Below, one piece after another: positions 1 to 64,000 of a stretch of DNA of 64,000 nucleotides. The DNA lies in the IMG/VR virus record IMGVR_UViG_3300007102_000044, positions 40,254-104,253 of that record; one strand, given 5' to 3'. Source of the DNA: a virus. Within the stretch, counting starts at the first letter, position 1. Each line of letters opens with the position of its first letter. The notes beneath the pieces were generated by a model that worked only from the letters and a program-made list of their open reading frames with translations, was not told the DNA's origin and did not search any database. The position numbers were made by a program, and so were the translations under genes.

Positions 1-98
1 CCTGTATTATCACCTTTGATAACTTGTTCTTCTATGATTTCATAAAACATACAAGTATCAACACATTCTTTATGGTCATTAAATGGACAGGTTTTCAT
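1..98 (-). CDS. hypothetical protein, runs off left edge (MKTCPFNDHKECVDTCMF...)
   Basis: ATG at 98 just after ligase stop; frame open to window edge. Confidence 0.5.
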   Translation of the reverse strand, partial: MKTCPFNDHKECVDTCMFYEIIEEQVIKGDNT

Positions 99-100
99 AA

Positions 101-1501
101 TCACCTGTCCAGTTTAAGTTTGTTTGCAATAGGAAATCTCAGAGACCATACATTTTCATCATTTGGTTTATCTGTCAATCCCTGAAATTTAGTTTCAAGT
201 AGTTTGCCTTTTAGATAATCTTTATCATTCTCTTCAATAAAGCTTTCAACAAGAATCTTTTCTTTCATGATATCCATTTTAGCAATTGCAGAACCCGTAA
301 TGTTTAAAAGTTTTGCATCATAATAAGCATTAACAACACTTGAATCTGAATTGAAGTACATCATACGTTCTTTATCAGACCAACCAGAACCACACTCAAA
401 TTCAACAACTTTACCATCAAATTCACCTCTACACTTAACAGCACCAAGCATACCAGCATACTTTTCAGTACCCTCAAGGATACCAATGATTTCAAAATCA
501 TGTTCAATGAACAGTTTATATTTGAGTAGATTGTTTGACCTTGTATTATCATAATGGATTTCTGGATGTCTAAGCATAATACCTTCAAATCCTTGTTCAA
601 CATATTCAATACATTTAGCTTCAATAGCTTTAGGGTCATTTGCAATTGGCTCATATTTAATAGCACGAACTCTATCATGTTCACTTAGAATGCTATTACC
701 AAGCATGTCAGGTTTATCAAGCTGGCTAAGTGTGATATACATATCTTCAGGTTCAATTATACCTTCACCATCAAGAGCAAAAACGATATAATCAATCTTA
801 TTTTTGAGAGTTGGATTCACATTCTTTTCAGTTGTAACAATACTTTGAATTGTTTGAAATGGAACACCGTGTGTATATAGTTCACCATCAATAAGATTAA
901 CATTGAATCTTTCACAAATTTGTTTACATTTAGATTGAATATACTCCATTCCAATGATTTCTTTACCACCCCTAGTAAGTAGTTTATCTTTTTCATAAAG
1001 ATATGTACATCTTAACCCATCAAGTTTAGCACTTGCATAGAACATATTTGTTTTATAGTATGATGGGTCTTTTGAGGGTTCATATTTATTAGCCCTTTGC
1101 ACTTCATGGACTTCAATAATATCACCCATAGCTTTATTAATACTTTTAACATCCATCCCCATCTTTAGATTCTGTTTTAGAATGCATGTATAGATATCAT
1201 AAGCATCCGCATCACATCTATCAAGAAATCCTTTTACAGCGGATTGTGCTGTGTTTCCTGATATGTTTCTGGATGACAGTGCATAAAACAGATTCTTAAA
1301 CTCAATAAGCATACTATATGCATCATTTTCACCATTATTGAACTTTGGAACTTTTTTGATATATGTATTTACATATGGATTATACACCATGTCAAAAAAT
1401 TCTTTAAATAGTTCATCTGATTTATACTTACTCAGTTTTTCAACTTTCTCTTTTGAACTTCTAGTTTCACGAAGTTCTTTAATAACTTCAACAAATTCCA
1501 T
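101..1501 (-). CDS. gp30: ATP-dependent DNA ligase
   Basis: Motifs AKLDGLRC, IDGELY, FEGIMLR, LLKYK; OB-fold ECGSGWSD, LRFP. Confidence 0.95.
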   Translation of the reverse strand: MEFVEVIKELRETRSSKEKVEKLSKYKSDELFKEFFDMVYNPYVNTYIKKVPKFNNGENDAYSMLIEFKNLFYALSSRNISGNTAQSAVKGFLDRCDADAYDIYTCILKQNLKMGMDVKSINKAMGDIIEVHEVQRANKYEPSKDPSYYKTNMFYASAKLDGLRCTYLYEKDKLLTRGGKEIIGMEYIQSKCKQICERFNVNLIDGELYTHGVPFQTIQSIVTTEKNVNPTLKNKIDYIVFALDGEGIIEPEDMYITLSQLDKPDMLGNSILSEHDRVRAIKYEPIANDPKAIEAKCIEYVEQGFEGIMLRHPEIHYDNTRSNNLLKYKLFIEHDFEIIGILEGTEKYAGMLGAVKCRGEFDGKVVEFECGSGWSDKERMMYFNSDSSVVNAYYDAKLLNITGSAIAKMDIMKEKILVESFIEENDKDYLKGKLLETKFQGLTDKPNDENVWSLRFPIANKLKLDR

Positions 1502-1524
1502 TTATTTACCTCCAAATTTTTAAG

Positions 1525-1553
1525 AGTTTATATCATTGTTTCTAGTTTGTCAA
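1525..1553 (-). promoter_or_regulatory. sigma70-type promoter
   Basis: TTGACA-17-TAAACT upstream of ligase. Confidence 0.75.
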
Positions 1554-1583
1554 GGATTTTATTCACATAATCATTATAACTCT

Positions 1584-1769
1584 TTATGCTATATTGCAAC
1601 TTTTCATTATCTTTTTAAGCTCATCTCTTAACTTTTTCAAATCATCTGATGTTATATCATATGGATTTTGAAATATATACTTGAAATCGAACTTGAATGT
1701 ATTAATCTTTAATTCTTTTTGAGTTATAGCATCAAATAATTTATGTCTTTGACTATCAGATAGAATCAT
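1584..1769 (-). CDS. hypothetical protein
   Basis: 61 aa, ATGA-coupled in operon. Confidence 0.6.
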   Translation of the reverse strand: MILSDSQRHKLFDAITQKELKINTFKFDFKYIFQNPYDITSDDLKKLRDELKKIMKSCNIA

Positions 1770-2023
1770 TTTTGAATCCTAATTCTAGCTATTTTATAAT
1801 ATTTAAAAAGTGGATATCTTGGTTTCTCAGTACCAACCCATTCACAAAGACCCACAATCAGAAAAGGTCTTTTAGACCACCATTGGATTTTTCTAAGGAT
1901 TGGATTAGTGTAAATTAGTAATTTAGACCTAAGTGAAAAACTACCATTTTCCCAATTTTTTCTCATATGTCTGTTTTTACACATTAGTTTATATCTTATA
2001 GTATTAATTTTACGTTTAATCAT
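1766..2023 (-). CDS. hypothetical protein
   Basis: 85 aa, tightly packed. Confidence 0.6.
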   Translation of the reverse strand: MIKRKINTIRYKLMCKNRHMRKNWENGSFSLRSKLLIYTNPILRKIQWWSKRPFLIVGLCEWVGTEKPRYPLFKYYKIARIRIQK

Positions 2024-2025
2024 AA

Positions 2026-2349
2026 CTATACTCTAAAAACATTCATATTGCATATTTGTCTTTTTGAACCATGTTCAGGTTCATAATAAACTCCAAATGC
2101 ATTTATTATAATAGCATCATAATAACATATAGAAATTTCATGTGGTTCATCATCATGTAAAACCTTTTTAATCATATGTTTGCTATTCAATATAGACATA
2201 CATTTTTTAACATCATCAGATTCAATCATTTTAAAGATTTCTTCCAACTCTGAAACGATTCCACAACTATCACATGTAAACAGACTATCAAAAATGGGTT
2301 TGCCTTTATCATATTCATTTAAAATTCCTTGAACTACATCATCCATCAT
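2026..2349 (-). CDS. hypothetical protein
   Basis: 107 aa, tightly packed. Confidence 0.6.
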   Translation of the reverse strand: MMDDVVQGILNEYDKGKPIFDSLFTCDSCGIVSELEEIFKMIESDDVKKCMSILNSKHMIKKVLHDDEPHEISICYYDAIIINAFGVYYEPEHGSKRQICNMNVFRV

Positions 2350-2963
2350 TTAACCTCCAATATAAGTCTAATATAGTCTAAATTTTGTCCTATATATTTA
2401 AAATTATACTTTGTTTGGTCTTCTAACCAGTGAATATGATATTCAATAGCATAATCATCAAAACCTCTGAGTAATGGCTGTTCTTGCACGATACCATTAC
2501 AAAGTTTTTCATGCCTTTTAAAATATTCAGCATAGTTAAAAGTTTCTTTAAACTCTTCAGGTGCGTCAACAAATTCAAATATACCACACACCCAAGTTTT
2601 CTTAATCTTACCTATATTATATCTATGTCTAATATCATATTTCTCTTTGTCAGAGTGTTTGATAAAGTCTATATGTGCTTTTTTATTATACGTGACCTTT
2701 TGTTCATCTTTTAACATATTCCATTCATGGAGTAATACAAGCGTGTTATTACGCCTAATCAGGTCATCTTCAGTTAGCTCCATATAAACACCATCAATTA
2801 AGTGCATCTCTTTCCAATGCACAAGATAATATTCGCCCTTTTTATAGAGTATATAACATTCTGGCTGAAGATAGAACTCATGCCAATTTCTATACCCTAT
2901 CCTTTCAAGTGTTTCTCTAACAATACGAAATGAATTTGGTTTTATCTTAATTCCATATTCCAT
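2346..2963 (-). CDS. regA: RegA translational repressor with ~85 aa C-terminal extension
   Basis: VRETLERIG, CYILYKKGEYYLVHWKEM, DLIRRN, YNIGK; T4 synteny downstream of 45-44-62. Confidence 0.85.
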   Translation of the reverse strand: MEYGIKIKPNSFRIVRETLERIGYRNWHEFYLQPECYILYKKGEYYLVHWKEMHLIDGVYMELTEDDLIRRNNTLVLLHEWNMLKDEQKVTYNKKAHIDFIKHSDKEKYDIRHRYNIGKIKKTWVCGIFEFVDAPEEFKETFNYAEYFKRHEKLCNGIVQEQPLLRGFDDYAIEYHIHWLEDQTKYNFKYIGQNLDYIRLILEVK

Positions 2964-3145
2964 TATTCACCGTCTACAATGGTCATATACTGAAGTGGGA
3001 AAGATTCCATAAAAAGTTCATCCCCATTTTCATCAATGAGCATTCCATTATCATTCATTTTAATATATTCACCATCACCCCAATCCGAGCTTTTCAGTTT
3101 TTTACCCGCTAATAGAGCTTCAAAAATATCTCTATAATTATTCAT
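2963..3145 (-). CDS. hypothetical protein
   Basis: 60 aa, coupled. Confidence 0.6.
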   Translation of the reverse strand: MNNYRDIFEALLAGKKLKSSDWGDGEYIKMNDNGMLIDENGDELFMESFPLQYMTIVDGE

Positions 3146-3509
3146 GTTTAAGTCCTCCTGTATTCATAATTTCATAAATCTCAATCAATTGTTCCTCTGT
3201 AAACATCTCTGCATAATCTCTTGCTTCAACATCATCAATGTCATAATATTCTTTTAGCATCTCAATCCATTTATCTGTTTCTTTTTCATCTTTAATATAC
3301 TTAAAGAATCGCCTTTTCTTTGGCATTGCATGTAAATAGAATTGATATTGTGCTTCAACTGGCATATCTGGACACTGATTCATCAAGTTTGCTAAAATCA
3401 TTGTGTCTGGTAACATTGATACAAATCTGTTAATCATAAAAGCATTATACTTTTTCATATCAACATTACCAGTTTTAAATTCAGATATATCCTTCAGTAT
3501 ATCAAACAT
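3138..3509 (-). CDS. gp62: clamp loader small subunit
   Basis: YNAFMINRFVS, MN...QYQFYLHAMPKKRRF; follows gp44. Confidence 0.9.
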   Translation of the reverse strand: MFDILKDISEFKTGNVDMKKYNAFMINRFVSMLPDTMILANLMNQCPDMPVEAQYQFYLHAMPKKRRFFKYIKDEKETDKWIEMLKEYYDIDDVEARDYAEMFTEEQLIEIYEIMNTGGLKHE

Positions 3510-3511
3510 TG

Positions 3512-4474
3512 TTAATCACCATTTATTAATAGTATGACATCCATTATAAAAGCAGTCAAGTTAATCTGTATATCCGCTGAAAACTTTGACTTATATGAAT
3601 GTTCTTCAATCATAAGAGCCATTTGTGGTATAAACTCAGGTTTAACATTCTTGTGAAATGTTTCAAATACATATGAAAAGAACGTATCCGCATCACCATA
3701 TTGCATCACAAATTTTCTAATCTTAGGATAGTTTACACCGTTTTTAACAGCATCATTGATTAGATTATATGTCTCACTCCCGTCAATGATTTTACTTCTA
3801 ACAACATCATAATCACCCAGAATACCTTGCTTATTCAGCTTTTGAGCTTCAATAAGTATCTTTCTCATATCTGGGAAGTATGTAGCCATAAGATGTTTAC
3901 ACACATCTTTATTACAAGGTGCGTTTTCACTTTCAAGTATCTTTACAAACCTAGCATAAAACTGTTTAGCAAGTTTAACTTTGTCATCCTTTGACAATGA
4001 GAATTCGATATCTTCAGTTCTGCTAATAACTGGTTCTGGTAATTTGTCCTTATGATTTGTTATACATATAAAATCAGTTGTAGAAGAAAACTCTTCCATG
4101 AATGATTTTAAACCATCCATTGTGTTAGGAGAAAGCCTATCCATTTCATCCAATATCACAACTTTTTTATCATGTTCAAGACTCATACTATATGCAAAAT
4201 CTTGAATATCCGTTCTAAGGACATCTATACCTGTTTTAACGCTACAATTGATATAAAGAGTGTCATACTCCAAAGTATCAGCTAACACGAATGCAAAGCT
4301 TGTTTTACCAATCCCAGCCCTACCATTTAGGAGTATGCTACCAATGTTTTCACTTTCAATAATATTTTTAGCATACTCTTTAAGGTTATCTGGAATGATT
4401 AGTTCATCAACTGTTTTAGGTCTATATTTATGAATCCATCCTTTGTCATCATAAAACCTTCTTAACAGACTCAT
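3512..4474 (-). CDS. gp44: clamp loader large subunit (RFC-like AAA+)
   Basis: KYRPKTVDE, GRAGIGKTS, ILDEMDRL, ISR, YFPDMRK. Confidence 0.95.
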   Translation of the reverse strand: MSLLRRFYDDKGWIHKYRPKTVDELIIPDNLKEYAKNIIESENIGSILLNGRAGIGKTSFAFVLADTLEYDTLYINCSVKTGIDVLRTDIQDFAYSMSLEHDKKVVILDEMDRLSPNTMDGLKSFMEEFSSTTDFICITNHKDKLPEPVISRTEDIEFSLSKDDKVKLAKQFYARFVKILESENAPCNKDVCKHLMATYFPDMRKILIEAQKLNKQGILGDYDVVRSKIIDGSETYNLINDAVKNGVNYPKIRKFVMQYGDADTFFSYVFETFHKNVKPEFIPQMALMIEEHSYKSKFSADIQINLTAFIMDVILLINGD

Positions 4475-4476
4475 GA

Positions 4477-5145
4477 TTATACCTTGAATCTAGGAACTTT
4501 GTAAACCAGTGGAATATCTTTGTGAATCAGCTTCATATATTTGCTTGTTACCTCACATTTATATGTACCATTGATAATTTTAAATACCTCTGGTGCTGTT
4601 GTGAAATCACATTCACCGTCAAAATCACCCACAATATCAAATTTGATATTATCGTTTTTACCATCTGCATATGCTCTGATAATACCTTTACCATCTTTAA
4701 TATTGATGTTAACTTTTTTAAGTTTCATTACACTAGAAATTTTCATCATTTCTTTGATTTGAGACTCTTCAAAAACAAATGTTGCAATGACATCCGCTTT
4801 ATGTTTCTTGATGTTCTCACTAGGTTTGACTTCATTGGTCTTTCTATCTCTAAGAAAGTTGATAAGTCTGGAATCACTGTAATAATATCTTATAGATGAT
4901 TTTGTTGCTGTGTTTGTAATAACAACACTATCTTCCAGATATTCTACACCATCACCCATTTTAATAAGTCCAAGAAATTCTTTGAGATTGTAAAATGCCA
5001 TAAACGGGAAATTTTCTTCATGGTCATAAGCACCAAAAATTTTATCATCAGCATGACCAGTTTTAAGTGTGTTTGGTTCATCCACTATCATTGAGTTGTT
5101 GATATCTGCAAAATTTTCAAATATCATCTGAGTCGTTTTATCCAT
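4477..5145 (-). CDS. gp45: sliding clamp
   Basis: 222 aa, FENFADINNSM N-terminus, FYNLKEFL; synteny. Confidence 0.8.
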   Translation of the reverse strand: MDKTTQMIFENFADINNSMIVDEPNTLKTGHADDKIFGAYDHEENFPFMAFYNLKEFLGLIKMGDGVEYLEDSVVITNTATKSSIRYYYSDSRLINFLRDRKTNEVKPSENIKKHKADVIATFVFEESQIKEMMKISSVMKLKKVNINIKDGKGIIRAYADGKNDNIKFDIVGDFDGECDFTTAPEVFKIINGTYKCEVTSKYMKLIHKDIPLVYKVPRFKV

Positions 5146-5211
5146 TAATATACCTCCATCATTTTATATATTTCTATCATATTATATCTGTTAATTCAAT
5201 TAACTTTTTGT

Positions 5212-6021
5212 TTATACTGTAAAAGTATCACCTTTTTTAACTATACCAGCAAATCCAGCTTCTTTAACAAATGTATTCATTGCATCATCAATATCTTTGT
5301 TGGTTAGATTGTGATGGTACAGATACATTTTTGATTTGATGTCATCTGGTAATTGTTTGAGTTCATGATATTGAGCATGAACAGAACCTTCATAATTAGC
5401 AAACTCACAATCATAGAAAACCGTGTCTACTTGTTGCATAATGTTTAACATCTGTTCAGTTGGATATTTAGCATCACCAGAAATAAACACATTCTCAAGA
5501 AGTAATGAGAATGAAAACGCATAAGATTTAATATCTTGTGCAAGTTTGTTATGGGTATTAACCTTTGTCGTATATTCTAAATGATTATTTGGGATAAATC
5601 TCACACCACCCAAACTTTTATAAATGTCAAAATATTCTTTAATGGTGACTTTTGATTTGTTTAGAATTTCCAACCCACCTTTAAGGGTGGTTTCCCAAAG
5701 TTCACTTAAAGCTTCTGATGGATAGCCACCAGCTCTTCTTTCACCATAAAACAGGTGTAACTTTTCATCTCTGTTCACCATAAACTTATTATAGAATGCG
5801 AGCCATTCAAGACCACCTACATGGTCTGCGTGTTGATGTGTGATTGCAATACCATCAATATCTTCTGGTTTAATACCAGCTTCAGCAAGTGAAAACTGTA
5901 TATGTGTTCCAGCATCAATTAACAGTTTATAACCATTATCAAATGTTACCACCATATTTGAATGATAATTGACATCTGGTGAAACAAGCCCGCCACCAGA
6001 ACCTAAAAATTTAATTTCCAT
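5212..6021 (-). CDS. apyc1: MBL-fold cyclic-nucleotide phosphodiesterase, Apyc1-like (anti-Pycsar)
   Basis: THQHADHVGG, LLIDAG, ISGD, YDCE...VHA, LYHH; start moved to MEIKF (GGAGG SD). Confidence 0.75.
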   Translation of the reverse strand: MEIKFLGSGGGLVSPDVNYHSNMVVTFDNGYKLLIDAGTHIQFSLAEAGIKPEDIDGIAITHQHADHVGGLEWLAFYNKFMVNRDEKLHLFYGERRAGGYPSEALSELWETTLKGGLEILNKSKVTIKEYFDIYKSLGGVRFIPNNHLEYTTKVNTHNKLAQDIKSYAFSFSLLLENVFISGDAKYPTEQMLNIMQQVDTVFYDCEFANYEGSVHAQYHELKQLPDDIKSKMYLYHHNLTNKDIDDAMNTFVKEAGFAGIVKKGDTFTV

Positions 6022-6053
6022 ATTATAAACCTCCTTCATAATTATATACCCAT

Positions 6054-6082
6054 AATATAACTTATCTAATTATATTTGTCAA
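6054..6082 (-). promoter_or_regulatory. sigma70-type promoter
   Basis: TTGACA-17-TATATT. Confidence 0.8.
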
Positions 6083-6096
6083 TAAGAAAAACAAAA

Positions 6097-6146
6097 CCCC
6101 TTTCAGGGCTGACGTACTTTATCAGTGTACCGCTGTTTGAAAGGGG
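6097..6146 (-). terminator. large-loop stem followed by U-rich tract
   Basis: CCCCTTTCA...TGAAAGGGG then TTTTGTTTTT on minus strand, directly before a -35 box. Confidence 0.55.
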
Positions 6147-6282
6147 AATAACTTTCATAATAACTAATCATTACTTAAATATCAATTTAAGCTGTCTGAA
6201 GCATTACGACACTCTTCTTAGGTTTTTTCTTTTGCTACGCTGGCAATGTTCCTATACATTCCTTTTGTCCACTTATCAGTTA

Positions 6283-6729
6283 TTATGTTCTAATCCTTGT
6301 TGTTTGTCTCTTTCCTGTACTTGTCTTACCTATCTTTGAAAGTCTCTTAGCCTTTTTCTGATATTTTTTGTAAGAAGTTGTCTTTCTATATCGCTTTTGT
6401 TGAAGCTTAATTTTGTTTTTATGCTTACGATATTCTTTTTTACGTTGTATCCAATCTTTTCTGGATATACGATTTTTACGAGGCGCAACAGCTTCTTCCA
6501 TGTCCTCTTCATCATCTTCTTCACCGTCAACAACATCCAGATAATCACCGAGACCATCCATTATTTCATAATACATATCCTGTTGCTCTTCAGGTAAATT
6601 AGTTTCATCAAGGTCAGACATGAATTCATATATAAGCATGTGAAGTTCATCAGCATAATCTTCAGGGCTTATATCAGAACCTTCATCAGACATTTCAAGA
6701 AATAGATTCTTAAAATCTGTGATTTTCAT
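6283..6729 (-). CDS. acidic-N/basic-C late protein, gp68-like prohead core architecture
   Basis: Asp/Glu-rich N half, Lys/Arg-rich C half; LFLE leader; under late promoter. Confidence 0.45.
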   Translation of the reverse strand: MKITDFKNLFLEMSDEGSDISPEDYADELHMLIYEFMSDLDETNLPEEQQDMYYEIMDGLGDYLDVVDGEEDDEEDMEEAVAPRKNRISRKDWIQRKKEYRKHKNKIKLQQKRYRKTTSYKKYQKKAKRLSKIGKTSTGKRQTTRIRT

Positions 6730-7049
6730 TAGTCCATCTCTTCTTCTTTATCTTTCATACCTTCACCATCTTCATCGTCTTCTTCATCTTCCATATCTTT
6801 TTCTTCTGAAACAGTTCCATCCATACCAGATTGAAGTTTGTCAGCGAAATCCATGTTAGACATTGTTACCATTGAACCAGTTTGAGTGTTTTTAAGTACA
6901 ACACCAGCATCAGTGATAGAATCAATAATCATTTTTACTGTTTGACCATCAACATTCATAAGAACGCTGTTACCAATATAAAAAACTTGTCCTTTAGCAA
7001 CAACTGAACTCATATTAGCTTCTTTAATAATATCTCTTACTTTCTTCAT
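6729..7049 (-). CDS. late protein with acidic tail, gp67-like
   Basis: IIKE leader, EEKDMEDEEDDED tail; GATAAATA upstream. Confidence 0.4.
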   Translation of the reverse strand: MKKVRDIIKEANMSSVVAKGQVFYIGNSVLMNVDGQTVKMIIDSITDAGVVLKNTQTGSMVTMSNMDFADKLQSGMDGTVSEEKDMEDEEDDEDGEGMKDKEEEMD

Positions 7050-7081
7050 TAAAATAATTCTCCTTAAAATAATTCTTTTTA

Positions 7082-7288
7082 TTATTTATCTTTTTGATAG
7101 TTTCTAAACCTTCTTTTCTTGCTATATTTTTTAGAGTCTGCTTTAACATATTTCTTACGTCCGTAATGTTTTACAACTTCATGGTCATATGCATCATGCA
7201 CAACATTTTTAGTTGCAATCTCAGTAAGCAATTCTTTTGGTAAAGCCATTTTACCATCAATCAAAATAATAGCACGTTTTTTGTCCAT
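7082..7288 (-). CDS. small basic hypothetical protein
   Basis: 68 aa; overlaps upstream gene by 32 nt; weak SD. Confidence 0.4.
   Translation of the reverse strand: MDKKRAIILIDGKMALPKELLTEIATKNVVHDAYDHEVVKHYGRKKYVKADSKKYSKKRRFRNYQKDK
7083..7090 (-). promoter_or_regulatory. gp55-type late promoter
   Basis: GATAAATA before SD of 6729..7049. Confidence 0.7.
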
Positions 7289-7847
7289 TTTCGTCTTCTC
7301 TCAATTCAATTTCACTCTTTTTGATAGAGTCAATTTTAGATTGTATATTCTTTGTTCTAGCTGGGAAAATCATCCCCATATCATACCCATTAAAATGACA
7401 TCCCGTGATATAAATAAATTTAGCATCACCATAGTAAATTCCACAGGCATCATTATCTTCTTTACCACATTCGAAAATTGAATTCTCTGCTTTAATGATA
7501 GAATTATTATCACAATGAAGTGCATTTCCACCATTAGTATTGATTGAATCATTCTCAACCTGTAATACAGAATTATAAGGTATTATACCTTTGCAATTAA
7601 CATAACTATTGAAAATACATAGTTTTGAATCATGTTCAGTAATAACATCATCAATGTCAATTTTACATTCATCAAAAACCACTTTGGCATTTTCAAGTTT
7701 CATACCATCCAACGCAATGACCTCAACATCATAAAATGATTTAAATGTGTTCTTAATTTTACCGTTCAGGATAAACCCATAATTGAGTTTGTAATGCCAA
7801 ATAAGACACATAATCCCTACCACCATTAATACATCCATAAAATTCAT
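7257..7847 (-). CDS. membrane-anchored protein with parallel beta-helix-like repeats
   Basis: N-terminal hydrophobic helix; GNALHC, NSIF, GIYY, ITGCHFNG strands. Confidence 0.5.
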   Translation of the reverse strand: MNFMDVLMVVGIMCLIWHYKLNYGFILNGKIKNTFKSFYDVEVIALDGMKLENAKVVFDECKIDIDDVITEHDSKLCIFNSYVNCKGIIPYNSVLQVENDSINTNGGNALHCDNNSIIKAENSIFECGKEDNDACGIYYGDAKFIYITGCHFNGYDMGMIFPARTKNIQSKIDSIKKSEIELREDENGQKTCYYFD

Positions 7848-7865
7848 AAAACCTCCTTAAAAATT

Positions 7866-7885
7866 GAGGGGTGTTAACCCCTCAT
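7866..7885 (-). terminator. intrinsic terminator hairpin
   Basis: TGAGGGG-tgttaa-CCCCTCA then ATTTT. Confidence 0.7.
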
Positions 7886-7887
7886 AA

Positions 7888-8496
7888 TTATTTCTTTAAA
7901 CATTTCTCACAAGTAACTGGATAGTCATCTGGAAGCACATAGAGTGCCGACTCAATCATGGTATCAAGAAACTTCTGAGAACCACAACTTATGCTGACTA
8001 TGTATTCTATAGAACCATCATCCATTGTACAAACATATCCACTTCCTTTGTGAGTTTTAGAACCATACATTCCAACAGCAACTTTGAATTTACTAGCAAC
8101 TTGTTTGAGTATCACTCTTTTATCTCTAACAATGTGTGGTGTTACCCTGTATTCTGCGAGTGGGTCAACTTTAGGTCTCTTTGTTGTCACTGGTATGTTT
8201 TTGATTTCTTCATTAACCTGACCATATTCTTCAGCAATTGCTTTCATAGCTTTACCAGCTTCAACAATAGGCTCATACGAGATTTCTTTTATCATCTTTT
8301 CTATACGCTTGATATAAGAATTAGTTGTGTGAAGTGCTGGTGATGTGTAATAGACATCCTGTATTATATCATTAAACTGAAGCTCTTCAGGTAATTCAAA
8401 ACTTCTAAGAACATTTCTATGTTCTCTCATCTCTTTTTCGAATGCTCTGTTGTACTTGTCTTTAAGCTCTTTAATTTCAGATTTCAGCATAGTCAA
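7888..8496 (-). CDS. hypothetical protein
   Basis: 202 aa, own promoter, C-terminal CEKC. Confidence 0.7.
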   Translation of the reverse strand: MTMLKSEIKELKDKYNRAFEKEMREHRNVLRSFELPEELQFNDIIQDVYYTSPALHTTNSYIKRIEKMIKEISYEPIVEAGKAMKAIAEEYGQVNEEIKNIPVTTKRPKVDPLAEYRVTPHIVRDKRVILKQVASKFKVAVGMYGSKTHKGSGYVCTMDDGSIEYIVSISCGSQKFLDTMIESALYVLPDDYPVTCEKCLKK

Positions 8497-8528
8497 ACCT
8501 CATATTTATTAATTAGCCTTACATAATA

Positions 8529-8557
8529 AAGATAATACACTTTATATATGTTGTCAA
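8529..8557 (-). promoter_or_regulatory. sigma70-type promoter
   Basis: TTGACA-17-TATCTT. Confidence 0.75.
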
Positions 8558-8570
8558 GCCTTAAAATGAA

Positions 8571-8595
8571 AAAAGTGGGAATAAATCCCACTTTT
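8571..8595. terminator. intrinsic terminator hairpin
   Basis: AAAAGTGGGA-ataaa-TCCCACTTTT perfect 10-bp stem. Confidence 0.8.
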
Positions 8596-8621
8596 AAAAT
8601 TCATCCACTCCACCCATAACA

Positions 8622-9776
8622 TCAATCCCCCATGTTAAGCATCTGTGTATTAAATATAATTCTACCTATTTCACCATAATTTGAATTGTATAAAATCGCT
8701 TTAACTTCACCATACCCTCTGTATCCTTGACTAGCCGACCAACTATCATTTGGTGTCAAATTTTTATGGTGTTCAACAACACAAATAGGACTCTCAAACG
8801 TTTTATTAGTATGCTCATGTCCAAAGTGAAAATATCTAAACTTTGACTCACTGAAATACTCTTGATTATCAAATGCAAATGTTTCACCAGCCCTATTAGC
8901 TTTCAACATATGACCATGTGTAAAACCAAGTATAACTTTACCAACTCTGTGATATTGTTGCATTGCTGGTGATTCATGAACAATCAGTCTATCTTCTTTA
9001 TTAAACCAAGCTGATATATATGATTGTAAATAGATGTTAGCATATTCTGAGTGATTACCAGCAACAGAATAGAAATGAACCTTTTCATATTTCTTAAGTA
9101 GTTTATCACATAGTCTTACCATGCATTTAAAAGCCGTTTTAACCGTTTTATGATGACGGCTATCTGTATCAAGGGCATGACCACTACGACTTCTGTTTTC
9201 ATCGTTAGAACTATGTAAGAAGTCTCCTAAATCACATATAACACACTCTTGTGCGTTTGGTGATGTTTCAATGAGATAGTTTGTAGCCTTTTCAAACCAC
9301 TCTTCAGCAATTTTTAAATCATAATCTTGACCTGTTTCTTCAGCATGTGCAAGCATACCCCAATGTGAGTCTGCTATTGGAAAGAATACTGTCAAATCTT
9401 TATTAGCTGGTTCTTTAAATTCATATGGAATGGGTTCATAAATACCTTCAGCTTCTTGTATAAGCTCTTTAATAGCTTTTTGAACCTTCTGATGGAGTAT
9501 ATCTTTGTTGATGTCTGTTTTAACCCATTCAAGAACCTTTTGACCATCTTTATAAAGAGTTGATTTAGCCTTTACAAAATGACCATCTTCTTCAGCCTGT
9601 TCAGAATACTCTTTAGCTTCGATTGCGGATTTTGCTCTTCTAATATCTCTTTGAATTGTGGTTAATGCACAATCATAATCTTCTGATAATTGGATTATTG
9701 CATCTTGTGGGCATATACCACTGTCAAGCAATTCAATATAATCTTCATATACACTTTCATATTTTCTTTTATTCAT
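8622..9776 (-). CDS. HTH + calcineurin-like metallophosphoesterase
   Basis: ADSHWG, DLGDFLH, GNHS, FTHGH, GHEH; N-terminal TTIQRDIRR helix. Confidence 0.8.
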   Translation of the reverse strand: MNKRKYESVYEDYIELLDSGICPQDAIIQLSEDYDCALTTIQRDIRRAKSAIEAKEYSEQAEEDGHFVKAKSTLYKDGQKVLEWVKTDINKDILHQKVQKAIKELIQEAEGIYEPIPYEFKEPANKDLTVFFPIADSHWGMLAHAEETGQDYDLKIAEEWFEKATNYLIETSPNAQECVICDLGDFLHSSNDENRSRSGHALDTDSRHHKTVKTAFKCMVRLCDKLLKKYEKVHFYSVAGNHSEYANIYLQSYISAWFNKEDRLIVHESPAMQQYHRVGKVILGFTHGHMLKANRAGETFAFDNQEYFSESKFRYFHFGHEHTNKTFESPICVVEHHKNLTPNDSWSASQGYRGYGEVKAILYNSNYGEIGRIIFNTQMLNMGD

Positions 9777-9786
9777 TTATCCCTCA

Positions 9787-10074
9787 TTAAATATAAATCA
9801 AAAAATAATCGTTTTTAAACTGTTCATATAGTTCATTCATTTTATCCATTATGTTCACAATAGATTTTTTCATTGGTGTTCCTTGATTGTAAAAACAATG
9901 CCCACCATTCAGTTCAAATAGATATGTGGTGTCAATGAGTATGCTTTGATTGCCAACGAGTATATCGTCTTTATCTCTCGCATCTTCAAAAACAACATCA
10001 ATATACCTTTTAAACATTTTATAATCTTTCTTATCTACAGTAACATGAACCAATGAATACTTATTGTATGCCAT
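9787..10074 (-). CDS. hypothetical protein
   Basis: 95 aa, coupled. Confidence 0.6.
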   Translation of the reverse strand: MAYNKYSLVHVTVDKKDYKMFKRYIDVVFEDARDKDDILVGNQSILIDTTYLFELNGGHCFYNQGTPMKKSIVNIMDKMNELYEQFKNDYFLIYI

Positions 10075-11371
10075 TTAACTTCTCCAAAAGTATATTTAAA
10101 TCAGCCAGATACAAATCAGTTGCATCAACTTCTTTATAATATTTATACTCTTTTCGAAGTTCAGTTTTATCCTTTTTGATTTTTGCTATGTATGTTTTAT
10201 TAAGTCTACTAATTGATAACCCCATAACAAAATCAATCTGGTCTTCATTCATACCACAAGATTTATAATGTGACCTGATTTGTTTGTCAGTCATATTAAT
10301 AAAATCAGATGGTATGTTTTCAATACCCAGCATATGCGTGTCAAGTCTATCAATCTTTTCCTGAATGACTTTTAACATATATTCTATGCGCTTATAGTAT
10401 ATCTGAATTCTAAAATCAACAAAGTCTCTAATCAAATCTTCAACACAATTGTATACTTTGATTTCCCCATTCTCATCAATAACAGTAATATTTTCATTCA
10501 CGTTAGCTGATAATTTGAGTTTGTCATATATATTAAAATCGGTATCAGCAAGAGTAGCTCTTTTGACTTTAATAGTTATATCCCATTTATCATCTGAATT
10601 ATCTGTGAAATCTTCTATTTCTTTTTTGTTGACAAGTTTATAAAGATATTCAATATACTGTTCTCTGGTTATACCGATTGGTAATTCTGTTACTCTGATT
10701 GTTGTTGTGTTGATAATTTCACATTCTCCATAGCAGGTATACTTATCAATATCACCTTTGAAATCATTATAATATGGTTTGAGAGGTTCTTTGTATCTCA
10801 CACCCGTTAAATCATCTTGAATATACTTTATGATGTCTTTAGGATTATAGTTTGATATGTTTGTTGCAAATCCAACAGCAATACCTTTAGCACCATTCAC
10901 AAGAACCATTGGAATAATCGGATAATAATGTTTTGGTTCTGGGTTCTCAATATTATCAGACTGTTCTAGTATAGCATTATCCAGATATATATAATCCATA
11001 AACTTATTATACTTTGAAAATATATATCGTGGTGATGCATAACCATTAGGAATGATTTGAGAACCAAAACTACCCTTACCAATGAAGTAAGGTATATTGT
11101 TTGAACCACAAAAATCTTGTGTCATCTTTGTTAAAGCTTCTGAAACTGATGTACCACCATGTTCATAATTAGCCTTGTCAATAACTTTACCAGACACCGA
11201 TTCAATCTTTGTAAAATCATGAATACTTCTCATCACATAAAATATCTTTCTCTGAACAGGTTTAAACCCATCAATCATAGATGGAATTGCTCTATGATAT
11301 ATCACGTGATTGCAATACTCTTTGTAGTCATTATCAATTATTTCCGTAATTGATTTGTTTTCAGCTAGCAT
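10061..11371 (-). CDS. gp52: DNA topoisomerase II medium subunit
   Basis: RAIPSMIDGFKPVQRK, YEHG, catalytic ASPRYI, GIAVGFAT, TELP. Confidence 0.95.
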   Translation of the reverse strand: MLAENKSITEIIDNDYKEYCNHVIYHRAIPSMIDGFKPVQRKIFYVMRSIHDFTKIESVSGKVIDKANYEHGGTSVSEALTKMTQDFCGSNNIPYFIGKGSFGSQIIPNGYASPRYIFSKYNKFMDYIYLDNAILEQSDNIENPEPKHYYPIIPMVLVNGAKGIAVGFATNISNYNPKDIIKYIQDDLTGVRYKEPLKPYYNDFKGDIDKYTCYGECEIINTTTIRVTELPIGITREQYIEYLYKLVNKKEIEDFTDNSDDKWDITIKVKRATLADTDFNIYDKLKLSANVNENITVIDENGEIKVYNCVEDLIRDFVDFRIQIYYKRIEYMLKVIQEKIDRLDTHMLGIENIPSDFINMTDKQIRSHYKSCGMNEDQIDFVMGLSISRLNKTYIAKIKKDKTELRKEYKYYKEVDATDLYLADLNILLEKLNGIQ

Positions 11372-11380
11372 ATTATAACC

Positions 11381-11833
11381 TTATACTTCAAATATTCTTG
11401 GGTCAAAATCATTATAATCTTTAATAACCATGAAAGCCTTTGTTGCTATAAATGGATGTTTTTCAATGACTTCTTTATTTGATGTTATGACTACAAATGG
11501 TTTACCAGCTTTAATACACATACCCATTTCAAGTAATGTTCCAATACACGGATAACCATCATTCATAGCTTCAATATTGAATACACATACATCAGATTTT
11601 TCAATAGCATAATTATCAGATTCAAAAATCATTGTGTTTGTCACTGGAATCCTTTTAGCATGAAGTTCTTTATGTTTGTCACATGGGTCAAGAAATTTAT
11701 AATCAACGCCACCCCAAACAAATTTAATACGACTTCTCCATTCAACATCTTCCTTATAAAACTCAAGTTCATCTGGTTTCATAAAATCTTTATTAGGGTT
11801 TCGCATAGCACCACCCAAATAAAATGTTATCAT
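11381..11833 (-). CDS. nucleoside 2-deoxyribosyltransferase / nucleotide N-hydrolase family
   Basis: FYLGG, D..AIEKSDVCV, GTLLEMG, GKP. Confidence 0.75.
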   Translation of the reverse strand: MITFYLGGAMRNPNKDFMKPDELEFYKEDVEWRSRIKFVWGGVDYKFLDPCDKHKELHAKRIPVTNTMIFESDNYAIEKSDVCVFNIEAMNDGYPCIGTLLEMGMCIKAGKPFVVITSNKEVIEKHPFIATKAFMVIKDYNDFDPRIFEV

Positions 11834-11896
11834 ATAATATCCTCCTTATAAAACTTATATCAAAAATATAAGGTGTAGCTTATATTTAATTTTTAT

Positions 11897-11925
11897 AGTC
11901 TACACCTTATAAAAATATATGTCAA
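11897..11925 (-). promoter_or_regulatory. sigma70-type promoter within 12-bp inverted repeat
   Basis: TTGACA-17-TAGACT. Confidence 0.75.
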
Positions 11926-11934
11926 TAGTAAATA

Positions 11935-14232
11935 TTAACTACACTTACTATGACCACATTCATAACATATGTCACACCCACCCTGTTTAGAGTAAGCTTG
12001 CTTACCACATGATGGACATATTTCATACACAGTTTCTTCCTTTTCCTCTTCAGAATCATCAGATTCATCTATAATAGGATATTGTTTAAGCACCCTATGA
12101 AGTATATTACCAAGATGAAACATTGCGTAAGAAGACTTTTTAAGCTGTTTCATAACCTCTTCTAAATCAATGCTATATCTAAGACAAAGTGATATAAGTC
12201 TACAAATCGTGTGCCAGTATGACATTCTTTCCATAAATATATCTTGTCTCCACTCATCACTATTCATATCAAGGAAACCAGCCTCATAAGGAAGTTGACT
12301 GAATATTTCAAGCGGATATCCTTCCTCATCCAACACAACATTGATATAAACCTTAATACCCTTCCATATAACAATATGTCTTTTAGCATCTTCAAGGTCA
12401 AACAGTTCTTTTTCAACTGGTATATGTGTTAAAACACCTTCTTCTGGTTTAGATTGTTCAGGTTTATCACCATCAATTGATAGAATTGGTGAAAGTGAAC
12501 ATTTATCCCTATAACATGTAACACCTTTAAGACCACTCATCCACGCAGTCATGTAAATATCCTTAAAAGCACCAATACTGATATTCTCAGGGCAATTGAT
12601 AGTTTTAGAAATAGCTGTATCAACATATTTCTGACAAATCGCTTGCATCTTTACATGGTCTAATGGATTTATTTCATGTGCTGTTTCAAAATAATCAGGG
12701 ACTTCATTTGTTTCACCAAACATATCTGTATATTCTTTCCAAGCATAATTTTTAACCTTTTCTGGAATGAATTCACCATTATCCTGACGAATCTTTCTCT
12801 CAAATTCAAGCCCGAAAATAGGCTCTATACCTGAACTACAGTTATTAAGAAATAGACTCATTGTTCCAGTTGGTGCGATTGAAAGTACACGACTGTTTCT
12901 AAGACCATTCTCTTTAATCATTTCAATAGTTTCATCTAACAGAACACCACTTTGCACAAAACCATTATTTAAAAATTCATCAACATCAAACAGTTCAAAA
13001 CTACCTTTATCACGTGCTATTTTACTTGACTTTTGATATGCAATGTTAACCATGTTAAACATGACACCTTCGACTAGATTTCTTGCTTCTTGTGATGAAT
13101 ATCTTAGTTTCATTTTTGCAAGCATATCACCAAGACCTGTTATACCAAGACCTATCTGTCTTTTGTTTTTAGTCTCTTCGTATTGTTCTGATAATGGATA
13201 CCAATTTTTATCAAGTATATTATCAAGCCCTTCTACCATCATTTCAATCACTTTAGACATCTCAATATAATCAATATATGAGTCATCCGAAAATGGATTC
13301 TTTACAAATTTTGAAAGGTTTATAGAACCTAGATTACAACTTCCATATGGGTAAAGTGGTTGTTCACCACAAGGATTAGTTGTATCAATCCATTCACCAG
13401 TATAAGCAAGTGTATTCATTTCATTCACTGTATCAATAAAAATTAATGCTGGTTCTGCATAGTTATAATTTGATAGAGAAATTTTATCGAATATTTCTCT
13501 CGCTTTCATTGTTCCATATGATTTAATTGGAAGTCCTCTATCTCTCCATTCTTTGATATTACCACCGAGTTTACCAAATACCCATTGTTCTTTATACTCA
13601 GGACATGTAACATCAGGAAATATAAATTCCCAATCTTTATCATTATCAACAGCATCCATAAATTCATCTGATGCAAGAATTGAAAGATTGAAATTTTTTA
13701 AACTTCCATCTCTTTTACATTCAATAAATCTAAGAATATCAGGGTGATAGATAGATAATGTTGCCATCATTGCACCACGCCTTGAACCACCGCTAATTAT
13801 AGTTCCACACATTGCATCAAAGATGTACATAAATGAAACAGCACCAGAAGACTTTCCACCAGTTGTAGTAAGTATTGCGTCTGTTGGTCTAAGAATTGAG
13901 AAACTCATTCCAATACCACCACCAGCTTTAAGAATCAATGCGCCTTCAGAAACACAGTCCATAATAGATTGCATTGAATCTGCTTTAATTGATATTGTAA
14001 AACAGTTTGAAAGTGTTGTAAAACCTTTACCAGTTCCAAGCGCATACATGATGCGCCCACCAAATGCTGATTCATGATTAGCAAGTGTTTGTTCTATACC
14101 ATCAACATCAACACCGTTACCAAGTCTTTGATAAAACCCCGCTTCTGTTTCTTTATAATAATCATTTCCTCTATGTTCTTTAAATTGATATTTTTTATCA
14201 AATATTTCTTTGGATATGTTTTGTTCTAGCAC
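11935..14232 (-). CDS. nrdJ: class II adenosylcobalamin-dependent ribonucleotide reductase
   Basis: LSNCF, RRGA, FNLS, TNPCGEQPL, SCNLGS, IAPTGT; C-terminal Zn ribbon; no nrdB/nrdG adjacent. Confidence 0.9.
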   Translation of the reverse strand: MLEQNISKEIFDKKYQFKEHRGNDYYKETEAGFYQRLGNGVDVDGIEQTLANHESAFGGRIMYALGTGKGFTTLSNCFTISIKADSMQSIMDCVSEGALILKAGGGIGMSFSILRPTDAILTTTGGKSSGAVSFMYIFDAMCGTIISGGSRRGAMMATLSIYHPDILRFIECKRDGSLKNFNLSILASDEFMDAVDNDKDWEFIFPDVTCPEYKEQWVFGKLGGNIKEWRDRGLPIKSYGTMKAREIFDKISLSNYNYAEPALIFIDTVNEMNTLAYTGEWIDTTNPCGEQPLYPYGSCNLGSINLSKFVKNPFSDDSYIDYIEMSKVIEMMVEGLDNILDKNWYPLSEQYEETKNKRQIGLGITGLGDMLAKMKLRYSSQEARNLVEGVMFNMVNIAYQKSSKIARDKGSFELFDVDEFLNNGFVQSGVLLDETIEMIKENGLRNSRVLSIAPTGTMSLFLNNCSSGIEPIFGLEFERKIRQDNGEFIPEKVKNYAWKEYTDMFGETNEVPDYFETAHEINPLDHVKMQAICQKYVDTAISKTINCPENISIGAFKDIYMTAWMSGLKGVTCYRDKCSLSPILSIDGDKPEQSKPEEGVLTHIPVEKELFDLEDAKRHIVIWKGIKVYINVVLDEEGYPLEIFSQLPYEAGFLDMNSDEWRQDIFMERMSYWHTICRLISLCLRYSIDLEEVMKQLKKSSYAMFHLGNILHRVLKQYPIIDESDDSEEEKEETVYEICPSCGKQAYSKQGGCDICYECGHSKCS

Positions 14233-14444
14233 TTAAATTTACCCCCCTTACCATAACCATTCTTATAACTAAATCCATTAATCTTAAATTCTGATTTGTT
14301 ATCTCTCCAATCACGTTCAATATTAGCACCACATTCAGGGCACTTTTCAGACTCCATAATAGTTTCTAATTGTGAGTGGGTACAAATATACTCTTTAGTA
14401 TATTCACATTCTTTGTTTGCACATTTAACGTCATATGCTGGCAT
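14226..14444 (-). CDS. FmdB-family zinc-ribbon protein
   Basis: MPAYDVKC..C...CPECG...FKING. Confidence 0.75.
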   Translation of the reverse strand: MPAYDVKCANKECEYTKEYICTHSQLETIMESEKCPECGANIERDWRDNKSEFKINGFSYKNGYGKGGKFKC

Positions 14445-14468
14445 AATCCCTCCTATATAATAAAAATT

Positions 14469-16304
14469 TTATTCGTATAAAACACTATCACCAAGTAACC
14501 ATGATTTTCTTGATTCTGCATCTTTACCAAAGGCTAATTCTAATGAGTATTGACTAAGATTGTCAATACTTACTTTTATGTATTTTGGATTGTGCATAAT
14601 ATCATAGTATTGGTCTTTTGACAATGAGCCAAGACCTTTGTTATATTCTAAAATCTTGATAACATTTGATTTATCATTCATATACTCTTGATAAGTATAA
14701 TATGTTTTTTCTCCGTTAACAGTATCAGCTATTATCAACGGACTAAGTATTATATTTATCTTTCCCTGCTCAAACAAATCAGTCCAATATTTATAAAAGA
14801 AATTGAGTAATTGAGCAATGATACTTTGACCATCAATATCAGCATCACAAAGGATATTGATTTGTCCATACCTACATGAACTAATATCTGGGTCTGTTAA
14901 TCTCAATCCCATAATGGATAATAGATTTTGAATCTCTTTATTCTTAATAATATCAGTATCACCTTTTTTAAGGACATTCATAAACTTTCCTCTAAGTGGG
15001 AAAATTGCATGGTGTTCTTTATCTCTAACTGATAATGCTCTGGATACAGCCGAATCACCTTCAGATATAAACAGTGAACAATCTTCTCTAAACTTTGAAT
15101 TTGCTTCAACGAGTTTTGGGACTTCAACTTTTTGTATAGAGTTTTCCTTTTTAGCAAGCTCTTTTCTCTTTTTAAGCTCTTCTTTAACCCTATAAGCATC
15201 TATAATATTGTTCTTATATTCTTTAAATACAGATAGCTTATCGACTATCTCACAGCCAAAATAAACATCACCTATGTATGTTCCAAGACCATTAAAATCA
15301 TTCAAATATTCTTTAGTCTGTGAATCAAATCTTGGTGCGATAACATTATTCATAACATATATCACAAATGTTTTATTCTTAATATCAGCTGGTTTGATTT
15401 CTTTATACTTCTTACCAAAGACTTCTCTCAGGTCATCAGATAATTTCGCCATAAGATAATGTATATGGATGCCACCACGCTTACATTCAATACCATTGAC
15501 AAATGATACTGACTGAAATTCATCAGTTGGTAATATAGCTAATTTTGAATCTTCAGTTTCAAATATTTTGAAATCATTTCCATACATTTTAACATAGTCT
15601 TTAAAGGTTTTAGTCTGTAATTTCTTACCATTGTATGTAAATGTAATTTGTGGATAGCAAGCGGATAAATCAAGTATACGCTTGTATATAAGATTTATAT
15701 GAACACCATCAAGTTCATCTATTCCAAAAAATTTATAGTCTGGAACGAATGATACTTTGGTGTATTTCTTACGAGATTTTTTAATATCATATGTCATGTT
15801 TGAAAGATTATCAGAGCATGATAATATGGTACGTTCTTTTCCATTGGATGTATCAACATCAAATGATTTTGAAAAGATATTAACAAGGCTAACACCTTCA
15901 CCATTTTGACCAATTGAACTTGAATCATCATCAAATTTTGAACCCGCTCTAAGTGATGTAAAAGCCACAACAGACATCGGAAGTCCAGTTTTAGGTTCTA
16001 TATCGGTTTTTAGACCACATCCATTATCTGTAATGATGATTTCAAAATTATCATCAACAGTCACATCAATTTTATTAGCATACTCAAAATTAGTTTTGAT
16101 TGCAACGTCAACTGAGTTTGAAATAACTTCATCAAACAGTTTAATCAATGCTGGTATATATTCCACGTTTTGAAATGTGAAATAATCATCCCCCATGTTA
16201 TAATACCAGATGTCTTGGTCTGTTAGTGTTGTAACACCAATATAACGAGATGAACGTTTCAGGACATGTTCTAAATCTGACAAAACTTGTATATCATCTA
16301 ACAA
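14469..16304 (-). CDS. gp39: DNA topoisomerase II large subunit (gp39+gp60 fused)
   Basis: EVISNSVD, GQNGEG, ISEGDSA, PLRGK, DADIDG, YNKGLGS; TTG start. Confidence 0.95.
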   Translation of the reverse strand: MLDDIQVLSDLEHVLKRSSRYIGVTTLTDQDIWYYNMGDDYFTFQNVEYIPALIKLFDEVISNSVDVAIKTNFEYANKIDVTVDDNFEIIITDNGCGLKTDIEPKTGLPMSVVAFTSLRAGSKFDDDSSSIGQNGEGVSLVNIFSKSFDVDTSNGKERTILSCSDNLSNMTYDIKKSRKKYTKVSFVPDYKFFGIDELDGVHINLIYKRILDLSACYPQITFTYNGKKLQTKTFKDYVKMYGNDFKIFETEDSKLAILPTDEFQSVSFVNGIECKRGGIHIHYLMAKLSDDLREVFGKKYKEIKPADIKNKTFVIYVMNNVIAPRFDSQTKEYLNDFNGLGTYIGDVYFGCEIVDKLSVFKEYKNNIIDAYRVKEELKKRKELAKKENSIQKVEVPKLVEANSKFREDCSLFISEGDSAVSRALSVRDKEHHAIFPLRGKFMNVLKKGDTDIIKNKEIQNLLSIMGLRLTDPDISSCRYGQINILCDADIDGQSIIAQLLNFFYKYWTDLFEQGKINIILSPLIIADTVNGEKTYYTYQEYMNDKSNVIKILEYNKGLGSLSKDQYYDIMHNPKYIKVSIDNLSQYSLELAFGKDAESRKSWLLGDSVLYE

Positions 16305-16335
16305 TTATCTTACCTCTCTTTATATATTTTTCATA

Positions 16336-16364
16336 TTTATATCACTTATAAATATGTTTGTCAA
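16336..16364 (-). promoter_or_regulatory. sigma70-type promoter
   Basis: TTGACA-17-TATAAA. Confidence 0.75.
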
Positions 16365-16372
16365 ATAAAAAT

Positions 16373-16427
16373 GTTTCACCCCATAAAAAATATCATACAA
16401 TGTATAATATAAGGAATAGGGTGAAAC
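16373..16427 (-). terminator. large-loop stem before promoter
   Basis: GTTTCACCC...GGGTGAAAC then ATTTTTATT. Confidence 0.45.
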
Positions 16428-16471
16428 GTGAATCAAATATTTATGCAATTTGCGTTATTCAATCTGCATAA

Positions 16472-16654
16472 TTAATCTTCCATCATCTGAATACATCCCT
16501 GACAGTCATTACAGATAAAGTCATTTAGGTATTTTGAAAACCTTTCATCATCTATTTCAAATGGTTCTTCACCATGTTCCATACAATAAGGTTTACCACA
16601 TATATTACAATGATGAATAATTTCAGATGAACCACAATAATAACATTCAGTCAT
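16472..16654 (-). CDS. small Cys/His zinc-finger protein (AN1-like)
   Basis: CYYC, CNIC..YCMEH, CNDC; start moved to MTEC. Confidence 0.6.
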   Translation of the reverse strand: MTECYYCGSSEIIHHCNICGKPYCMEHGEEPFEIDDERFSKYLNDFICNDCQGCIQMMED

Positions 16655-16664
16655 CTGTAAATTT

Positions 16665-17723
16665 TTAATCTTCCCCATCAGAATCATCCTCATAAATTTC
16701 TTCAGGATTGATATATCGTTTCTCAAATACAGAATCAATTATTTTGATTACCTCATGATGGTCAATTCCAAATCTGTCTTCACCCTTTCTTGCATATTCC
16801 ATCATAGCATCAATAAAAGGTTTCATATACAGAACATCAACACCCACAAGCTGTTCATACATAGTCTTAATATCATAAAGGTCAAGTCTATCTATTTGGT
16901 AGACCATTTTAAGGATTTCACCCACATTAATAAACCATCCTCTTTTGATAAATTTTCTCATTCTGAAAAGACTTGCAATTGGGAATTTTGAACCCGTATA
17001 CTTAAGTTCTTTATTAAGTACACATTTAAGTGATTCAATGTTAATTACTACACCAGTTGAATAAGTCCAATACATTTTAGTATGCTGATAATCATAGTTT
17101 GAAATAATTATTTCAGGATTTCCATAAAACCTAAGTATAAGCTGTATATCGTTTTCAAGTGATATAGCATTATCAGTTATACAAACAGGTTTGTATGGTT
17201 TATCAGTCATATTCTTATTATATTTTACCTTTGTAATACCTGATGATGGTGTAAAACATTTGACCTGATATCTAACATCTTTAAAAGGTTCTGCTGTGTA
17301 CTGTAGTGGAAGGTCAAAATCACTGAGTTCATGATAGTTACATCCATAAAACATATGCACACCTTCATCATAATCATTATCAACAGACCATTTAATATCT
17401 TTATCATTCTCAGAATCATAAATCATTACTCTAAGGTCATTTTTATCACCATAATTGTTTGTATGGTCTCTGAATTTATTTCTTGCCGATGATTTGGTTA
17501 TAGCATAGTTGCAATAATAATTAGCAACATCAATTAACACGTTAATATCTTTGAAATAAATATCATAATCATTGACTTCTTCATCCAGTAACATTGATGT
17601 AATACATCCACCAGATACAACAATATTATCCAGAATTCTAGTTCTAAGAGTTTTATCTTCAATAGATTTAATCCAACTTTGAACCTTATAATAAATCCTT
17701 TTATCTATTTGTTTCTGTATCAT
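16665..17723 (-). CDS. nucleotidyltransferase-fold protein
   Basis: VVSGGCITS...NDYDIYF, NYDY.H, SLFRMRKFIKRGW. Confidence 0.6.
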   Translation of the reverse strand: MIQKQIDKRIYYKVQSWIKSIEDKTLRTRILDNIVVSGGCITSMLLDEEVNDYDIYFKDINVLIDVANYYCNYAITKSSARNKFRDHTNNYGDKNDLRVMIYDSENDKDIKWSVDNDYDEGVHMFYGCNYHELSDFDLPLQYTAEPFKDVRYQVKCFTPSSGITKVKYNKNMTDKPYKPVCITDNAISLENDIQLILRFYGNPEIIISNYDYQHTKMYWTYSTGVVINIESLKCVLNKELKYTGSKFPIASLFRMRKFIKRGWFINVGEILKMVYQIDRLDLYDIKTMYEQLVGVDVLYMKPFIDAMMEYARKGEDRFGIDHHEVIKIIDSVFEKRYINPEEIYEDDSDGED

Positions 17724-18310
17724 TAGATTCCCCCATGTTTAATTGCTCTGGATATTACAGCACCAGATTCATCTTTCTTTTCTTTAATATAAGCATCTGG
17801 TATGTGTGTGACTGCTTCAGCAACAGAATAGCTTCCATCTGGATTTCTTTGTTGTGTTGTCACCTGAACAACAACCGATGTCTGTAACATACCTTCAACT
17901 TGCATAGCCTTTGTTGATTTCATCCACCCTTCATTCTCAGACGATGCTTTAGAAATAAGTTTAAATGTATCACCATCACCCCAGAACTGAATGTCCTTTA
18001 CATTCTTTTTAGCACCATTGCTATCAGTATTAGCAAGTGATTTAGTTGTTTTTGGTTCTTCATCTTCAACAAAATCATATGTTTTAAGAAATATTTCTTC
18101 CTTACACGGATAAAATTCACCATTAACACCTTTAATAATATAATCACCTACATCAGCTTTCATAACACCCTCAAGTGTTTTAATTAAAAGACAATCTCCA
18201 TCTGGTGTAGAATTATATGTACAATTTTCAACACCAATAAATGATACTATGGATGGTGAACCCGTCCATTGCATAGCCTCTACTTCAACAGGTTTCTTTC
18301 TTACTTTCAT
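17723..18310 (-). CDS. two-domain phage protein (PGDYG-like N-domain)
   Basis: RKKPVEVEAMQW...IKTLEG...GDYIIKGVNGEFYPCK..IF..TY plus second domain. Confidence 0.7.
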   Translation of the reverse strand: MKVRKKPVEVEAMQWTGSPSIVSFIGVENCTYNSTPDGDCLLIKTLEGVMKADVGDYIIKGVNGEFYPCKEEIFLKTYDFVEDEEPKTTKSLANTDSNGAKKNVKDIQFWGDGDTFKLISKASSENEGWMKSTKAMQVEGMLQTSVVVQVTTQQRNPDGSYSVAEAVTHIPDAYIKEKKDESGAVISRAIKHGGI

Positions 18311-18333
18311 AACACCCTCCCTTTTACTAAGAA

Positions 18334-18519
18334 TTATTTCAATACTCTGTTTAACACTGGATGTTGGGAAAAATTTGTTATTACTTCTTTAACCCTGTAT
18401 TCAGTTCCAGTATATGTGACAATTTCACCCCTATTTGGGATAAACTCAACCTCTTCACCATTCATTATAAATAATCCGTGTTTTGTTGTACCCTTCTCTT
18501 CAATAAAACTAATTTTCAT
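18334..18519 (-). CDS. hypothetical protein
   Basis: 61 aa with SD. Confidence 0.6.
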   Translation of the reverse strand: MKISFIEEKGTTKHGLFIMNGEEVEFIPNRGEIVTYTGTEYRVKEVITNFSQHPVLNRVLK

Positions 18520-18521
18520 AC

Positions 18522-18764
18522 TTATACCTCCTTAAATGTTTCATTAATATGATTCTTTATATCATCTTTTATTATATCTGTCAATTTTTCAACTATATAA
18601 TCTTTATATTCATTGATATCAAATTCATCTGGGTTATTACCAATACATTCAATGCCTTCTCTGATGAAATCTTTTATACCATAAATGTTTGAATCTATTT
18701 TACAAGCAAATTCAAACTCATCATCTATAAAATTGTCAATATCTGTTATAATGTCTTTATTCAT
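18522..18764 (-). CDS. hypothetical protein
   Basis: 80 aa. Confidence 0.6.
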   Translation of the reverse strand: MNKDIITDIDNFIDDEFEFACKIDSNIYGIKDFIREGIECIGNNPDEFDINEYKDYIVEKLTDIIKDDIKNHINETFKEV

Positions 18765-18993
18765 TTGAATCCTCTTTAAATTCTATCTTTATATAACCTT
18801 CAATGTCATAAGCACAATAATAATCTCTATTCATTATATCACCCGTTGACCAATCGCCAACTTCAGCACCGTTACATTCATAATCAGGCATTTCATAATT
18901 CATATATTTTATATCGCCACGATATATAACCATATATTCACCAGATTCTTTTGGTCTACAACCTTTGTTAAATTTTATCATATCTATCACCAT
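18757..18993 (-). CDS. hypothetical protein (DUF551-like)
   Basis: PKESGEYMV motif. Confidence 0.5.
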   Translation of the reverse strand: MVIDMIKFNKGCRPKESGEYMVIYRGDIKYMNYEMPDYECNGAEVGDWSTGDIMNRDYYCAYDIEGYIKIEFKEDSNE

Positions 18994-20126
18994 ATAAAAT
19001 TGATGAAATCATATTCATTGTCATATGGTATTTGGAAACTTGACAGCATATTGTAATAAACATTTTCTGGAATCGTTTTACCAGTTGTTCTACTTCTTAC
19101 AGTATTTCTGTCTTTTATAACACTCAAAGGGGTCATAAAAACATGCATAACTCTACCATATTTCAATGGAAATTTGTTAAACTTCTTCTGTCTAGTTTTG
19201 AAACTGAGATTTGTTTCATCAATGATAACATTTTTAGCATCTGTGATATACTCTCTGTAAAGTTCTTCACATCTTTCATTAACTGCATCATGGTCAACAC
19301 TATCCCATATTACATTATAACTTGGAACTTCCATATAACCATCTTTAACAATCATGTGATTATTGTCTATATAATAATCTCTCATAATATTATCTCTGGC
19401 ATGGACTGTGTATTCATAATGTTTCACAAAATCTTCTGTGTATGTTGATTTACCAGAACATGGAAGACCAACATTCATAATTACAAGATTCTTGTATGCA
19501 TGAATATTCTTATCTTTCGTTTCTTCAGCAGTATTAAAATGTGAAAAAATATACTCTTCGTATACATCATGAGCAATTTCCATAGGCGCATCTGTGATAC
19601 GTCCGTAATGGTCATATTCAGCAAACTTCACAATTTTTCTAAGAGTGGATTCAGACTTATAAAACTTTTCATAAACCTTTCTACCCGTTTTCTTCTTATT
19701 ATCACTGCTATTAAACTGATAAATCAAGTGATGATTATTAATAATTCTAAGAACTTCAATAATCTGTGAACGACTCAAATTAAACACATCAAGTTTGATA
19801 TATTCAATACAAGCTATTGTACTGTAATTCCAGTGATTCTTAAACATTGCTCTTTCTTTATCATCAATCAATTCTTTAGTAAAACATTTACCATAGTCAT
19901 GAAAGAGTCCAGCAATAACAAGTTCAATTGGCGCATTATCCTGAAGTGCGTTATTCACGACCATCATTGTATGTGTAAATATATCACATTCCAAATGATG
20001 TTTATTCACTTTCCAATCTTTATAACTGTAGTATGTGTGGTCAACATCTTTAAGTTGTCTCACATATTCAAACCCTTCGTCAGAGTTCAAAAAATCCTCT
20101 ATAATTTCATAATTGCTTCTATTCAT
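18987..20126 (-). CDS. HD-domain + P-loop polynucleotide kinase (HD-Pnk-like)
   Basis: HH.E...HT, GLFHDYGK, NHH, DHYGR; GLPCSGKST, IIDETNL, RNTVR. Confidence 0.8.
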   Translation of the reverse strand: MNRSNYEIIEDFLNSDEGFEYVRQLKDVDHTYYSYKDWKVNKHHLECDIFTHTMMVVNNALQDNAPIELVIAGLFHDYGKCFTKELIDDKERAMFKNHWNYSTIACIEYIKLDVFNLSRSQIIEVLRIINNHHLIYQFNSSDNKKKTGRKVYEKFYKSESTLRKIVKFAEYDHYGRITDAPMEIAHDVYEEYIFSHFNTAEETKDKNIHAYKNLVIMNVGLPCSGKSTYTEDFVKHYEYTVHARDNIMRDYYIDNNHMIVKDGYMEVPSYNVIWDSVDHDAVNERCEELYREYITDAKNVIIDETNLSFKTRQKKFNKFPLKYGRVMHVFMTPLSVIKDRNTVRSRTTGKTIPENVYYNMLSSFQIPYDNEYDFINFIW

Positions 20127-20155
20127 ATTTTAACCTCTCCTTATAGTATTATTAA

Positions 20156-20184
20156 ACTATAACAACATCAAATTATTTTGTCAA
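20156..20184 (-). promoter_or_regulatory. sigma70-type promoter
   Basis: TTGACA-17-TATAGT. Confidence 0.8.
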
Positions 20185-20348
20185 TGATTAATTACTGTAT
20201 ATGCTCTATCAACATTACAACTTTCAATCCGTTTACCCTTTTTATCATACCCTCTATAGTATATCAGATTATTCTTAATATTAATTCCTTTGACCTTGAA
20301 CACCTTATTAGTAAAAACATCTTTCAGCATATCATCAAATACAAACAT
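20181..20348 (-). CDS. small hypothetical protein (55 aa, below track cutoff)
   Basis: AGGAGG SD, MFVFDDMLKDVFTNKVF...; fills gap. Confidence 0.65.
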   Translation of the reverse strand: MFVFDDMLKDVFTNKVFKVKGINIKNNLIYYRGYDKKGKRIESCNVDRAYTVINH

Positions 20349-20360
20349 TAGAACACCTCC

Positions 20361-20600
20361 TTAATCTATAAATTTCATAGCCGTATAAACATATTTTCCA
20401 TCATACCATCTTTTTTCAAGCTCATATCTAACGGTAACTTTCTCAAACCAACGTGTTTCAGATTTAGTATTATCCCAATATTCCACAATAGTAACAGGAA
20501 AAAAGGCAAAAAATGTTTTATCAATTATTTTTGCACTATAAACATTAGGATTGTCAAATGGGTCTTTTTCAGTATTTAATTTCAATCTCATGACAACCAC
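20361..20600 (-). CDS. hypothetical protein
   Basis: 79 aa. Confidence 0.55.
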   Translation of the reverse strand: MVVMRLKLNTEKDPFDNPNVYSAKIIDKTFFAFFPVTIVEYWDNTKSETRWFEKVTVRYELEKRWYDGKYVYTAMKFID

Positions 20601-21706
20601 AATTCCTTGTCACTTTTATATACTCTTCTAAGCATTTTAAAAATACCTGATGTAATATCCATTCCTTTTCTATAGCTGAATATCAATCCTGTATATTCTA
20701 TACCCATATCCTTAATTAGTAAAGCAAATTTTTTGTCATCTGTAACAATATCTGGATATGTCTCACAGATACCCTCATAGACATTCTTAATCTGTTTATA
20801 AGTCTTATGGAATCTATCCTGAATCACTGAAACTTTTGTTTTATATTCATTATATTCATCATACATTTCAAGTGATTTATAAATAGATACAATATCATCA
20901 ACTGAACCACTTTCAACACTGTCAAAAACATTCTTAAACAGGATATTTGATTTAAGTCTATGTCTTACAAGATACCACTTTGTTTTAATCTTAAGAATAT
21001 CCCTAACTTCACCATCAATATAGTGATATAGTACATATCCCTCAATACCTTCTCTTTCTCTCGTTTCTTCAATAAAAGAATCAAGTTTACTCAGTTTGAA
21101 TGTTGGATTGTTGAATTGAACGCCATATGTACCATCAATTGTATTTCTACAAGCAAGAAGTTTAAGTTCCTCTTTTCTATAGTTTATCACAATTCTATTA
21201 TCTGGTGAAATATATTCAAACATTGGAGTCATACCACAATTAAAATATGATTTAATATGACTGATTAGTTTTTGACCATCATCGGTGTTATCAATATATT
21301 TTTGAGCATTCTTAGCAACATCTGAATAGAACGATTTCTTTGACCTGAGTTTAACGTTTCCATTAACCATAATAGGATATATCAAAGAACCGTCTAACTT
21401 GTCACAGGGAAGAAAATAGCCGTCCTCATACTGTCTTAATGTGTTTATATGAGTGTATTCATTTTCATTGATATTAAAAAACTTGTGAAATGGTCTTGCA
21501 ACACATTCACCCTTATCATTGAAAACAATCCCTCTGAATTCTCTTGCAAGGTCTGAATCAAATGTATCCTCAAATGCCACATTATAGAAAAATGAATAGA
21601 ATGTTTCACCATCCACAATTTCAGTTTTCATACAGAATTCATCCTTTTCTTCAGATAATTTTTTAAAGTCTTCAAACGTATATTCTTTATCTTTAATTTT
21701 TATCAT
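20588..21706 (-). CDS. rnlA: RNA ligase 1
   Basis: REFRGI, RPFHKFFN, KLDGSL, FEYISPDNRIV, EGYV, KIKTKWY. Confidence 0.9.
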   Translation of the reverse strand: MIKIKDKEYTFEDFKKLSEEKDEFCMKTEIVDGETFYSFFYNVAFEDTFDSDLAREFRGIVFNDKGECVARPFHKFFNINENEYTHINTLRQYEDGYFLPCDKLDGSLIYPIMVNGNVKLRSKKSFYSDVAKNAQKYIDNTDDGQKLISHIKSYFNCGMTPMFEYISPDNRIVINYRKEELKLLACRNTIDGTYGVQFNNPTFKLSKLDSFIEETREREGIEGYVLYHYIDGEVRDILKIKTKWYLVRHRLKSNILFKNVFDSVESGSVDDIVSIYKSLEMYDEYNEYKTKVSVIQDRFHKTYKQIKNVYEGICETYPDIVTDDKKFALLIKDMGIEYTGLIFSYRKGMDITSGIFKMLRRVYKSDKELWLS

Positions 21707-22008
21707 TTATATCCTCTCATCAGCTTTTTTAAATAAACTTCATATTTTTCGACTTCACTGAATATTATTTTCCATAGAAGTTCGTGTTTCTCTTTTGGCA
21801 GTTCATCATATTTGGAACAAATACCATATTTGTGAACCTTATGTACGTTTGGAGAATACCACATAACATCCCTGAATACTATTGCTGAATATCTTTCGGA
21901 TGGACATTTGCATTGAACTAACCCTTCTTTATAGGATAAATGTTTACATTCAAAGCATTGTAATTTAGTTGCATCTGAAAGTGGGTTGTGTGGAATAAGA
22001 CTTCTCAC
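21703..22008 (-). CDS. hypothetical Cys-rich protein; true start probably ATG 22043 across a frameshift
   Basis: CFEC..C.C..C; see finding on homopolymers. Confidence 0.6.
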   Translation of the reverse strand: MRSLIPHNPLSDATKLQCFECKHLSYKEGLVQCKCPSERYSAIVFRDVMWYSPNVHKVHKYGICSKYDELPKEKHELLWKIIFSEVEKYEVYLKKLMRGYK

Positions 22009-22056
22009 ATAATTTATTTTTCAATTAGTTCTTCTTTAGTCATTGTAATACCTCTT

Positions 22057-22470
22057 TTACACGAATTTAATTATTTTTTCTTTTACAATCTTCAGGACGT
22101 TAGGTTTAATTATTTTTCTATCGTTAAGATATGAAAAACTGACAATAATCTTTCCTTCAGAATCATATATAGTGAAGCTATTAAACCAACCATACCATTT
22201 ATTAACATTCCAATATTTTATAGCTTGACCATTTGAAAAAACACATATTCTCTCATAATTACCATTATCTTCTGGTTTTAAAATTGCTATGATATCATTT
22301 TGAGTGAAAAGAAGTTTTAACACTAATGATATATCATAATCAATAGGTGTTGTATCACCCCAAGCTCCATAAGGATTTATACCTTTCTGTTCTGTTACAT
22401 ATCTCATACATTGCTTATAAAACTTTGCTCTTCTGTTATTCATGAAAAATTTGTAAATTGCTCTAAACAT
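22057..22470 (-). CDS. hypothetical protein
   Basis: 137 aa, GAGG SD. Confidence 0.65.
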   Translation of the reverse strand: MFRAIYKFFMNNRRAKFYKQCMRYVTEQKGINPYGAWGDTTPIDYDISLVLKLLFTQNDIIAILKPEDNGNYERICVFSNGQAIKYWNVNKWYGWFNSFTIYDSEGKIIVSFSYLNDRKIIKPNVLKIVKEKIIKFV

Positions 22471-22485
22471 ATTAATACCTCTTCA

Positions 22486-22695
22486 CTAAATTCTTTTATT
22501 TCTTTTATACTTAAACCACTCGTTCAAGTCTTTATTATATCTATATTCTATACTATCAGCCTTGAATGATATATAACAAAGATTTAATCTTATCATTTCT
22601 TTGATTGAAAGTTTTTTCAAATGGTCTATATCACTGGCTTCAATGAATTCAGTTATTCCGTTTGTTCTACCCTCTATAGTAACCAAAGTATTCAT
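22486..22695 (-). CDS. hypothetical protein
   Basis: 69 aa, GAGG SD. Confidence 0.6.
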   Translation of the reverse strand: MNTLVTIEGRTNGITEFIEASDIDHLKKLSIKEMIRLNLCYISFKADSIEYRYNKDLNEWFKYKRNKRI

Positions 22696-22707
22696 TATAA
22701 TTACCTC

Positions 22708-23406
22708 TTAATTAGTTTCTTTTTGTTGTTCATAGAATTCAGAGCCTAGCACATCTTTAACAGCCTGTCTGATTTCTCTCATGTTTACACAAGTCCAATC
22801 GTTTCCACTGATAGAAATTTCATCAGGGATAATAATCCCTCTACTTTCTGCGAACACTGTGAAAAGATACCAACTTGCAGGAGTGTCTTCAATCTTAAGT
22901 ACAAGTTTTCTTTTCCACTCTTCAGGAGTACCATCAAATGGTTCATCCTTAAGAATAACGCTGTATTCATTACCTTTATTGTCAATAGCTTTTACATCAA
23001 GTTTGATAACTCTCTGGACTTCTTTTTTCTGGTATGAATCACGATAGTCAGCAACAAGTCTTGATTCATCTTCAGCTATCCAAGCATCAATAACTTTATC
23101 AAAGTCTGTTCCATATCTTTCATCAAATGAAGAATATTTTGTGCGGGATATTGTCACGCTGTCATTCTTTTCAGTAACTACAAAAGGATTGTCAACAGCA
23201 GGAGCATCCCAACCCTTTACAATAATCATATAAGGTTGAAAAGTTTCTACCCATCTATAAGCAGTTCTTTTTCTTTTTGGTTTTGCAATAACGAATGGTG
23301 CGCTGTTGTATTGTGCATACTTCATGCGACCGTGTTCAACAAGATTTGCTTCAATCTTTTTAACGCTTCCGAAAAATTCATCTTTTTTGTAAATAGTAAC
23401 TTTCAT
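22708..23406 (-). CDS. early hypothetical protein
   Basis: 232 aa, own promoter and AGAGGTTACATT leader. Confidence 0.75.
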   Translation of the reverse strand: MKVTIYKKDEFFGSVKKIEANLVEHGRMKYAQYNSAPFVIAKPKRKRTAYRWVETFQPYMIIVKGWDAPAVDNPFVVTEKNDSVTISRTKYSSFDERYGTDFDKVIDAWIAEDESRLVADYRDSYQKKEVQRVIKLDVKAIDNKGNEYSVILKDEPFDGTPEEWKRKLVLKIEDTPASWYLFTVFAESRGIIIPDEISISGNDWTCVNMREIRQAVKDVLGSEFYEQQKETN

Positions 23407-23433
23407 AATGTAACCTCTTTGAATTGATAATTA

Positions 23434-23462
23434 ATCTTAATATATTTAATAGTCTATGTCAA
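23434..23462 (-). promoter_or_regulatory. sigma70-type promoter
   Basis: TTGACA-17-TAAGAT. Confidence 0.7.
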
Positions 23463-23646
23463 CACATTTTTGCCCAGTTTCCCATTCTATAATTGTAAGG
23501 TTTGTTTCCTCATCATCAGAAAACTCATCTAGCATTTTTATAAAACTAGATTTTTCTATCACAGTTGCATAATCTTGTATGCACAGTGTACCGTAAAGCT
23601 TACCTTTGATTTTTTTAACTTCAGCTTTCAATTCTTTAGCTTTCAT
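23446..23646 (-). CDS. early hypothetical protein
   Basis: 66 aa, own promoter and leader. Confidence 0.65.
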   Translation of the reverse strand: MKAKELKAEVKKIKGKLYGTLCIQDYATVIEKSSFIKMLDEFSDDEETNLTIIEWETGQKCVDIDY

Positions 23647-23683
23647 AATGTAACCTCTTATGTTTAATTGACCTTACATAAAT

Positions 23684-23712
23684 ACAATATATCATCATGT
23701 AAGGTCTGTCAA
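23684..23712 (-). promoter_or_regulatory. sigma70-type promoter within inverted repeat
   Basis: TTGACA-17-TATTGT. Confidence 0.75.
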
Positions 23713-23723
23713 CTACTTTTTTA

Positions 23724-23969
23724 TTATTTTTTCACAGTCATGAAATTACCTATAGCACCACCCAACAAATAACCAATTATGGTTAATATGTCCTGATTGA
23801 TTGTAGCCGTTACAGCTAATGTTGTAGAACCCAACCATGTAAGCTGTATACCTAACCCTGTTATTAATACAGCATAAAGTTTTTCTGATGCCACCGCCTT
23901 TATATTTAAATTTCTGAAAAATACAAAAGCTAATTGTGTTAATAGTATTATAAAAAAATTATTCATCAT
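23724..23969 (-). CDS. small multi-pass membrane protein (DUF5698-like)
   Basis: Three hydrophobic helices, GYLLGGAIG. Confidence 0.6.
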   Translation of the reverse strand: MMNNFFIILLTQLAFVFFRNLNIKAVASEKLYAVLITGLGIQLTWLGSTTLAVTATINQDILTIIGYLLGGAIGNFMTVKK

Positions 23970-24108
23970 CTAATGGACAATCTTTATGAAGTTCATCTGG
24001 ATTCACTTCAAACCCTTCATACTCACATTCATGATAACCTTTATCAATCATAATACAACCATTACATTCACCACAAGTGTTAATAATCTCTTTATATATT
24101 TTGGACAT
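23959..24108 (-). CDS. small Cys-rich protein
   Basis: CGECNGC..C..CPL; AGAGGT SD before MSKIY. Confidence 0.55.
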   Translation of the reverse strand: MSKIYKEIINTCGECNGCIMIDKGYHECEYEGFEVNPDELHKDCPLDDE

Positions 24109-24505
24109 TAAAACACCTCTCAATAATTTCTTTAACTTTTTTCCCATCTACAAGAGAACCAAAGTTTTTTGTAACAATACCAATAGCTTGCATTTTATTC
24201 TTAAGTGAAGAAAAATCAATATTTTCTTTAATCCAGTCAATTATATCTTCTTCAGGCAATTCTGATGGGATAAAATCATTAATAATCTGTATAAACTTTT
24301 CATCACCTTTACCATACTTATCAATCTTCTCTTGCTCATTAGCAACAATCTTTTTGAGTAATGAAATAACTTCATCATCATTCAAAACTTTCTTTGGTAG
24401 TCTCTGCATTTCACCGACTACAACTTGCATTGTAGAGAGTGTATTACTATCTTTCACTTTACGAGCGTTTACCAATGATTTCTGTATTTGTTCTTGTAGT
24501 GTCAT
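24092..24505 (-). CDS. GatB/YqeY-domain protein
   Basis: A.K.KD...LS....GE, F.PSEL.EE, MQAIG.V. Confidence 0.8.
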   Translation of the reverse strand: MTLQEQIQKSLVNARKVKDSNTLSTMQVVVGEMQRLPKKVLNDDEVISLLKKIVANEQEKIDKYGKGDEKFIQIINDFIPSELPEEDIIDWIKENIDFSSLKNKMQAIGIVTKNFGSLVDGKKVKEIIERCFNVQNI

Positions 24506-24514
24506 TTTTCCTCC

Positions 24515-25318
24515 TTATCTATAGTCATAAAGATAATAAACTTCATCATAAAGCTTATTAAGCTCTTCAAACTGTTCAGCGTTTGTAAAGAATCCGTGTG
24601 TGATAAACAGTCTTTTCTTACCAGTATTATTCATCTTTTTAGCCAGTTCAATAAAGGTTCTACCACCATCACAAATGTCATCAAACACATCAACATCTTT
24701 ACCTTCAAAATCTTTAACATCTATATCTGATGCAATGATTTTACCTGTTGAAAGTTCTCTAACCTTTGTAGCAATAGCAATATTTTTATATTGAAACTCT
24801 TTAGCAAGTTCATACGTTTCTTTGACAGCACCCAAATCAGGTGAAACTATATATCTATCATTTTCAATGTTGGAGGTTGGTGAGAATGGATTATATCCAA
24901 AAAAACTACTATCCCATATTTCTTTTTTCTTAATGATGTTAACAGGACAATCAAATACAGCTTCAGCAACATCACTATGCGGGTCAATCAGATAAACCAT
25001 CTCTGGGTTGACCATATTTGATATAAGTTTACCAAACCATTTAAGAGCATTAATATCAACTTCTGACATACTCCTATCATATCTTGCAAATGGAAGATAA
25101 TGAAAATATAGGCTTATTTTAAATCCTTTAAGTTTAACATATTCACATACTTGTAATAGTTTTGTCACAATATCATCAATTGGTTTATCGACTACAACAG
25201 CAACCCAAGCTTCACTATAATTAAAAATGTGATTAAATCCGTCTTCATTTAATACAACTTCACCATTAGGAAATTTGTTAAATGTAACATCACTCAGTAC
25301 AATATTATTTTGACTCAT
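24515..25318 (-). CDS. prs: PRPP-synthetase-like pyrophosphokinase (NARP1 Adps candidate)
   Basis: KFPNGE, YLPFARYDR, DPHS, SPDLGA, KVRE, DDICDGGRTF, THG. Confidence 0.85.
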   Translation of the reverse strand: MSQNNIVLSDVTFNKFPNGEVVLNEDGFNHIFNYSEAWVAVVVDKPIDDIVTKLLQVCEYVKLKGFKISLYFHYLPFARYDRSMSEVDINALKWFGKLISNMVNPEMVYLIDPHSDVAEAVFDCPVNIIKKKEIWDSSFFGYNPFSPTSNIENDRYIVSPDLGAVKETYELAKEFQYKNIAIATKVRELSTGKIIASDIDVKDFEGKDVDVFDDICDGGRTFIELAKKMNNTGKKRLFITHGFFTNAEQFEELNKLYDEVYYLYDYR

Positions 25319-25746
25319 CTTGAAACCCTCCTTTGAATCTCTTCTTGTCTTTCCTTTTCAATAATGCTTAGAACCATATTCAAATTACAGTATGCTGAAT
25401 AAAGCCCCGCCCTATCATCTAAAAGTATATTATAATATATCTTTTTACCACCAGTGTCAACAGGGGATTCATTGATTTTAAACTTTTTCAATCCTATTAT
25501 AGCACGTATATAATTAGATATAAATTTTTCATCAGGATTAGCAGTATAACAAACTAATGTCATGTCAACCTGTTCACACCTTCTAAGTATTTCAAAAAGT
25601 TTATCAAATTTATAACCCTTATGGTGATAGTCATAAACTGTGTTATCGAAATCAAAAGCAACCACAAGATTACCATGTGACTGATAATCTTGCAGTAGCC
25701 TTTCTACACACATACTATTTGTTAGAAATGGGTCTGTATTAAACAT
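25315..25746 (-). CDS. HAD-like hydrolase
   Basis: AFDFDNTV, YTAN, LLDDRAG; start moved to MFNTD overlapping upstream stop. Confidence 0.75.
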   Translation of the reverse strand: MFNTDPFLTNSMCVERLLQDYQSHGNLVVAFDFDNTVYDYHHKGYKFDKLFEILRRCEQVDMTLVCYTANPDEKFISNYIRAIIGLKKFKINESPVDTGGKKIYYNILLDDRAGLYSAYCNLNMVLSIIEKERQEEIQRRVSR

Positions 25747-26749
25747 TTCTAAGCCTTTCTCTAATATTACTAAACTTTTCATCTCTGATAAGTTTACCAT
25801 CTTTGAAAACAGTTTTGAGCATGTTAAGTGAACATTCTTCTGTTTCTCTATTCACTCCATCCACAACAACTATTTTACCTTCTTCATCTTTTTGAACATA
25901 AAGAAGACCTTTAGCGGATTTTTTGACACCGTTGTCTGTTTTAGGGTCTTTGAAGATTGCTTGTTCTTCATCACCGATAGTAACATTTGTAGCTTTTACA
26001 GCCATCCCAAAGGTGTCTCTGGTGTTATATTGGTAAGTATAAGAACCAACTCCAAAAACGATATTTGTTGATGCAAATCCCTTCTTTTTGAGTCTTTCAA
26101 GGATTTTTTCACATCTTTCAAGTGTGATAGAATCACCATAAATAGCACCAATATGAGCGTCAAGTTCAATATAACCATTACTGTTTTTGTTACCACCAAA
26201 AGTATCATAAAGGGATTGAATAAGTCCTTTCTCCTGACATGTTAGCTTAATTTCTTTAATTGAACTAAGTTCCATATTATTGATATAGTTTCTAGGATAT
26301 GAACTCCATTCATCTTCAATATAATAATCAATGCTAACAGTATATTCAAAATATTTCTCATTGACTCTACAAATACCAATAACTGTACCTGCATGTTCAA
26401 ACCCATCTTCATCATTTCTTATATCATCTTTTATAAGTTCTGCAAGATGACCATCATCACTATCATTAACAAGGTCAAGTGTTATAAACTCAGAAAAATC
26501 AGGTATATCAATCCCACAAATAATATCAACGGGGTCTCCTGAATCTGGTCTGATAACAACTTTTCCATCTCTTTTCATGATATCATCTTTAAGAGTTGGA
26601 AGATATTCACCAACAACTTTCCAGAAATCAAAACTGTCGGACACTATAGATACTATTCCGTTTGGGTAAACATTTGAAATTAAATTCTTAATAGTTATTA
26701 ATTCCCCCCACCCTATCATTTCTTCATCTGTAAAAAACTTATTTTTCAT
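25739..26749 (-). CDS. nadV: NAMPT/Namat, C-terminal half of split gene
   Basis: VSIVSDSFD, IRPDSGDP, AIYGDSIT, VFGVGSYT, KDPKTD..KKSAKG; own AGGAGG SD. Confidence 0.9.
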   Translation of the reverse strand: MKNKFFTDEEMIGWGELITIKNLISNVYPNGIVSIVSDSFDFWKVVGEYLPTLKDDIMKRDGKVVIRPDSGDPVDIICGIDIPDFSEFITLDLVNDSDDGHLAELIKDDIRNDEDGFEHAGTVIGICRVNEKYFEYTVSIDYYIEDEWSSYPRNYINNMELSSIKEIKLTCQEKGLIQSLYDTFGGNKNSNGYIELDAHIGAIYGDSITLERCEKILERLKKKGFASTNIVFGVGSYTYQYNTRDTFGMAVKATNVTIGDEEQAIFKDPKTDNGVKKSAKGLLYVQKDEEGKIVVVDGVNRETEECSLNMLKTVFKDGKLIRDEKFSNIRERLRNV

Positions 26750-26779
26750 TTTAAAATCCTCCTTTTTAACTCATATAAA

Positions 26780-26787
26780 GATAAATA
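26780..26787 (+). promoter_or_regulatory. late promoter for the HNH endonuclease
   Basis: GATAAATA ending 6 nt before ATG 26794. Confidence 0.7.
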
Positions 26788-26793
26788 TTATAT

Positions 26794-27516
26794 ATGAATT
26801 ATAAAAATATGTATACACAAATTATTAATTTAGCCAAAAATAAAAATAGGTCTAAAAATGATGGATATTTTGAAAATCATCATATTGTACCAAAATCACT
26901 TGGTGGTGATAATAATCCATCTAATTTAGTTTTACTAACAGCTAAAGAACATTTTATTTGTCATCATCTTTTAACTAAAATTTACCCAAACAATAACAAA
27001 TTAAAATTTGCATTCTGGGCTATGTGTAACCAAACACATGGTGACGTTAAAAGAACATATAAAATAACATCAACCGTTTATGAACAATCAAAAATTGAAT
27101 TTGCTAAAGCCAATTCTAAAAATAGAAAGGGTGTGTCAGTAATGACTAAAGAAAGAAGACAAATTCAATCAATTAATTGGAAAAATAACAACCCTCATAA
27201 AGCTGGTAAAGAAAGTCATTTATATAATACTCCTAGAAATAAATCCATTAAAAACAAAATATCTACCACTAAAATTAATAACCCAGAAAGAAATGCTCAA
27301 TATAAAGGTGATTGGATAACACCATTTGGTATATTCAAATCAGCTAATCAAGCATCTAAATCATGTGGTATAATTGTTGATACCATTAGAAAAAGGTGTA
27401 ATAATGCATCTAAAATAATTACTAAAAGAATGATTTCAAACACATATGATTTAAATGAATCTCATATAGGAAAAACATTTAAAGAATTAGGTTGGGATTT
27501 TCAACCAATTCCATAA
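26794..27516 (+). mobile_element. mobE: MobE-like free-standing HNH homing endonuclease inside NAMPT gene
   Basis: MNY..Y..II..A, ENHHIVPKSLGG.N...NLV.LTAKEHF.CH.LL; C-terminal NUMOD-like HTH. Confidence 0.85.
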
Positions 27517-28330
27517 TCTTTTCATACGCATCTTCTTTATTTGAACATTCTTCAATTATTTCATTTATTTTTTCAGCGTATATTTTCGCAGATGATGTCA
27601 TTACACTATGTTCTGTTGCACCAACACTTCCACCAACAAAACCATCTTCGTTGTAATACTGTTTAGCACAAATAATAGCAGGAAGAGTATCCGTTCCCAT
27701 AAATGATGTAAGATGCCCCATACCAGATGTACAAGCACTTTCTCTTCCACCCATACCCCTAAAACTAAAATCATGACATTGAAAATCTTTAAACCATTCC
27801 ATTTCATCACTACCAGTTTCAGCAAAATACTTATCAACAATCTTTCTATATTCAAATGCAATAGTAGCACTTGTGATAGGTTGCCAAATAATAGCACTGA
27901 AAATAGTTTCAATATAGTTTGTCACCCAGAAAAATTCATCAATAGTATTTTCAATAGTGATGAATGGAACTCTAATAGGTGCTAGTGTTCCTTCTGGAAG
28001 TGCTTTAATAACAATTGGAAGATAACCTAAATCATGAAGCCTTTCAATATGTGTTGTATCGAAATCTTCAGTATTAAGAGCCATTGTAATTTCAGATTTA
28101 TAACTGTTTACAACTTCTTCTTTTGGTTTATCAAAGAAATTCTTTTGAAAATAATCCATAATGAAATCTTTGATTAGATGTGTATATCCAAACACAACGA
28201 CCTCATTTACTCCATTGAGTCTACTTGTCCTCGCTGTGAGGTTTGAATAAACCTTTTTAATACCTTTTGGGTATTGATTAATATGACCAACCTTATAAAA
28301 GTCAGTCCAAAACATAGCGTTCATTTCCAT
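27479..28330 (-). CDS. nadV: NAMPT/Namat, N-terminal half of split gene
   Basis: TDFYKVGH..QYP, YIET, HDFSFRG, GHLTSF.GTDT, ATEHSVM. Confidence 0.9.
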   Translation of the reverse strand: MEMNAMFWTDFYKVGHINQYPKGIKKVYSNLTARTSRLNGVNEVVVFGYTHLIKDFIMDYFQKNFFDKPKEEVVNSYKSEITMALNTEDFDTTHIERLHDLGYLPIVIKALPEGTLAPIRVPFITIENTIDEFFWVTNYIETIFSAIIWQPITSATIAFEYRKIVDKYFAETGSDEMEWFKDFQCHDFSFRGMGGRESACTSGMGHLTSFMGTDTLPAIICAKQYYNEDGFVGGSVGATEHSVMTSSAKIYAEKINEIIEECSNKEDAYEKIMELVENPNLIL

Positions 28331-28342
28331 AATTTTTACTCC

Positions 28343-28552
28343 TTACCTTTTTAGTTTTTTCTTTTCTTTATCTTTATTTTGATACTTCATACCAACATCC
28401 TGTTTTATACATAGATTATCACACACTGGACAATCCATATCATTTGCTTTCAAACAGTCATAACAGACTATATGAGAACAAATAGGTGTATAATTCTGAT
28501 GTGTTACATTTCCACACATATCACAAACAGCTGAAAATATTGTTGGTATCAT
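28343..28552 (-). CDS. C3HC4 RING-finger protein (69 aa)
   Basis: C-x2-C-x11-C-x-H-x2-C-x2-C-x7-C-x2-C; GAGG SD before MIPTIF. Confidence 0.7.
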   Translation of the reverse strand: MIPTIFSAVCDMCGNVTHQNYTPICSHIVCYDCLKANDMDCPVCDNLCIKQDVGMKYQNKDKEKKKLKR

Positions 28553-28556
28553 TTTT

Positions 28557-29297
28557 CTAATCCTCGTAATATTGATTGATAACATTATTCCATGTGTAGT
28601 ATGTCCAATCTTCTTTTGGAAAATGTCTACCATCTTTACTTGTCATTACAATACCATATCTAAATCTATATGGTAGGTTATGCCAAGTTCTATCACATCT
28701 ACCTTCATTGAATGCTGTTTCAATCATTTCTATCATATCAGCTTTACCTTGTTTGTAAAGCTCTTTGTGACTATATACTGTCCTTGCATACATTGACACA
28801 GAATTTTTAATACAATCTCTATGTATCCATAACATATAATTACCTAAATCTTCTTTAGGTACATTGAATATTCTGGAATCAAACATTGCAAGTTTTGTTG
28901 TGCTTGTTCGGTCTTTAATGACTTGATTAAATATTGCCGTAGCCATACTAGCTGTAACACTTGCAAGTTTCTGTATCTTATTTCCAAACATTTGTTCAGA
29001 GTGTTCATTCTTATCATCCAGTAGAATGAGACTTATTTCATCACTTTGTGTATACCCAATACAACAGTTTTGAACATTTTTTACAAGATATTCAGTTGTT
29101 TTATCCATTGCATATGTGATATCTTCATCGAATGGATATTCAAATCCTTTTGTATATGTATGAAAAGCTTTACCATCAATTCTTATTACAACTGGTGTTT
29201 TCTTTTCAACACAATCTGAAGTATATACATGTTCGTATTGTTTCATTCTTTGCCCAATTGGGTCTTTGTCATAACTTTTACTCATATAATTGACCAT
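28557..29297 (-). CDS. thg1: tRNA(His) guanylyltransferase Thg1-like 3'-5' polymerase
   Basis: IRIDGKAFHTYT, YTQSDEISL, K..SV.ASMAT..F, FDSR. Confidence 0.9.
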   Translation of the reverse strand: MVNYMSKSYDKDPIGQRMKQYEHVYTSDCVEKKTPVVIRIDGKAFHTYTKGFEYPFDEDITYAMDKTTEYLVKNVQNCCIGYTQSDEISLILLDDKNEHSEQMFGNKIQKLASVTASMATAIFNQVIKDRTSTTKLAMFDSRIFNVPKEDLGNYMLWIHRDCIKNSVSMYARTVYSHKELYKQGKADMIEMIETAFNEGRCDRTWHNLPYRFRYGIVMTSKDGRHFPKEDWTYYTWNNVINQYYED

Positions 29298-29638
29298 CCA
29301 TTTCTAATTATTGTATATTTTTTACCAAGAAATTTTGCTGTGTTAATGCAATACTCAGTACCTTCAGATTGACCATCCCAGATAAAAACCATTTCATCAC
29401 ATGTATCAATCATTGCAAGGTTTTCATGAACCCAAGAATCAAAATATCTTTGTGACATACAAATCATATCTCTTTTATGAGTTCCATACCAATCAGACAT
29501 AATTTCACCATTTCCAGTTCTACGTGATAGTATTGGTGTATAGTTTGCACATATTGATTTAATTGTTTTATCAATAAAATCCATATCATAAGCAGAGAGA
29601 CTATAATTTCTTGAACATATAATGCCTATCTTTTTCAT
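29282..29638 (-). CDS. SLOG/DUF2493-like protein
   Basis: IGIICSRNY, FIWDGQSEGT. Confidence 0.6.
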   Translation of the reverse strand: MKKIGIICSRNYSLSAYDMDFIDKTIKSICANYTPILSRRTGNGEIMSDWYGTHKRDMICMSQRYFDSWVHENLAMIDTCDEMVFIWDGQSEGTEYCINTAKFLGKKYTIIRNGWSII

Positions 29639-29642
29639 ATTT

Positions 29643-29795
29643 CTACCTCACGAATGATTTTTCGAATGCGAATGAGTCAATCTCAAACTCTGGAAACCCA
29701 AGTGCTTTTTGCATTGCTTTCTTTTGCCTTTTTGCAATATCTCTAGGTTTAATCTTTCCTCTTTTCTGGTCTCTTCCTTTGTAATTCACTTTCAT
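29643..29795 (-). CDS. small basic protein (50 aa, below cutoff)
   Basis: GAGG SD, MKVNYKGRDQKRG... Confidence 0.55.
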   Translation of the reverse strand: MKVNYKGRDQKRGKIKPRDIAKRQKKAMQKALGFPEFEIDSFAFEKSFVR

Positions 29796-29822
29796 AATTT
29801 CTTTACCTCTTTTAATTTATTT

Positions 29823-30140
29823 TTATTTACAACGAACATTACCTTTATAAATTTCTTTACGAACAATCTCTACTATATTCATATCAACGGTTTCAGGGAC
29901 ATTATAATATGAAAAAGGTTTCCCAAAATTCCATAGTGAATAAAAAATCCCATGTTGAATACTTTTAATATACCCAATCCTAAATTCAGGATTTTCAAAA
30001 ACATTAATAAAAGCATCATAATCTTTTGGTGTTATTTTGTCAAATGTTTTCTTGTTCATTTCCATGCTTATCATTGTTGGAATGGCGAATGCGAAAAATG
30101 TTATTATTGAAAATGCAAAAAGCCATTGGTTATTATCCAT
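29823..30140 (-). CDS. membrane protein; true start probably ATG 30169 across a frameshift
   Basis: Hydrophobic N-terminus; see homopolymer finding. Confidence 0.6.
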   Translation of the reverse strand: MDNNQWLFAFSIITFFAFAIPTMISMEMNKKTFDKITPKDYDAFINVFENPEFRIGYIKSIQHGIFYSLWNFGKPFSYYNVPETVDMNIVEIVRKEIYKGNVRCK

Positions 30141-30187
30141 CCACCGACACAGATTATGAGTTCTGACATGTGGGTTCTCCTTTTAAT

Positions 30188-30607
30188 TTATTTCTCATCG
30201 TCTTTACATTTATTAAAATGCTTTGGAATAATGAGCTTTATTTGCCATTTGCTAGTATCATCCGTAATCATCGAGTTATCTGGGTGCGGATCGTGGAACG
30301 GATAACCTTCGTAACCGACTATTTCATGGAATAGTCCTTCAAAGCGTGGAGAAATTCCAAGCAAGAGATGGTATGTACCTTTTAAGCAGTCTTCTACCCA
30401 TTCGCCCCATTCGAGGTTTACTGTTGTGTATCCTTTACTTTGTAGCCAGCTCATAAACTCCCCTGACCAGTCCGTGTTTTCTTTACTGCAAAAATGCGGA
30501 ACCTCTTCAGGTGGTATATTCATCAGACAGGCTACCGCTGTACGGAAACAATCGCCGTTCTCATCACTCTTACCGTGTGGAATTAGTTGTTTGTATTTTG
30601 TAATCAC
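30188..30607 (-). CDS. phage hypothetical protein in higher-GC block
   Basis: GDCFRTAVACLM...VPHF, H.IVG..G..FHDPHP. Confidence 0.7.
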   Translation of the reverse strand: MITKYKQLIPHGKSDENGDCFRTAVACLMNIPPEEVPHFCSKENTDWSGEFMSWLQSKGYTTVNLEWGEWVEDCLKGTYHLLLGISPRFEGLFHEIVGYEGYPFHDPHPDNSMITDDTSKWQIKLIIPKHFNKCKDDEK

Positions 30608-31008
30608 GCTTCCCCCCTTGCTTTAGCGAGTGCTTGTTTGATAATTTTCTGAACGTCATTAGTATCAACACCACTCAGCATAGAAAGAACTTGAATACAC
30701 TCGTCAGCTGTAGTCAACGCCTCCACAAGCTCTGCGTTGCGTTGTTTTAAGCTAAAATTTTCAGCATATAATTCTCTAAAGGCAACCAATGCTCCAGACT
30801 TCTGATTTTGTTGAGGCTCAAATAAGAGACCTTTTGCCGATAAGCCGCAAGCAGAGATTTGTTTATCGAGTTCCTCATTATCCTCTTTCAGCCTGTCGAT
30901 TTCAGCTTGCATATTCATTATCATTTTAACCCATTGAGTGGAGTTATTAGGTAATAGTCCTTTCTGCTCCATGAACTGTCTTACTTCTGACGGTTTTAAC
31001 TCACTCAT
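30604..31008 (-). CDS. coiled-coil phage protein in higher-GC block
   Basis: LKQRNAELVEAL...ALAKARGE. Confidence 0.65.
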   Translation of the reverse strand: MSELKPSEVRQFMEQKGLLPNNSTQWVKMIMNMQAEIDRLKEDNEELDKQISACGLSAKGLLFEPQQNQKSGALVAFRELYAENFSLKQRNAELVEALTTADECIQVLSMLSGVDTNDVQKIIKQALAKARGEA

Positions 31009-31168
31009 TTCTACACCTATTTACTTTAATTGCTTCGATGACATCTGACAAAAGAATACATATACATATAGTACAACCGATAATCACAAAACCTATTTTA
31101 TTTTGGTTTGCGCAGTATCCTGCCAAAAGTAAATTTATAGATATTATAATTAATGTAGTTATATTCAT
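31001..31168 (-). CDS. small two-TM protein (55 aa, below cutoff)
   Basis: ATGA-coupled to upstream gene; two hydrophobic segments. Confidence 0.55.
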   Translation of the reverse strand: MNITTLIIISINLLLAGYCANQNKIGFVIIGCTICICILLSDVIEAIKVNRCRNE

Positions 31169-32241
31169 TTCCACACCCCACTCAGAGCCGTCTTCACCTT
31201 ATCTTTGCCATACTTTTCAATAAGCTCGTCAAGTGCTTGCTGTGCATCTTTGTGATTCTTAAAGCCTGCACAAGAATGCATTACCACCCATAAGCATGAG
31301 TGCGTTATATTAAAAGCATCATTATTACCTAAAGAGATTGAACAATGTCTATATCCTCTCCAATCCTTACCCCTCAACACCTCACCATTAGCTTCATCAG
31401 CTTTCCTTTGTAGTTCGCACATTATAAGCTCGCTGTCTGCGAACCTCTGAGCTTCTTCACAAGTGCGTTTGATGCGACCACGAAGGTAAGAAGCTTCATG
31501 GTGGCGTAACGTATAAGATATTCGTACTATTTTACCAGTATCATCAATCCTAAAACACTCTTCGCCCCCTATCGGCTTCCATACCACTGACTCAGGTGCG
31601 TCTATGATAACCTTAAGCTTTTCAGCTTCTGCTCTTAATTCGTCGGATTTTGCCATCATGTTATCATACTGTTCTTTTGCTTGTTGCTTATTCATTGTTA
31701 GTCTCCTCTGTTTTTTATCCAGTGGGAATATGCCTTGCCATCCACATCCCATAGAAACATCAAGAATCTCTATCGCTTTAAGTGGATTGTCGTTGCTGTA
31801 GTTTCTTAACTGGGTTGTGAACTTCTTAGCTCCTACTGGTTTGTATCTATCGTGATAAACAGCCCACTCTTTCAAAGTGCGTACAAACTTAGGTTCATCC
31901 ATAAAATGGTCGGGCATAGCTTTTACAAGCACCTCATACTTACTGGGTTGTTTGGGTGTTTTTGTTTCTTCAAACACTGGAATAAGCTGGTCAAAATATA
32001 CATTTGAAAGCTCTTTTCTAATTGTATAATTCATACCTCTTATATAACCGAATTCAATGTCATATAAATCCAGTGAATTGAGTGTTATTTTTACAAAGTT
32101 GATTTTCTCTGGTGATTTTGCTTTAAATTTGAATTGGAGAGATTCCCCATTTTTACCAGATTTAAAAACATCTTTAAGCCCTATCATAATGTTTACTCTT
32201 GACCTACCGCCAAGCTGATTAAGAATTGTTTCTGCTATCAT
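31165..32241 (-). CDS. chimeric ORF of three modules
   Basis: IAETILNQLGG module (AT-rich) joined to replication-initiator-like GWQGIFP module and a third gene with internal GAGGAG SD/ATG at 31695. Confidence 0.55.
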   Translation of the reverse strand: MIAETILNQLGGRSRVNIMIGLKDVFKSGKNGESLQFKFKAKSPEKINFVKITLNSLDLYDIEFGYIRGMNYTIRKELSNVYFDQLIPVFEETKTPKQPSKYEVLVKAMPDHFMDEPKFVRTLKEWAVYHDRYKPVGAKKFTTQLRNYSNDNPLKAIEILDVSMGCGWQGIFPLDKKQRRLTMNKQQAKEQYDNMMAKSDELRAEAEKLKVIIDAPESVVWKPIGGEECFRIDDTGKIVRISYTLRHHEASYLRGRIKRTCEEAQRFADSELIMCELQRKADEANGEVLRGKDWRGYRHCSISLGNNDAFNITHSCLWVVMHSCAGFKNHKDAQQALDELIEKYGKDKVKTALSGVWK

Positions 32242-32268
32242 AATATAACCTCTTTCAATTTATAATTC

Positions 32269-32297
32269 AATATATCACTGTCATTCACTAAAGTCAA
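32269..32297 (-). promoter_or_regulatory. sigma70-type promoter
   Basis: TTGACT-17-TATATT. Confidence 0.65.
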
Positions 32298-32850
32298 CCA
32301 TTTTTCCAGTATAATTTATTTTTGCATTGCATAATCGACATGTCATGGTGTCGTGTTTTTGATTCCAGATATGGTTGCTTTCTTTTACATTCCATTCACG
32401 ACCTTCACAATCGCATGTGTATATAAAATGTCTTTTATTACCCTTTCTTTGTGATGCAAGTATACTATACCAAAGATTAGGAGTTTCCTTGTATTTTGCT
32501 GATTTGTGTTGTTCATAACCGAGTGAGACCATTACCTTTCTAAAAAGAGGGTTATGACCTATTTTAGTTTTGAAAACTCTACCTTGAAGAAAATGAACAT
32601 ATTCATGAACAATTACCCCTATAAAGTTTTCAAAATCAGCTTCAAGTATTTTATAATTTAAAAACACTGTGTTTTTACTAAGACTATATCTACCAAACAA
32701 ACTACATGAAACAATATTATCAATGATAACATCATCTAGTATAGACTCATCAAAATCTTTTGTTATAACCTCTTTGCATTTTGGAAATATGATTTCTTTT
32801 AGAAACTTTTCAATCTGGGTATTAAAAGTTGATTCATATTTAAATTTCAT
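32281..32850 (-). CDS. SprT-like zinc metalloprotease
   Basis: VHEYVH...GH...F; YTCDC, CRLC. Confidence 0.85.
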   Translation of the reverse strand: MKFKYESTFNTQIEKFLKEIIFPKCKEVITKDFDESILDDVIIDNIVSCSLFGRYSLSKNTVFLNYKILEADFENFIGVIVHEYVHFLQGRVFKTKIGHNPLFRKVMVSLGYEQHKSAKYKETPNLWYSILASQRKGNKRHFIYTCDCEGREWNVKESNHIWNQKHDTMTCRLCNAKINYTGKMVDFSE

Positions 32851-32875
32851 AATATAACCTCTCTTTGATATAAAA

Positions 32876-32904
32876 ACTATAACTTAATTTAAATCACTTG
32901 TCAA
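32876..32904 (-). promoter_or_regulatory. sigma70-type promoter
   Basis: TTGACA-17-TATAGT. Confidence 0.8.
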
Positions 32905-33472
32905 CAGTTTTATTTAAATAATTCAATCTTGAATTACATGCAGTACATTTTAATTTTCTATAAGGATTTGATTCCATGTTTTTATGTTTAACTTTGCCTA
33001 TATAGTGTTCCTGACAGCCACATTTATAAACGTGATAAGTTTTCTTTGATTGTTTTCTATATCCTTTAACATGATTGATGATTTCATTTGAAACTTGTTG
33101 TGTTGCCTTTGCATCAGCATAACCGAATACCCTCATAAAAACTTTAAAATTGTCTCTATGTGACATACAACCCTGAAACACTCTACCCTGAAGAAAATGT
33201 GTGTATTCGTGTGCAATTGTTTCTTTATAATCATCAAAGAATTTTTCTATAAGGTCTGGGTTAAGTAGTATTGTGAATTTACCGTTTGAATCTTTACATC
33301 TTCCAAGAACTCTTGTGCTTTTAAGTTCATCAAGCTCATAATCAAATAAATCATCTTTAACGATATGACCAAGCTTGACACTTCTGAAATCCTGTATAGC
33401 ATTCCAAAATGTTTCACTGAGTTCAGCTAAATATATCGCTAATTTCATTTGAGCTTCTTTAGAAAGTTTCAT
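32894..33472 (-). CDS. SprT-like zinc metalloprotease (paralog)
   Basis: LGRC, AHEYTH...SH...F; YKCGC, CTAC. Confidence 0.85.
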   Translation of the reverse strand: MKLSKEAQMKLAIYLAELSETFWNAIQDFRSVKLGHIVKDDLFDYELDELKSTRVLGRCKDSNGKFTILLNPDLIEKFFDDYKETIAHEYTHFLQGRVFQGCMSHRDNFKVFMRVFGYADAKATQQVSNEIINHVKGYRKQSKKTYHVYKCGCQEHYIGKVKHKNMESNPYRKLKCTACNSRLNYLNKTVDK

Positions 33473-33505
33473 AATATAACCTCTTTCAATTTATCTTACA
33501 TAGAT

Positions 33506-33534
33506 ACATTACTATACAATCTAAATCGTGTCAA
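33506..33534 (-). promoter_or_regulatory. sigma70-type promoter
   Basis: TTGACA-17-TAATGT. Confidence 0.75.
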
Positions 33535-33554
33535 TAACAAATTTCAAAAAGTTT

Positions 33555-33599
33555 TATACGCTACACCGCATATATTTAAATTATACGATATAGCGTATA
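33555..33599 (-). terminator. stem-loop after polymerase operon
   Basis: TATACGCTA...TAGCGTATA. Confidence 0.4.
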
Positions 33600-33603
33600 G
33601 TAA

Positions 33604-33801
33604 TTAACCAAATATTTTATCTTGACATTCCTGACACATTCCAGAAATTGAATATTCCTTAAGACTAAGCTTGTCTTTGAAATCTGTTTGAGTGTTTACC
33701 TTCTTATTACATGTTCTACATTCATCATCATTTCCAGACCATCCTAGAATCTTTGCAAATTGTTTTTGGAAATCATCCATTTCAGGTGTTTTGTTACTCA
33801 T
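33604..33801 (-). CDS. small Zn-binding phage protein
   Basis: CRTC...FKD.LS.KEY.ISGMCQECQD. Confidence 0.7.
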   Translation of the reverse strand: MSNKTPEMDDFQKQFAKILGWSGNDDECRTCNKKVNTQTDFKDKLSLKEYSISGMCQECQDKIFG

Positions 33802-33812
33802 CTTTATACCTC

Positions 33813-34190
33813 CTATAGCTCATCAATCTGACTTTTAAGACTATCTATCTCATCTTCTTTATCAGATATAATATATTTTAATCGCTCTATTTCTTCATCC
33901 AAATCTGTTATTTGCTTTTCAGCAGAATTTCGTATATCTTCATTAGTCTTTCTAGTACCCTCAAAATATGATTCAACATCACCGTATATACATTCAGCTG
34001 TTGATATAACATAATCTCTATATTCAGCTTGTTCATCCTCGTTTGAATCTAAATCCGCATATGAAACCTTTCCTTGATACACATCAAATATAATATCTCT
34101 GATATAGTTTTCAACTATTTCTTGAAACCCTTTTATATTTGAATCAATAATTGGACAAGTATATCCAAAATTAAAATAGCTCATCGTCAA
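33813..34190 (-). CDS. hypothetical protein
   Basis: 125 aa, C-terminal coiled coil. Confidence 0.65.
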   Translation of the reverse strand: MTMSYFNFGYTCPIIDSNIKGFQEIVENYIRDIIFDVYQGKVSYADLDSNEDEQAEYRDYVISTAECIYGDVESYFEGTRKTNEDIRNSAEKQITDLDEEIERLKYIISDKEDEIDSLKSQIDEL

Positions 34191-34196
34191 CCCTCC

Positions 34197-36701
34197 TTAA
34201 ATAATATCATCAATGTCATACATTGGATTATCTTCAATCTTCATTCCTAGTTTACCGCATATTGATTTCACAACATGCATAAACGATTTATCAAATACTT
34301 CATCATAATCTACATACTTTTCAAGCTCTTTGCAAGGAAATTTCTTGATAAATGCAATCTTTTCTTCAAATGTTGGATTTGGTTTCTTCAAGAATACCAA
34401 TTTTATACTATCTTCATCTTGTATAAGGTTTAGATTAGTATAACCATTTTTAGTGATATAATTATTATACACTATGCTTGCTTTTACATGGTGTGGTGTT
34501 CCTGATGCCCATCCATCACCAGTTTGATATTTGCGTATGTTTTTAACTGTGATTGGTTGTGCGATATCTTCAATAGACATCTTCATATAATCTTCTTTAA
34601 CTTTTGCAACATACTCTTGTATATCATTTTCTGTCTTACCTTCAAGTAATAATTCAAGTATCTTTTCAAGATATGGTTTGACCTTCTTAGGAGTATCCTT
34701 TCGTTTGATTTCAACTCCTGTATTGGATATTTCTGGTGTTGGAAACCTTACACCCTCTTCATCATGTACCATAGTGCTATAACGCTTTTTACCAAGCCAT
34801 ATGCCAGCAGAACCAATCTTTTCACGTTTCATAACCATTTTGTTGTCATTACAGTTTAGATACTCTTTCAAATCATTATAACCAGCTTCCAAAACGGGTT
34901 CAACCCTTTCTTGTGCAAATTTATCAAGAAAATCAACTATTTCAGAATCTTTAATATTTGGTTTCTTTGATTTAATCTTTTCTACTATTGGCTCAACATT
35001 TAAATATATAGAATCTGTGTCAACATAAATAAGTGGGTCATAACCATACTTATCTTGAAAAAATTCAGTTGTTGATTTCATTGCACATTTAATTGCTAAT
35101 TGTGCTGAAAGTGTAATTCCTGTTGCTTGTCTAAGGTCATAATATCTGAAATAGTTATTACCTGTACAACCATAGAAACTGTTAATCATAATCTTAAGTG
35201 CAAGTTCTTTATTTGCTTTAGCCTTTCTCTCAGGTTCTAAATGTTTTTCACCATCTTTTACCCTCTGTTTAAGTGCAAGAGATTCTTTTTTAATGGCTTT
35301 TCTAAGTGCATACACTTCTTCCATTATCATAGGAAGTATACCTTTTTTATCTTTTCTAAAGTATTGACCATTACCAGCTAATATTTCATCTTTAACATCT
35401 ATTTCTTTATTTAAAAATCTTTCATCAATAGCATCCATTCTAACATTTTCAATCATAGCATCAATTAATGTTTCAGGACTAATATTCCATTGCATAATAC
35501 AATGAGGGTATAGACTATTGAGGTCAAATGATAAAAACCATTTATATAAACCTTGTTTTGGTTCATGCACATACGCACCCGCATATCTATGTTTATCATG
35601 TTCTGATTTTGGTGGTATAACCTTTTTATCAGTTTTCAGTCTATTATATATAAAAGCATCCCAAAGATTAATACTACCCATAGCATCATCAATAGAACAT
35701 TTAGCCATAAAAGACAGGCTATAATGAAGTTCTAACAACCCTTCAATGTCATCAATGTTATCCATTCTTTCAACGTCTATAATGTTATAATTGATAGCTG
35801 TTTCATAATCATTGATAAACAAATCCCAAAGGTTATCTTCCTCATATTCAAATTTACCTTCACCTATAACAGCCGTTGCAACTGTGTCAAGTCTTCTATT
35901 TTCTGTTTTTGTTCTGGAATATTTTGAAAAGATTTCCATAAGGTCAAGAAGTGTAATTCCTTTAATATATGGTTTAGCAATATCATTTTCTTTATCATCA
36001 ACACTCCAATGACATCTAACCTCTCTAAGTGGTGAAAGTAATGATGTATTATCTTTGCCAATGATTTTATTACATCTTTCAATGATATAAGGATAGTCGA
36101 ATTGTATACCATTCCATGCAACTAAACAATCTGGTTTTTCAACTTCCATGAAATGAACAAATTTGAGTAACAGGTCATATTCATCATCACAGTGATAATA
36201 TACGATTTCATCTTTAACTTCATCAAATTTACCTGAATATACCGCATCTCCAAACACATGAAACTTTTTAGCAAATTTATCTTTGACAACAATTGACCTA
36301 ATTGGTACAGGTGAATATATAGGTTGTGGAAACCCCTGATTTGATGGAGTCTCAATATCTATAAAGAAAACTTTCATTAGAGAATAATCAAAGTCTATCT
36401 CTTTCTTATAATAATGTGAAATTGCTTGTGTTTCAATCTTGATATCACCATATATAGGAAACATGTTTTTATTCTTAAACATATATTTTCTATACTCAGA
36501 TATAGATTCAAAATTTATTGGCTGGACTGACTCATCATGGATGGTTTTCCAATCATATTGCTCTGACGGGTCATGTATCCAACAAGTTGGGTTAAATTCA
36601 TGATGTTTTCTAAATCTTCTTCCATTTATAAATCCTGTGTGGTACACCTTCCCATCATGCACACAGATATTTGTATAAAACTTAGTCAATGATTCCTCCA
36701 T
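34197..36701 (-). CDS. gp43: family B DNA polymerase
   Basis: FIDIET, WNGIQFD, YNIID, FDLNSLYP, KIMINSFYG, YVDTDS. Confidence 0.97.
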   Translation of the reverse strand: MEESLTKFYTNICVHDGKVYHTGFINGRRFRKHHEFNPTCWIHDPSEQYDWKTIHDESVQPINFESISEYRKYMFKNKNMFPIYGDIKIETQAISHYYKKEIDFDYSLMKVFFIDIETPSNQGFPQPIYSPVPIRSIVVKDKFAKKFHVFGDAVYSGKFDEVKDEIVYYHCDDEYDLLLKFVHFMEVEKPDCLVAWNGIQFDYPYIIERCNKIIGKDNTSLLSPLREVRCHWSVDDKENDIAKPYIKGITLLDLMEIFSKYSRTKTENRRLDTVATAVIGEGKFEYEEDNLWDLFINDYETAINYNIIDVERMDNIDDIEGLLELHYSLSFMAKCSIDDAMGSINLWDAFIYNRLKTDKKVIPPKSEHDKHRYAGAYVHEPKQGLYKWFLSFDLNSLYPHCIMQWNISPETLIDAMIENVRMDAIDERFLNKEIDVKDEILAGNGQYFRKDKKGILPMIMEEVYALRKAIKKESLALKQRVKDGEKHLEPERKAKANKELALKIMINSFYGCTGNNYFRYYDLRQATGITLSAQLAIKCAMKSTTEFFQDKYGYDPLIYVDTDSIYLNVEPIVEKIKSKKPNIKDSEIVDFLDKFAQERVEPVLEAGYNDLKEYLNCNDNKMVMKREKIGSAGIWLGKKRYSTMVHDEEGVRFPTPEISNTGVEIKRKDTPKKVKPYLEKILELLLEGKTENDIQEYVAKVKEDYMKMSIEDIAQPITVKNIRKYQTGDGWASGTPHHVKASIVYNNYITKNGYTNLNLIQDEDSIKLVFLKKPNPTFEEKIAFIKKFPCKELEKYVDYDEVFDKSFMHVVKSICGKLGMKIEDNPMYDIDDII

Positions 36702-37684
36702 AACTTAAACTTTAATAAACCTTTTTGACCTTGAACTGTATTAGTATGTATCATATTTGAAATGTCTTCTAATGTCAATCCTTCTGTATGAGCTTTATTT
36801 AAGTCTTTATATTTGAATGTCTTTGGATATAGACACACTTTAAAACCCTTCTTCAATGCTCTTTCCATGAACTTCATTGTGTCTGGGTTGTGTTTTTCAT
36901 TATCAAACAGTAAGATAAAATTTTCCAATTCTGAATATTCAGATAGAAAATCTAGGTTAGCCATCCCCCCAAGTACAGCTAACCCATTTTCTACCATAAG
37001 CGAATCAAAAATACCCTCTGTAACATATATAGGTTTTGTTCGGTCTAATCTTTCCAAACCATAAACCTTTTTATGTTCTTTGAGTTTTATATTTATATAT
37101 TTTTTATTATCACTACTTCTATCTACCCTAGCACCACAATAACCATATATACTTTTATTCTGTGTATACAGTGGCATTACAATTCTTTCAGGTGAAGGGT
37201 CATTTATTATACCATCATCAGACTCCTTAAATTGCGATTTAACGAACTTTTCAAAGTCTGAAGTGTAGTACATATAATCATAGTATTTCTCAGGTATAAG
37301 CCTGAATTTAAGGTATTTAACAGCCTTATGAAATGGTGGTAAGTCTGATACCTTTACCAAATCATTATGTATATTTGTTTCCTTTGGTTTCTGTTCTTCA
37401 AATACGACCTTCTTATCAGACTTATCAAGTTTCTGTTTAAAACACTCCATCTTATAACTATCAAACATTTCTGGGTAATGGTCTCTGAGAAAGTTGTAAA
37501 ATGTGTCATTATACCCACAATTGAAACAACCTATACTAATCAGAGTATTATTATTAAAAGCCCATCCACGTTTTTTATACTTAGATTTATGTGAATCACC
37601 ACATACAGGACATCTAAAATGTGCAAAATATTTGCCGTTGTTTGTCTCTATATATTGGTCTAATGACAGCAATCTAAGATACAT
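36686..37684 (-). CDS. gp61: DNA primase
   Basis: CPVCGDS, CFNC, VTEGIFDS, FDNE, KDLN. Confidence 0.92.
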   Translation of the reverse strand: MYLRLLSLDQYIETNNGKYFAHFRCPVCGDSHKSKYKKRGWAFNNNTLISIGCFNCGYNDTFYNFLRDHYPEMFDSYKMECFKQKLDKSDKKVVFEEQKPKETNIHNDLVKVSDLPPFHKAVKYLKFRLIPEKYYDYMYYTSDFEKFVKSQFKESDDGIINDPSPERIVMPLYTQNKSIYGYCGARVDRSSDNKKYINIKLKEHKKVYGLERLDRTKPIYVTEGIFDSLMVENGLAVLGGMANLDFLSEYSELENFILLFDNEKHNPDTMKFMERALKKGFKVCLYPKTFKYKDLNKAHTEGLTLEDISNMIHTNTVQGQKGLLKFKLWRNH

Positions 37685-37718
37685 TATGTCAACTATAAGA
37701 ATTGTTATACCTCTTTAA

Positions 37719-38444
37719 TTATTTTTCAACTATTAGTATCACAGTTTTAACATTTGTTCCACTACTTTGAAACATCCCCTCATCAAGTTCAATGATATGA
37801 TGATTGACCGTTTTTAACCACTCTCTAAACTCTTGAAATTTCTTAGTTGAATTGAACGTGAAACTTGAACTCATCACACTACAAACAACACCACCCTTTC
37901 TACAACAATCATACATATGTTTAAAATGTATGATATCTTGACCTTTTGTAAATGGTGGATTTGCTATAACGACATCATAAAAATTTGGTTTGTTTAGATT
38001 GAGAAAATCAGTTCCTACCATATTAAAACCTGTTTCTTCAAGTGGTTTCTTCATATCTGGGTTTAGTTCACAATAGTCAATCTGAGTATTTTTAATACCA
38101 TAATCATTTAGATGTTGTTGAACAGCTTTAATAATATCACCTTTACCAGCTGATGGTTCAAGTATAATATCATTGTCAATGATATTAATATTCTGAAGCA
38201 TAATGTCAATAACATCTTTTGGAGTTGGAAAAAATTGATATTCTTTTTTCAGGTTTCCACCACCCATAAAAGATTCAATTTGAGCTTCAGAGCCAAACAC
38301 GAAACCTTGTTCTTTTCTTGACCATTTACCACCATTTTTTTCAGCCGATTTTTTAAGATTCATATAATCTTTTCTATCAAGTTGAAATGATGGAAGTTTT
38401 ACAACTAGACCATCCATTATACACTGTTCAATTATTTCTTGCAT
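37719..38444 (-). CDS. N6-adenine-type DNA methyltransferase
   Basis: FFPTP, LEPSAGKG, NPPF. Confidence 0.85.
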   Translation of the reverse strand: MQEIIEQCIMDGLVVKLPSFQLDRKDYMNLKKSAEKNGGKWSRKEQGFVFGSEAQIESFMGGGNLKKEYQFFPTPKDVIDIMLQNINIIDNDIILEPSAGKGDIIKAVQQHLNDYGIKNTQIDYCELNPDMKKPLEETGFNMVGTDFLNLNKPNFYDVVIANPPFTKGQDIIHFKHMYDCCRKGGVVCSVMSSSFTFNSTKKFQEFREWLKTVNHHIIELDEGMFQSSGTNVKTVILIVEK

Positions 38445-38668
38445 AAGTCACCCTTTGCAATATATTCATAATCTCTAAAAACTCCTATAAGATTATCATC
38501 GTTAAAATCACCATCATATTCATAAAAAGGACAATCAATCTCATATAGAGCAAATCTTAGTTCCAAGTCCTGTGTGATATGCCAAACATCCAATACAAAT
38601 TTTTCCGCTTTAATAGCATTTTCAAATTGAACCTTTTTACCATTTTCTTCATTACATACAACAATCAT
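38432..38668 (-). CDS. hypothetical protein
   Basis: 78 aa, GGAGG SD. Confidence 0.6.
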   Translation of the reverse strand: MIVVCNEENGKKVQFENAIKAEKFVLDVWHITQDLELRFALYEIDCPFYEYDGDFNDDNLIGVFRDYEYIAKGDLCKK

Positions 38669-38680
38669 TATAAAACCTCC

Positions 38681-38824
38681 TTAATTTTTATTTGTAGCCC
38701 AGCCGTTAAACATCATCTCATATGGATGTGTATCTTTAACTGGTGTTGGTCTTGAATCAATCTCACTTTGTCTTTTATCTCTCTTTATTCTCGCTCTTTC
38801 TTTTGCATCACGATATTTCGCCAT
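38681..38824 (-). CDS. small protein (47 aa, below cutoff)
   Basis: MAKYRDAKERAR..., SD inside upstream gene end. Confidence 0.5.
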   Translation of the reverse strand: MAKYRDAKERARIKRDKRQSEIDSRPTPVKDTHPYEMMFNGWATNKN

Positions 38825-38825
38825 T

Positions 38826-39848
38826 TTAACATCCTCCTTGAAATTTATCAACTATATTATTATAATCTATACACACATCAAGACAATTCTTTTTACAAAT
38901 AGAATCACCCTTCAGTTTTTCTATATATTCTTTACGCTCTTTTCTAATTCTAATCATTTCTTCATATGGGTCATTAGTATAATCAATTTCACCAATTGCT
39001 TTACCCTGTTCCCTCATATAAATGATACATGGATAATGTTTATCAGCTAGGATTGCCATATCATCAAGCATTAGTTTGCATGAGTCACAATCACCTTCTT
39101 CAATACCTCTAACATGTCTCCCATCTTTAAAATTGTCAACACGATACTTTAAAATTGGATGTTTAGCAAGATATTTTTCATCAACATGAATATCTTTGAA
39201 CTTTTCATTCCATTGTGCAGAGCTTAGAATCCTGATATCATCGACACCAAGTTCATCTGATGCAAATGCGATAACATCATTAAATGTATTAATTGTATCT
39301 TCTGTGAATACTACTCCAACTGTTGTATATGTATGACTAGCACAAAATTTGATATTTCCAATAACTGTATCCCAGCTACCTTTAATATCACCAGCCATTT
39401 TATCACCCTCTTCAGCACAACAAGCATCAAGTGAAATACTAAAATCTGTTACACCAGCATGAATAAGTCTTTCATAAAAATATTGGTCGGCTGAACCATT
39501 AGTAGAGATAGCAATTCTATCTATTCCAACACTTTTAGCATGTTTAACAACATCAACAAGGTCATAATCAAAGAAATGTCCTTTATATTTCCACATAGTA
39601 GGCTCACCACCTGAAAATCTAACATTTCTAAGGTTATGACTACCCCACATATCAATAATAAACTTTACTTTATCCCAAGACATCATACCTTTATTTTCTT
39701 TTTCAACACCTCTACAATATGGACATTTGAAATTGCATGTATCAGTCAGAATAAGTTCACACCTCCAAAGGTCTGTTTCTGTTGATACAGATTTTGCTCT
39801 ATTATTATCCATAGTATAAAATCCGATGTCTTCAAGTCTCTCTATCAT
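38826..39848 (-). CDS. radical SAM enzyme
   Basis: CNFKCPYC, FSGGEPT, STNGS, SLD; C-terminal Cys cluster. Confidence 0.92.
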   Translation of the reverse strand: MIERLEDIGFYTMDNNRAKSVSTETDLWRCELILTDTCNFKCPYCRGVEKENKGMMSWDKVKFIIDMWGSHNLRNVRFSGGEPTMWKYKGHFFDYDLVDVVKHAKSVGIDRIAISTNGSADQYFYERLIHAGVTDFSISLDACCAEEGDKMAGDIKGSWDTVIGNIKFCASHTYTTVGVVFTEDTINTFNDVIAFASDELGVDDIRILSSAQWNEKFKDIHVDEKYLAKHPILKYRVDNFKDGRHVRGIEEGDCDSCKLMLDDMAILADKHYPCIIYMREQGKAIGEIDYTNDPYEEMIRIRKERKEYIEKLKGDSICKKNCLDVCIDYNNIVDKFQGGC

Positions 39849-40114
39849 TATAAAACCTCCTTAAATATTCTATCAAATTCATAATCAGACAAATGAAACC
39901 AAAAATGTTCACCATCTTTGTAAAACATTACTGCTTTATGATTTCTTTTAGGTCTGCAAGAGAGTATTTTTGCGTTGCAATAGGCGATTGCATACTCTCT
40001 TAGCATATGACCTTTGGCAATTAAAGCATTTGTCCTACATTCAGTAAAAAAGTCTAGTGGACTCCCAGAACGCCACCTTGACCATGTAAAACGTAATTGA
40101 TTCCAATTATCCAT
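39848..40114 (-). CDS. hypothetical protein
   Basis: 88 aa, coupled. Confidence 0.6.
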   Translation of the reverse strand: MDNWNQLRFTWSRWRSGSPLDFFTECRTNALIAKGHMLREYAIAYCNAKILSCRPKRNHKAVMFYKDGEHFWFHLSDYEFDRIFKEVL

Positions 40115-40999
40115 TTATATTTCAAATCCTTTACTATCAGTCTCATAAGCTGGAACATGAGCGGATAAATATTTAAACACGCCCATGTAATTAATCTTAG
40201 TACGACCATTATTTTTATTATCATAATACATATACATAATGTTGTCAAATAGTTTTTTAGGAATTGTTTTAGAACTCAGTTCAACAAGTTTCCTATTCCT
40301 AATAAAATTTTTCTTCAGGTCATGTTTCTTCACATACTCTTTTATACCTTCATGATATTCAGATTTGACTTTCTTATTCATCTGTTTCTGTCTATCTGGT
40401 AATAGAAATATATTATCAGGACTATGCATATTTGGCACACCGTCATCGGAATCACCAATCAGATACATTTCATTCAGATATGCATAAGGGTCATCACAGA
40501 CGATAAATTCATCTTTCATGTAATTATACTGTCTTACATTCTTATATTTTTGAAGCTGTTGAAAGTCTTTATCTCTGGATATAATAACTATATCATCAAA
40601 TTCATTATGCAACTCTTCAACAAGCGCACCTATTACATCATCACCTTCAGCCTTTTTAACCTTTACAACATTATAAGGAAAATATTTATCAAGTGCTGTA
40701 AGGATATTATCCATTGACTCTTTCATAAGTTCATATGTGAGCGGGTCTTCCTTTTTCTTTTGATTACGTTTATATTTGTAATACTCATAGAAATCATACC
40801 GCCATGAACCATCATCACAACAGACAACAAATTCATCGATTGGTAAAAACTTAGCTATATACTGCTTAATATGAGTCATAACAATGTAAGCATGATAATC
40901 CATTTTATCATCATGTGCTATAGTCTTTTCATTTTTTACCGCACCATGCCAATCTGAATGAGCAATAGCACTAAAGTCAAGTAATACTATTCTTTTCAA
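40115..40999 (-). CDS. rnh: T4-type RNase H / 5'-3' flap exonuclease
   Basis: LLDFS, WR...Y..YK..R, EGDDVIG, SRDKDFQQL, GDSDDGVPN. Confidence 0.92.
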   Translation of the reverse strand: MKRIVLLDFSAIAHSDWHGAVKNEKTIAHDDKMDYHAYIVMTHIKQYIAKFLPIDEFVVCCDDGSWRYDFYEYYKYKRNQKKKEDPLTYELMKESMDNILTALDKYFPYNVVKVKKAEGDDVIGALVEELHNEFDDIVIISRDKDFQQLQKYKNVRQYNYMKDEFIVCDDPYAYLNEMYLIGDSDDGVPNMHSPDNIFLLPDRQKQMNKKVKSEYHEGIKEYVKKHDLKKNFIRNRKLVELSSKTIPKKLFDNIMYMYYDNKNNGRTKINYMGVFKYLSAHVPAYETDSKGFEI

Positions 41000-41002
41000 T
41001 TT

Positions 41003-42115
41003 TTATCCCACCTCTTTAAGCTTATCAAAGAAATATCTTTTAGCTTTATTTTGAATATATTTACCAATATGTTTCATTTCTAAACCAGATTCAGAAATTA
41101 CATCAGCTTCTTCAATTCTAATATCGTTTACAACCCATCTAATATAATCACCAATTTGTTTAATGTCAATATCATTTCCAATACCAAATATTTGTTGAAT
41201 ACCTTGTTCCATTCTATCTTCAGTACAATATGTTTCAATGAACTCTGTAATATTTTTCATTTGTTCAATGTCGATATTTGATACTCTTGTTTTCTTAGAT
41301 TTTTGAGGGGTTTTAGTATGTTTATCACCCTTTGTTTTAAAGATAAACCTTTCATTTTTATACCATGCAATCCAGACAATACCTTCACCAATTGTCATTG
41401 GAAGTTCGACATTATCATGGTCAGCAACAAAAGATGCAACGGGGCAATTTTCTTCTACCTCAAGAGTCTTTTCATCCATGTATTCTTGACAAGCTTCAAC
41501 ATTATTAATATTGAAAACAAATTCATAATTTGTGAATTGTTTAATATTGAACATCCGAATTGTGTTATATTTGTCAAGATGCTGAAAACATGTATTGAAC
41601 ATTTTTTCATCTATCCAACGTGACACAGTATTTCCATCTTCTATAGTGGTCATTTTCATATTGAATACCATTAAAAACTTATCGAGACTGTTCACAGCAA
41701 CACCATTTTGAATACCTTTACCAGTCCATTCACCATATATAGTAAATATTTCTTTTGGTTTAACTATATTAAGGTCTGTAAAAGTTTGCCTAATCTCTCT
41801 GAATGTTTCATAATTTGCAATTACATAATCTTCAAAGTTTGCATTACCACTTTTAATCTTTACATCATTGTCAGGGCTGATTTCAACTAGGATATTTTCT
41901 TTAGACATTCCAATAACCACCCCATCAGGATGTATAGAAATACCAGCGTTTGTACCATGCACTTTCGGGCTTCCTATTACTTTAACATCAGGATATTCAG
42001 CTGGTGAATAAATGATTGGATAACCATTCTCATCCATCCCTTGAAAATCCATACACTTCTTTATATTACTATAGAAATCTCTAAATTTTGGTGTTTTACC
42101 ATATTTGAGCATCAT
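41003..42115 (-). CDS. rnlB: RNA ligase 2-like
   Basis: KVHGTN, YGEW.GKGIQ, FN, GEGIVW, FKTK. Confidence 0.8.
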   Translation of the reverse strand: MMLKYGKTPKFRDFYSNIKKCMDFQGMDENGYPIIYSPAEYPDVKVIGSPKVHGTNAGISIHPDGVVIGMSKENILVEISPDNDVKIKSGNANFEDYVIANYETFREIRQTFTDLNIVKPKEIFTIYGEWTGKGIQNGVAVNSLDKFLMVFNMKMTTIEDGNTVSRWIDEKMFNTCFQHLDKYNTIRMFNIKQFTNYEFVFNINNVEACQEYMDEKTLEVEENCPVASFVADHDNVELPMTIGEGIVWIAWYKNERFIFKTKGDKHTKTPQKSKKTRVSNIDIEQMKNITEFIETYCTEDRMEQGIQQIFGIGNDIDIKQIGDYIRWVVNDIRIEEADVISESGLEMKHIGKYIQNKAKRYFFDKLKEVG

Positions 42116-42414
42116 ATCATTATCCTCCTATTTTGTTCATTTAACCAATCTAACCTTTTATCAATTTCATCCAATCTTTTTTTAAGTTTATATTTTTCAT
42201 CATTCAGGACTCTAGTTGTTGTTTTAACTAAATTTATATCGGAAAAACATCTATTATTATCCCAAGCCTTGCATGATTCACAGTTAACAAAATAGGTATC
42301 ATTATAACTGGAATATTTAGTTTGTATATTTGGATTATCACAACATGGGTCAATATATACTGATTCTCCATACCATTTATCATTCGTGATTTGTATTTTA
42401 TTCCTCATCATCAC
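42112..42414 (-). CDS. hypothetical protein
   Basis: 100 aa, CC...CESC. Confidence 0.6.
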   Translation of the reverse strand: MMMRNKIQITNDKWYGESVYIDPCCDNPNIQTKYSSYNDTYFVNCESCKAWDNNRCFSDINLVKTTTRVLNDEKYKLKKRLDEIDKRLDWLNEQNRRIMI

Positions 42415-43385
42415 CTCTCTAAAAATTGTTCATGTATATCTATACAAAGTTGGTTAACCTTATCATAATTTGGTTTACTTGGCAATTCACTTTTTTCATA
42501 CGCTCTATTAAACACATCATCAAAAAATTCACCAATTTCCATCACTTCATTTAGTTTATACTTACCTGTCTTAATATCCATAAGCAAGTCATGGTGTCTA
42601 AGTGGGAACTGTAGAGAACCAGTTTCAAAAAGTTCAATACCCTCTAAAAACAGCCTTATATAATGATGGCAAAATTTTAGGTCATATCCATGTTGCAACC
42701 ACCCTTCCTTTCGATGTGAAGCTTTTGATAGCCTCTCATCTATCATTTTATACGCTTTCTTAACCATTACATGTTTCTGAAAGTTTAAATCACCACATTT
42801 AACATGGTCTTTCTTATCCTCAAAAACAGGTTTCTCATTTTCATTATTATACATATGATTCAGAAATCTTTCATTCCCAATCATTTCTTTAGCATCAAGC
42901 TCAAGCCATTTTTCAAGTATTTCTTTACCTTCCATCAACTCTTTCAGATTATCAGGCTTCACAAGCATTTTCTTTTGTTGTGATATAGCATAACCACCAA
43001 ACCTATGTTTAATAAGTTTAGATGGAAATATATGTTTATTATCAAGTATCATTTGACCAAGAGTATCTTTATATATAATATTACTCTCATTAACGAATAC
43101 TTGTTCGATTATATTTGGATTGCACTCCATTGCAAGTTTTAGAAACTTTTGAGCGGTATACATCTTTCTATCAACTGCATTTGCATCATTTCTACCATCT
43201 GGCGATTTGGATTCAATTGATAGGTCTACTTCCTCAATATTCTGAAAACCATATATAAATTCTTTATCAGGTATGAAAACACCAGCAAAGTCTAAATCTG
43301 ATTCAGGTGTTGCAAGTCCATACAGATGTGAACCCACCATATATTCAAGTATTTTATTGTTTTCAACCATTTGTGGTTTGTTCAT
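42411..43385 (-). CDS. Pol-beta-superfamily nucleotidyltransferase (RlaP-like)
   Basis: VGSHLYGLATPESDLD..GVF, NPNIIE, KFCHHYIRL. Confidence 0.85.
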   Translation of the reverse strand: MNKPQMVENNKILEYMVGSHLYGLATPESDLDFAGVFIPDKEFIYGFQNIEEVDLSIESKSPDGRNDANAVDRKMYTAQKFLKLAMECNPNIIEQVFVNESNIIYKDTLGQMILDNKHIFPSKLIKHRFGGYAISQQKKMLVKPDNLKELMEGKEILEKWLELDAKEMIGNERFLNHMYNNENEKPVFEDKKDHVKCGDLNFQKHVMVKKAYKMIDERLSKASHRKEGWLQHGYDLKFCHHYIRLFLEGIELFETGSLQFPLRHHDLLMDIKTGKYKLNEVMEIGEFFDDVFNRAYEKSELPSKPNYDKVNQLCIDIHEQFLER

Positions 43386-43585
43386 CTCAATCCTCTACCA
43401 TCTTTTATACTGAATTTACTCTGTAAGTCTAGTTTAACCCCTATATCCTGAATCTTTTTTATACAGGATACACAAACATCATCAGTTTTACACTCGTATT
43501 CGCCCTTGTTAATTATTATGGTGTAACTTGCATCACCATCATTAATTATTGCATCACATACATCACAATGTCTTTTGCTACTCAT
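43382..43585 (-). CDS. small Zn-finger protein
   Basis: CDVC...DVCVSC. Confidence 0.6.
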   Translation of the reverse strand: MSSKRHCDVCDAIINDGDASYTIIINKGEYECKTDDVCVSCIKKIQDIGVKLDLQSKFSIKDGRGLR

Positions 43586-43878
43586 TAGATATCCTCCTTA
43601 ACTTCAGTAACATTACACATGTTATCAAGTATATATTCAATACTTTCCCTACATTTCAGTATAGAATTAGTTGTTATATCAATAATATAATCTGATATCA
43701 TAAAAAATTTATTCTCATCTAATCTATAATCACCGTTTGGCAATTTCCATGTGATGTTTTCAAGTCTATAAACATCCTTTCTTATGTAGAATATTTTGTT
43801 AAACTTTTTAACCTTTATATACATGTTTTGTTCTCTTTCTAACCTGTCTAAATATTGCTCAACATTTTCCTTTAACAT
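43585..43878 (-). CDS. hypothetical protein
   Basis: Start moved to MLKEN (GGGGA SD). Confidence 0.55.
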   Translation of the reverse strand: MLKENVEQYLDRLEREQNMYIKVKKFNKIFYIRKDVYRLENITWKLPNGDYRLDENKFFMISDYIIDITTNSILKCRESIEYILDNMCNVTEVKEDI

Positions 43879-43894
43879 TATTTTTTTATCCCCC

Positions 43895-44902
43895 TTACCA
43901 TATATCACAACCGAGTTCTTTTTCCGCATCCTCTTTTAAGAAAGTGACATATTCGTTTTTTAATCTCAATTCATCCATTTTACCCTTTACACTAAATATG
44001 ATATAAAAATTATCATATCTTAAAAGTATAAGAGTTTGGTTTTCAGGCATATTCTTCATTAAAAAGTGGTATTGCAGATATATTCTTGTATCTGGTGTGC
44101 CATGATGTAAATATTGTGTATCATCATCTACATTAGAGTATGCAACAAAAATCTCGGCACTTACTCGACATTGTAATTTACTCTCGATAATGTTGTAAAT
44201 ATTTCCACCATCACTTTTAATTTTTTCTATACCTCTAATAATATTGTCTTCATTGCTTACTTTCCTAATAACTTCTTTGTATCTAGGAACATTATATATA
44301 GAAATCTGACTTGGTTTACAAATCTTTGATTTTCCTTTTATAAACCTATCCATTGTAGATATCAAGGTGTCATTATAATAATCTTCACTTTTAAACGGGT
44401 CGTAATATGATTTAATATAATTAAACATATCATTAACATCTTCAAAGATAAATGGAGTTCTACTAATAGGCGTTTCAGATGGAAAATCATCTATTGAAAT
44501 TTCATCCTTTGTTGTATAAACAGCTATTGAAAAAATTGGATATTTTTTTGAAAAATGAGCCAGTTCATCCTCGTATATAACAGCATATACTGAAATACCC
44601 TTCTTTTTTGTTGAGTATATCTTTAACAGGTTTTGTTGGATGTTCCTCTCTTGATTATCATTTATATAAACATAACTTTTATTGTTTAATGAAATATGTT
44701 CGTACAAATTTTTATTTTTAATCATGTTATCTATGTATCCAGATAAATCTGATACATTTGTAATATCCAAAACCATTGCTATTGCAGTATCTTCAAATGT
44801 TTTTATAATTTCATCTTTAGATACTAGCGTACTTCTAGCTTCTTCTGAGAACACATTGTCCTTATCATAAATATCACCCGATTTGAAATGTCTTACATTC
44901 AT
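43895..44902 (-). CDS. hypothetical protein
   Basis: 335 aa, own promoter. Confidence 0.7.
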   Translation of the reverse strand: MNVRHFKSGDIYDKDNVFSEEARSTLVSKDEIIKTFEDTAIAMVLDITNVSDLSGYIDNMIKNKNLYEHISLNNKSYVYINDNQERNIQQNLLKIYSTKKKGISVYAVIYEDELAHFSKKYPIFSIAVYTTKDEISIDDFPSETPISRTPFIFEDVNDMFNYIKSYYDPFKSEDYYNDTLISTMDRFIKGKSKICKPSQISIYNVPRYKEVIRKVSNEDNIIRGIEKIKSDGGNIYNIIESKLQCRVSAEIFVAYSNVDDDTQYLHHGTPDTRIYLQYHFLMKNMPENQTLILLRYDNFYIIFSVKGKMDELRLKNEYVTFLKEDAEKELGCDIW

Positions 44903-44932
44903 AATTTTTTACCTCATGTTTTATTATACCTA

Positions 44933-44960
44933 AGTATAACATATAATATATTCATGTCAA
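44933..44960 (-). promoter_or_regulatory. sigma70-type promoter
   Basis: TTGACA-16-TATACT. Confidence 0.7.
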
Positions 44961-45259
44961 GACATTTTTATTATTTTTATTATTCTTATTGCAATCATGA
45001 CAATTGGTGTTGCTCCTATTATAGCTAAAACAAAACTGATTATTTTAGCTTTTTTAGTATCTTTATTATCATCAAGCCACATTAATGTCATGATACCCCA
45101 CACTGCCCACGGGACAATTAAAATTAGAAACATCAAAAATGCGTCACATCCTTTAGCTCCGTCAAAATCTGCGCTTGTCGGTTTAAACATTCCCATTTTT
45201 ATAAACACCATAATAGACACAATATGAAAGACTATATAAAGTATATCTAGTTTAATCAT
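44957..45259 (-). CDS. three-TM membrane protein
   Basis: Three hydrophobic segments. Confidence 0.65.
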   Translation of the reverse strand: MIKLDILYIVFHIVSIMVFIKMGMFKPTSADFDGAKGCDAFLMFLILIVPWAVWGIMTLMWLDDNKDTKKAKIISFVLAIIGATPIVMIAIRIIKIIKMS

Positions 45260-45881
45260 TTCCCATCACCATTTTTTCTATTTCAATTCTTAATCTTTCA
45301 GCAGGAGTATGAAGCATCATATTCTCAAAGTAAGTTCTACATGCTTTCAAAGATTTCTTATCAGGTGTAAATCCTTTACCTATAAATCTGTAAAATCGTG
45401 CAACCCTGAGATAATCTTCTTGAATTCTATCCTTTGGATTACCCACAAATCTAAGTATTCTATTTTCAATATCTTTTATACCTTGATTAAGAGGGTCTAT
45501 GATTATATCTGTGAATGGTTCATAATAAAGTGCATTACACGTGAAATCACGCCTTTCAGCATCTTCATATATAGTACCGATTTCAACCGTTTCTGGTCTT
45601 CTTCCATCTGCATAACAACCATCTTTTCTAAAGTTAGCAATTTCAAACATTTCCCCATTTTTGGAAACATTCATAACAAGAAAATTTTTACCAGTTGCAT
45701 CAACTTTCCAACCGTTGTCAGTAAAAGATTGCTCAATAATATCCATTTGAACATCTGTAACAATATCCCAATCATGGGGAACTTTACCTAACAGTTTATC
45801 ACGGACACAACCACCAACAAGATAGTTGTGATTAGAATGATTTTTAAGAATCATTAGAACTTGTAAAAGTGTGTTGTTCAT
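45252..45881 (-). CDS. cca: minimal class II CCA-adding enzyme (head/neck only)
   Basis: VGGCVRD, DWDIVT, RRDFTCNA, FVG, EDYLR. Confidence 0.85.
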   Translation of the reverse strand: MNNTLLQVLMILKNHSNHNYLVGGCVRDKLLGKVPHDWDIVTDVQMDIIEQSFTDNGWKVDATGKNFLVMNVSKNGEMFEIANFRKDGCYADGRRPETVEIGTIYEDAERRDFTCNALYYEPFTDIIIDPLNQGIKDIENRILRFVGNPKDRIQEDYLRVARFYRFIGKGFTPDKKSLKACRTYFENMMLHTPAERLRIEIEKMVMGND

Positions 45882-46099
45882 AATCTACCTTCTCGCTTCA
45901 GTTTATTGCAAATGATTAATTCATCATTTGTTTTTGGTTTGGGACATTCTTCAAGTGGTTTTAAACTACCACTCATGTTTTTATATATTTTACCATTTGA
46001 AGTTTTTAAATCAACACTAACCCAAGCGGTTTCAAATCCTAAATCACATTTATCCAAATTATAATGTAATGCTTTGCATCCATAACATGTTCTTTTCAT
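45878..46099 (-). CDS. small Cys-containing protein
   Basis: CYGCKA..C..CPKP. Confidence 0.6.
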   Translation of the reverse strand: MKRTCYGCKALHYNLDKCDLGFETAWVSVDLKTSNGKIYKNMSGSLKPLEECPKPKTNDELIICNKLKREGRL

Positions 46100-46109
46100 A
46101 ATATATCCT

Positions 46110-46304
46110 CTATTTCGCTAATATTCTTACTATATCTATAAATTGTTCACTGGTGATATCAAGTTTATTACCCCCGTCCATAGTAATAATTCCTTCATAT
46201 GGATAACAATCCCCTTTTGGTTTTGCGGATATGACAAAATTATCTTGATTGAGTCTATATTTCCATTTATTGGCGTGTTCAATTGCTTCTTGAAATGTCA
46301 TCAT
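46110..46304 (-). CDS. early hypothetical protein
   Basis: 64 aa, own promoter. Confidence 0.6.
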   Translation of the reverse strand: MMTFQEAIEHANKWKYRLNQDNFVISAKPKGDCYPYEGIITMDGGNKLDITSEQFIDIVRILAK

Positions 46305-46338
46305 AATCTACCCTCTGTTTAATTGACCTTACATAATA

Positions 46339-46367
46339 AACATACTACATAAGGTCAATCATGTCAA
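46339..46367 (-). promoter_or_regulatory. sigma70-type promoter within inverted repeat
   Basis: TTGACA-17-TATGTT. Confidence 0.75.
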
Positions 46368-46374
46368 CATCTTT

Positions 46375-46911
46375 TTAATCTTTTTTATAATTTTTTGACC
46401 ATTTACCATAAAGTGTCACACTAGGTTTCACACTTTCAAAAACAAATGTTCTGTTTCCTCTACCTCTAAGTTTAGTATAGAATTGAGAAACTTTATCTGG
46501 TTTAAGTCCACCAGATAGTTTTTCTTTACTACCATTTTTAAAAAGTAGATAAACATTATCCTTTGATTCTTTTACAAATATCGCATCTTGGTTATATTTG
46601 TTTGCAAGTTCATGTGCAAGTTTAATCAGTTTATCCTTTTCTGAAGCATCAGCAGTTACAAATATTGAATCTTCGCTTACTTCAACTTCATCAGCAGTAC
46701 CTTGATTTTCAACCCAGAACCCATCAACAAATACATAACCAAACCCAGCGTTTTTAAGCTGTGATGCAATGGCTTTATTTGCTTGTATATTCTCTTTGTT
46801 AGATTTCTCATCTCTGAAACCTGTCATAATAACAACCGCTCTATCAGATTTGAAATGATTCCAAACCCTACTAAGTGTTACCTCATTAAATACATTAAGT
46901 ACATCTTCCAT
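46375..46911 (-). CDS. putative internal head protein
   Basis: VFNE leader; SRV..H, N..L...L...GFG, E.S.FV, KYNQDAI. Confidence 0.6.
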   Translation of the reverse strand: MEDVLNVFNEVTLSRVWNHFKSDRAVVIMTGFRDEKSNKENIQANKAIASQLKNAGFGYVFVDGFWVENQGTADEVEVSEDSIFVTADASEKDKLIKLAHELANKYNQDAIFVKESKDNVYLLFKNGSKEKLSGGLKPDKVSQFYTKLRGRGNRTFVFESVKPSVTLYGKWSKNYKKD

Positions 46912-46923
46912 TTCACTACCTCA

Positions 46924-47532
46924 TTAATCTATTTCAATCAGTTCAAAGGAATTTACAAAATTCCATACTTTTGAATCTTCATAGTAAAATGAAAATTCAT
47001 ACTCTTCATCAAATATATCTCTGACTTTGAATGTGTTATCCCCATTAGGGATTACAGATTCAGCCAGTGTATTATCAACAGATATATCTTCCATATACTG
47101 TATAAACTCTTTTGAAACCCATGCATTTTCAAAGGCTTCAACTGTTATAAGCTCTGTGTCTGGTTTTGGATTCTTTCTACCTCTTGGAAGAAAGGTCACA
47201 ACTATAAAATGTCTCTTATCATTAATCTTGTTATAATCTTTACGGTATCCAACAACGATACCTTGATTCATACTCTTACTAAAGATTAGATAAGTTCCAT
47301 CTTTATCAGTATATGAGCTACCCTTTTCAAGAAACCCTTTAATGATTTTGCTGTATAGTTCAACAAGTTCATCTTCAGTTAGCTCATTACGCTCTATGAC
47401 TCTTTGTGATGCGTGTTTGGTATCAATTATATACCTACTCTTAAGTTTGAAAATATATTCGTTTTTAAAGAGTAGTTTATTTTTACCTTCATTAATCACA
47501 TCATTAAAGATGTCTACAAAATTTGTATTCAT
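46924..47532 (-). CDS. putative internal head protein, BECR/RelE-like
   Basis: FVDIFNDVINE leader; TKHASQRVIER. Confidence 0.5.
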   Translation of the reverse strand: MNTNFVDIFNDVINEGKNKLLFKNEYIFKLKSRYIIDTKHASQRVIERNELTEDELVELYSKIIKGFLEKGSSYTDKDGTYLIFSKSMNQGIVVGYRKDYNKINDKRHFIVVTFLPRGRKNPKPDTELITVEAFENAWVSKEFIQYMEDISVDNTLAESVIPNGDNTFKVRDIFDEEYEFSFYYEDSKVWNFVNSFELIEID

Positions 47533-47540
47533 GCTTTACC

Positions 47541-47783
47541 TCATTTACTCAGTGAATTTTTACCTTTATACCATCTAAATTTAACCATTATTTCAAATAC
47601 ACATCCTTTTATTTGAAAATAGTTTTCAAATTCATAATATGATATAAGGTCTGAAAACCCATCAACTGTGTATTTTTCTATAGCCAAACTTACAAATTTA
47701 TAATAATTACCAGATTTATACAATCTAAATAATTCTCTAAATTCCACTGATTCATAAATTTCTATAATATTTTCTCTTTTCAT
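47541..47783 (-). CDS. hypothetical protein
   Basis: 80 aa after sigma70 promoter. Confidence 0.6.
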   Translation of the reverse strand: MKRENIIEIYESVEFRELFRLYKSGNYYKFVSLAIEKYTVDGFSDLISYYEFENYFQIKGCVFEIMVKFRWYKGKNSLSK

Positions 47784-47804
47784 AATAATACCTCACTTGA
47801 TAAA

Positions 47805-47833
47805 AGTGTACAATATATCTTATTTCATGTCAA
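47805..47833 (-). promoter_or_regulatory. sigma70-type promoter
   Basis: TTGACA-17-TACACT. Confidence 0.75.
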
Positions 47834-48144
47834 GATATATAAACATTTAATTCATATGAATTATTGGAAGTTCCTCTATCATAAACTTGAATATGCAAAG
47901 CTTTTCTCTGCTCTTTACCATTTTTATAAAGTGGTATGGTTACACGTGTTGTCTTGCCTTTCTTTGGTCTTGATGAATTTAGACCAACTATATCAGCAAC
48001 TTCTTCTTTATCAGTCTGATATCCTTTTTTAATAGCATAATCTAATGCAGTCTGAATAGCTGATGTATACGTATCATGATATAGTTCATATTCAGTGCTT
48101 TCAAGAAATATTTCTTGGAGTCTTTCTTTGTTTAGTTCACTCAT
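47830..48144 (-). CDS. putative internal head protein
   Basis: LQEIFLE leader; LHIQVY...YELNVY. Confidence 0.55.
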   Translation of the reverse strand: MSELNKERLQEIFLESTEYELYHDTYTSAIQTALDYAIKKGYQTDKEEVADIVGLNSSRPKKGKTTRVTIPLYKNGKEQRKALHIQVYDRGTSNNSYELNVYIS

Positions 48145-48156
48145 TTATTACCTACC

Positions 48157-48660
48157 TTATATTTCAATAACTGGTATAGACAATGAATTGTTCTCATCAT
48201 CAATTATAGTTAGTGTTTTATTACCGTCAATACTTTCCATGAAGTATTCCATATCATTTTCAGAATCCCTGATAATATAATAATCATTTTCAGCCAACTC
48301 AAAGTTGAAGAACTCTTCAAAACATTCTATCACAACTTTATAGTCAACATCAAGTCTATCCATTGTTGGACTTAATACAGTCAACACAAACATTTCATTC
48401 TGTCTTGGATTGTATTTAGCAAGATACTTATAGTTTTTATCCTTTTTGATATAGGCATAAACGCCTTGTTTATCAGATTTATCTATCGCTTGCTTTATAT
48501 CTGGTATAAAATTGTCCATGTTGATACTAGCCCTTTTAAGGCGTGATGCGAGTGAATGTTGCAAAGTATCATTTACTTTAACATCTATACCCTTATATGT
48601 AAAATAGAATTTATCCTTTTTTACTTCATTGAACATTTCTCTAAAATCTGGAACTTTCAT
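48157..48660 (-). CDS. putative internal head protein, BECR/RelE-like
   Basis: FREMFNE leader; TLQHSLASRLKR; late promoter. Confidence 0.5.
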   Translation of the reverse strand: MKVPDFREMFNEVKKDKFYFTYKGIDVKVNDTLQHSLASRLKRASINMDNFIPDIKQAIDKSDKQGVYAYIKKDKNYKYLAKYNPRQNEMFVLTVLSPTMDRLDVDYKVVIECFEEFFNFELAENDYYIIRDSENDMEYFMESIDGNKTLTIIDDENNSLSIPVIEI

Positions 48661-48683
48661 TTGATGAACCTCGTTATTTTATA

Positions 48684-48691
48684 TATTTATC
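48684..48691 (-). promoter_or_regulatory. late promoter
   Basis: GATAAATA. Confidence 0.7.
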
Positions 48692-48703
48692 TAAAGATGT
48701 CTA

Positions 48704-49123
48704 TTAAACGGGTTTGATTATAAAATCTTTATCCCATTTGCCGACTGAATAATCTTCATAGAAACCTCTATCAAAATAATCAGTCATGATATCAGAATCA
48801 TCATAATTCATAGTCCAAAGAAATTCTTTAATCTTCTGGAACATCTTCATATACTTTTCATTCAGGTCTGAACGCTCATAACAGTCTTTAGTGAAGTGAT
48901 AACATCCATACTGATAAAGTGAACCATCTTCAGCTTCACTATAGTATTTTGATTCTGGTTTAAATGGGTTCTCTGGTGATACCATAAGAGCAACATAAAT
49001 TTTCTGTGTAAAAGTTCCTCTATCAGTTGTGATAGAAAATTTGTGGTTTTTGAACTCTTTGTTTTTCTTAAGAAACTCTCTAAGATTTTTAGCAACTTCT
49101 TTGATTGGAATGAATCTACTCAT
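48704..49123 (-). CDS. LPD29-like early protein
   Basis: KFSIT, NYDDSDIMTDYFD..FY...VGKWDK; start moved to MSRF. Confidence 0.65.
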   Translation of the reverse strand: MSRFIPIKEVAKNLREFLKKNKEFKNHKFSITTDRGTFTQKIYVALMVSPENPFKPESKYYSEAEDGSLYQYGCYHFTKDCYERSDLNEKYMKMFQKIKEFLWTMNYDDSDIMTDYFDRGFYEDYSVGKWDKDFIIKPV

Positions 49124-49151
49124 AATATAACCTCTCTTGTCTTGATAACTA

Positions 49152-49180
49152 ATACTAACATATCTGAAATACATTGTCAA
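49152..49180 (-). promoter_or_regulatory. sigma70-type promoter
   Basis: TTGACA-17-TAGTAT. Confidence 0.75.
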
Positions 49181-49459
49181 CTACTTTTTTAAAGCCAATT
49201 TATCATACCAATCTATACCATCAAACCAAACTATATCGAATTCACTTTTCCAGTGGTTATATGAATCCTTTGTTATTGTATAAATTGAGCCAGTTGGTAG
49301 TTGAACATAAAGAAATCTTTTTGGTATATATCATGTTGAAAACCCATTTGATTTATCAACAGCTATTATAGACATATTTCCTTTTGGTGTTTTAATTATC
49401 CCAATACAAGTACCTTTACCTTTTATTTCATTAATCTTTTCCACATTCTTTATTAACAT
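49181..49459 (-). pseudogene. 92-codon early gene with single in-frame TGA (49331-49333)
   Basis: MLIKNVEK...GFST*YIPKRF...LKK; own promoter and SD. Confidence 0.65.
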
Positions 49460-49487
49460 AATAAAACCTCTCTTGTCTTGATAACTA

Positions 49488-49516
49488 ATAATACATCATA
49501 CTCTATTCTTTGTCAA
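49488..49516 (-). promoter_or_regulatory. sigma70-type promoter
   Basis: TTGACA-17-TATTAT. Confidence 0.75.
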
Positions 49517-49703
49517 GTATTTTGTTAATAAATTTTTTAGCTTCTAATTCACAATCTTTTATTAACCATGAATAGCTGAATACGACTTCATCATCTTTCC
49601 AAACTCTTACTTTGTCATATGGGTCTGAATCATAGTAACGTAATTCATAACCCCGATAAATTTCAAGGTCATAATACCCAAATTTGTCTTTTTTAAATTC
49701 CAT
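49503..49703 (-). CDS. early hypothetical protein
   Basis: 66 aa, GAGG SD. Confidence 0.6.
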   Translation of the reverse strand: MEFKKDKFGYYDLEIYRGYELRYYDSDPYDKVRVWKDDEVVFSYSWLIKDCELEAKKFINKILDKE

Positions 49704-49721
49704 ATTTACCTCACAAAAACA

Positions 49722-49764
49722 AAAGGCTGTACAATCAATATACAGCCTTTAAATTATATGTCAA
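49722..49764 (-). promoter_or_regulatory. sigma70-type promoter with 10-bp inverted repeat around -10
   Basis: TTGACA at 49759-49764; AAAGGCTGTA/TACAGCCTTT arms. Confidence 0.6.
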
Positions 49765-49775
49765 CAAGTTTTTTA

Positions 49776-50765
49776 TTATTTATTCCATAAATATTGATTC
49801 TGTTTTGTTTTTGGTATATTTGACAGTATCATATATTTAAAATCTTTACCTTTTATGTCTTTGAAACTTTTCTTTTGGTCAGCATTCGCATCATCTATAA
49901 GACTTTGAATCTTATATGCAAGGTCTTTATTGATTTCATCCATACTCTTAAAAGGTTTACCCTTTTCTTTTACTTTAACATAAAGAAAGTTTTTAAGTGT
50001 TGTATTTTTATCGCTTTTCTGATTACCAGTTTGTTCATAATTGATTGTAAAATCTCTATTGTTAAATATAACGTATACTTCACCATTGATATCAGATAGC
50101 TCTGAAGAATTACCACCTATAAGGTCTGTTATAGTCATACTAGCACCTTCATGAGTAGCTAAAAGTATATCATGAGGAACAACACGGCTTCTACCAGCAT
50201 TATTTTTAATTGCAAGTTCATAATTAGTAAGAACCCACACTAAACTAATGTCTTCAGATTTATAACCCATTTCAATAGCTGGTGTTATTGCCTTTTTAAT
50301 ATTCTTAACATTTTTAGATGTTATATCAAATATAAGATTCGGTTTGATACCAGATTTTGCACTACCTATAGATTTGAACAATTTATCACTTCTAAGAGAA
50401 ATTATATCCTTGTCATTATCAAATGCTCTTTGGTCATCTGGGTTCATATTTTTATATGCATCAAAATCACCCTCAACAAATGAATGTAAGTAAAATACAT
50501 CATTGGGTTTTCTAAGGTCAAGATTCTTAATTGAATCATACTTATCTTTGAGGTTTGATATTCTTATCAACATTGATTTAAGTTCATCAGTATCAATAAC
50601 TTTATATTGTGATGAATTAATCATTTTTTTGATTGCAAACCCTTTACCAGAACCAGCACCACCACCAAGTATCAATACTTGATTATATTTAGCATCATTG
50701 TTTACAACGATTAACCTTTCACTTATAATTTCTTGGTATACTTCATTAAAATTTATTTTTTCCAT
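49776..50765 (-). CDS. zeta-toxin-like P-loop kinase, putative virion protein
   Basis: GGAGSGKG, IDTDE, IFDIT, A..NN..R.R.VP..I; FNEVYQEIISE leader. Confidence 0.65.
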   Translation of the reverse strand: MEKINFNEVYQEIISERLIVVNNDAKYNQVLILGGGAGSGKGFAIKKMINSSQYKVIDTDELKSMLIRISNLKDKYDSIKNLDLRKPNDVFYLHSFVEGDFDAYKNMNPDDQRAFDNDKDIISLRSDKLFKSIGSAKSGIKPNLIFDITSKNVKNIKKAITPAIEMGYKSEDISLVWVLTNYELAIKNNAGRSRVVPHDILLATHEGASMTITDLIGGNSSELSDINGEVYVIFNNRDFTINYEQTGNQKSDKNTTLKNFLYVKVKEKGKPFKSMDEINKDLAYKIQSLIDDANADQKKSFKDIKGKDFKYMILSNIPKTKQNQYLWNK

Positions 50766-50773
50766 TTACATCC

Positions 50774-51211
50774 CTATATATCAATTCTAGTTAGCATACC
50801 ACCATCAATAGAGGTGTTTTTAATATACATCCTAGAACCTTTGTTTTTTCTTGCATATTCAGCCATATCTGGGTAACGATAAAAGTTTTTAAACCATTCT
50901 CTATTACGTCTTTTACCCATAAGAAACCAAAATGTATCATCTTCACAATCGAAAATTGGACATCCATCAACATGTTTATTTAATTGCATGGGTTGTGTTG
51001 GAATAGCAACATCGCCTGTTGCAGTTTCTTCATTAAGTTTAAGCATGTTTTTAAGAATGCCAATGACTAATTGATAAAATCTGTCATCACCTTCTTTTAT
51101 ATCAGGGTACTCTTTTTTTACAATTGCTTTTGCATCATTATAAAGCTTTTCAACTTCACCAACAGATTTACCTGTTTTGTCTGCAAAAGATTTCACTGTT
51201 GCTGTAGGCAT
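50774..51211 (-). CDS. conserved T4-like late hypothetical protein
   Basis: VKSFA.KTGKSV.EVEKL...AK; EETATGDVA. Confidence 0.65.
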   Translation of the reverse strand: MPTATVKSFADKTGKSVGEVEKLYNDAKAIVKKEYPDIKEGDDRFYQLVIGILKNMLKLNEETATGDVAIPTQPMQLNKHVDGCPIFDCEDDTFWFLMGKRRNREWFKNFYRYPDMAEYARKNKGSRMYIKNTSIDGGMLTRIDI

Positions 51212-51215
51212 TATT

Positions 51216-51575
51216 CTATTTCTCCCTTAGAAATTCTAATATATTTTTTAATGTTTCTTGTTCTTCAATACTGCAAATTGAATTTATATCAATATCATAT
51301 GACACATCTTCTTTTAACAGATATGAAGCTATAAGAAAATTTATCATCTTGTTATCACCTATATATTTGACCATAACCTTTTTAATCTTTCTTACAAGAT
51401 TACTGAGTGTATCAAGTGCATCTTTTTCTTCAGGAGTTGATGGTTTTTTAATCACTTCACCATCTTTATCAATTAAACCTTGATTGAAAGCTTCCCATTC
51501 AGTAAATGGTTTCTTGATTAACACAGCAAAACGATATGCCAAATATTTTGTTAGTGTGCTATTAACAGTAGGCAT
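51216..51575 (-). CDS. T4 gp61.2-like protein
   Basis: YRF..LIKKPFTEWEAF..GLID..G.V.K.P.TPEEK.A. Confidence 0.7.
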   Translation of the reverse strand: MPTVNSTLTKYLAYRFAVLIKKPFTEWEAFNQGLIDKDGEVIKKPSTPEEKDALDTLSNLVRKIKKVMVKYIGDNKMINFLIASYLLKEDVSYDIDINSICSIEEQETLKNILEFLREK

Positions 51576-51577
51576 TA

Positions 51578-52075
51578 TTAACCCTGTACTATATCATATA
51601 TAATATTTGAAATAGTCTCATCTGATGTTTTGTATTTCTTCTTAAATGATTCAATATCCTTTGAATATTTGCTTATAAATTTATCAAACAGGTCAAGTAA
51701 TTTACCTTCATTACCTTTTGCTGATTTAGCAAGTTTTGATAGTTCAGAATCTTTATTAATCATGTCTTTAATAAGTGATTTTCCCTTTGAATCAACACCT
51801 TCAAGAAACACCTGTTTTAAATCTATATCATAACCTTCAATGAGATTGTTATTTTTAGCATATTTCACAGCACCCTTTTCACTAGGGTGTGAGCCTATAT
51901 TCTGCTTTATCTCATACGTTCTACCATCAACAACTAACATTTGATAATCATCTTGTTTACCTTTTTTGTCAGTGTTATCACGGTTTACAACTACAAAAAG
52001 AGCTTTATTGTCTTTTGTAAAAGTTTTATAAACTATATCTTTTTTGTCAATTTTTGAACCAACTTTATATTCCAT
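51578..52075 (-). CDS. late hypothetical protein
   Basis: 165 aa, GATAAATA upstream. Confidence 0.65.
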   Translation of the reverse strand: MEYKVGSKIDKKDIVYKTFTKDNKALFVVVNRDNTDKKGKQDDYQMLVVDGRTYEIKQNIGSHPSEKGAVKYAKNNNLIEGYDIDLKQVFLEGVDSKGKSLIKDMINKDSELSKLAKSAKGNEGKLLDLFDKFISKYSKDIESFKKKYKTSDETISNIIYDIVQG

Positions 52076-52099
52076 TAATACATCCTTAAGTCTTTTTAT

Positions 52100-52107
52100 T
52101 ATTTATC
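52100..52107 (-). promoter_or_regulatory. late promoter
   Basis: GATAAATA. Confidence 0.7.
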
Positions 52108-53526
52108 CTAATCCTCATCCAGAATACTGATTAAATCATTGACATCATCGTCCATGTTTTCAATAACTCTAACACTACGTTCTTTCTTATCTTTCTTATC
52201 CTGTGTAATAGTTACATCAGTTTCAACCTTCTTACTTTCAAAGAAATGATGTTTATTCTCCTTGAATGTAGCTTTTTCAAAATCTGTTGTCATTGCAATC
52301 TTATCACCAACGATACCACCAGCCCTATTTTTAAGCATCTTCCACAACTGTGTTTGCTGGTCTCTGAGTTCTTCAGGATAAATCATACCTATCATGTTAT
52401 CAGCTGTATAGTTAATACCAACGGATTCTGATGTATTAGTCAAATCAATGTCTTGTTGCTCATAAGAACCCCTGTTACCCTGAACAGATGATATACCTAC
52501 AAACTTATTCTCTACCATAAAACCCCTTACTTCTTCAGCAATAGATTTCACAGTGTTATAACTATTATCATTCCTAACCCTAACACTATTCATGTTTTGA
52601 AGATAGTCAATAAATACAATCTTTGGTCTAAATGATAGTTTCAATTTCAAATCATTTATCAATGCTCTAAAAGTGTTTGTATCAGCACCAGCAGTTGGGT
52701 ATTCTTTAATAACCATTCTACCATATTCAGACTTGATATTGCTTGTGTAAAGCTCTTTATACTCTCCAAAATCCTTGATTTGTGGTATATCATTGATTAC
52801 CCTATCAAAAAGATTTGCTTCTATACGCTGGTTAATATCCTCTTCAGACATTTCCAATGTAATATAAAGAACATCATAACCCTGTCTATAATAGTTACAT
52901 GCTAGTGCTATCTTTGCCATAGATTTACCAGCATGGGTAGGTGCTAAGAATAGTGTAAGCGTTTTTTCCTGTAGACCACCACCCAATATATCATCAAATG
53001 ATTCAAATCCAGTTGAAAACCTATTGTCTGGTTTCATATATCTTTCATGGTTCTTCATGATATTATCAGATGTACCGAATTCAAGACCTATGGTATTATC
53101 AAATGATATAGCCATAGCCTCTTTTATCCATTCCTGAATATTTCCAAATTCAGCGGGGTCTTCTATAACTTCTGTTGTTTTTAAAACAGCATCATACATA
53201 GCTTGTCTTTTAACCCATTGTTCAGTGTTATCAACAAGCCAATCAAAATCATATTTATCATCAAATTCTTTAAGAGCTTCTATTCTATTTAAAACTGCTT
53301 CTGTCATATTTTCAGTCATCTTAGACTTATGCAGTTGTGTTTTCAAAACATTATAAGAAGGTAATGTTGAATATTTATCAACAAACTTCTTTATGAAACT
53401 AAAAATTCTGGAATCTACCTCATCAGCAAAATATTTCTTTTGCATATGTGGCATTACCTTATAAACATATTCTTGATTGGTTATAAGGTTGTATAAAATT
53501 ATATCATTCTCAATATCTACTGACAT
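52108..53526 (-). CDS. gp41: replicative DNA helicase
   Basis: APTHAGKS, YITLEMSE, IDYL, SSVQGNR, SES, KNR. Confidence 0.93.
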   Translation of the reverse strand: MSVDIENDIILYNLITNQEYVYKVMPHMQKKYFADEVDSRIFSFIKKFVDKYSTLPSYNVLKTQLHKSKMTENMTEAVLNRIEALKEFDDKYDFDWLVDNTEQWVKRQAMYDAVLKTTEVIEDPAEFGNIQEWIKEAMAISFDNTIGLEFGTSDNIMKNHERYMKPDNRFSTGFESFDDILGGGLQEKTLTLFLAPTHAGKSMAKIALACNYYRQGYDVLYITLEMSEEDINQRIEANLFDRVINDIPQIKDFGEYKELYTSNIKSEYGRMVIKEYPTAGADTNTFRALINDLKLKLSFRPKIVFIDYLQNMNSVRVRNDNSYNTVKSIAEEVRGFMVENKFVGISSVQGNRGSYEQQDIDLTNTSESVGINYTADNMIGMIYPEELRDQQTQLWKMLKNRAGGIVGDKIAMTTDFEKATFKENKHHFFESKKVETDVTITQDKKDKKERSVRVIENMDDDVNDLISILDED

Positions 53527-53726
53527 TTATCCTCCATATTACCCGACAACTTATTAACAAAATCATGCACATATGATTGAACATCATCATGTGTCAAATC
53601 ATATTTAGCTAGTTGTGATTCATCATAATTACATGATATAGAATCATCAACAATCTCAAAGAAGATGTCTAATAAGACACCCTCTTTGATTTTAAGCTTT
53701 GCAACATATAGATTGTTATTCGTCAT
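53517..53726 (-). CDS. small protein at the T4 gp40 position
   Basis: Synteny uvsX-40-41 only. Confidence 0.45.
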   Translation of the reverse strand: MTNNNLYVAKLKIKEGVLLDIFFEIVDDSISCNYDESQLAKYDLTHDDVQSYVHDFVNKLSGNMEDKCQ

Positions 53727-54777
53727 CGCTGACAATCTCAGATAAGTCGTTTTCAAGTGATTCAGAGCCTTCACCAAAACTCATTTCAGCGTATATCTTT
53801 TCGGATATTACTTTTAAGTTTTCTTCTGTGAAGTATTTTTTAGGATTTGCTAAAATCTCTTTCTTTTTCACTTTTTGACCATCTGGGAAGATATATGAAT
53901 GTCCTTCTGGTACAATAATGTTTAAGTCTTTACCAACTTCAAGTAAATGTGAATATTTGTATAGACCATGTTTGAAACTGAGTAGAATCTTGATAATCTG
54001 ATTCTCAGGTTTGAATCTGTCTTTAACATTTTTAAGTGTTATCACAGCACCAACTTGTTTAGTACCGTCTTTCTCTTTAGCCTTTGTAAGCATAAGAACG
54101 ATATCACCAGAATATGCGACCGCTTCACCACCAGCAACCTTATCACCACCATACATTGTTTGTTCTGAGTATGCGTGTGCAACCGTAATAAATATACTCT
54201 GTGTAAGACTGATATCAAGTGATACTGTTCTCCAAAAATCTTTTACAGATTTCTGAAAGGTCATGTCCATTGCTTCATTACGTTTTTCTGTATCTTCAAG
54301 AAGTTTCTTAGAACCAAGCATACCAAGTGAATCAAGTATAAACATGCATTTTTCATGTATCTTTTCTTCTTTTAGTGTTGAAAGTGTATCATTCACCTGA
54401 AATCTAACATCCTGTATGGATTTAACAGGAAATACAACAACTCTGCTTTTATCAAGACCAGCTGTATCACACATTTCATTTACAGTAGCACCTTCGGATT
54501 CCAAAATAATAACAAACCTTTCTGGGTCTGATTCAAGCCATGCTTTAGCCATATGCATACTAAAAAACGATTTAGCTGTTGAACTCTTACCAGCAAGCAC
54601 GAATCGTTTTCCAAGTGGGAATCCTTTTAATATATCACCATCTGATAACATTGCATTTAATGCGTATACTCCCGTGTCAACGCTGTTCTTTATACGATAA
54701 ATATTATCGTCATTATCAGCTACAAACGCATATTCATTTTTACTAGATTTAATAATCTTTTGTAACGTTTTATTCAA
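53716..54777 (-). CDS. uvsX: RecA-like recombinase
   Basis: DTG..ALNA.LS, GKSSTAKS, ESE, LDSLG.L, GG....YSGD; TTG start. Confidence 0.93.
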   Translation of the reverse strand: MNKTLQKIIKSSKNEYAFVADNDDNIYRIKNSVDTGVYALNAMLSDGDILKGFPLGKRFVLAGKSSTAKSFFSMHMAKAWLESDPERFVIILESEGATVNEMCDTAGLDKSRVVVFPVKSIQDVRFQVNDTLSTLKEEKIHEKCMFILDSLGMLGSKKLLEDTEKRNEAMDMTFQKSVKDFWRTVSLDISLTQSIFITVAHAYSEQTMYGGDKVAGGEAVAYSGDIVLMLTKAKEKDGTKQVGAVITLKNVKDRFKPENQIIKILLSFKHGLYKYSHLLEVGKDLNIIVPEGHSYIFPDGQKVKKKEILANPKKYFTEENLKVISEKIYAEMSFGEGSESLENDLSEIVSDDE

Positions 54778-54780
54778 CTT

Positions 54781-55284
54781 TTACCCCCTTAAATAATAAT
54801 CAACAAAATCATTGAACAACATTATAATGTATTTGTCATATTTTAAATATGTTGTATGAGTATAGCAATCATTTTTAATATAGTCAAGTGAAAACATACA
54901 AAAATCTTTTGTTCTGTTTGCCTTGAATACTAATAATGGTTTAAGCTCATCCGTACTGGCTAATACGCATTGTTCTTCATAAATGTTGATAACCTTTTTA
55001 ATTTCACCCTTAAAGATTGAATTAATAGATAGATTCAAATCCTCATGGTGTTTACACTCTATAGAATATGGAAAAAAGGTTGAAAGCAGACCTAATTCTA
55101 TATCACCAACTGATGTATTAAATGTTCCTGATGATGAATCCCGTCTTGGTTTAAGCTGGTCATTCCCATACTTATCAAAAACACCTTTATAAGTCTTATT
55201 GTGTTCATAGAACATTTCATGCAAATAGTCTGCAACCTTTTGTTCATATTTCTTACCTTTTGTCTTCCTGTTTTGTGGTTTCAT
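54781..55284 (-). CDS. PD-(D/E)xK nuclease / Holliday junction resolvase-like
   Basis: KGKKYE..VA, GDI, IECK, PLLVFK.NR. Confidence 0.75.
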   Translation of the reverse strand: MKPQNRKTKGKKYEQKVADYLHEMFYEHNKTYKGVFDKYGNDQLKPRRDSSSGTFNTSVGDIELGLLSTFFPYSIECKHHEDLNLSINSIFKGEIKKVINIYEEQCVLASTDELKPLLVFKANRTKDFCMFSLDYIKNDCYTHTTYLKYDKYIIMLFNDFVDYYLRG

Positions 55285-55302
55285 AAATACTCCTTTGTGG
55301 AA

Positions 55303-55310
55303 TATTTATC
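55303..55310 (-). promoter_or_regulatory. late promoter
   Basis: GATAAATA. Confidence 0.7.
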
Positions 55311-55504
55311 TAACCATCCTTGACAATCTTACAAGCTTCAAAAAATTTCACACACTCTCCAAAATTAGAAACTTCTTCAATCCATTCATACAGGTCTGAA
55401 TCACCTTCTAGGAATTCATAATATTCTAAATCAAAAACTGATTTGTTACTGATATTACAATCCATTTCAATATCACCATATCTGATTGTAAAACTTTTAC
55501 TCAT
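55310..55504 (-). CDS. hypothetical protein
   Basis: 64 aa, coupled. Confidence 0.55.
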   Translation of the reverse strand: MSKSFTIRYGDIEMDCNISNKSVFDLEYYEFLEGDSDLYEWIEEVSNFGECVKFFEACKIVKDG

Positions 55505-56085
55505 TCAATACTCCTTATAAAATTTGTTAATCTATCATATTCATTATGTCTGAATGCACTCAGAACATATATGTGTGGTTTTCTATAGTTATGTCCATTA
55601 ATTTCAATATGTTTCTTAGCTTCCGCTTCAGTTAAAAATGTTTGTTCTGTATCTCTACGTTCCATTATATAATGTATACTTAGACATTCCATTTTATAAC
55701 CATGTTCAGCATTAAACATATATATGATATCTTCTAAATGCTCTTCATAATCATATGGGTCTTCATTAAGAAGTTCTTTTATTTTAGGTGAAATCTGTTC
55801 ACCATCTTCTAAATAATTATCTATCATATATCGTTCCATAGTTTCATTGAATTTAATCTTACGTTCATGATAATCCAGGCCATCTGATGAAAATATTTCT
55901 TCATAATCACCATCATTATAAGACAATACAAAGTAACAATATTGATATTCTTCTGATGTTGGTACTTCTTGATATGAACACACAGCATATATAGGATTAT
56001 TAGTACACATATTATCTTGTGTTTCCAATTCATGTTGTAGAAACTTTAAGTATTCATAATCTTTCTTACTTATATCAATAATCAT
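55501..56085 (-). CDS. Ead/Ea22-like phage protein
   Basis: TQDN..T..PIY.V, FLT..EA..HI..NGHN..KP.IYV.S. Confidence 0.6.
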   Translation of the reverse strand: MIIDISKKDYEYLKFLQHELETQDNMCTNNPIYAVCSYQEVPTSEEYQYCYFVLSYNDGDYEEIFSSDGLDYHERKIKFNETMERYMIDNYLEDGEQISPKIKELLNEDPYDYEEHLEDIIYMFNAEHGYKMECLSIHYIMERRDTEQTFLTEAEAKKHIEINGHNYRKPHIYVLSAFRHNEYDRLTNFIRSIE

Positions 56086-56345
56086 ATGACCCCCTTTGTC
56101 ATGCTGAAATATCCTTCCATATCAACACACCCATCAAATGTAAACCCATTCTTTAACCAAAACATAAAAGCGTTGGTGTTAGTAAAATGAACATCAATGA
56201 ATATTTTACCACTACCCATCTCATCTTCAATAGCTTTTAACATTTTAGTACCAACACCCCTTCGCCTTTCAGATTGTTTTACCACTAATGAATGAATAAA
56301 ACAATTACCATTGTCTAATATAGTATAATCAACACCCATAATCAA
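56082..56345 (-). CDS. GNAT acetyltransferase
   Basis: LVV....RRRGVGTKML; N..A..FW.K.GF. Confidence 0.8.
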   Translation of the reverse strand: MIMGVDYTILDNGNCFIHSLVVKQSERRRGVGTKMLKAIEDEMGSGKIFIDVHFTNTNAFMFWLKNGFTFDGCVDMEGYFSMTKGVI

Positions 56346-58045
56346 ACCTCCTTAATCATGCTAAATACACCCTTTTCAATCTCTATAACCTTGTCTATTC
56401 TATCAACTGGTAAATTGTCTTTACAGCTGATTACAAAGACCGTATAACCCTTTTCTTTTAATCTCTCAAAAATGGTTATCACACCATTCAAACCAGTATC
56501 ATCCAGACTCATATCAAGTATTTCATCAAGCATGATAAGATTGGTATTAACACTATTTTTCATTCTACTCAGTTCAAGAAAAGCAAACATAAGAGCTATA
56601 TCAACTCTTTGTTTCTCTCCTGCACTAAAACAATCATATGAAAGTTTCTCATAACCTACCGCTACAATCTTTTCATCCATATTTTCATCAAATTCAATCT
56701 TATAGAATGCATCCATATATTCAAGATATTCATTAATAATTGAATTTAGAACTGGAATATACTTATTGAGTATAAACTTCTTTATACCCTTTTCTGAGAG
56801 AATTTCAATCATTTTCTGTCTGAGAACTATGCTGTGTTGAATCTCTTCCATTCTCTTTGTATTTGACTCTTTTAGTTTTACATACTTTGAATCATCTTTA
56901 GATTCTGAATTCTGAACTTTATTAATCTTGTTCAAATCAGATTTATAATCATCAATTCTATTATTATTGTTTCTATAGTCTGAATACAGTCTTGTTATCT
57001 GTGAATCAATGTTTCGAATGGTCTGTGTAATTTTTGCACACTTCTCACTCACTTTAGATATCTGAGAAAGAGCGACTTCAAGTTTAGTCATACCCTCTTT
57101 GTATTTGTTTAGTTGTGTTGTATAACCAGATTCAATCTGTTCAACAAGTTCTGATGATATTTCCTGTCTACATGTGGGACAAACATCATTCGATTTGAAA
57201 AACTCTATATCTTTGTTAATATCATTACATTTAGACCTAAGAAGTTTATGTTTAGTTTCATACTTACTAAGTTCAGCAATCTTTTGATTACATTTATCTT
57301 CAGCTTCAACATACTTTTCTTTTTGAGCCTTATAATCATCAACTTCTTTCTCATTATCTTTATTCTGTTCAATGAGTTCTTTAATTTTAGAATCAATTTC
57401 TGATTTCTTTTCACTGAATTCAGCTTTTTTCTTCTCATTGAAATCTTTAATAATCTGTATATTACTATCAAGTTTTTCTATCTCTTTTTCAACATCATAA
57501 AACTCTGTTTTCATAGATGATATCTGTTTCTTGATTACATCAGATATATCACCATATATTTTGATACTCAGGACATTTTCAATAAAAGCTCTTTTCTCTG
57601 CTGGTGTTCTCTTAAGGAATGATTTTGTTGAAGCATCCATCATAATAGAACTTCTGAAAACCTTATAATCCATTGCGATAAGCTGATTGATGACTTCTTG
57701 ATAATCAATTGAATGAGCATCCTGATTTATCTCTTCACCATTCTTTTTAATAATGAATATATCTGGTTTAATACCACGTTCAACTTCATATTGGTTTGAA
57801 TCATGCTCAAACTCTAATATGACTAAACAATCTTTTTTATTCTTTGTATTAACAAGTTGTGCTTTCTTTACACCATCTTTAAGAGGTTTTCCATATAGAG
57901 CAAAATATACAGCTGAAAACACTGTTGACTTGCCTCTACCATTCACACCTGTTATCAAATTTATACCATTATTATCTAATTCAAACTCTGTGAGCTTGTT
58001 ACCATACGAACCAAAATTCTTAAAAGATACCTTTTTAAACTTCAT
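56342..58045 (-). CDS. gp46: recombination endonuclease ATPase subunit (Rad50/SbcC-like)
   Basis: FKNFGSYG, GVNGRGKST, CPTC hook, FSAGEK.R, LDEILD. Confidence 0.95.
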   Translation of the reverse strand: MKFKKVSFKNFGSYGNKLTEFELDNNGINLITGVNGRGKSTVFSAVYFALYGKPLKDGVKKAQLVNTKNKKDCLVILEFEHDSNQYEVERGIKPDIFIIKKNGEEINQDAHSIDYQEVINQLIAMDYKVFRSSIMMDASTKSFLKRTPAEKRAFIENVLSIKIYGDISDVIKKQISSMKTEFYDVEKEIEKLDSNIQIIKDFNEKKKAEFSEKKSEIDSKIKELIEQNKDNEKEVDDYKAQKEKYVEAEDKCNQKIAELSKYETKHKLLRSKCNDINKDIEFFKSNDVCPTCRQEISSELVEQIESGYTTQLNKYKEGMTKLEVALSQISKVSEKCAKITQTIRNIDSQITRLYSDYRNNNNRIDDYKSDLNKINKVQNSESKDDSKYVKLKESNTKRMEEIQHSIVLRQKMIEILSEKGIKKFILNKYIPVLNSIINEYLEYMDAFYKIEFDENMDEKIVAVGYEKLSYDCFSAGEKQRVDIALMFAFLELSRMKNSVNTNLIMLDEILDMSLDDTGLNGVITIFERLKEKGYTVFVISCKDNLPVDRIDKVIEIEKGVFSMIKEV

Positions 58046-58595
58046 TTAATTCCTCATATATTCTAAATGGTGATATTCCACCCATTCTATCATGGTCAAC
58101 CACATCAAATTTGAAAATGTCTTTTATCTCATCAAAAGAATATGGTCTGAACTCTGGATGGTGGTCAATACCAACATCCCATGAAAATTATTCTCTACTT
58201 TTTAAACATCCGTGTGCGTGACCATGAAGATGATAAACATTGTAAGGCTGTCTGTTCCATTGTTTTAAAGGATAGTGACATAATACAATCGGTTGTTCTT
58301 CAATCTTAATAGTATGTATACTATCGGTTATCTTGTTAAATCTACCCACTTTAAACATGCTTCTATAATCATGATTACCTTTTACCCAATTAACATTACC
58401 ATTTAATCTGTTAGCAATATCTATATTCTCTTTCCAGAAAAAATCACCTAAATGATAAACAGTATCACAGCCTCTCACAACCTTATTCCAATTTTCGATA
58501 ATTGTTTCATTCATTTCTTCAACAGAATCAAACCGTCTCCATTCAGCCATTCTTTTATGGTCAAAATGGGTGTCACTTGTAAAGAACACACTCAT
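58035..58595 (-). pseudogene. calcineurin-like phosphoesterase with in-frame TAA at 58188-58190
   Basis: SDTHF, HLGDF, GNHD, CHYP, HGHAH, then *FSWDVGID..RPYSFDEI. Confidence 0.8.
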
Positions 58596-58807
58596 AAATG
58601 AACACCTCTTTTTAACAACTCTTTGAATGACAATCTGTAAAGTTTTTCTAATGCTTCATCAGGTAAACTTTCAATGACTCTCTTTTCAAAGTCTTCGTAT
58701 GCGTTATCCATTAGTTGTTTTACTATGTTGTTAGTTGTATGAGCTACATCATGTTGATAAAATGATGCTGATATTTTATCTTTATCAACCTTTACATTAA
58801 CACACAT
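58592..58807 (-). CDS. hypothetical protein
   Basis: 71 aa, coupled. Confidence 0.55.
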   Translation of the reverse strand: MCVNVKVDKDKISASFYQHDVAHTTNNIVKQLMDNAYEDFEKRVIESLPDEALEKLYRLSFKELLKRGVHL

Positions 58808-59823
58808 TATTTTTCACCTCCAACTTCTTTATAAGCTTCATAGAATATTTGATTCATCTCTTCTGTGTCATTATCAGTAATATCATCAGCCAATGCTAAA
58901 TACTCATTCCAGATAGCAACAGTGTCCAGATTTGATACATCCATCTCAATATCTTCTGAAGCTTGATATGTATTGTCAATAATACTAAGTTTTGGAAGGT
59001 CTGTCAAGTTGATTATTTTCTTTTGTATCTTTTTATCATTATTGTTGATATACAGCTTGATATATTGATTCTGTTCAATATCATCTAAATCAGATTCATC
59101 ATTAACGATAATCTTTCTATATTTGATATAAGGGTTGATAATCTTTTCTTCATCATATGATTCATCATCAATTATAATTATACCCTTTTCTTCATTGACA
59201 TCATTGAAATCATGTTGAATAGGTGTATCAACATAACAAATATTCTTATCAGTAGCGCCTATATGAAAATGCCCACTATATACTTTATGAAACTTGCTTA
59301 AAAGCTTTCTATCAATTTGGTCATGTTTACACAGCATACCCTTAATCATTTCAAAATTTGCAAGTTCCAGATGTCCGAATGCAATATCAGCTTTAGATTT
59401 CTTAATAGTTTTAACCGTATCATCATAGTTTTCACTGTTAATCCAGTTTATGAAAAGATAAGTTTTGTTGTTTATAACAAGTTCAGCTGTTCTATCTGGT
59501 ATTGTAAAATTTGGTATATCGCTAAAAAGTAAATCCAGACCACAAACATCATCACTGTTCTTATAATAGATATCATGATTTCCTCTAAGGATATACACAT
59601 TAAAATCAGATAAAAGTGGTATAATCTTTTGCTGTATGAATTGTAATGTGATGAAAGTTATCTTCTTTCTATCATCCAGAAAATCACCAAGAAACACTAT
59701 TGTGCTGATATCACGTTTTTTAAGTTCTTCAAGATAGAATACCATAGATTTATATTGGTATTCAAGAAAGTCAATCGCTTCTGATTCACCTAAATGTAAA
59801 TCAGATATAATTCCTATTTTCAT
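58807..59823 (-). CDS. gp47: recombination nuclease subunit (Mre11/SbcD-like)
   Basis: SDLHLG, LGDFLD, GNHD, GHLE, SGHFH. Confidence 0.95.
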   Translation of the reverse strand: MKIGIISDLHLGESEAIDFLEYQYKSMVFYLEELKKRDISTIVFLGDFLDDRKKITFITLQFIQQKIIPLLSDFNVYILRGNHDIYYKNSDDVCGLDLLFSDIPNFTIPDRTAELVINNKTYLFINWINSENYDDTVKTIKKSKADIAFGHLELANFEMIKGMLCKHDQIDRKLLSKFHKVYSGHFHIGATDKNICYVDTPIQHDFNDVNEEKGIIIIDDESYDEEKIINPYIKYRKIIVNDESDLDDIEQNQYIKLYINNNDKKIQKKIINLTDLPKLSIIDNTYQASEDIEMDVSNLDTVAIWNEYLALADDITDNDTEEMNQIFYEAYKEVGGEK

Positions 59824-60194
59824 ATTATATCATCCTCCGTTCCATCTCTTGTATCAATTATTATATATTGTGTGCCAGATTTTTTACATAAGTCAATAGA
59901 ATGTTTAGTACCTTTTGATTGATAATCCCAGAATGCAACAACAATATCACACTCATCAACAATCAGTTTATTCCTTTTATACCCTGCTGACTTACCATAC
60001 TTATCCCATTCAGCTTTAAATATAATTGTTTCTATTCCACGCTGTTTAGCATATTTTTCAGCAATAGAATCAACACCCCTAGCACCACCTGAAACGATAT
60101 AGCTGATGTTTTCTATATCAAACATATAATCTAAGCATTCAAAGATAAAGTCTTCACAGTCAAAATCTCTTGAGCCTATAACACCAACTTTCAT
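59820..60194 (-). CDS. SLOG/DUF2493 (YspA-like) protein
   Basis: GSRDF, SGGARGVD, AGYKRN, FWD..SKGT; start moved to MKVG. Confidence 0.85.
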   Translation of the reverse strand: MKVGVIGSRDFDCEDFIFECLDYMFDIENISYIVSGGARGVDSIAEKYAKQRGIETIIFKAEWDKYGKSAGYKRNKLIVDECDIVVAFWDYQSKGTKHSIDLCKKSGTQYIIIDTRDGTEDDII

Positions 60195-60195
60195 A

Positions 60196-60741
60196 TTATT
60201 TACCACTATATTTTTGAATGCGTTGTTTAACTTCAGGAGGCATTTCAAGCTCCATACCATCATTAGCAACTTTATAAGCTTCATTCTGCATATACAGAGA
60301 TTTCCATTTCACTTCATCCTCATAAACTTCATTATTGTGAAATTTAAGGAATTGATTGGATATAATAGATGTGAAATATGCGAAAGGATTATCATATGAT
60401 ACATAATCACAGTCTTTATTCATACAAGTTTTTTTATTATCTAAATGTTGAAGTGTTGTTTGACCACATTCTTTACATTTAAACAGTATATCAGACTTGT
60501 ATGTCATATTAAACTTGTGAATAGATTGACTGACTTTGATATATGCATCAGCAACCATATCATCTTTGTAAGTATAACCACACCAGTTGTGTTTTGAACC
60601 AAATCTATCACATATTTTGAATATCATGATACTAAGTTCATCTGTGATTTCACCTGTTTCGTTATAATATTTCAATTCTCTCAACAAGTCTTTGTTAGAA
60701 ACATAATGGTCTAAACCATCAGTAGCAATTCTTTTTCCCAT
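60196..60741 (-). CDS. gp55: late-transcription sigma factor with Zn-ribbon insertion
   Basis: HYVSNKDL, NWCGYT.KDDM, KFN...NPFAYFT; T4 order 55-47-46. Confidence 0.9.
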   Translation of the reverse strand: MGKRIATDGLDHYVSNKDLLRELKYYNETGEITDELSIMIFKICDRFGSKHNWCGYTYKDDMVADAYIKVSQSIHKFNMTYKSDILFKCKECGQTTLQHLDNKKTCMNKDCDYVSYDNPFAYFTSIISNQFLKFHNNEVYEDEVKWKSLYMQNEAYKVANDGMELEMPPEVKQRIQKYSGK

Positions 60742-60816
60742 AATAAGTTATTTTACCCCCTATAATCAAATAAAAATGTGTATAAAATAGGTATACACTA
60801 ATAATATATTAGAATA

Positions 60817-60845
60817 AGTATATACCTATAATTGTGATATGTCAA
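60817..60845 (-). promoter_or_regulatory. sigma70-type promoter for gp55-47-46 operon
   Basis: TTGACA-17-TATACT. Confidence 0.8.
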
Positions 60846-60889
60846 GCATTAATATGATAATATGAATAAAAAATATGTCATCACAATGA

Positions 60890-61065
60890 AGTATGGTGTA
60901 CGAGTGTCAGCGAGAACACCTACCAGCATAAGCGTAAGCGTTGCTGAAAGTAACTTGTTATATGTGTAATATATGATTATATGTTTGTAATATATGGCAT
61001 GTATGTTCGTTACACTTCCATACATGCATGTTTAGGCGTCTCTGACGAGCCACCTAAACAACTAA
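60890..61065. other. non-coding hairpin cluster (origin or ncRNA candidate)
   Basis: GCATGTATG/CATACATGC and TGTTTAGG/CCTAAACA stems; TGTAATATATG direct repeat. Confidence 0.4.
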
Positions 61066-61210
61066 CTTTATGAATAATGATTTTTGATAAGTAAAATATT
61101 TGTTAATAACTATATTAAAATAATTTTAAACAAATTTCACCTATTAGTGTAAGAAATCTACACTTTGAAAAAGACAATATTATCAGTAACTTATAAAATA
61201 TAAGGATATA

Positions 61211-62479
61211 TTATATATGAAGTTTAACTGGTTTAATATTGAGGAAGAATTCAAAAGGCTTAACAGTTTCCATCATGAATTTGGAAATCCTAGCCATGAT
61301 GTTATATTGCTCTCTAATGAGTTTTAATCTTTTGAACATTCTTATGTTATATGAAAGTAAAAAGTTGTGTATACGCTGTAATTTGTCATTAGATGTGTAA
61401 TGTTTTAAATACATCCTATTTGATGATTTTGCAGAGTTCATATCTTCAGCATACTCATCTAATGAAGCGTGTGAATCAAATTTAGTATATTGATTCATTT
61501 TCTCAGTTTGTTCTGTATCAATTTCTTTGTCTTTGTTAAATCTAATATTATATCTATCTTCTCTTAATTTGTTTTCATAGTCTATTTGTTTATCATTAGT
61601 TTCTTTAATTTCATCTCTGTCTAAAAGTTTGTTGTAATAATCTCTATTTTCAATCTTATCTTTAATCTGTTCTAAAACTGTCATATTAACTTGAATTTGA
61701 CCGATACGGTCTTGAAGATTCTTAATAGATTCATCAATATCTTTACCTTTGATATTATAACCAATAGGCACAAGGTATGCATCAAATTCATTTTCAAATA
61801 CTAATGAAGCTGATGGTAGACCTAAATCTCTTGCTTCAATAGATGTAAGCTTTCTATGTGCTGGTGATACTTTAAGGTTATATCTCTCACATAGTTTGCT
61901 TGTGTCATTCTTATTAAGCCCGAATATCTGTTCTATAATATCATGTGTAAATGTTAAGTCAGGATATCTGATTTGCATAAGCATCATATTAAAGAATAGA
62001 AGTTCTTTTCTAAGATTAGTAAAATCACCTTTATATCTTTCAATCATAGCATCGTTTATATGGGTCTTAAATAGCCCTTTAAACGGTGTTGTTGTTTGAA
62101 TGAATGTTGATATATCATTTACTTTAAACATGTCCATATGGTCTTCTATATGGTCTAATAAAGCATTATCTGAATATGTAAGCATTTCCATAAAATAGTT
62201 TATAGGATTTTTAATCCTCTTATCATTATGATTGAAATGATTCTTAGCTTTCTTATTTCTTTTTATAAATGAATGTTTTACGTTTTCTTCTGTGATGATT
62301 TTTTCAAACCCGTATGGGTTATTGGAATTGGATGGTAAAATATCAAGGAATTGAATGAATTCAGCACACTGTTTAGGAATGTTAGTATTTTGATTTACAT
62401 AAAGCTGTAATGGTAAAATAGTATCTGATGAAATCCATTTTCCAATTTTTACATCTTTATTAATCGCTTTTAAATTGAT
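61211..62479 (-). CDS. late hypothetical protein; frame open 96 codons upstream of track ATG
   Basis: GAGGT SD 7 nt before in-frame ATC at 62479; no ATG/GTG/TTG until 62191. Confidence 0.6.
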   Translation of the reverse strand: MNLKAINKDVKIGKWISSDTILPLQLYVNQNTNIPKQCAEFIQFLDILPSNSNNPYGFEKIITEENVKHSFIKRNKKAKNHFNHNDKRIKNPINYFMEMLTYSDNALLDHIEDHMDMFKVNDISTFIQTTTPFKGLFKTHINDAMIERYKGDFTNLRKELLFFNMMLMQIRYPDLTFTHDIIEQIFGLNKNDTSKLCERYNLKVSPAHRKLTSIEARDLGLPSASLVFENEFDAYLVPIGYNIKGKDIDESIKNLQDRIGQIQVNMTVLEQIKDKIENRDYYNKLLDRDEIKETNDKQIDYENKLREDRYNIRFNKDKEIDTEQTEKMNQYTKFDSHASLDEYAEDMNSAKSSNRMYLKHYTSNDKLQRIHNFLLSYNIRMFKRLKLIREQYNIMARISKFMMETVKPFEFFLNIKPVKLHI

Positions 62480-62503
62480 ATTTGTTACCTCTAACCTTTT
62501 TAT

Positions 62504-62511
62504 TATTTATC
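62504..62511 (-). promoter_or_regulatory. late promoter
   Basis: GATAAATA. Confidence 0.7.
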
Positions 62512-62522
62512 TTTTTAAAATA

Positions 62523-62611
62523 CAGAGGGTGTGGGATTCGAACCCACGAACCGAATTAACGGTTACTGGTTTTCAAGACCAGCTCCATAAACCAAACTCG
62601 GACAACCCTCT
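62523..62611 (-). tRNA. tRNA-Ser(UGA)
   Basis: Cloverleaf, long variable arm, loop CUUGAAA, G73, no CCA. Confidence 0.92.
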
Positions 62612-62615
62612 AAAA

Positions 62616-62688
62616 CAGAGGATGATGGATTCGAACCATCGACCTCTTGAACCAAAATCAAGCGTTCTACCAACTGAACTAATCCCCT
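62616..62688 (-). tRNA. tRNA-Gln(UUG)
   Basis: Stem CUUGA/UCAAG, loop UUUUGGU, GGUUCGAAUCC, G73, no CCA. Confidence 0.85.
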
Positions 62689-62693
62689 AAAAA

Positions 62694-62767
62694 TAGCGGG
62701 TATTGGATTTGAACCAATGACACCCAGATAATGACTCTGGTGAGCTACCAAACTGCTCTAACCCGCA
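62694..62767 (-). tRNA. fMet-like tRNA(CAU) with aberrant anticodon arm
   Basis: UGCGGG acceptor with 1:72 mismatch, initiator-type D arm; loop GUCAUUA; no CCA. Confidence 0.8.
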
Positions 62768-62773
62768 ATAAAA

Positions 62774-62848
62774 AGTTCCATACGGGATTTGAACCCGTGT
62801 CAATAGGTTGAAAACCTATTATCCTAGACCCGACTAGACGAATGGAAC
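62774..62848 (-). tRNA. tRNA-Glu(UUC)
   Basis: Stem AUAGG/CCUAU, loop UUUUCAA; U73; no CCA. Confidence 0.88.
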
Positions 62849-62857
62849 ATATTTAAA

Positions 62858-62930
62858 CTCCCTGAGTAGGACTTGAACCTACAACCTAACGGTTAACAGC
62901 CGTTTGCTCTGCCTATTGAGCTATCAGGGA
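62858..62930 (-). tRNA. tRNA-Asn(GUU)
   Basis: Stem AACGG/CCGUU, loop CUGUUAA, G73, no CCA. Confidence 0.93.
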
Positions 62931-62943
62931 TTAAATTTTATAA

Positions 62944-62972
62944 ACTATAATACATTGTATTTATCTTGTCAA
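62944..62972 (-). promoter_or_regulatory. dual promoter for tRNA cluster
   Basis: TTGACA-17-TATAGT with GATAAATA (62958-62965) nested in the spacer. Confidence 0.75.
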
Positions 62973-62990
62973 GAGTTTTATTTAAATAAT

Positions 62991-63509
62991 TTAAACTTTA
63001 CTCTTAATCATTTCTAATGTAGTTTTTCCATTTGGAAGTTCTCTGTTTTTATAAACATCATCAAATTCATTTTTGCTTATAGCATCTTTCACAGTATCTT
63101 TAGCAACTTTGAAAACTTTATCAATGTTTTTCATAAGAGCCTTTGAATCCTTTGATGTAGATTTTCTAACATTTATCTTTTTTCTACCAAAAGCAAGATG
63201 TTTGTCAGTAGGTGTAATATACATACTATTTGCGAGAAACTCTATAACATAACCTTTTGATGTAAGTCTTACTGCAAAATGAAGACTCATTGGGTCATTA
63301 TTAAAAATGCCATTAGCCCATTCTGTTTTATCTTTACCAAGAAGCAGTCTAACGTAAACATCACTTGAACCAAGTGTTCCAGTTGAAAGACTTACCTTAC
63401 TTTTTGGAAAATATTTATAACCAATCTTTTCAATTTCAGCCATGTAAGCATCTGGTTTTTCCATCCCTTCTACTTGTTCTGTTAATGTTTGTGTCCATTC
63501 GTTTTTCAT
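62991..63509 (-). CDS. putative internal head protein
   Basis: WTQTLTE leader; late promoter upstream. Confidence 0.55.
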   Translation of the reverse strand: MKNEWTQTLTEQVEGMEKPDAYMAEIEKIGYKYFPKSKVSLSTGTLGSSDVYVRLLLGKDKTEWANGIFNNDPMSLHFAVRLTSKGYVIEFLANSMYITPTDKHLAFGRKKINVRKSTSKDSKALMKNIDKVFKVAKDTVKDAISKNEFDDVYKNRELPNGKTTLEMIKSKV

Positions 63510-63537
63510 GAATACCTCACTTATTTCGTTTCATTAG

Positions 63538-63568
63538 TATTTATCTTTTTTCTCATTCAAGATAAATA
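63538..63568. promoter_or_regulatory. back-to-back late promoters
   Basis: GATAAATA on minus (63538-63545) and plus (63561-63568). Confidence 0.75.
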
Positions 63569-63597
63569 TACTATATACTATAAATTTGAGGTTGTCA

Positions 63598-64000
63598 ATG
63601 TTTAATTATACAAGTGATAATAAATTTAAGTTAATTTTTGCACATAATGATTTTTTCAATTCTGCATTTGAATTTAACTTACAGGATTTAACGTTCCCTG
63701 ATATAACTATAGGGGTTGCTGAACAGCCCACACCAATGAAAACATTATATCATTCGGGTGATAGTGTTGAAATTAGTGATATGAGTTTCACTATATTGAT
63801 TGATGAAGAGTATGATTCATATGTGAATATTTTGAATTGGATGTTTGGGGCTGTCAATTATAAGGATTCAACAACAAAGAATGTATTTAGTGATGCAACA
63901 TTGATGATTATGAGTAATAAAGGAAATGTATTGAAAACATTTAAGTTATATGATATATTCCCTTATAACGTATCACCACCAGCATTAACATATGTGTCTG
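63598..64000 (+). CDS. gp3: tail tube terminator / tail completion protein, 5' partial
   Basis: GAGGT SD; FTILIDEEY.SY..I.NWM, ATL.I.SN, F.LYDIFP; open to edge. Confidence 0.75.
   Translation, partial: MFNYTSDNKFKLIFAHNDFFNSAFEFNLQDLTFPDITIGVAEQPTPMKTLYHSGDSVEISDMSFTILIDEEYDSYVNILNWMFGAVNYKDSTTKNVFSDATLMIMSNKGNVLKTFKLYDIFPYNVSPPALTYVS

Follow-up and report, generated by a model that had tools for sequence, protein, structure and literature searches.

In the 64,000-nt window of DNA from an uncultured phage analysed here, Namat is encoded by two separate genes, with a MobE-family HNH homing-endonuclease gene lying antisense between them. We consider it probable that a MobE-family cassette has split the gene and that the two chains co-fold into an NAD+-making enzyme; translation and assembly of the chains, NAD+ synthesis, and the activity and target of the endonuclease are steps that we infer. 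Namat belongs to NARP1, a phage counter-defence that was discovered recently and is being studied intensively, and it rebuilds the NAD+ that bacterial immunity has destroyed. A search of the genome for a second Namat or NAMPT gene found none.

Layout of the split locus

The initial annotation had described three reading frames, namely an N-terminal half of Namat, an antisense HNH gene and a C-terminal half, with the HNH gene overlapping the 3' end of the N-half by 38 nt. We recovered this layout exactly, overlap included (Table 1), and also the Shine-Dalgarno sequence attributed to the C-half, found 8 nt before its ATG. Namat homology restarts at C-half residue 13, just before YPNGIVSIVSD, again as described. 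One measurement needed correction: the N-half had been said to end about 33 aa past ATEHSVM, and actually runs on for 39 aa (M244 of 283), with 34 of its residues (250–283) lacking a Namat counterpart.

Table 1. Features of the split Namat locus and its operon neighbours, in window coordinates
Feature	Position	Strand	Remarks
Namat N-half gene	27479..28330	-	283 aa; stop at 27479..27481
Tail-to-tail overlap of N-half and HNH genes	27479..27516		38 nt
MobE-family HNH homing-endonuclease gene, free-standing, antisense to Namat	26794..27516	+	240 aa; HNH motif at residues 29-58
Divergent spacer, HNH start to C-half start	26750..26793		44 nt; holds C-half Shine-Dalgarno
C-half Shine-Dalgarno AGGAGG	26758..26763	-	8 nt upstream of ATG
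Namat C-half gene	25739..26749	-	336 aa; own AGGAGG
161-aa ORF between Namat-C and Adps	25315..25800	-	phrog_1238, E 3.7e-15
Adps-like (PRPP-synthetase-like) gene, NARP1 partner enzyme	24515..25318	-	phrog_619, E 1e-55

The two halves matched PHROG nicotinamide phosphoribosyl transferase families (E 1e-97 and 1e-96), and the HNH product matched the homing endonuclease family phrog_655 (E 7.5e-45). With homologs this strong for all three, they are not chance ORFs. Both Namat halves are free of internal stops over their full 283 and 336 codons, in DNA of 30% GC, and only 44 nt of the insert is non-coding on both strands. Within the overlap, one strand encodes the end of the N-half tail (...MELVENPNLIL*, its final 12 codons) and the other the C-terminus of the HNH protein (...ELGWDFQPIP*); the loci L012, L013 and L015 share with the window an identical 15-mer there, GAAAATCCCAACCTA.

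Downstream, the 161-aa ORF overlaps the 3' end of Namat-C by 62 nt; it is operon context, outside the split. The Adps-like gene, itself intact, lies in the same operon one 161-aa gene away from Namat-C, so that Namat has an Adps (PRPS-like) partner at hand; the identity of its product to SPbetaL1 Adps is 26% (E 9e-12). A promoter and terminator scan of the region returned sites at the chance rate (for sigma-70, 35 against 34.9 expected), which in such AT-rich DNA is uninformative.

The window comes from a metagenome assembly. Among sequencing runs, no RNA run was listed as containing the region, and the only DNA run that does is probably its own source, circumstances under which a chimera might have placed an endonuclease gene inside Namat. 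Misassembly had been raised by the initial annotation itself, and we give it next to no credence. Logan's separate assembly of that run, X1, crosses 25000–29000 in a single 119,913-nt contig with 0 differences and an even depth of 18.5, although it is not independent data because X1 probably is the source sample. Contigs from at least eight other samples and three repositories agree with the window in gene order, overlap and breakpoint. No insert-free (joined) form of Namat was present in the contigs of the run.

Active-site residues divided between two predicted chains

We compared the halves with the crystallised Namat of SPbetaL1, taking the NAD+-contact residues from its structure (PMC12774641). 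N-half residues 5–249 (approximately 27584..28318) aligned to SPbetaL1 Namat 8–253 at 54% identity. C-half residues 13–79 and 174–333 aligned to 252–318 and 329–489, at 63% and 53% identity; the ∼95 residues between these segments (approximately 80–173) are a lineage-specific insertion. Pfam NAMPT_N and NAPRTase were both matched, and positions 13–275 and 261–495 of the 500 in phrog_448 were covered, spread over the two polypeptides. By these alignments, the N-half and C-half are complementary parts of one Namat, and the enzyme sequence is complete relative to SPbetaL1.

All 21 NAD+-contact positions are either as in SPbetaL1 or carry conservative substitutions that the Namat structure paper allows (PMC12774641). 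The catalytic His and the NMN-site residues (SPbetaL1 D13, Y15, F189, S190, R192, D215, A242, H245, R306, D308, G360, D361, G390, S391 and R399) are all identical in the window, and at the SCL position, SPbetaL1 R40 corresponds to window R37. The contacts divide 9 to 12. On the N-half are D10, Y12, R37, the F, S and R of HDFSFRG, the D of GTDT, and the A and H of ATEHS, the last being the catalytic His241. On the C-half are R67 and D69 (RPDSGD), GDS and the Namat selectivity helix GSYTYQYNTRD, which conforms to the signature that distinguishes Namat from NAMPT, GS-X-Phi1-X-Phi2-X-Phi3-TRD with aromatic X (PMC12774641). The active site is thus split over two chains, as had been proposed; the selectivity clamp is not on the chain that carries the catalytic His, and each of the two structural domains draws on both chains. 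The break falls ∼8 residues past the catalytic His, with the insertion point ∼5–8 codons after ATEHSVM. It is set between two conserved blocks, in the stretch that varies most and carries indels, which bears out the earlier placement of the cut in a variable loop.

A modelled complex of the N-half and C-half scored 0.90, against 0.00 for the best of three controls; its runs had 98% or more of their contacts in common, and the pLDDT of the partner did not fall below 86. Of 78 solved complexes, 51 reach the mark that this pair passed, as do 2 of 108 mismatched pairs. The pass may be a memory of the solved single-chain NAMPT and Namat structures, and the model is best taken as indicating likeness to the intact fold rather than binding of these particular chains.

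Each half carries a terminal extension foreign to Namat: an acidic C-terminal tail of 34 aa on the N-half (residues 250–283, 27482..27583) and a head on the C-half (residues 1–12). In the model, N-half residues 247–283 contact C-half residues 1–28 with helical periodicity. The overlap of the PHROG matches at positions 261–275 suggested that the tail might be a duplicate of the Namat helix from after the break, an idea that shuffling tests did not support: neither tail against tail across loci nor tail against Namat helix showed significant similarity (p 0.05–0.9). Conservation of the tail motif ENPNL may in part be a mere by-product of the HNH motif GWDF on the opposite strand. Since the tails lack significant similarity and ENPNL is antisense to GWDF, a role of the tail in assembly is unsupported.

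Insertion of a gene at an active-site region usually destroys function. The locus could on that account be a two-piece pseudogene, Namat having been inactivated by the endonuclease insertion and NARP1 activity lost. Isolate phages also show a strong preference for the single-chain state: of 2039 records with a NAMPT/Namat match, 1973 had a single place that covered 80% or more of the query, and only 8 extra places turned up. We nevertheless regard inactivation as unlikely. Both ORFs have stayed open, the contact residues and the selectivity motif are all retained, the C-half has a canonical Shine-Dalgarno and ATG, and Adps is intact alongside. Moreover, the split has been maintained in at least eight other contigs: their halves are now down to 42–54% identity, yet have neither acquired stops nor lost catalytic residues.

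The inserted endonuclease and its recurrence

The insert had been called MobE-like, and database comparison agrees. Its product is 44% identical to T4 MobE over 122 aa (E 1e-29), the two share the pattern HH..P...GG.....NLV.LTA.EHF..H, and phrog_655 matches T4 MobE as well (E 6.5e-52). The gene is single-copy in the 130.5-kb genome. A PDB search with the HNH sequence gave nothing better than E 0.16, and megablast of the 2.85-kb region against isolate phages gave no match. By tblastn, the HNH was at most 32% identical to anything in an isolate phage, so its endonuclease clade is absent from the isolate collection.

Introns and inteins are frequent homes of phage homing endonucleases. The halves might accordingly be rejoined, either as RNA, by a group I or group II intron bearing an antisense endonuclease gene, or as protein, by a split intein. 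The latter arrangement has a precedent in 'fractured genes', where the two halves of a split intein flank a free-standing endonuclease (PMC2677866). We searched 25000–29000 on both strands and found no match to an Rfam intron family at E<=1, and Pfam detected no intein domain. With 44 nt of the insert non-coding, there is no room for an intron scaffold, as the initial annotation had argued. The tail and head together make 46 aa, much shorter than any known intein. The HNH gene is on the strand opposite Namat and the C-half has a Shine-Dalgarno and ATG of its own, which marks the endonuclease as embedded in neither intron nor intein. Rejoining is thus very improbable, and two chains that stay separate remain the preferred reading.

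The split is not confined to the window. It was found in at least eight other environmental phage contigs, mostly divergent, and this recurrence makes a functional two-chain enzyme much more likely. All seven HNH homologs sampled were antisense between a Namat N-half (267–283 aa) and a C-half (256–329 aa, one of which stops at the contig end), and all seven overlapped the 3' end of the N-half. The breakpoint was the same in the five homolog loci compared at the DNA level, and the HNH homologs compared among split loci were 47–64% identical. The 21 contact positions are kept or conservatively replaced also in the five other split loci with a complete C-half, and the Namat halves, though 42–54% identical between most loci, are without stops. 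A recognisable Shine-Dalgarno was not found for the C-half of L008.

Occupancy of the site varies among relatives. One and the same Namat site is occupied by the HNH in the window, in L008, L011, L012, L013/L014 and L015/L016, and in two further contigs; in L007 that site holds instead an endonuclease-VII-like gene (phrog_1035) unrelated to the HNH. A further HNH relative, in L005, is free-standing and adjoins an intact Namat, and the HNH is absent from the intact Namats of L003, SPbetaL1 and many others. Such patchy presence and absence at one fixed site is the footprint of mobility.

A tree of split and intact Namats had long branches and was compatible with monophyly of the six MobE-split Namats (AU test p 0.384); on these sequences, the test favours neither a single origin nor repeated homing. 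Pairwise identities of HNH and Namat correlated weakly (r 0.47) and are too saturated for interpretation.

Proposed mechanism and comparison with known systems

We propose that an antisense MobE-family HNH cassette inserted into the phage's only Namat, the second enzyme of the NARP1 NAD+ reconstitution pathway. The upstream frame would then read into the 3' end of the endonuclease gene up to a stop, gaining the 34-aa acidic tail, and the downstream part would be translated from its own Shine-Dalgarno and ATG with the 12-aa head. A single operon transcript would give two polypeptides, of 283 and 336 aa, which would co-fold into a Namat-like protomer with its NAD+/nicotinamide site drawn from both chains; this protomer presumably dimerises, as single-chain Namat does. 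The 720-nt antisense stretch between the cistrons could lower expression of the C-half or bring about antisense RNA interference. The presumed target of the endonuclease is the very conserved DNA coding for ATEHSVMC, or a point close to it, in Namat alleles that carry no insert; recombinational repair would then spread the endonuclease gene, with the tail and head codons travelling along.

The kind of event is already known, and its mechanism class is established. In phage Aeh1, nrdA is split by mobE into NrdA-a and NrdA-b, which are fully active and for which the insertion-derived tails are essential, according to PMC2988022 (citing Friedrich et al. 2007) and PMC3045599 (Crona et al. 2011); the initial annotation had named this precedent correctly. 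In both cases a MobE-family HNH gene lies in a conserved active-site region of an enzyme gene, the halves are separate genes with the catalytic residues shared out between chains, and the insertion has made short non-homologous C- and N-terminal tails. This one endonuclease family also has free-standing members by an intact gene in other phages, T4 mobE beside nrdA and the L005 HNH beside Namat. The target differs, being RNR in Aeh1 and an anti-defence enzyme of NAD+ reconstitution here. Aeh1 mobE is drawn in the direction of nrdA and overlaps nrdA-b, whereas the window HNH gene runs opposite to Namat, its overlap being with the 3' end of the upstream half. The Aeh1 split is unique among 1200 nrdA sequences, whereas the Namat split recurs. 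Activity and the role of the tails have been demonstrated for Aeh1, and activity is predicted here for the split Namat.

As for NARP1 itself, the systems of Bacillus phage SPbetaL1 and Escherichia phage Bas63 consist of Adps and Namat (Osterman et al., bioRxiv 10.1101/2024.02.11.579819; structure, PMC12774641). They share with the window an Adps-like gene and Namat in one operon; the window differs in having Namat as two polypeptides, an extra gene between Namat-C and Adps, and the long C-half insertion. Neither of these two papers mentions split genes or homing endonucleases, and we found no published description of an endonuclease-split Namat, in line with the earlier impression that none existed for an NAD counter-defence gene. 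What is new is the gene that is hit, the antisense arrangement with its overlap, and the fact that the split recurs. With at least nine loci sharing one breakpoint, two unrelated endonucleases at one site and one relative free-standing by an intact gene, the single case of Aeh1 nrdA becomes a family-level phenomenon. Surveys of homologs that expect a Namat of ∼490 aa may overlook or misclassify two-gene forms. The split is also a natural experiment on Namat folding, and two ideas become testable: that insertion-derived tails are a general means of neutralising gene fragmentation, and that endonucleases aid the spread of anti-defence genes.

A bolder reading, which we offer tentatively and as somewhat doubtful, takes the mobile unit to be a 'gene-splitting cassette', comprising a run of tail codons that ends in a stop, then the MobE-like gene in antisense, a ribosome-binding site, a start and head codons, that homes into the ATEHSVM-coding site of diverse Namats while the enzyme stays active as two chains. 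If this were true, subunit splitting would be a recurrent and heritable third way, besides introns and inteins, for an endonuclease to reside inside an essential active-site region, and co-conversion of flanking DNA could drive the NARP1 locus through mixed phage populations.

Endonucleases have split further phage genes, among them T4 topoisomerase 39/60 with mobA and Aeromonas phage 25 gene 43A/43B with a seg-like gene (PMC2988022). There too a free-standing endonuclease makes two cistrons whose products reassemble, as we propose for Namat; the endonuclease families or targets differ, and neither involves a counter-defence gene.

Broken NAMPT genes of other kinds were also noted. Staphylococcus phage Alsa_1 has two NAMPT ORFs 80 nt apart, with the break elsewhere and no endonuclease gene, and is not comparable; nor is Salmonella phage FO1a, whose match begins at query residue 256 but whose annotation has just a truncated nadV at that place, and no endonuclease gene. 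In L009, a bacterial NrtR-linked operon, a NAMPT-like gene occurs as ORFs of 319 and 156 aa, again without an endonuclease and with a different break.

The locus and its two Namat pieces

The window belongs to a viral contig of 130.5 kb in IMG/VR, with direct terminal repeats, from a bioreactor metagenome. ORF calls bore out all coordinates of the initial annotation, which had read a NAMPT or Namat gene split by an antisense endonuclease gene. The minus-strand operon runs Thg1-like gene, RING-like ORF, Namat N-half, Namat C-half, 161-aa ORF, Adps-like gene, YqeY-like gene. The 3′ ends of the HNH ORF and the N-half overlap by 38 nt, and 44 nt separate the HNH start from the C-half ATG, where the expected Shine-Dalgarno sequence of the C-half itself, AGGAGG, was found at 8-nt spacing. 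The N-half was correctly placed, but 39 aa rather than about 33 follow its EHSVM.

Features of the split Namat locus (window coordinates)
Feature	Position	Strand	Size	Basis or remark
YqeY-like gene, operon flank	24092-24505	-		E 9e-11
Adps-like PRPS homolog	24515..25318	-		ORF and family match
ORF between Namat C-half and Adps	25315-25800	-	161 aa	phrog_1238, E 3.7e-15
Namat C-half	25739..26749	-	336 aa	ORF and family matches
Insertion in C-half	26231-26512	-	~95 aa	residues about 80-173
HNH ORF between Namat pieces	26794..27516	+	240 aa	
Namat N-half	27479..28330	-	283 aa	ORF and family matches
N-half tail	27482-27583	-	34 aa	
GAAAATCCCAACCTA	27490-27506		15-mer	
Small RING-finger-like ORF, operon flank	28343-28633	-		weak Pfam matches
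Thg1-like tRNA-His guanylyltransferase, operon flank	28557-29297	-		Pfam E 1e-33

An intron restoring single-chain Namat is not supported: the 44 nt are the only non-coding part of the insert, leaving no room for a scaffold, as had been argued, and no Rfam family matched at E≤1 in 4 kb. Nor is rejoining by an intein or split intein, since the tail and head extensions total 46 aa and a domain search found no intein domain.

The endonuclease merits its MobE-like label, because it matches T4 MobE (44% identity over 122 aa, E 1e-29) and both belong to PHROG 655, 'homing endonuclease' (E 7.5e-45 for the HNH protein). Its gene is single-copy in the 130.5-kb genome, and its best identity among isolate phages is 32%.

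Both halves were compared by BLASTP with the crystallised Namat of Bacillus phage SPbetaL1. N-half residues 5–249 align to reference residues 8–253 (54% identity), and C-half residues 13–79 and 174–333 to 252–318 and 329–489. As befits two pieces of one enzyme, the halves jointly cover residues 8–489, and no enzyme sequence is missing from the two together. The break lies ~8 residues after the catalytic His. Extra relative to the reference are a 34-aa acidic tail on the N-half, and a 12-aa head and lineage-specific ~95-aa insertion in the C-half. This insertion, between ...DPVDIICG and KGLIQSLYDTFGG, is spanned in one piece by alignments of Tsamsa-like Bacillus phages; most of it is absent from L007, L008 and L013, three of the compared loci.

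The SPbetaL1-NAD+ structure gives 21 contact residues, and the signature GS-X-Phi-X-Phi-X-Phi-TRD, with aromatic X, tells Namat from NAMPT (PMC12774641). Each of the 21 is either unchanged in the window or shows a conservative substitution (A362 to S, F392 to Y). The N-half holds nine of them (D10, Y12, R37, F, S, R, D, A and the catalytic His241) and the C-half 12, so that the active site is indeed divided between the chains. The signature reads GSYTYQYNTRD. By these residues, and because of the Adps-like neighbour, the locus appears to be NARP1, the phage NAD+ reconstitution pathway, not plain NAMPT. No second Namat or NAMPT copy was found in the 130.5-kb genome.

The 161-aa ORF overlaps the C-half 3′ end by 62 nt and had no match in a Pfam search. 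Small genes in or beside related NARP1 operons differ: Nuc_deoxyri_tr2 (L008), NT5C-like (L013) and DSPc phosphatase-like (L012, L015). 'Extended NARP1' operons carrying an added phosphatase are described in a 2026 preprint (10.64898/2026.01.28.702374).

Recurrence of the break

Recurrence of the split is the main new result. Searching with the N-half led to other proteins of its size, and searching with HNH to a clade of ~50 full-length relatives (44–60% identity). Genomic context was examined for seven: P0152 (L008), P0126 (L011), P0128 (L012), P0138 (L013 and L014), P0147 (L015 and L016), and P0127 and P0135 (further contigs, gene order only). All seven lie antisense between Namat halves, overlapping the N-half 3′ end by 23–89 nt and starting 23–53 nt from the C-half start. 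N-halves are 267–283 aa and C-halves 256–329 aa, that of L011 being cut at the contig end. In the loci represented by DNA, Namat homology stops directly after EHSVx and resumes just before FKRLITE.YP.G. In an eighth locus, L007, the same break is filled by an unrelated endonuclease-VII-like gene (phrog_1035). Misassembly as the source of the inserted gene is not supported, given this recurrence in other samples; a separate assembly (Logan) also yields the same sequence, from the same probable source run and thus not as independent data.

That the insertion inactivated Namat, leaving a pseudogene, keeps some weight, single-chain Namat/NAMPT being overwhelmingly the rule among isolates: in 1973 of 2039 isolate records a single place covers at least 80% of the query, and extra places number only 8. 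The pseudogene reading is contradicted by the split loci, where host halves are mostly 42–54% identical between loci, yet in every one frames are open and contact residues and selectivity motif kept. Under either history, one old insertion or repeated homing, this speaks for purifying selection on the split enzyme, and hence for its being functional. The Namat tree, with its long branches, is compatible with both histories, a single clade of split Namats not being rejected (AU test, p 0.384).

Among 113 intact homologs, residues matching SPbetaL1 250–257 are the most variable. The stretch from the near-invariant ATEHSVMC block to the F.RLI..YP.G block has a single indel column, which falls within these residues, in agreement with the proposed cut in a variable loop. 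Homing endonucleases usually target DNA coding for conserved catalytic motifs, and the break position fits such targeting. By the domain description of SPbetaL1 Namat (PMC12774641), each of the two structural domains would take segments from the N-half and the C-half alike, and the two would therefore have to co-fold.

Predicted assembly and chain ends

Heterodimer prediction, proposed earlier as a check, scored 0.90 for the two halves against 0.00 for the best of three controls; in the benchmark, 51 of 78 solved complexes attained this mark, as did 2 of 108 mismatched pairs. Contact agreement between runs was at least 98%, partner pLDDT at least 86, and the model places the chains into the intact fold with ~395 contacts. 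The pass may reflect structures that the predictor has already learned, since NAMPT and Namat have both been solved as single chains; the model suggests compatibility of both chains with the intact fold, and is not proof of binding.

In the model, N-half tail residues 247–283 contact C-half head residues 1–28 with helical periodicity, recalling the tails of NrdA in Aeromonas phage Aeh1, which are essential for activity (PMC2988022, PMC3045599). Any role of the tails in assembly is hypothetical. Tail similarity across split loci was not significant; the end ...ENPNL(I/V/S)L is conserved in four loci. There the 15-mer GAAAATCCCAACCTA is identical (the window and the N-half 3′ ends of L012, L013 and L015), in proteins of about 50% identity. 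It codes ENPNL on one strand and GWDF, an endonuclease C-terminal motif, on the other, so this conservation may belong to the endonuclease.

In the window the same 15-mer folds into a small hairpin (GGTTG-7 nt-CAACC) flagged by a terminator scan. The N-half tail of the window exceeds those of L012 and L013 by about 14 aa, and by eye looks like one amphipathic segment repeated internally (YAEKINEIIEE / YEKIMELVEN).

Relation to known split genes

Splitting of a gene by a free-standing endonuclease is an established mechanism class, with Aeh1 nrdA, T4 gene 39/60 and phage 25 gene 43 as cases (PMC2988022). Here, by contrast, the gene that is interrupted encodes an NAD+ counter-defence enzyme, the endonuclease gene lies antisense and overlaps the N-half, and a second, unrelated endonuclease uses the break site. 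The Namat split recurs at family level, whereas that of Aeh1 is the sole case among 1200 nrdA sequences (PMC2988022, PMC3045599). One member of the HNH clade (L005) is free-standing, antisense and directly upstream of an intact 499-aa Namat, mirroring T4 mobE beside intact nrdA, as the Namat-splitting HNH resembles Aeh1 mobE inside nrdA. Neither a full-text literature search nor the NARP1 and Namat papers mention a split Namat, in line with the initial annotation, which knew of no description.

Half-length PHROGs named 'nicotinamide phosphoribosyl transferase' exist (phrog_16547, N-half-like, 315 positions; phrog_15800, C-half-like, 322 positions), and both Adps and the C-half match phrog_12872 (547 positions); deposited phages thus already include half-sized Namat/NAMPT forms, and possibly fused ones too. 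Just upstream of its N-half, L011 carries a second endonuclease-like gene (2026-2736; NUMOD3, faint), so that this NARP1 locus has a NUMOD3-like gene besides the MobE-like gene inside Namat. In L009 (2303-3758), a NAMPT/Namat-like gene forms two adjacent ORFs (319 and 156 aa, 25-nt gap) without an endonuclease, in an operon of bacterial appearance (NUDIX/NrtR regulator, PRPS-like, NADAR, PTS_2-RNA); a frameshift or a sequencing error may explain this, or the gene may be naturally split in another way.

Follow-up and report, generated by a model that had tools for sequence, protein, structure and literature searches.

The window analysed here, a 64,000-nucleotide stretch of phage DNA, encodes on its minus strand, between positions 28,343 and 28,552, a protein of 69 residues that is very probably a divergent RING-HC finger and a member of no curated family at threshold. 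It is likely to have the RING fold with two zinc ions. The reading that we prefer, with a probability of about 0.5, is that it acts as a non-catalytic, zinc-stabilised binding module, either an adaptor or an inhibitor, whose target is probably a host protein. RING fingers are the hallmark of ubiquitin ligation in eukaryotes, and such a domain is unexpected in a phage; it provides a cheap experimental lead into the contest between phages and ubiquitin-like immunity. No report of a phage RING was found in the literature searched, nor was one found in PHROGs or INPHARED, and the significance of the finding is limited by its coming from one gene of one uncultured phage, with no relatives. The features of the locus are as follows.

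28557-29297, minus strand: gene for a Thg1-like tRNA(His) guanylyltransferase (Pfam Thg1, E 1e-33), upstream of the RING gene.
28561-28565, minus strand: GAGGA Shine-Dalgarno (SD) motif, 8 nt upstream of the RING ATG and within the last codons of the Thg1-like gene.
28343-28552, minus strand: stand-alone RING-HC-type zinc finger with a Lys-rich tail (69-codon ORF plus stop; codon usage; RING-HC pattern).
28421-28525, minus strand: RING core, residues 10-44, with its eight ligands (Pfam, PDB sequence matches, AF2 model).
28346-28390, minus strand: Lys-rich C-terminal tail, residues 55-69, predicted to be disordered (composition, pLDDT).
27479-28330, minus strand: N-terminal half of Namat/NAMPT (Namat-N), first gene of the NAD+ operon (Pfam NAMPT_N and NAPRTase).

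The RING ORF begins with an ATG at 28552 and ends with a TAA at 28345-28343. The stop codon of the Thg1-like gene (28559-28557) precedes the ATG by 4 nt, and at the other end the RING stop codon overlaps the AAGGAG site of the Namat-N gene, whose own ATG at 28330 lies 12 nt further downstream. The ORF exactly fills the 226-bp gap between the Thg1-like and Namat genes, within a tightly packed, single-strand gene array. The original prediction had given the gene its own SD sequence and a place directly upstream of an NAD operon, and both assignments stand. SD-like motifs are present ahead of 63% of the phage ORFs of at least 100 residues, compared with 5% of random positions, so the GAGGA of the RING ORF matches the habit of this phage. 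A consensus scan predicted no terminator between the Thg1-like, RING and Namat-N genes, and promoter-like sites were not in excess over shuffled sequence (21, against 19.2 ± 4.3 expected), so that the three genes look to be co-transcribed and translationally coupled.

A codon log-odds score trained on 101 long ORFs of this phage gives 0.296 in the RING frame and at most 0.03 in the other five, the long ORFs of the phage scoring 0.366 ± 0.12. All eight of the Cys codons are TGT, which is the Cys codon preferred by the phage, and the GC content is 29%, compared with 30.5% for the genome. Since both codon usage and GC content are native, a recent transfer from a eukaryote was rejected. An alternative start at 28633, giving 96 codons, was likewise rejected, because it would overlap the 3' end of the Thg1-like gene out of frame and without advantage. 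To judge from its sequence, the ORF is very probably a real gene, and one long resident in this phage genome.

The eight predicted zinc ligands are C10, C13, C25, H27, C30, C33, C41 and C44, with C48 and H18 to spare. Their spacing, C-x2-C-x11-C-x-H-x2-C-x2-C-x7-C-x2-C, conforms to the C3HC4 pattern of RING-HC fingers, and the exact arrangement first read from this DNA, CDMC-x11-CSH-x2-CYDC-x7-CPVC, was confirmed from the ORF at 28552 to 28343. A RING-HC expression, C-X2-C-X(9-39)-C-X(1-3)-H-X(2-3)-C-X2-C-X(4-48)-C-X2-C, picks out a single stop-to-stop segment when all six frames of the genome (130,519 bp) are scanned, and no segment at all in 100 mononucleotide shuffles; it found no other match in about 550 kb of further loci, mostly Namat loci of other phages. 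Readings of the finger as PHD, LIM, B-box, ZZ or AN1 were rejected by inspection, since their ligand order does not fit.

Profile searches place the protein consistently among RINGs, at scores short of the curated thresholds. The whole protein is matched in Pfam by Prok-RING_4 (E 3.4e-4), zf-RING_5 (E 6.5e-4) and zf-RING_2 (E 9.5e-3), and more weakly by zf-RING_UBOX, zf-C3HC4 and zf-C3HC4_2, all of the matches falling in the RING clan. Five Pfam RING models are matched end to end, every score lying under the gathering cut-off. The 41-residue core on its own reaches 24.7 bits with Prok-RING_4 (E 2.2e-5; cut-off 27), 22.0 bits with zf-RING_5 (E 1.6e-4; cut-off 27.9) and 18.3 bits with zf-RING_2. 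When the core was shuffled five times with its ligands preserved, the top-scoring model gave each shuffle between 10.6 and 15.1 bits, so that about 10-14 bits of the core score come from non-ligand residues; examples are Pro23 (two before C25), Val29 (before C30), Leu34 (after C33) and Pro42 (after C41). Because sub-threshold Prok-RING_4 matches at E ≤ 1 also turn up in 11 of the 14 control genomes, we regard the profile evidence as good, if not conclusive.

Searches against sequences of known structure point the same way. A phmmer search of the PDB with the core returned nine sequences at E ≤ 1, every one of them a RING or SP-RING (PML, NP95/UHRF1, Hakai, RNF125, SIZ2), and for the whole protein the same was true of 29 of the 30 matches at E ≤ 10. 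The best NCBIfam match is to the RING segment of RING_SCO0854 (NF041916; E 0.0013). By features, the nearest clusters in the ESM Atlas are RING families, Nucleocytoviricota RING clusters among them, with a best score of 0.93 and a shared-feature count of 157, which is under the level typical of same-family matches.

Single-sequence structural models were poor, with a pLDDT of 49.7 from AF2 and a value of 0.51 for the ESM Atlas model. AF2 was also given a four-row alignment, in which the phage protein was accompanied by three RING sequences with all eight ligands aligned in each: a 54-residue bacterial RING (L179/L180), a RING fragment from a bacterial assembly (L174) and a eukaryotic multi-RING protein (P0005). 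The resulting model, from which zinc is absent, has a pLDDT of 65.4 overall and about 70-79 over residues 11-50, and it shows short strands and a helix (residues 31-36) in a beta-beta-alpha layout, followed by a disordered tail. The best 50 Foldseek matches to it in the PDB are nearly all RING domains, headed by the PML RING (rmsd 1.6-1.7 Å over 40-41 columns; TM score by target 0.71-0.74; probability 0.99-1.0; E 0.03-0.07). VIA-align, with 48,161 representatives and Foldseek's list, returned RING (TRAF3, Z 4.7), ZZ, U-box and B-box1 domains at Z 3-4.7, below a top row that is not a RING, namely a zinc-binding archaeal 30S subunit protein (Z 5.7, rmsd 2.0 Å, 52 aligned); these Z-scores, none above 5.7, are low and within the range that the tool itself calls non-specific.

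The RING shape of the four-row model cannot count as independent evidence, because three RING sequences went into its alignment. The model would belong to the cross-brace binuclear treble-clef class, and no cross-brace family other than RING-HC has a ligand order that fits the phage sequence. Structure prediction and a fold search had been proposed as the check on the original prediction, and the outcome is divided: the four-row model does match RING, ZZ and U-box cross-brace folds, but single-sequence models of useful quality were not obtained, and the model that matches had been conditioned on RINGs. The RING identity itself is supported, short of proof, by sub-threshold Pfam scores above those of ligand-preserving shuffles, by the RING matches in the PDB and by the RING-like cross-brace model.

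The finger is followed by a strongly basic tail, as had been claimed: residues 53-69 have a pI of 10.2 and are 41% Lys, compared with 9% Lys in the proteome and a pI of 4.5 for the core. In the four-row model the pLDDT falls below 50 at residues 54-66.

In eukaryotic RINGs the E2 is contacted by a hydrophobic residue between the first two Cys, by a Trp or other hydrophobic residue of the helix, and by a Pro-hydrophobic pair between the last two Cys; active RING E3s also have an Arg or Lys linchpin after the last ligand, as in the c-Cbl, RNF4 and BIRC7 complexes. Read against the roles of these residues in c-Cbl, RNF4 and BIRC7, the phage RING keeps Met12 and the pair Pro42-Val43, while the helix position is occupied by Asn37 and the linchpin position of an active E3 by Asp45. 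The 130.5-kb phage record gave no match to ThiF, UQ_con, Prok-JAB or ubiquitin, although the UQ_con search is a weak one that gave no match in any control genome either; the RING is thus not part of a phage-borne conjugation cascade. Nor does it lie in an E1-E2-JAB or Ubl gene neighbourhood, its neighbours being the Thg1-like and Namat/NARP1 genes. Given that no E1, E2, JAB or Ubl gene was found in the phage and that Asp stands at the linchpin, an autonomous E3 role is unlikely, and so, on the sequence evidence, is a self-sufficient ubiquitin ligase.

The preferred reading, a binding module directed at a host protein, can be set out as follows. The RING would be made from one early or middle operon, together with Thg1-like tRNA-repair and NARP1-type NAD+ reconstitution genes, and the product would be a minimal C3HC4 cross-brace finger with two zinc ions, a disordered Lys-rich tail and no ligase activity of its own. 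Contact with the partner, probably a protein of the host, would be made by the surface that RINGs usually employ, of which Met12, Pro42 and Val43 appear to be kept, and the basic tail may add affinity or a second contact. Its expression would coincide with that of the repair and counter-defence genes. If the partner were to lie outside the ubiquitin system, the protein would still represent, if this reading is true, a RING scaffold reused beyond ubiquitin biology.

The neighbouring genes have putative repair or counter-defence functions, in line with this reading. Thg1-like genes are common in large phages, and the one upstream of the RING has relatives in 164 phage records; its product shares 42-46% identity with its counterparts in large phages of Bacillus, Staphylococcus and Shewanella. 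Just upstream of it, an ORF of 118 aa at 29282-29638 (minus strand) is matched faintly by nucleoside 2-deoxyribosyltransferase-like PHROGs (E 0.003) and by DUF7768. Downstream of the RING, the Namat gene is split by an HNH endonuclease and followed by a PRPS-like gene, and the group is a putative NARP1-type NAD+ reconstitution operon, the domain content of which was confirmed here. The window also has other small ORFs with clustered Cys residues. One of these, at 16472-16738 (minus strand), carries the arrangement C-x2-C-x8-C-x2-C-x4-C-x2-H ... C-x2-C-x2-C and a weak Pfam match to FYVE (E 0.0022, profile positions 5-63 of 67), and is possibly a second finger of the binuclear treble-clef class; paired CxxC motifs also occur in the ORFs at 43382-43585 and 33604-33801 (both minus strand).

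Relatives of the phage RING were sought widely. None was found among 5.8 billion proteins by a word-indexed search that covered near and longer lengths, and HMMER against 1.84 billion representatives gave four matches besides the query, of which three were repeat artefacts and one was a eukaryotic multi-RING protein (30-37% identity). Scans of IMG/VR, GTDB genomes and JGI metagenomes, and of five genomes of candidate lineages, yielded no relative. In a tblastn search of 50,697 phage records (INPHARED) the only matches, at E = 8, were to a Bacillus phage protein with the half-RING-like motif GHKFCYDC. This protein, annotated as 'DNA binding domain protein' (gene 15 of Bacillus phage 276BB001; L173:1495-1782, plus strand), has 95 aa, with C-x2-C ahead of GHKFCYDC, an acidic tail, and weak matches to zf-C3HC4 (E 0.039) and an A2L zinc ribbon (E 0.0021); it is possibly a finger of half-RING-like type that six Bacillus phages conserve.

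The PHROG families gave no match at E ≤ 1 for the whole phage RING protein, and a best E of 0.076 for the core alone. Three other RING-type sequences likewise found no convincing PHROG family (best E 0.0024, a "tail fiber" family), so RINGs seem to be essentially absent from that catalogue. The loci with related Namat genes, two from IMG/VR and 80 from metagenomes, showed neither the RING pattern nor a tblastn match, which marks the finger as an accessory gene peculiar to this phage. With no homologue in the collections searched, evidence from conservation, covariation or selection is absent for this protein.

RINGs had also been described, on first inspection of this DNA, as rare in bacteria, and this was borne out by a six-frame search of 401 Bacteroidota genomes, in which no sequence exceeded the Prok-RING_4 cut-off and only one exceeded that of zf-RING_5. 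At E ≤ 0.001 the same genomes gave six partial Prok-RING_4 matches, covering model positions 14-37 only, and, to zf-RING_5, six matches of about 22 bits or more. Bacteroidota proteins of about 750 residues (L167:1-1914, minus strand, and L168-L172) have only the second half of a RING (CGH ... CPFC), matching Prok-RING_4 positions 14-37 at 24-25 bits, and could be related, in degenerate form, to the SCO0854 RING family.

The phage is an isolated, distant T4-like lineage and is uncultured. Its record of 130.5 kb has direct terminal repeats and 30.5% GC, and its DNA polymerase is 37% identical to that of cyanomyoviruses. No close relative was found through the Thg1-like gene or the DNA polymerase, none was found in IMG/VR, and a 3-kb megablast search was empty. 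The nearest cellular relatives of Namat-N are NAMPTs of Chitinophagaceae/Ferruginibacter, at about 58% identity, which hints at a Bacteroidota host; such a host is doubtful, because SD motifs ahead of 63% of ORFs would be unusual for Bacteroidota and their phages.

A more specific role than that of a general binding module, and the one first suggested for this DNA, would be in counter-defence against ubiquitin-like conjugation. The Bil, Bub and CBASS Cap2 systems of ubiquitin-like conjugation have recently been recognised as antiviral, and to our knowledge little is known of phage countermeasures against them. On this view the RING would bind the E2, or an E2-like domain, of a Bil, Bub/6E or type II CBASS Cap2 system of the host, or of a RING-containing E1-E2-JAB system, so that conjugation to phage proteins was blocked or redirected; lysines of the tail could even act as decoy acceptors. 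In favour of this are the RING signature itself, in which Met12 and Pro42-Val43 supply hydrophobic residues at E2-contact positions, and the location of the gene in a putative counter-defence operon. Burroughs, Iyer and Aravind reportedly predicted in 2011 that prokaryotic RINGs occur in E1-E2-JAB(-Ubl) operons, and one bacterial example with a small stand-alone RING at its head was found here:

L180:3767-7421 (contig C11, 137766-141420; Bacteroidota), same strand throughout: RING-TM-E2-JAB-E1 operon (Pfam, PADLOC).

This operon encodes a 54-aa RING-like protein (zf-RING_5, E 3.8e-5), a 115-aa membrane protein, a 221-aa E2 (PADLOC, E 1.7e-12), a 389-aa JAB protein (2e-9) and a 377-aa ThiF/E1 (5e-30; PADLOC E1-E2, 3e-26), and is followed by genes for MORN and PEGA proteins. 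The gene upstream encodes Prim-Pol/PriCT_2, and no Ubl gene was identified in the operon. Its gene content suggests a bacterial ubiquitination-like system that includes a RING and is carried on a mobile element. Operons of this type are described as rare and are predicted to function in defence (10.1101/2023.09.26.559546).

Against a countermeasure acting through an E2, however, it must be said that conjugation by Cap2 needs no RING. Bil operons are likewise reported to work without any E3, their E2 being thought to recognise targets directly (PMC11601596). The phage RING moreover has Asp45 in place of the linchpin Arg or Lys, and Asn37 in place of the hydrophobic residue of the helix; it is only 24% identical to the RING of the bacterial operon, and PADLOC gives no match to it at E ≤ 1. 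Docking on an E2 of host immunity, though plausible in principle, is for these reasons unlikely, and we regard as distinctly improbable the fuller proposition that this is the first case of a bacterial virus that uses a RING finger to engage an E2 or E2-like enzyme of host Ubl immunity and so to silence or redirect the system. If that were true, the RING-E2 interface would be a viral counter-defence tool in prokaryotes, as it is in eukaryotic viruses, and a phage RING in a putative counter-defence operon is at any rate a cheap and testable candidate countermeasure against ubiquitin-like immunity.

It is quite doubtful that the protein is instead a nucleic-acid-binding finger, in which the acidic finger and basic tail would together contact RNA or DNA, perhaps as an aid to the Thg1-like enzyme or as a small regulator. 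The composition of the tail suggests such a role, as do the apparent translational coupling to the Thg1-like gene, the archaeal 30S zinc-binding protein in the best VIA-align row, and faint NCBIfam matches to YacG and to a reverse gyrase zinc finger. Yet the finger itself is acidic, with its pI of 4.5, Lys-rich tails are partly a matter of composition in a genome of 30% GC, and the signature is specifically that of a RING and not of a zinc ribbon. Nor did the tblastn search of phage records, which covered relatives of the RING protein, reveal a Thg1-RING pairing elsewhere. That the ORF is non-functional, a chance or recently arisen frame between the Thg1-like and Namat genes with a Cys/His pattern that only resembles a RING, is very improbable: it is indeed a singleton with every profile score under the curated cut-offs, but the pattern never arose in the shuffles, the core carries RING signal from non-ligand residues, codon usage is gene-like in the RING frame only, and the ORF has a good SD and fits its gap in the operon exactly.

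The phage RING was compared with the closest known systems. Among eukaryotic short-loop RING-HC fingers (PML, 5YUF and 1BOR; NP95/UHRF1, Hakai, RNF125) the same eight ligands occur in the same C3HC4 order. PML is the closest in several respects: its second half, C-x2-C-x7-C-x2-C, is identical in spacing to that of the phage RING, the two sequences are about 48% identical over 23 residues, the PML RING is the best structural match of the phage model, and both proteins do without an Arg or Lys linchpin, PML having a non-canonical Gln where the phage has Asp45. Unlike the eukaryotic proteins, the phage protein consists of a finger and a basic tail only, with no dimerisation or substrate-binding domain; its host presumably has no ubiquitin, and its scores lie under the Pfam cut-offs.

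Of the prokaryotic systems, the RING of the E1-E2-JAB operon (L180:3767-3931) is likewise a tiny RING-only protein, and its zf-RING_5 E-value of 3.8e-5, like the 1.6e-4 of the phage core, is sub-threshold. It heads an operon with E2, JAB and E1, however, whereas the phage RING lies beside Thg1-like and Namat genes in a genome in which no E1, E2 or JAB was found, and the identity between the two is essentially that of the ligands. The MXAN_6230/SCO0854 family (NF041916; Prok-RING_4) provides the best prokaryotic profile match, over model positions 114-171 of 842, but its members are multidomain proteins of about 750-860 residues, and the phage protein scores 17 bits against a cut-off of 600, only the finger being common to both.

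The RING-only proteins of eukaryotic viruses, such as arenavirus Z (5I72) and the small RINGs of giant viruses, act in cells that possess a ubiquitin system, and their sequence relation to the phage RING is confined to the generic signature. They are nevertheless very small, as it is, and consist essentially of one RING; they are binding platforms and not necessarily ligases, and Lassa Z is among the structural matches of the phage model (Z 3.1). Set beside all these systems, the phage RING is best called a divergent member of a known domain kind in an unusual carrier.

Follow-up and report, generated by a model that had tools for sequence, protein, structure and literature searches.

An initiator-derived tRNA with a remodelled anticodon arm in a T4-like phage, and a possible four-base start signal on late messages

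A T4-like phage carries a gene for an initiator-derived tRNA(CAU) in which four canonical features of the anticodon arm of a start tRNA are changed, U at position 37 among them, while the stem pair that is functionally needed is preserved. The best explanation, to which we give a probability of about one half, is that the tRNA works as an initiator for the phage and recognises, on late mRNAs, a start signal of four bases. The evidence comes from the identity elements and fold of the tRNA, from the recurrence of its odd features in other viruses, and from the base that precedes the start codons (-1) of the late and early genes of the same phage.

The DNA analysed, here called the window, is a stretch of 64,000 nucleotides (positions 40,254 to 104,253) of the IMG/VR record IMGVR_UViG_3300007102_000044, which is 130.5 kb long, has 30% GC and carries direct terminal repeats. 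The gene content is T4-like (a DnaB-like helicase, UvsX, gp46/47, the gp55 late sigma factor and a tail tube), with the virion module, comprising portal, major head protein, scaffold, baseplate wedge, TerL, sheath and tube, coded on the plus strand. No close relative of the phage was found: the best match of gp47/SbcD is only 37% identical and the best cultured match about 31–33% identical, megablast against GenBank phages gave no match, a 172-aa ORF neighbouring the tRNA genes has no relatives in IMG/VR, and a search of metagenome contigs with the D-arm pattern and the tail-tube protein found nothing. The features with which we are concerned are these:

62522..62930, minus strand: array of five tRNAs, Asn-GUU, Glu-UUC, Met-CAU, Gln-UUG and Ser-UGA (ARAGORN, Rfam)
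62694..62767, minus strand: initiator-like tRNA(CAU) gene (ARAGORN, Rfam RF00005, MFE fold)
62724..62740, minus strand: its rewired anticodon arm (direct reading, Rfam structure line, fold)
62944..62972, minus strand: candidate sigma-70-type promoter, TTGACA-17 nt-TATAGT, 11/12 matches (consensus match only)
63597..64000, plus strand: start of the tail-tube gene, ATG at 63598-63600 and the -1 A at 63597 (PHROG tail tube match)

The five tRNA genes of the array are separated by spacers of 2–9 nt, and the candidate promoter ends about 14 nt ahead of the first of them; a late-promoter-like box, GATAAATA, lies at 62958-62965, inside the spacer of this promoter. A second candidate promoter with identical hexamers (TTGACA-17-TATAGT, 11/12) is found at 63570-63598 on the minus strand, ahead of the 172-aa ORF (62991-63509), and GATAAATA boxes are close to both sites. 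The virion (late) module on the plus strand begins with the tail-tube gene. Apart from Met-CAU, all four tRNAs of the array have ordinary loops with a purine at 37; in tRNA-Gln(UUG) (62616-62688, minus strand) the loop is UUUUGGU, that is, G37, while E. coli tRNA-Gln has A37. A sixth phage tRNA, Leu-UAA, lies elsewhere in the genome, outside the array. Among the genes of the phage, neither a peptide deformylase nor a formyltransferase was found.

ARAGORN calls the gene tRNA-Met (cat) at 62693-62768, and Infernal with Rfam RF00005 aligns it at 62767..62694 over the full 71-position model (50.9 bits, E 6.9e-10), flagging 1:72 as the only non-standard pair. The acceptor stem opens with U1·U72 and continues with six Watson-Crick pairs (G2:C71, C3:G70, G4:C69, G5:C68 onward); U8 and A9 precede a D arm with the stem GAGC/GCUC, which includes A11:U24, and the loop AGUUUGGUA; the variable loop is GUGUC, the T arm AUUGG-UUCAAAU-CCAAU and the discriminator A73, and CCA is not encoded. 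The direct reading and Infernal thus bear out the fMet-like acceptor, D and T arms and the 1:72 mismatch that the first-pass annotation had noticed. It had also described a stem CCAGA/UCUGG lacking the three G-C pairs and a loop G32-U-CAU-U37-A, and it was correct in these details, on the minus strand, 62767..62694: the stem occupies 62740-62736 / 62728-62724, with A29:U41, G30:C40 and A31:U39, and the loop consists of G32 (62735), U33, C34-A35-U36 (62733-62731), U37 (62730) and A38 (62729). What the description had omitted is that G30:C40 is retained and that all three of these stem pairs have purine:pyrimidine polarity. The MFE fold is the exact cloverleaf (-24.6 kcal/mol, 50% of the ensemble, z = -2.8 versus shuffles), and the bases of the tertiary contacts, U8, A14, G18, G19, U54, U55, C56 and A58, are all present.

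The assignment to the initiator family rests on the identity elements. The CAU anticodon stands in a 7-nt loop after U33, there is no Watson-Crick pair at 1:72 (U1·U72), and G2:C71, C3:G70, A11:U24 and A73 are all in place; the 1:72 mismatch is a formylation determinant and an EF-Tu antideterminant, and 2:71, 3:70 and 11:24 are determinants for the formyltransferase. The three consecutive G:C pairs of initiators (29:41, 30:40, 31:39) are A:U / G:C / A:U here, and the canonical loop C32-U-CAU-A37-A38 has instead G32 and U37; since both of these hallmarks are missing, we name the gene initiator-derived and not a canonical initiator; to that extent the first-pass annotation, which had seen an initiator-like tRNA(CAU) whose anticodon arm is rewired, is supported. 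Position 37 is nearly always a purine across tRNAs, and few known RNA elements are as conserved as the initiator anticodon arm. The gene is 76% identical to the fully canonical phage-borne initiator of Acinetobacter phage MD-2021a and shares 77–80% identity with initiator-like genes of other phages; against E. coli genomes, blastn found no more than marginal matches (E ~0.6), to tRNA-Met genes present in 136 of 5,426 genomes, and these are uninformative for class.

The three kinds of CAU tRNA are indistinguishable to ARAGORN, and the other phage tRNAs read A/U-rich codons, so that a supply for AUA would fit. It is nevertheless most improbable that the gene makes an elongator Met tRNA, a tRNA-Ile2 that carries lysidine and reads AUA codons, or a decoy RNA with no part in translation; the 1:72 mismatch and A11:U24 mark initiators, not elongators, and nothing speaks for a decoy. 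An elongator tRNA-Met, which has a Watson-Crick 1:72, a pyrimidine11:purine24 and A37, was rejected on U·U, A11:U24 and U37, and tRNA-Ile2 was rejected on U37, G4:C69 and G5:C68. Two rules of general background bear on these rejections: t6A, carried by elongator Met and Ile tRNAs and used by E. coli IleRS, is impossible on U37, and E. coli TilS recognises C4:G69/C5:G68, whereas G4:C69/G5:C68 is the Met/fMet pattern.

The anticodon stem speaks to the capacity to initiate. In the E. coli initiator the middle pair G30:C40, or even G30 alone, is sufficient, and the stem variants 1st-AU, 3rd-AU, au/GC/gu and au/gu/au sustain growth (PMC5389676). In the phage tRNA, G30:C40 is the only G:C kept of the three, and the other two are now compensated A:U pairs with the purine on the 5' side. 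That the essential pair alone has been kept at 30% GC, with two-sided changes at the other pairs, argues for selection for a working initiator and not for decay, and by analogy with the E. coli variants the phage tRNA probably acts as an initiator.

Features of this arm recur in other viruses. A scan of IMG/VR for initiator-type tRNAs with a CCAG/CUGG stem returned more than 120 viral contigs and 104 unique sequences, 66% of which have the canonical loop, the others varying at 32, 37 and 38; the complete CCAGA/UCUGG stem is present in 13 viral contigs. Across 185,579 species genomes the CCAGA/UCUGG pattern occurs at 15 places, mostly in elongator or archaeal bodies, and those of the matches that have initiator-like bodies are only on short MAG contigs, which we suspect to be viral. 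The exact 17-nt arm has 20 matches in IMG/VR, none of them in an ARAGORN-called tRNA, and these were taken as chance. One of them, L013:2120-2195 (IMGVR_UViG_3300045988_132442), has tRNA-like hairpins with the identical arm, CCAGA-GUCAUUA-UCUGG, and a non-canonical T loop; it lies directly upstream of a five-tRNA array, is not called as a tRNA by ARAGORN or Rfam, and represents either chance or a degenerate tRNA-like element. In phAPEC8 and about 60 related Phapecoctavirus records, a gene labelled 'tRNA-Pseudo-CAT' or tRNA-OTHER (L007:1561-1639) is an initiator-like tRNA; its anticodon arm is CCAGU-UUCAUAU-GCUGG, its T arm is that of the window tRNA, and it is probably functional and mislabelled.

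We defined the U37 class by an initiator-type body, G30..UCAU-U37..C40 and the UUCAAAU T loop. Scanned for this pattern, IMG/VR yielded 56 contigs with 41 unique sequences, and the bodies are almost all of initiator type; the window tRNA conforms to the pattern, and within the 56-contig set G32 is unique to it. The loops of the class are CUCAUUA (with A31:U39) or U/CUCAUUC (with G31:C39), and the carriers span many unrelated phage lineages, from 25 to 66% GC. Cultured phages with a U37 initiator-like tRNA are FelixO1, the phiEa21-4 group (Ounavirinae) and the group of the T4-like Aeromonas phage CC2; in Kolesnikvirus (the phiEa21-4 group) the arm is constant in 36 of 36 records compared, and the two differences found are both in the T loop. 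FelixO1 has two CAU tRNAs, of which the initiator-like one (record 23952-24028; L329-L333) has the stem CAUGU/GCAUG (U29:A41, G30:C40, U31·G39) and the loop CUCAUUA (U37). In free tRNA, G29:C41 is the partner of A37 in a base triple; U37 does not covary with the loss of this pair, the listed U37 tRNAs having A:U at 29:41 in about 29 cases, G:C in about 20 and U:A in 6. G32 is rare and is otherwise seen only opposite A38 or C38 (L072, L231, L111), and this pattern in the sequences suggests that a 32-38 pair is kept in G32 tRNAs. A literature search returned no description of natural U37 initiators and no comment on the U37 of FelixO1, phiEa21-4 or CC2.

If U37 reads the message, the base to examine is the one at -1. 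Genes were called throughout the phage genome by a simple rule based on ORFs and Shine-Dalgarno sites, whose choice of start is blind to positions -1 to -4, and the main -1 counts leave out starts within 3 nt of the upstream gene, so as to cover genes separated from it by at least 4 nt. A stands at -1 in 41 of all 47 plus-strand (virion/late) genes. After filtering, 28 of 33 late genes (~85%) have A and 4 have T, against 36 with A and 51 with T among 111 minus-strand (replication/early) genes, a difference in A(-1) with a Fisher p of 8.5e-8. Within the late-gene leaders -1 is the most informative of the positions from -12 to -1 (0.78 bit), and the strand base skew predicts the opposite of the late-gene A(-1) excess. 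At -2, where pairing with A38 would call for U, the late genes have mostly A, so that the pairing would end at four bases. The minus-strand genes that have a late-promoter-like box (5 A, 4 T and 1 C at -1) are too few to be informative. The most strongly signalled late genes (for example G000 5569, 10609, 110899 and 119622) have a near-identical leader, AAAGGAGAAATA(T/A)TAA followed by ATG, in which an in-frame TAA directly abuts the start codon.

The same script was applied to other phages. In T4, which has no initiator-like tRNA, A(-1) is found in 10 of 22 late genes (45%) and in 30% of early genes (p = 0.21), and the late genes of the window phage differ from those of T4 (p = 0.003); in Cronus, which is T4-like and has A37 in a canonical loop, late A(-1) is 33%. 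Two U37 phages show high values, FelixO1 with A(-1) in about 69% of plus-strand genes and phiEa21-4 with 59% A and only 7% T, and since they are related they count as a single lineage of evidence. Aeromonas CC2, also a U37 phage, has no A(-1) excess, with 36–47% A equally on both strands, and among pooled short IMG/VR loci around A37, G37 and U37 tRNAs the -1 trends are weak and non-significant. By annotated starts, 61% of T4 late genes already have A at -1, so that the late A(-1) is partly a general T4-like habit, older than any tRNA; the bias comes partly also from stop-start overlaps. It may predate the tRNA, which would then have adapted to the leaders and not the reverse.

Work in E. coli provides a basis for such a reading. 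There, A37 of tRNAfMet can pair with U at mRNA position -1, and the A37U change is tolerated and raises the translation of reporters and of native proteins that have the complementary -1 base, the -1 effect of position 37 being modest in size (PMC10018350). In the P site A37 is released and stacks beside U36 (PMC2528185). We propose that host RNA polymerase would transcribe the five tRNAs from the array's own sigma-70-type promoter, that the host CCA-adding enzyme would complete the 3' end, that host MetRS would charge the tRNA through the CAU anticodon and A73, and that the host formyltransferase would act on it by way of the 1:72 mismatch, G2:C71, C3:G70 and A11:U24. IF2 would then deliver it to the 30S P site, where G30:C40 alone would suffice to pass the initiator checkpoint. 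On the ribosome, U37 would pair with -1 of the mRNA, and the start signal would be read as four bases, A-AUG; the preference of the early genes for U at -1 would fit the host-type A37 initiator, and the phage tRNA would tilt initiation to the late phage mRNAs. G32 opposite A38 may retain the 32-38 pair, by which the stem of initiator tRNAs is extended, and the A:U pairs at 29:41 and 31:39 may reflect AT pressure (30% GC) plus selection for pairing. Nucleases directed against the canonical initiator arm could also be less effective on an arm altered in this way, the two roles being compatible.

That the pairing of U37 with A(-1) is the selected function is a tentative claim, somewhat short of even odds, but it is the most likely specific function of the tRNA. 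A fuller picture, in which the pairing opens a private initiation channel, with the U37 tRNA reading the A-AUG of the virion genes, the early genes keeping U-AUG, the late proteins gaining timing or priority and the tRNA being invisible to nucleases as well, is speculative and rather doubtful.

Nucleases could also account for the arm by themselves, if a host or a resident element cut the cell's own initiator in the anticodon arm to halt infection and the phage tRNA were a nuclease-proof replacement whose G32, U37, U39, A29:U41 and A31:U39 go unrecognised. The two precedents that the first-pass annotation had invoked are both in the literature: in several phyla there are VapC toxins that cut tRNAfMet at A38/C39, the enteric enzyme cleaving the anticodon arm between these two bases (PMC4105405), and the escape of phage tRNAs from anticodon nucleases through loop changes has been published as a hypothesis (PMC10264068). 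The window tRNA departs from the universal bacterial initiator in its loop and also at the base 3' of the VapC cut, position 39 (C39 to U39), with both loop flanks altered too; among viral initiator-like tRNAs with an A29:U41 stem, the loop is non-canonical in about one third (at 32, 37, 38), and initiator-type bodies with the au/GC/au stem were found only in viral or in the short, suspectedly viral MAG contigs. The phage also encodes an HD-kinase and Rnl1-like RNA repair pair and an Rnl2-like ligase. The pair consists of a 379-aa protein (18987-20126, minus strand), which has an HD domain at its N-terminus and an AAA_33 kinase domain at its C-terminus, beside a 372-aa RNA ligase of the T4 Rnl1 type (20588-21706, minus strand), and it resembles a tRNA repair cassette for the healing and sealing of RNA ends, of HD-Pnk type and not of T4 Pnkp type; the Rnl2-like second ligase (41003-42115, minus strand) matches PF09414 at 29.3 bits, barely above the cut-off. 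T4 uses a comparable RNA repair kit against anticodon nucleases, but the pair shows only that the phage lineage is equipped against RNA breakage. Evasion would leave the ordinary loops of the other four array tRNAs to be accounted for, and taken alone it explains neither the frequent U at 37 nor the late-gene A(-1); we judge it unlikely, if far from negligible.

The arm could instead be neutral, a supplementary initiator having drifted under AT pressure with compensation in the stem and tolerated changes in the loop. A genome of 30% GC is the right setting for this, the essential pair has been kept and the dispensable ones lost as under minimal-constraint drift (PMC5389676), and E. coli tolerates both A37U and A37G (PMC10018350). 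However, the AT content is left unchanged by C32 to G and A37 to U, both transversions, U37 recurs in many unrelated phage lineages (25–66% GC) and is constant within Kolesnikvirus, and the -1 match of the late genes is strong, all of which makes neutrality distinctly unlikely. Still less is to be said for a relic without function or for a loop that is an error of assembly. The Rfam score is the lowest of the five array tRNAs (50.9 bits), and the similar phAPEC8-type gene bears the GenBank label 'tRNA-Pseudo-CAT', but the stems are perfect, with two-sided compensation, intact tertiary bases and a cloverleaf as the MFE fold, and the same odd features are present in independent isolates of cultured phages. 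The decaying gene that the first-pass annotation had entertained fails on the same grounds: all four stems pair, both lost G:C pairs have changed on both sides, the tertiary bases are kept, a candidate promoter stands ahead of the array, and several groups of cultured phages stably retain U37 initiator-like tRNAs. A relic or an error is thus very improbable, and the tRNA(CAU) gene is very probably real, intact and initiator-derived.

Should U37 indeed pair with the A(-1) of late genes, the working initiator that we favour would be a natural phage means of biasing the host ribosome to the phage's own late messages, and a natural case of a principle so far demonstrated only with engineered E. 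coli tRNAs. It would also provide a new reason for phages to carry tRNA genes, beside codon supply and nuclease evasion. The U37 change is common to many phages, the well-studied FelixO1, phiEa21-4 and CC2 included, and for annotation it matters that such genes are labelled plain tRNA-Met or pseudo-tRNA, or are missed altogether.

The phage tRNA resembles several known systems and departs from each of them: (i) With the E. coli tRNAfMet of the metZWV/metY type it shares CAU, a 1:72 mismatch, G2:C71, C3:G70, G4:C69, A11:U24, A73 and G30:C40, as well as the D loop and the UUCAAAU T loop, but it has A:U at 29:41 and 31:39, G32 for C32 and U37 for A37, and its mismatch is U·U where the E. coli type has C·A. 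(ii) It is like the 3GC variants of Shetty et al. 2017 (PMC5389676), and the au/GC/GC initiators of alpha-proteobacteria and mycoplasmas, in the loss of the first or third G:C or both, in polarity and in G30, while the exact au/GC/au stem is not among the mutants of that study. (iii) Like the phage tRNAs of van den Berg et al. 2023 (PMC10264068), its loop departs from the cellular norm at or beside a known cleavage site; phages of VapC-LT2 hosts are in that study mostly without a tRNA-fMet, whereas the window phage carries an initiator-like one. (iv) The cultured U37 phages have in common with it the initiator body, G30:C40, U37 and A38, and CC2 has the identical stem CCAGA/UCUGG, but their position 32 is C or U where the window tRNA has G32, and the bodies are about 77–78% identical. 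(v) The engineered tRNAfMet A37U (Hollerer and Jeschek 2023, PMC10018350) has the same U37 beside CAU and the same expected preference for A (or G) at -1, whereas the phage tRNA is natural, combines U37 with G32 and an au/GC/au stem, and belongs to a phage whose late gene set carries the matching base.
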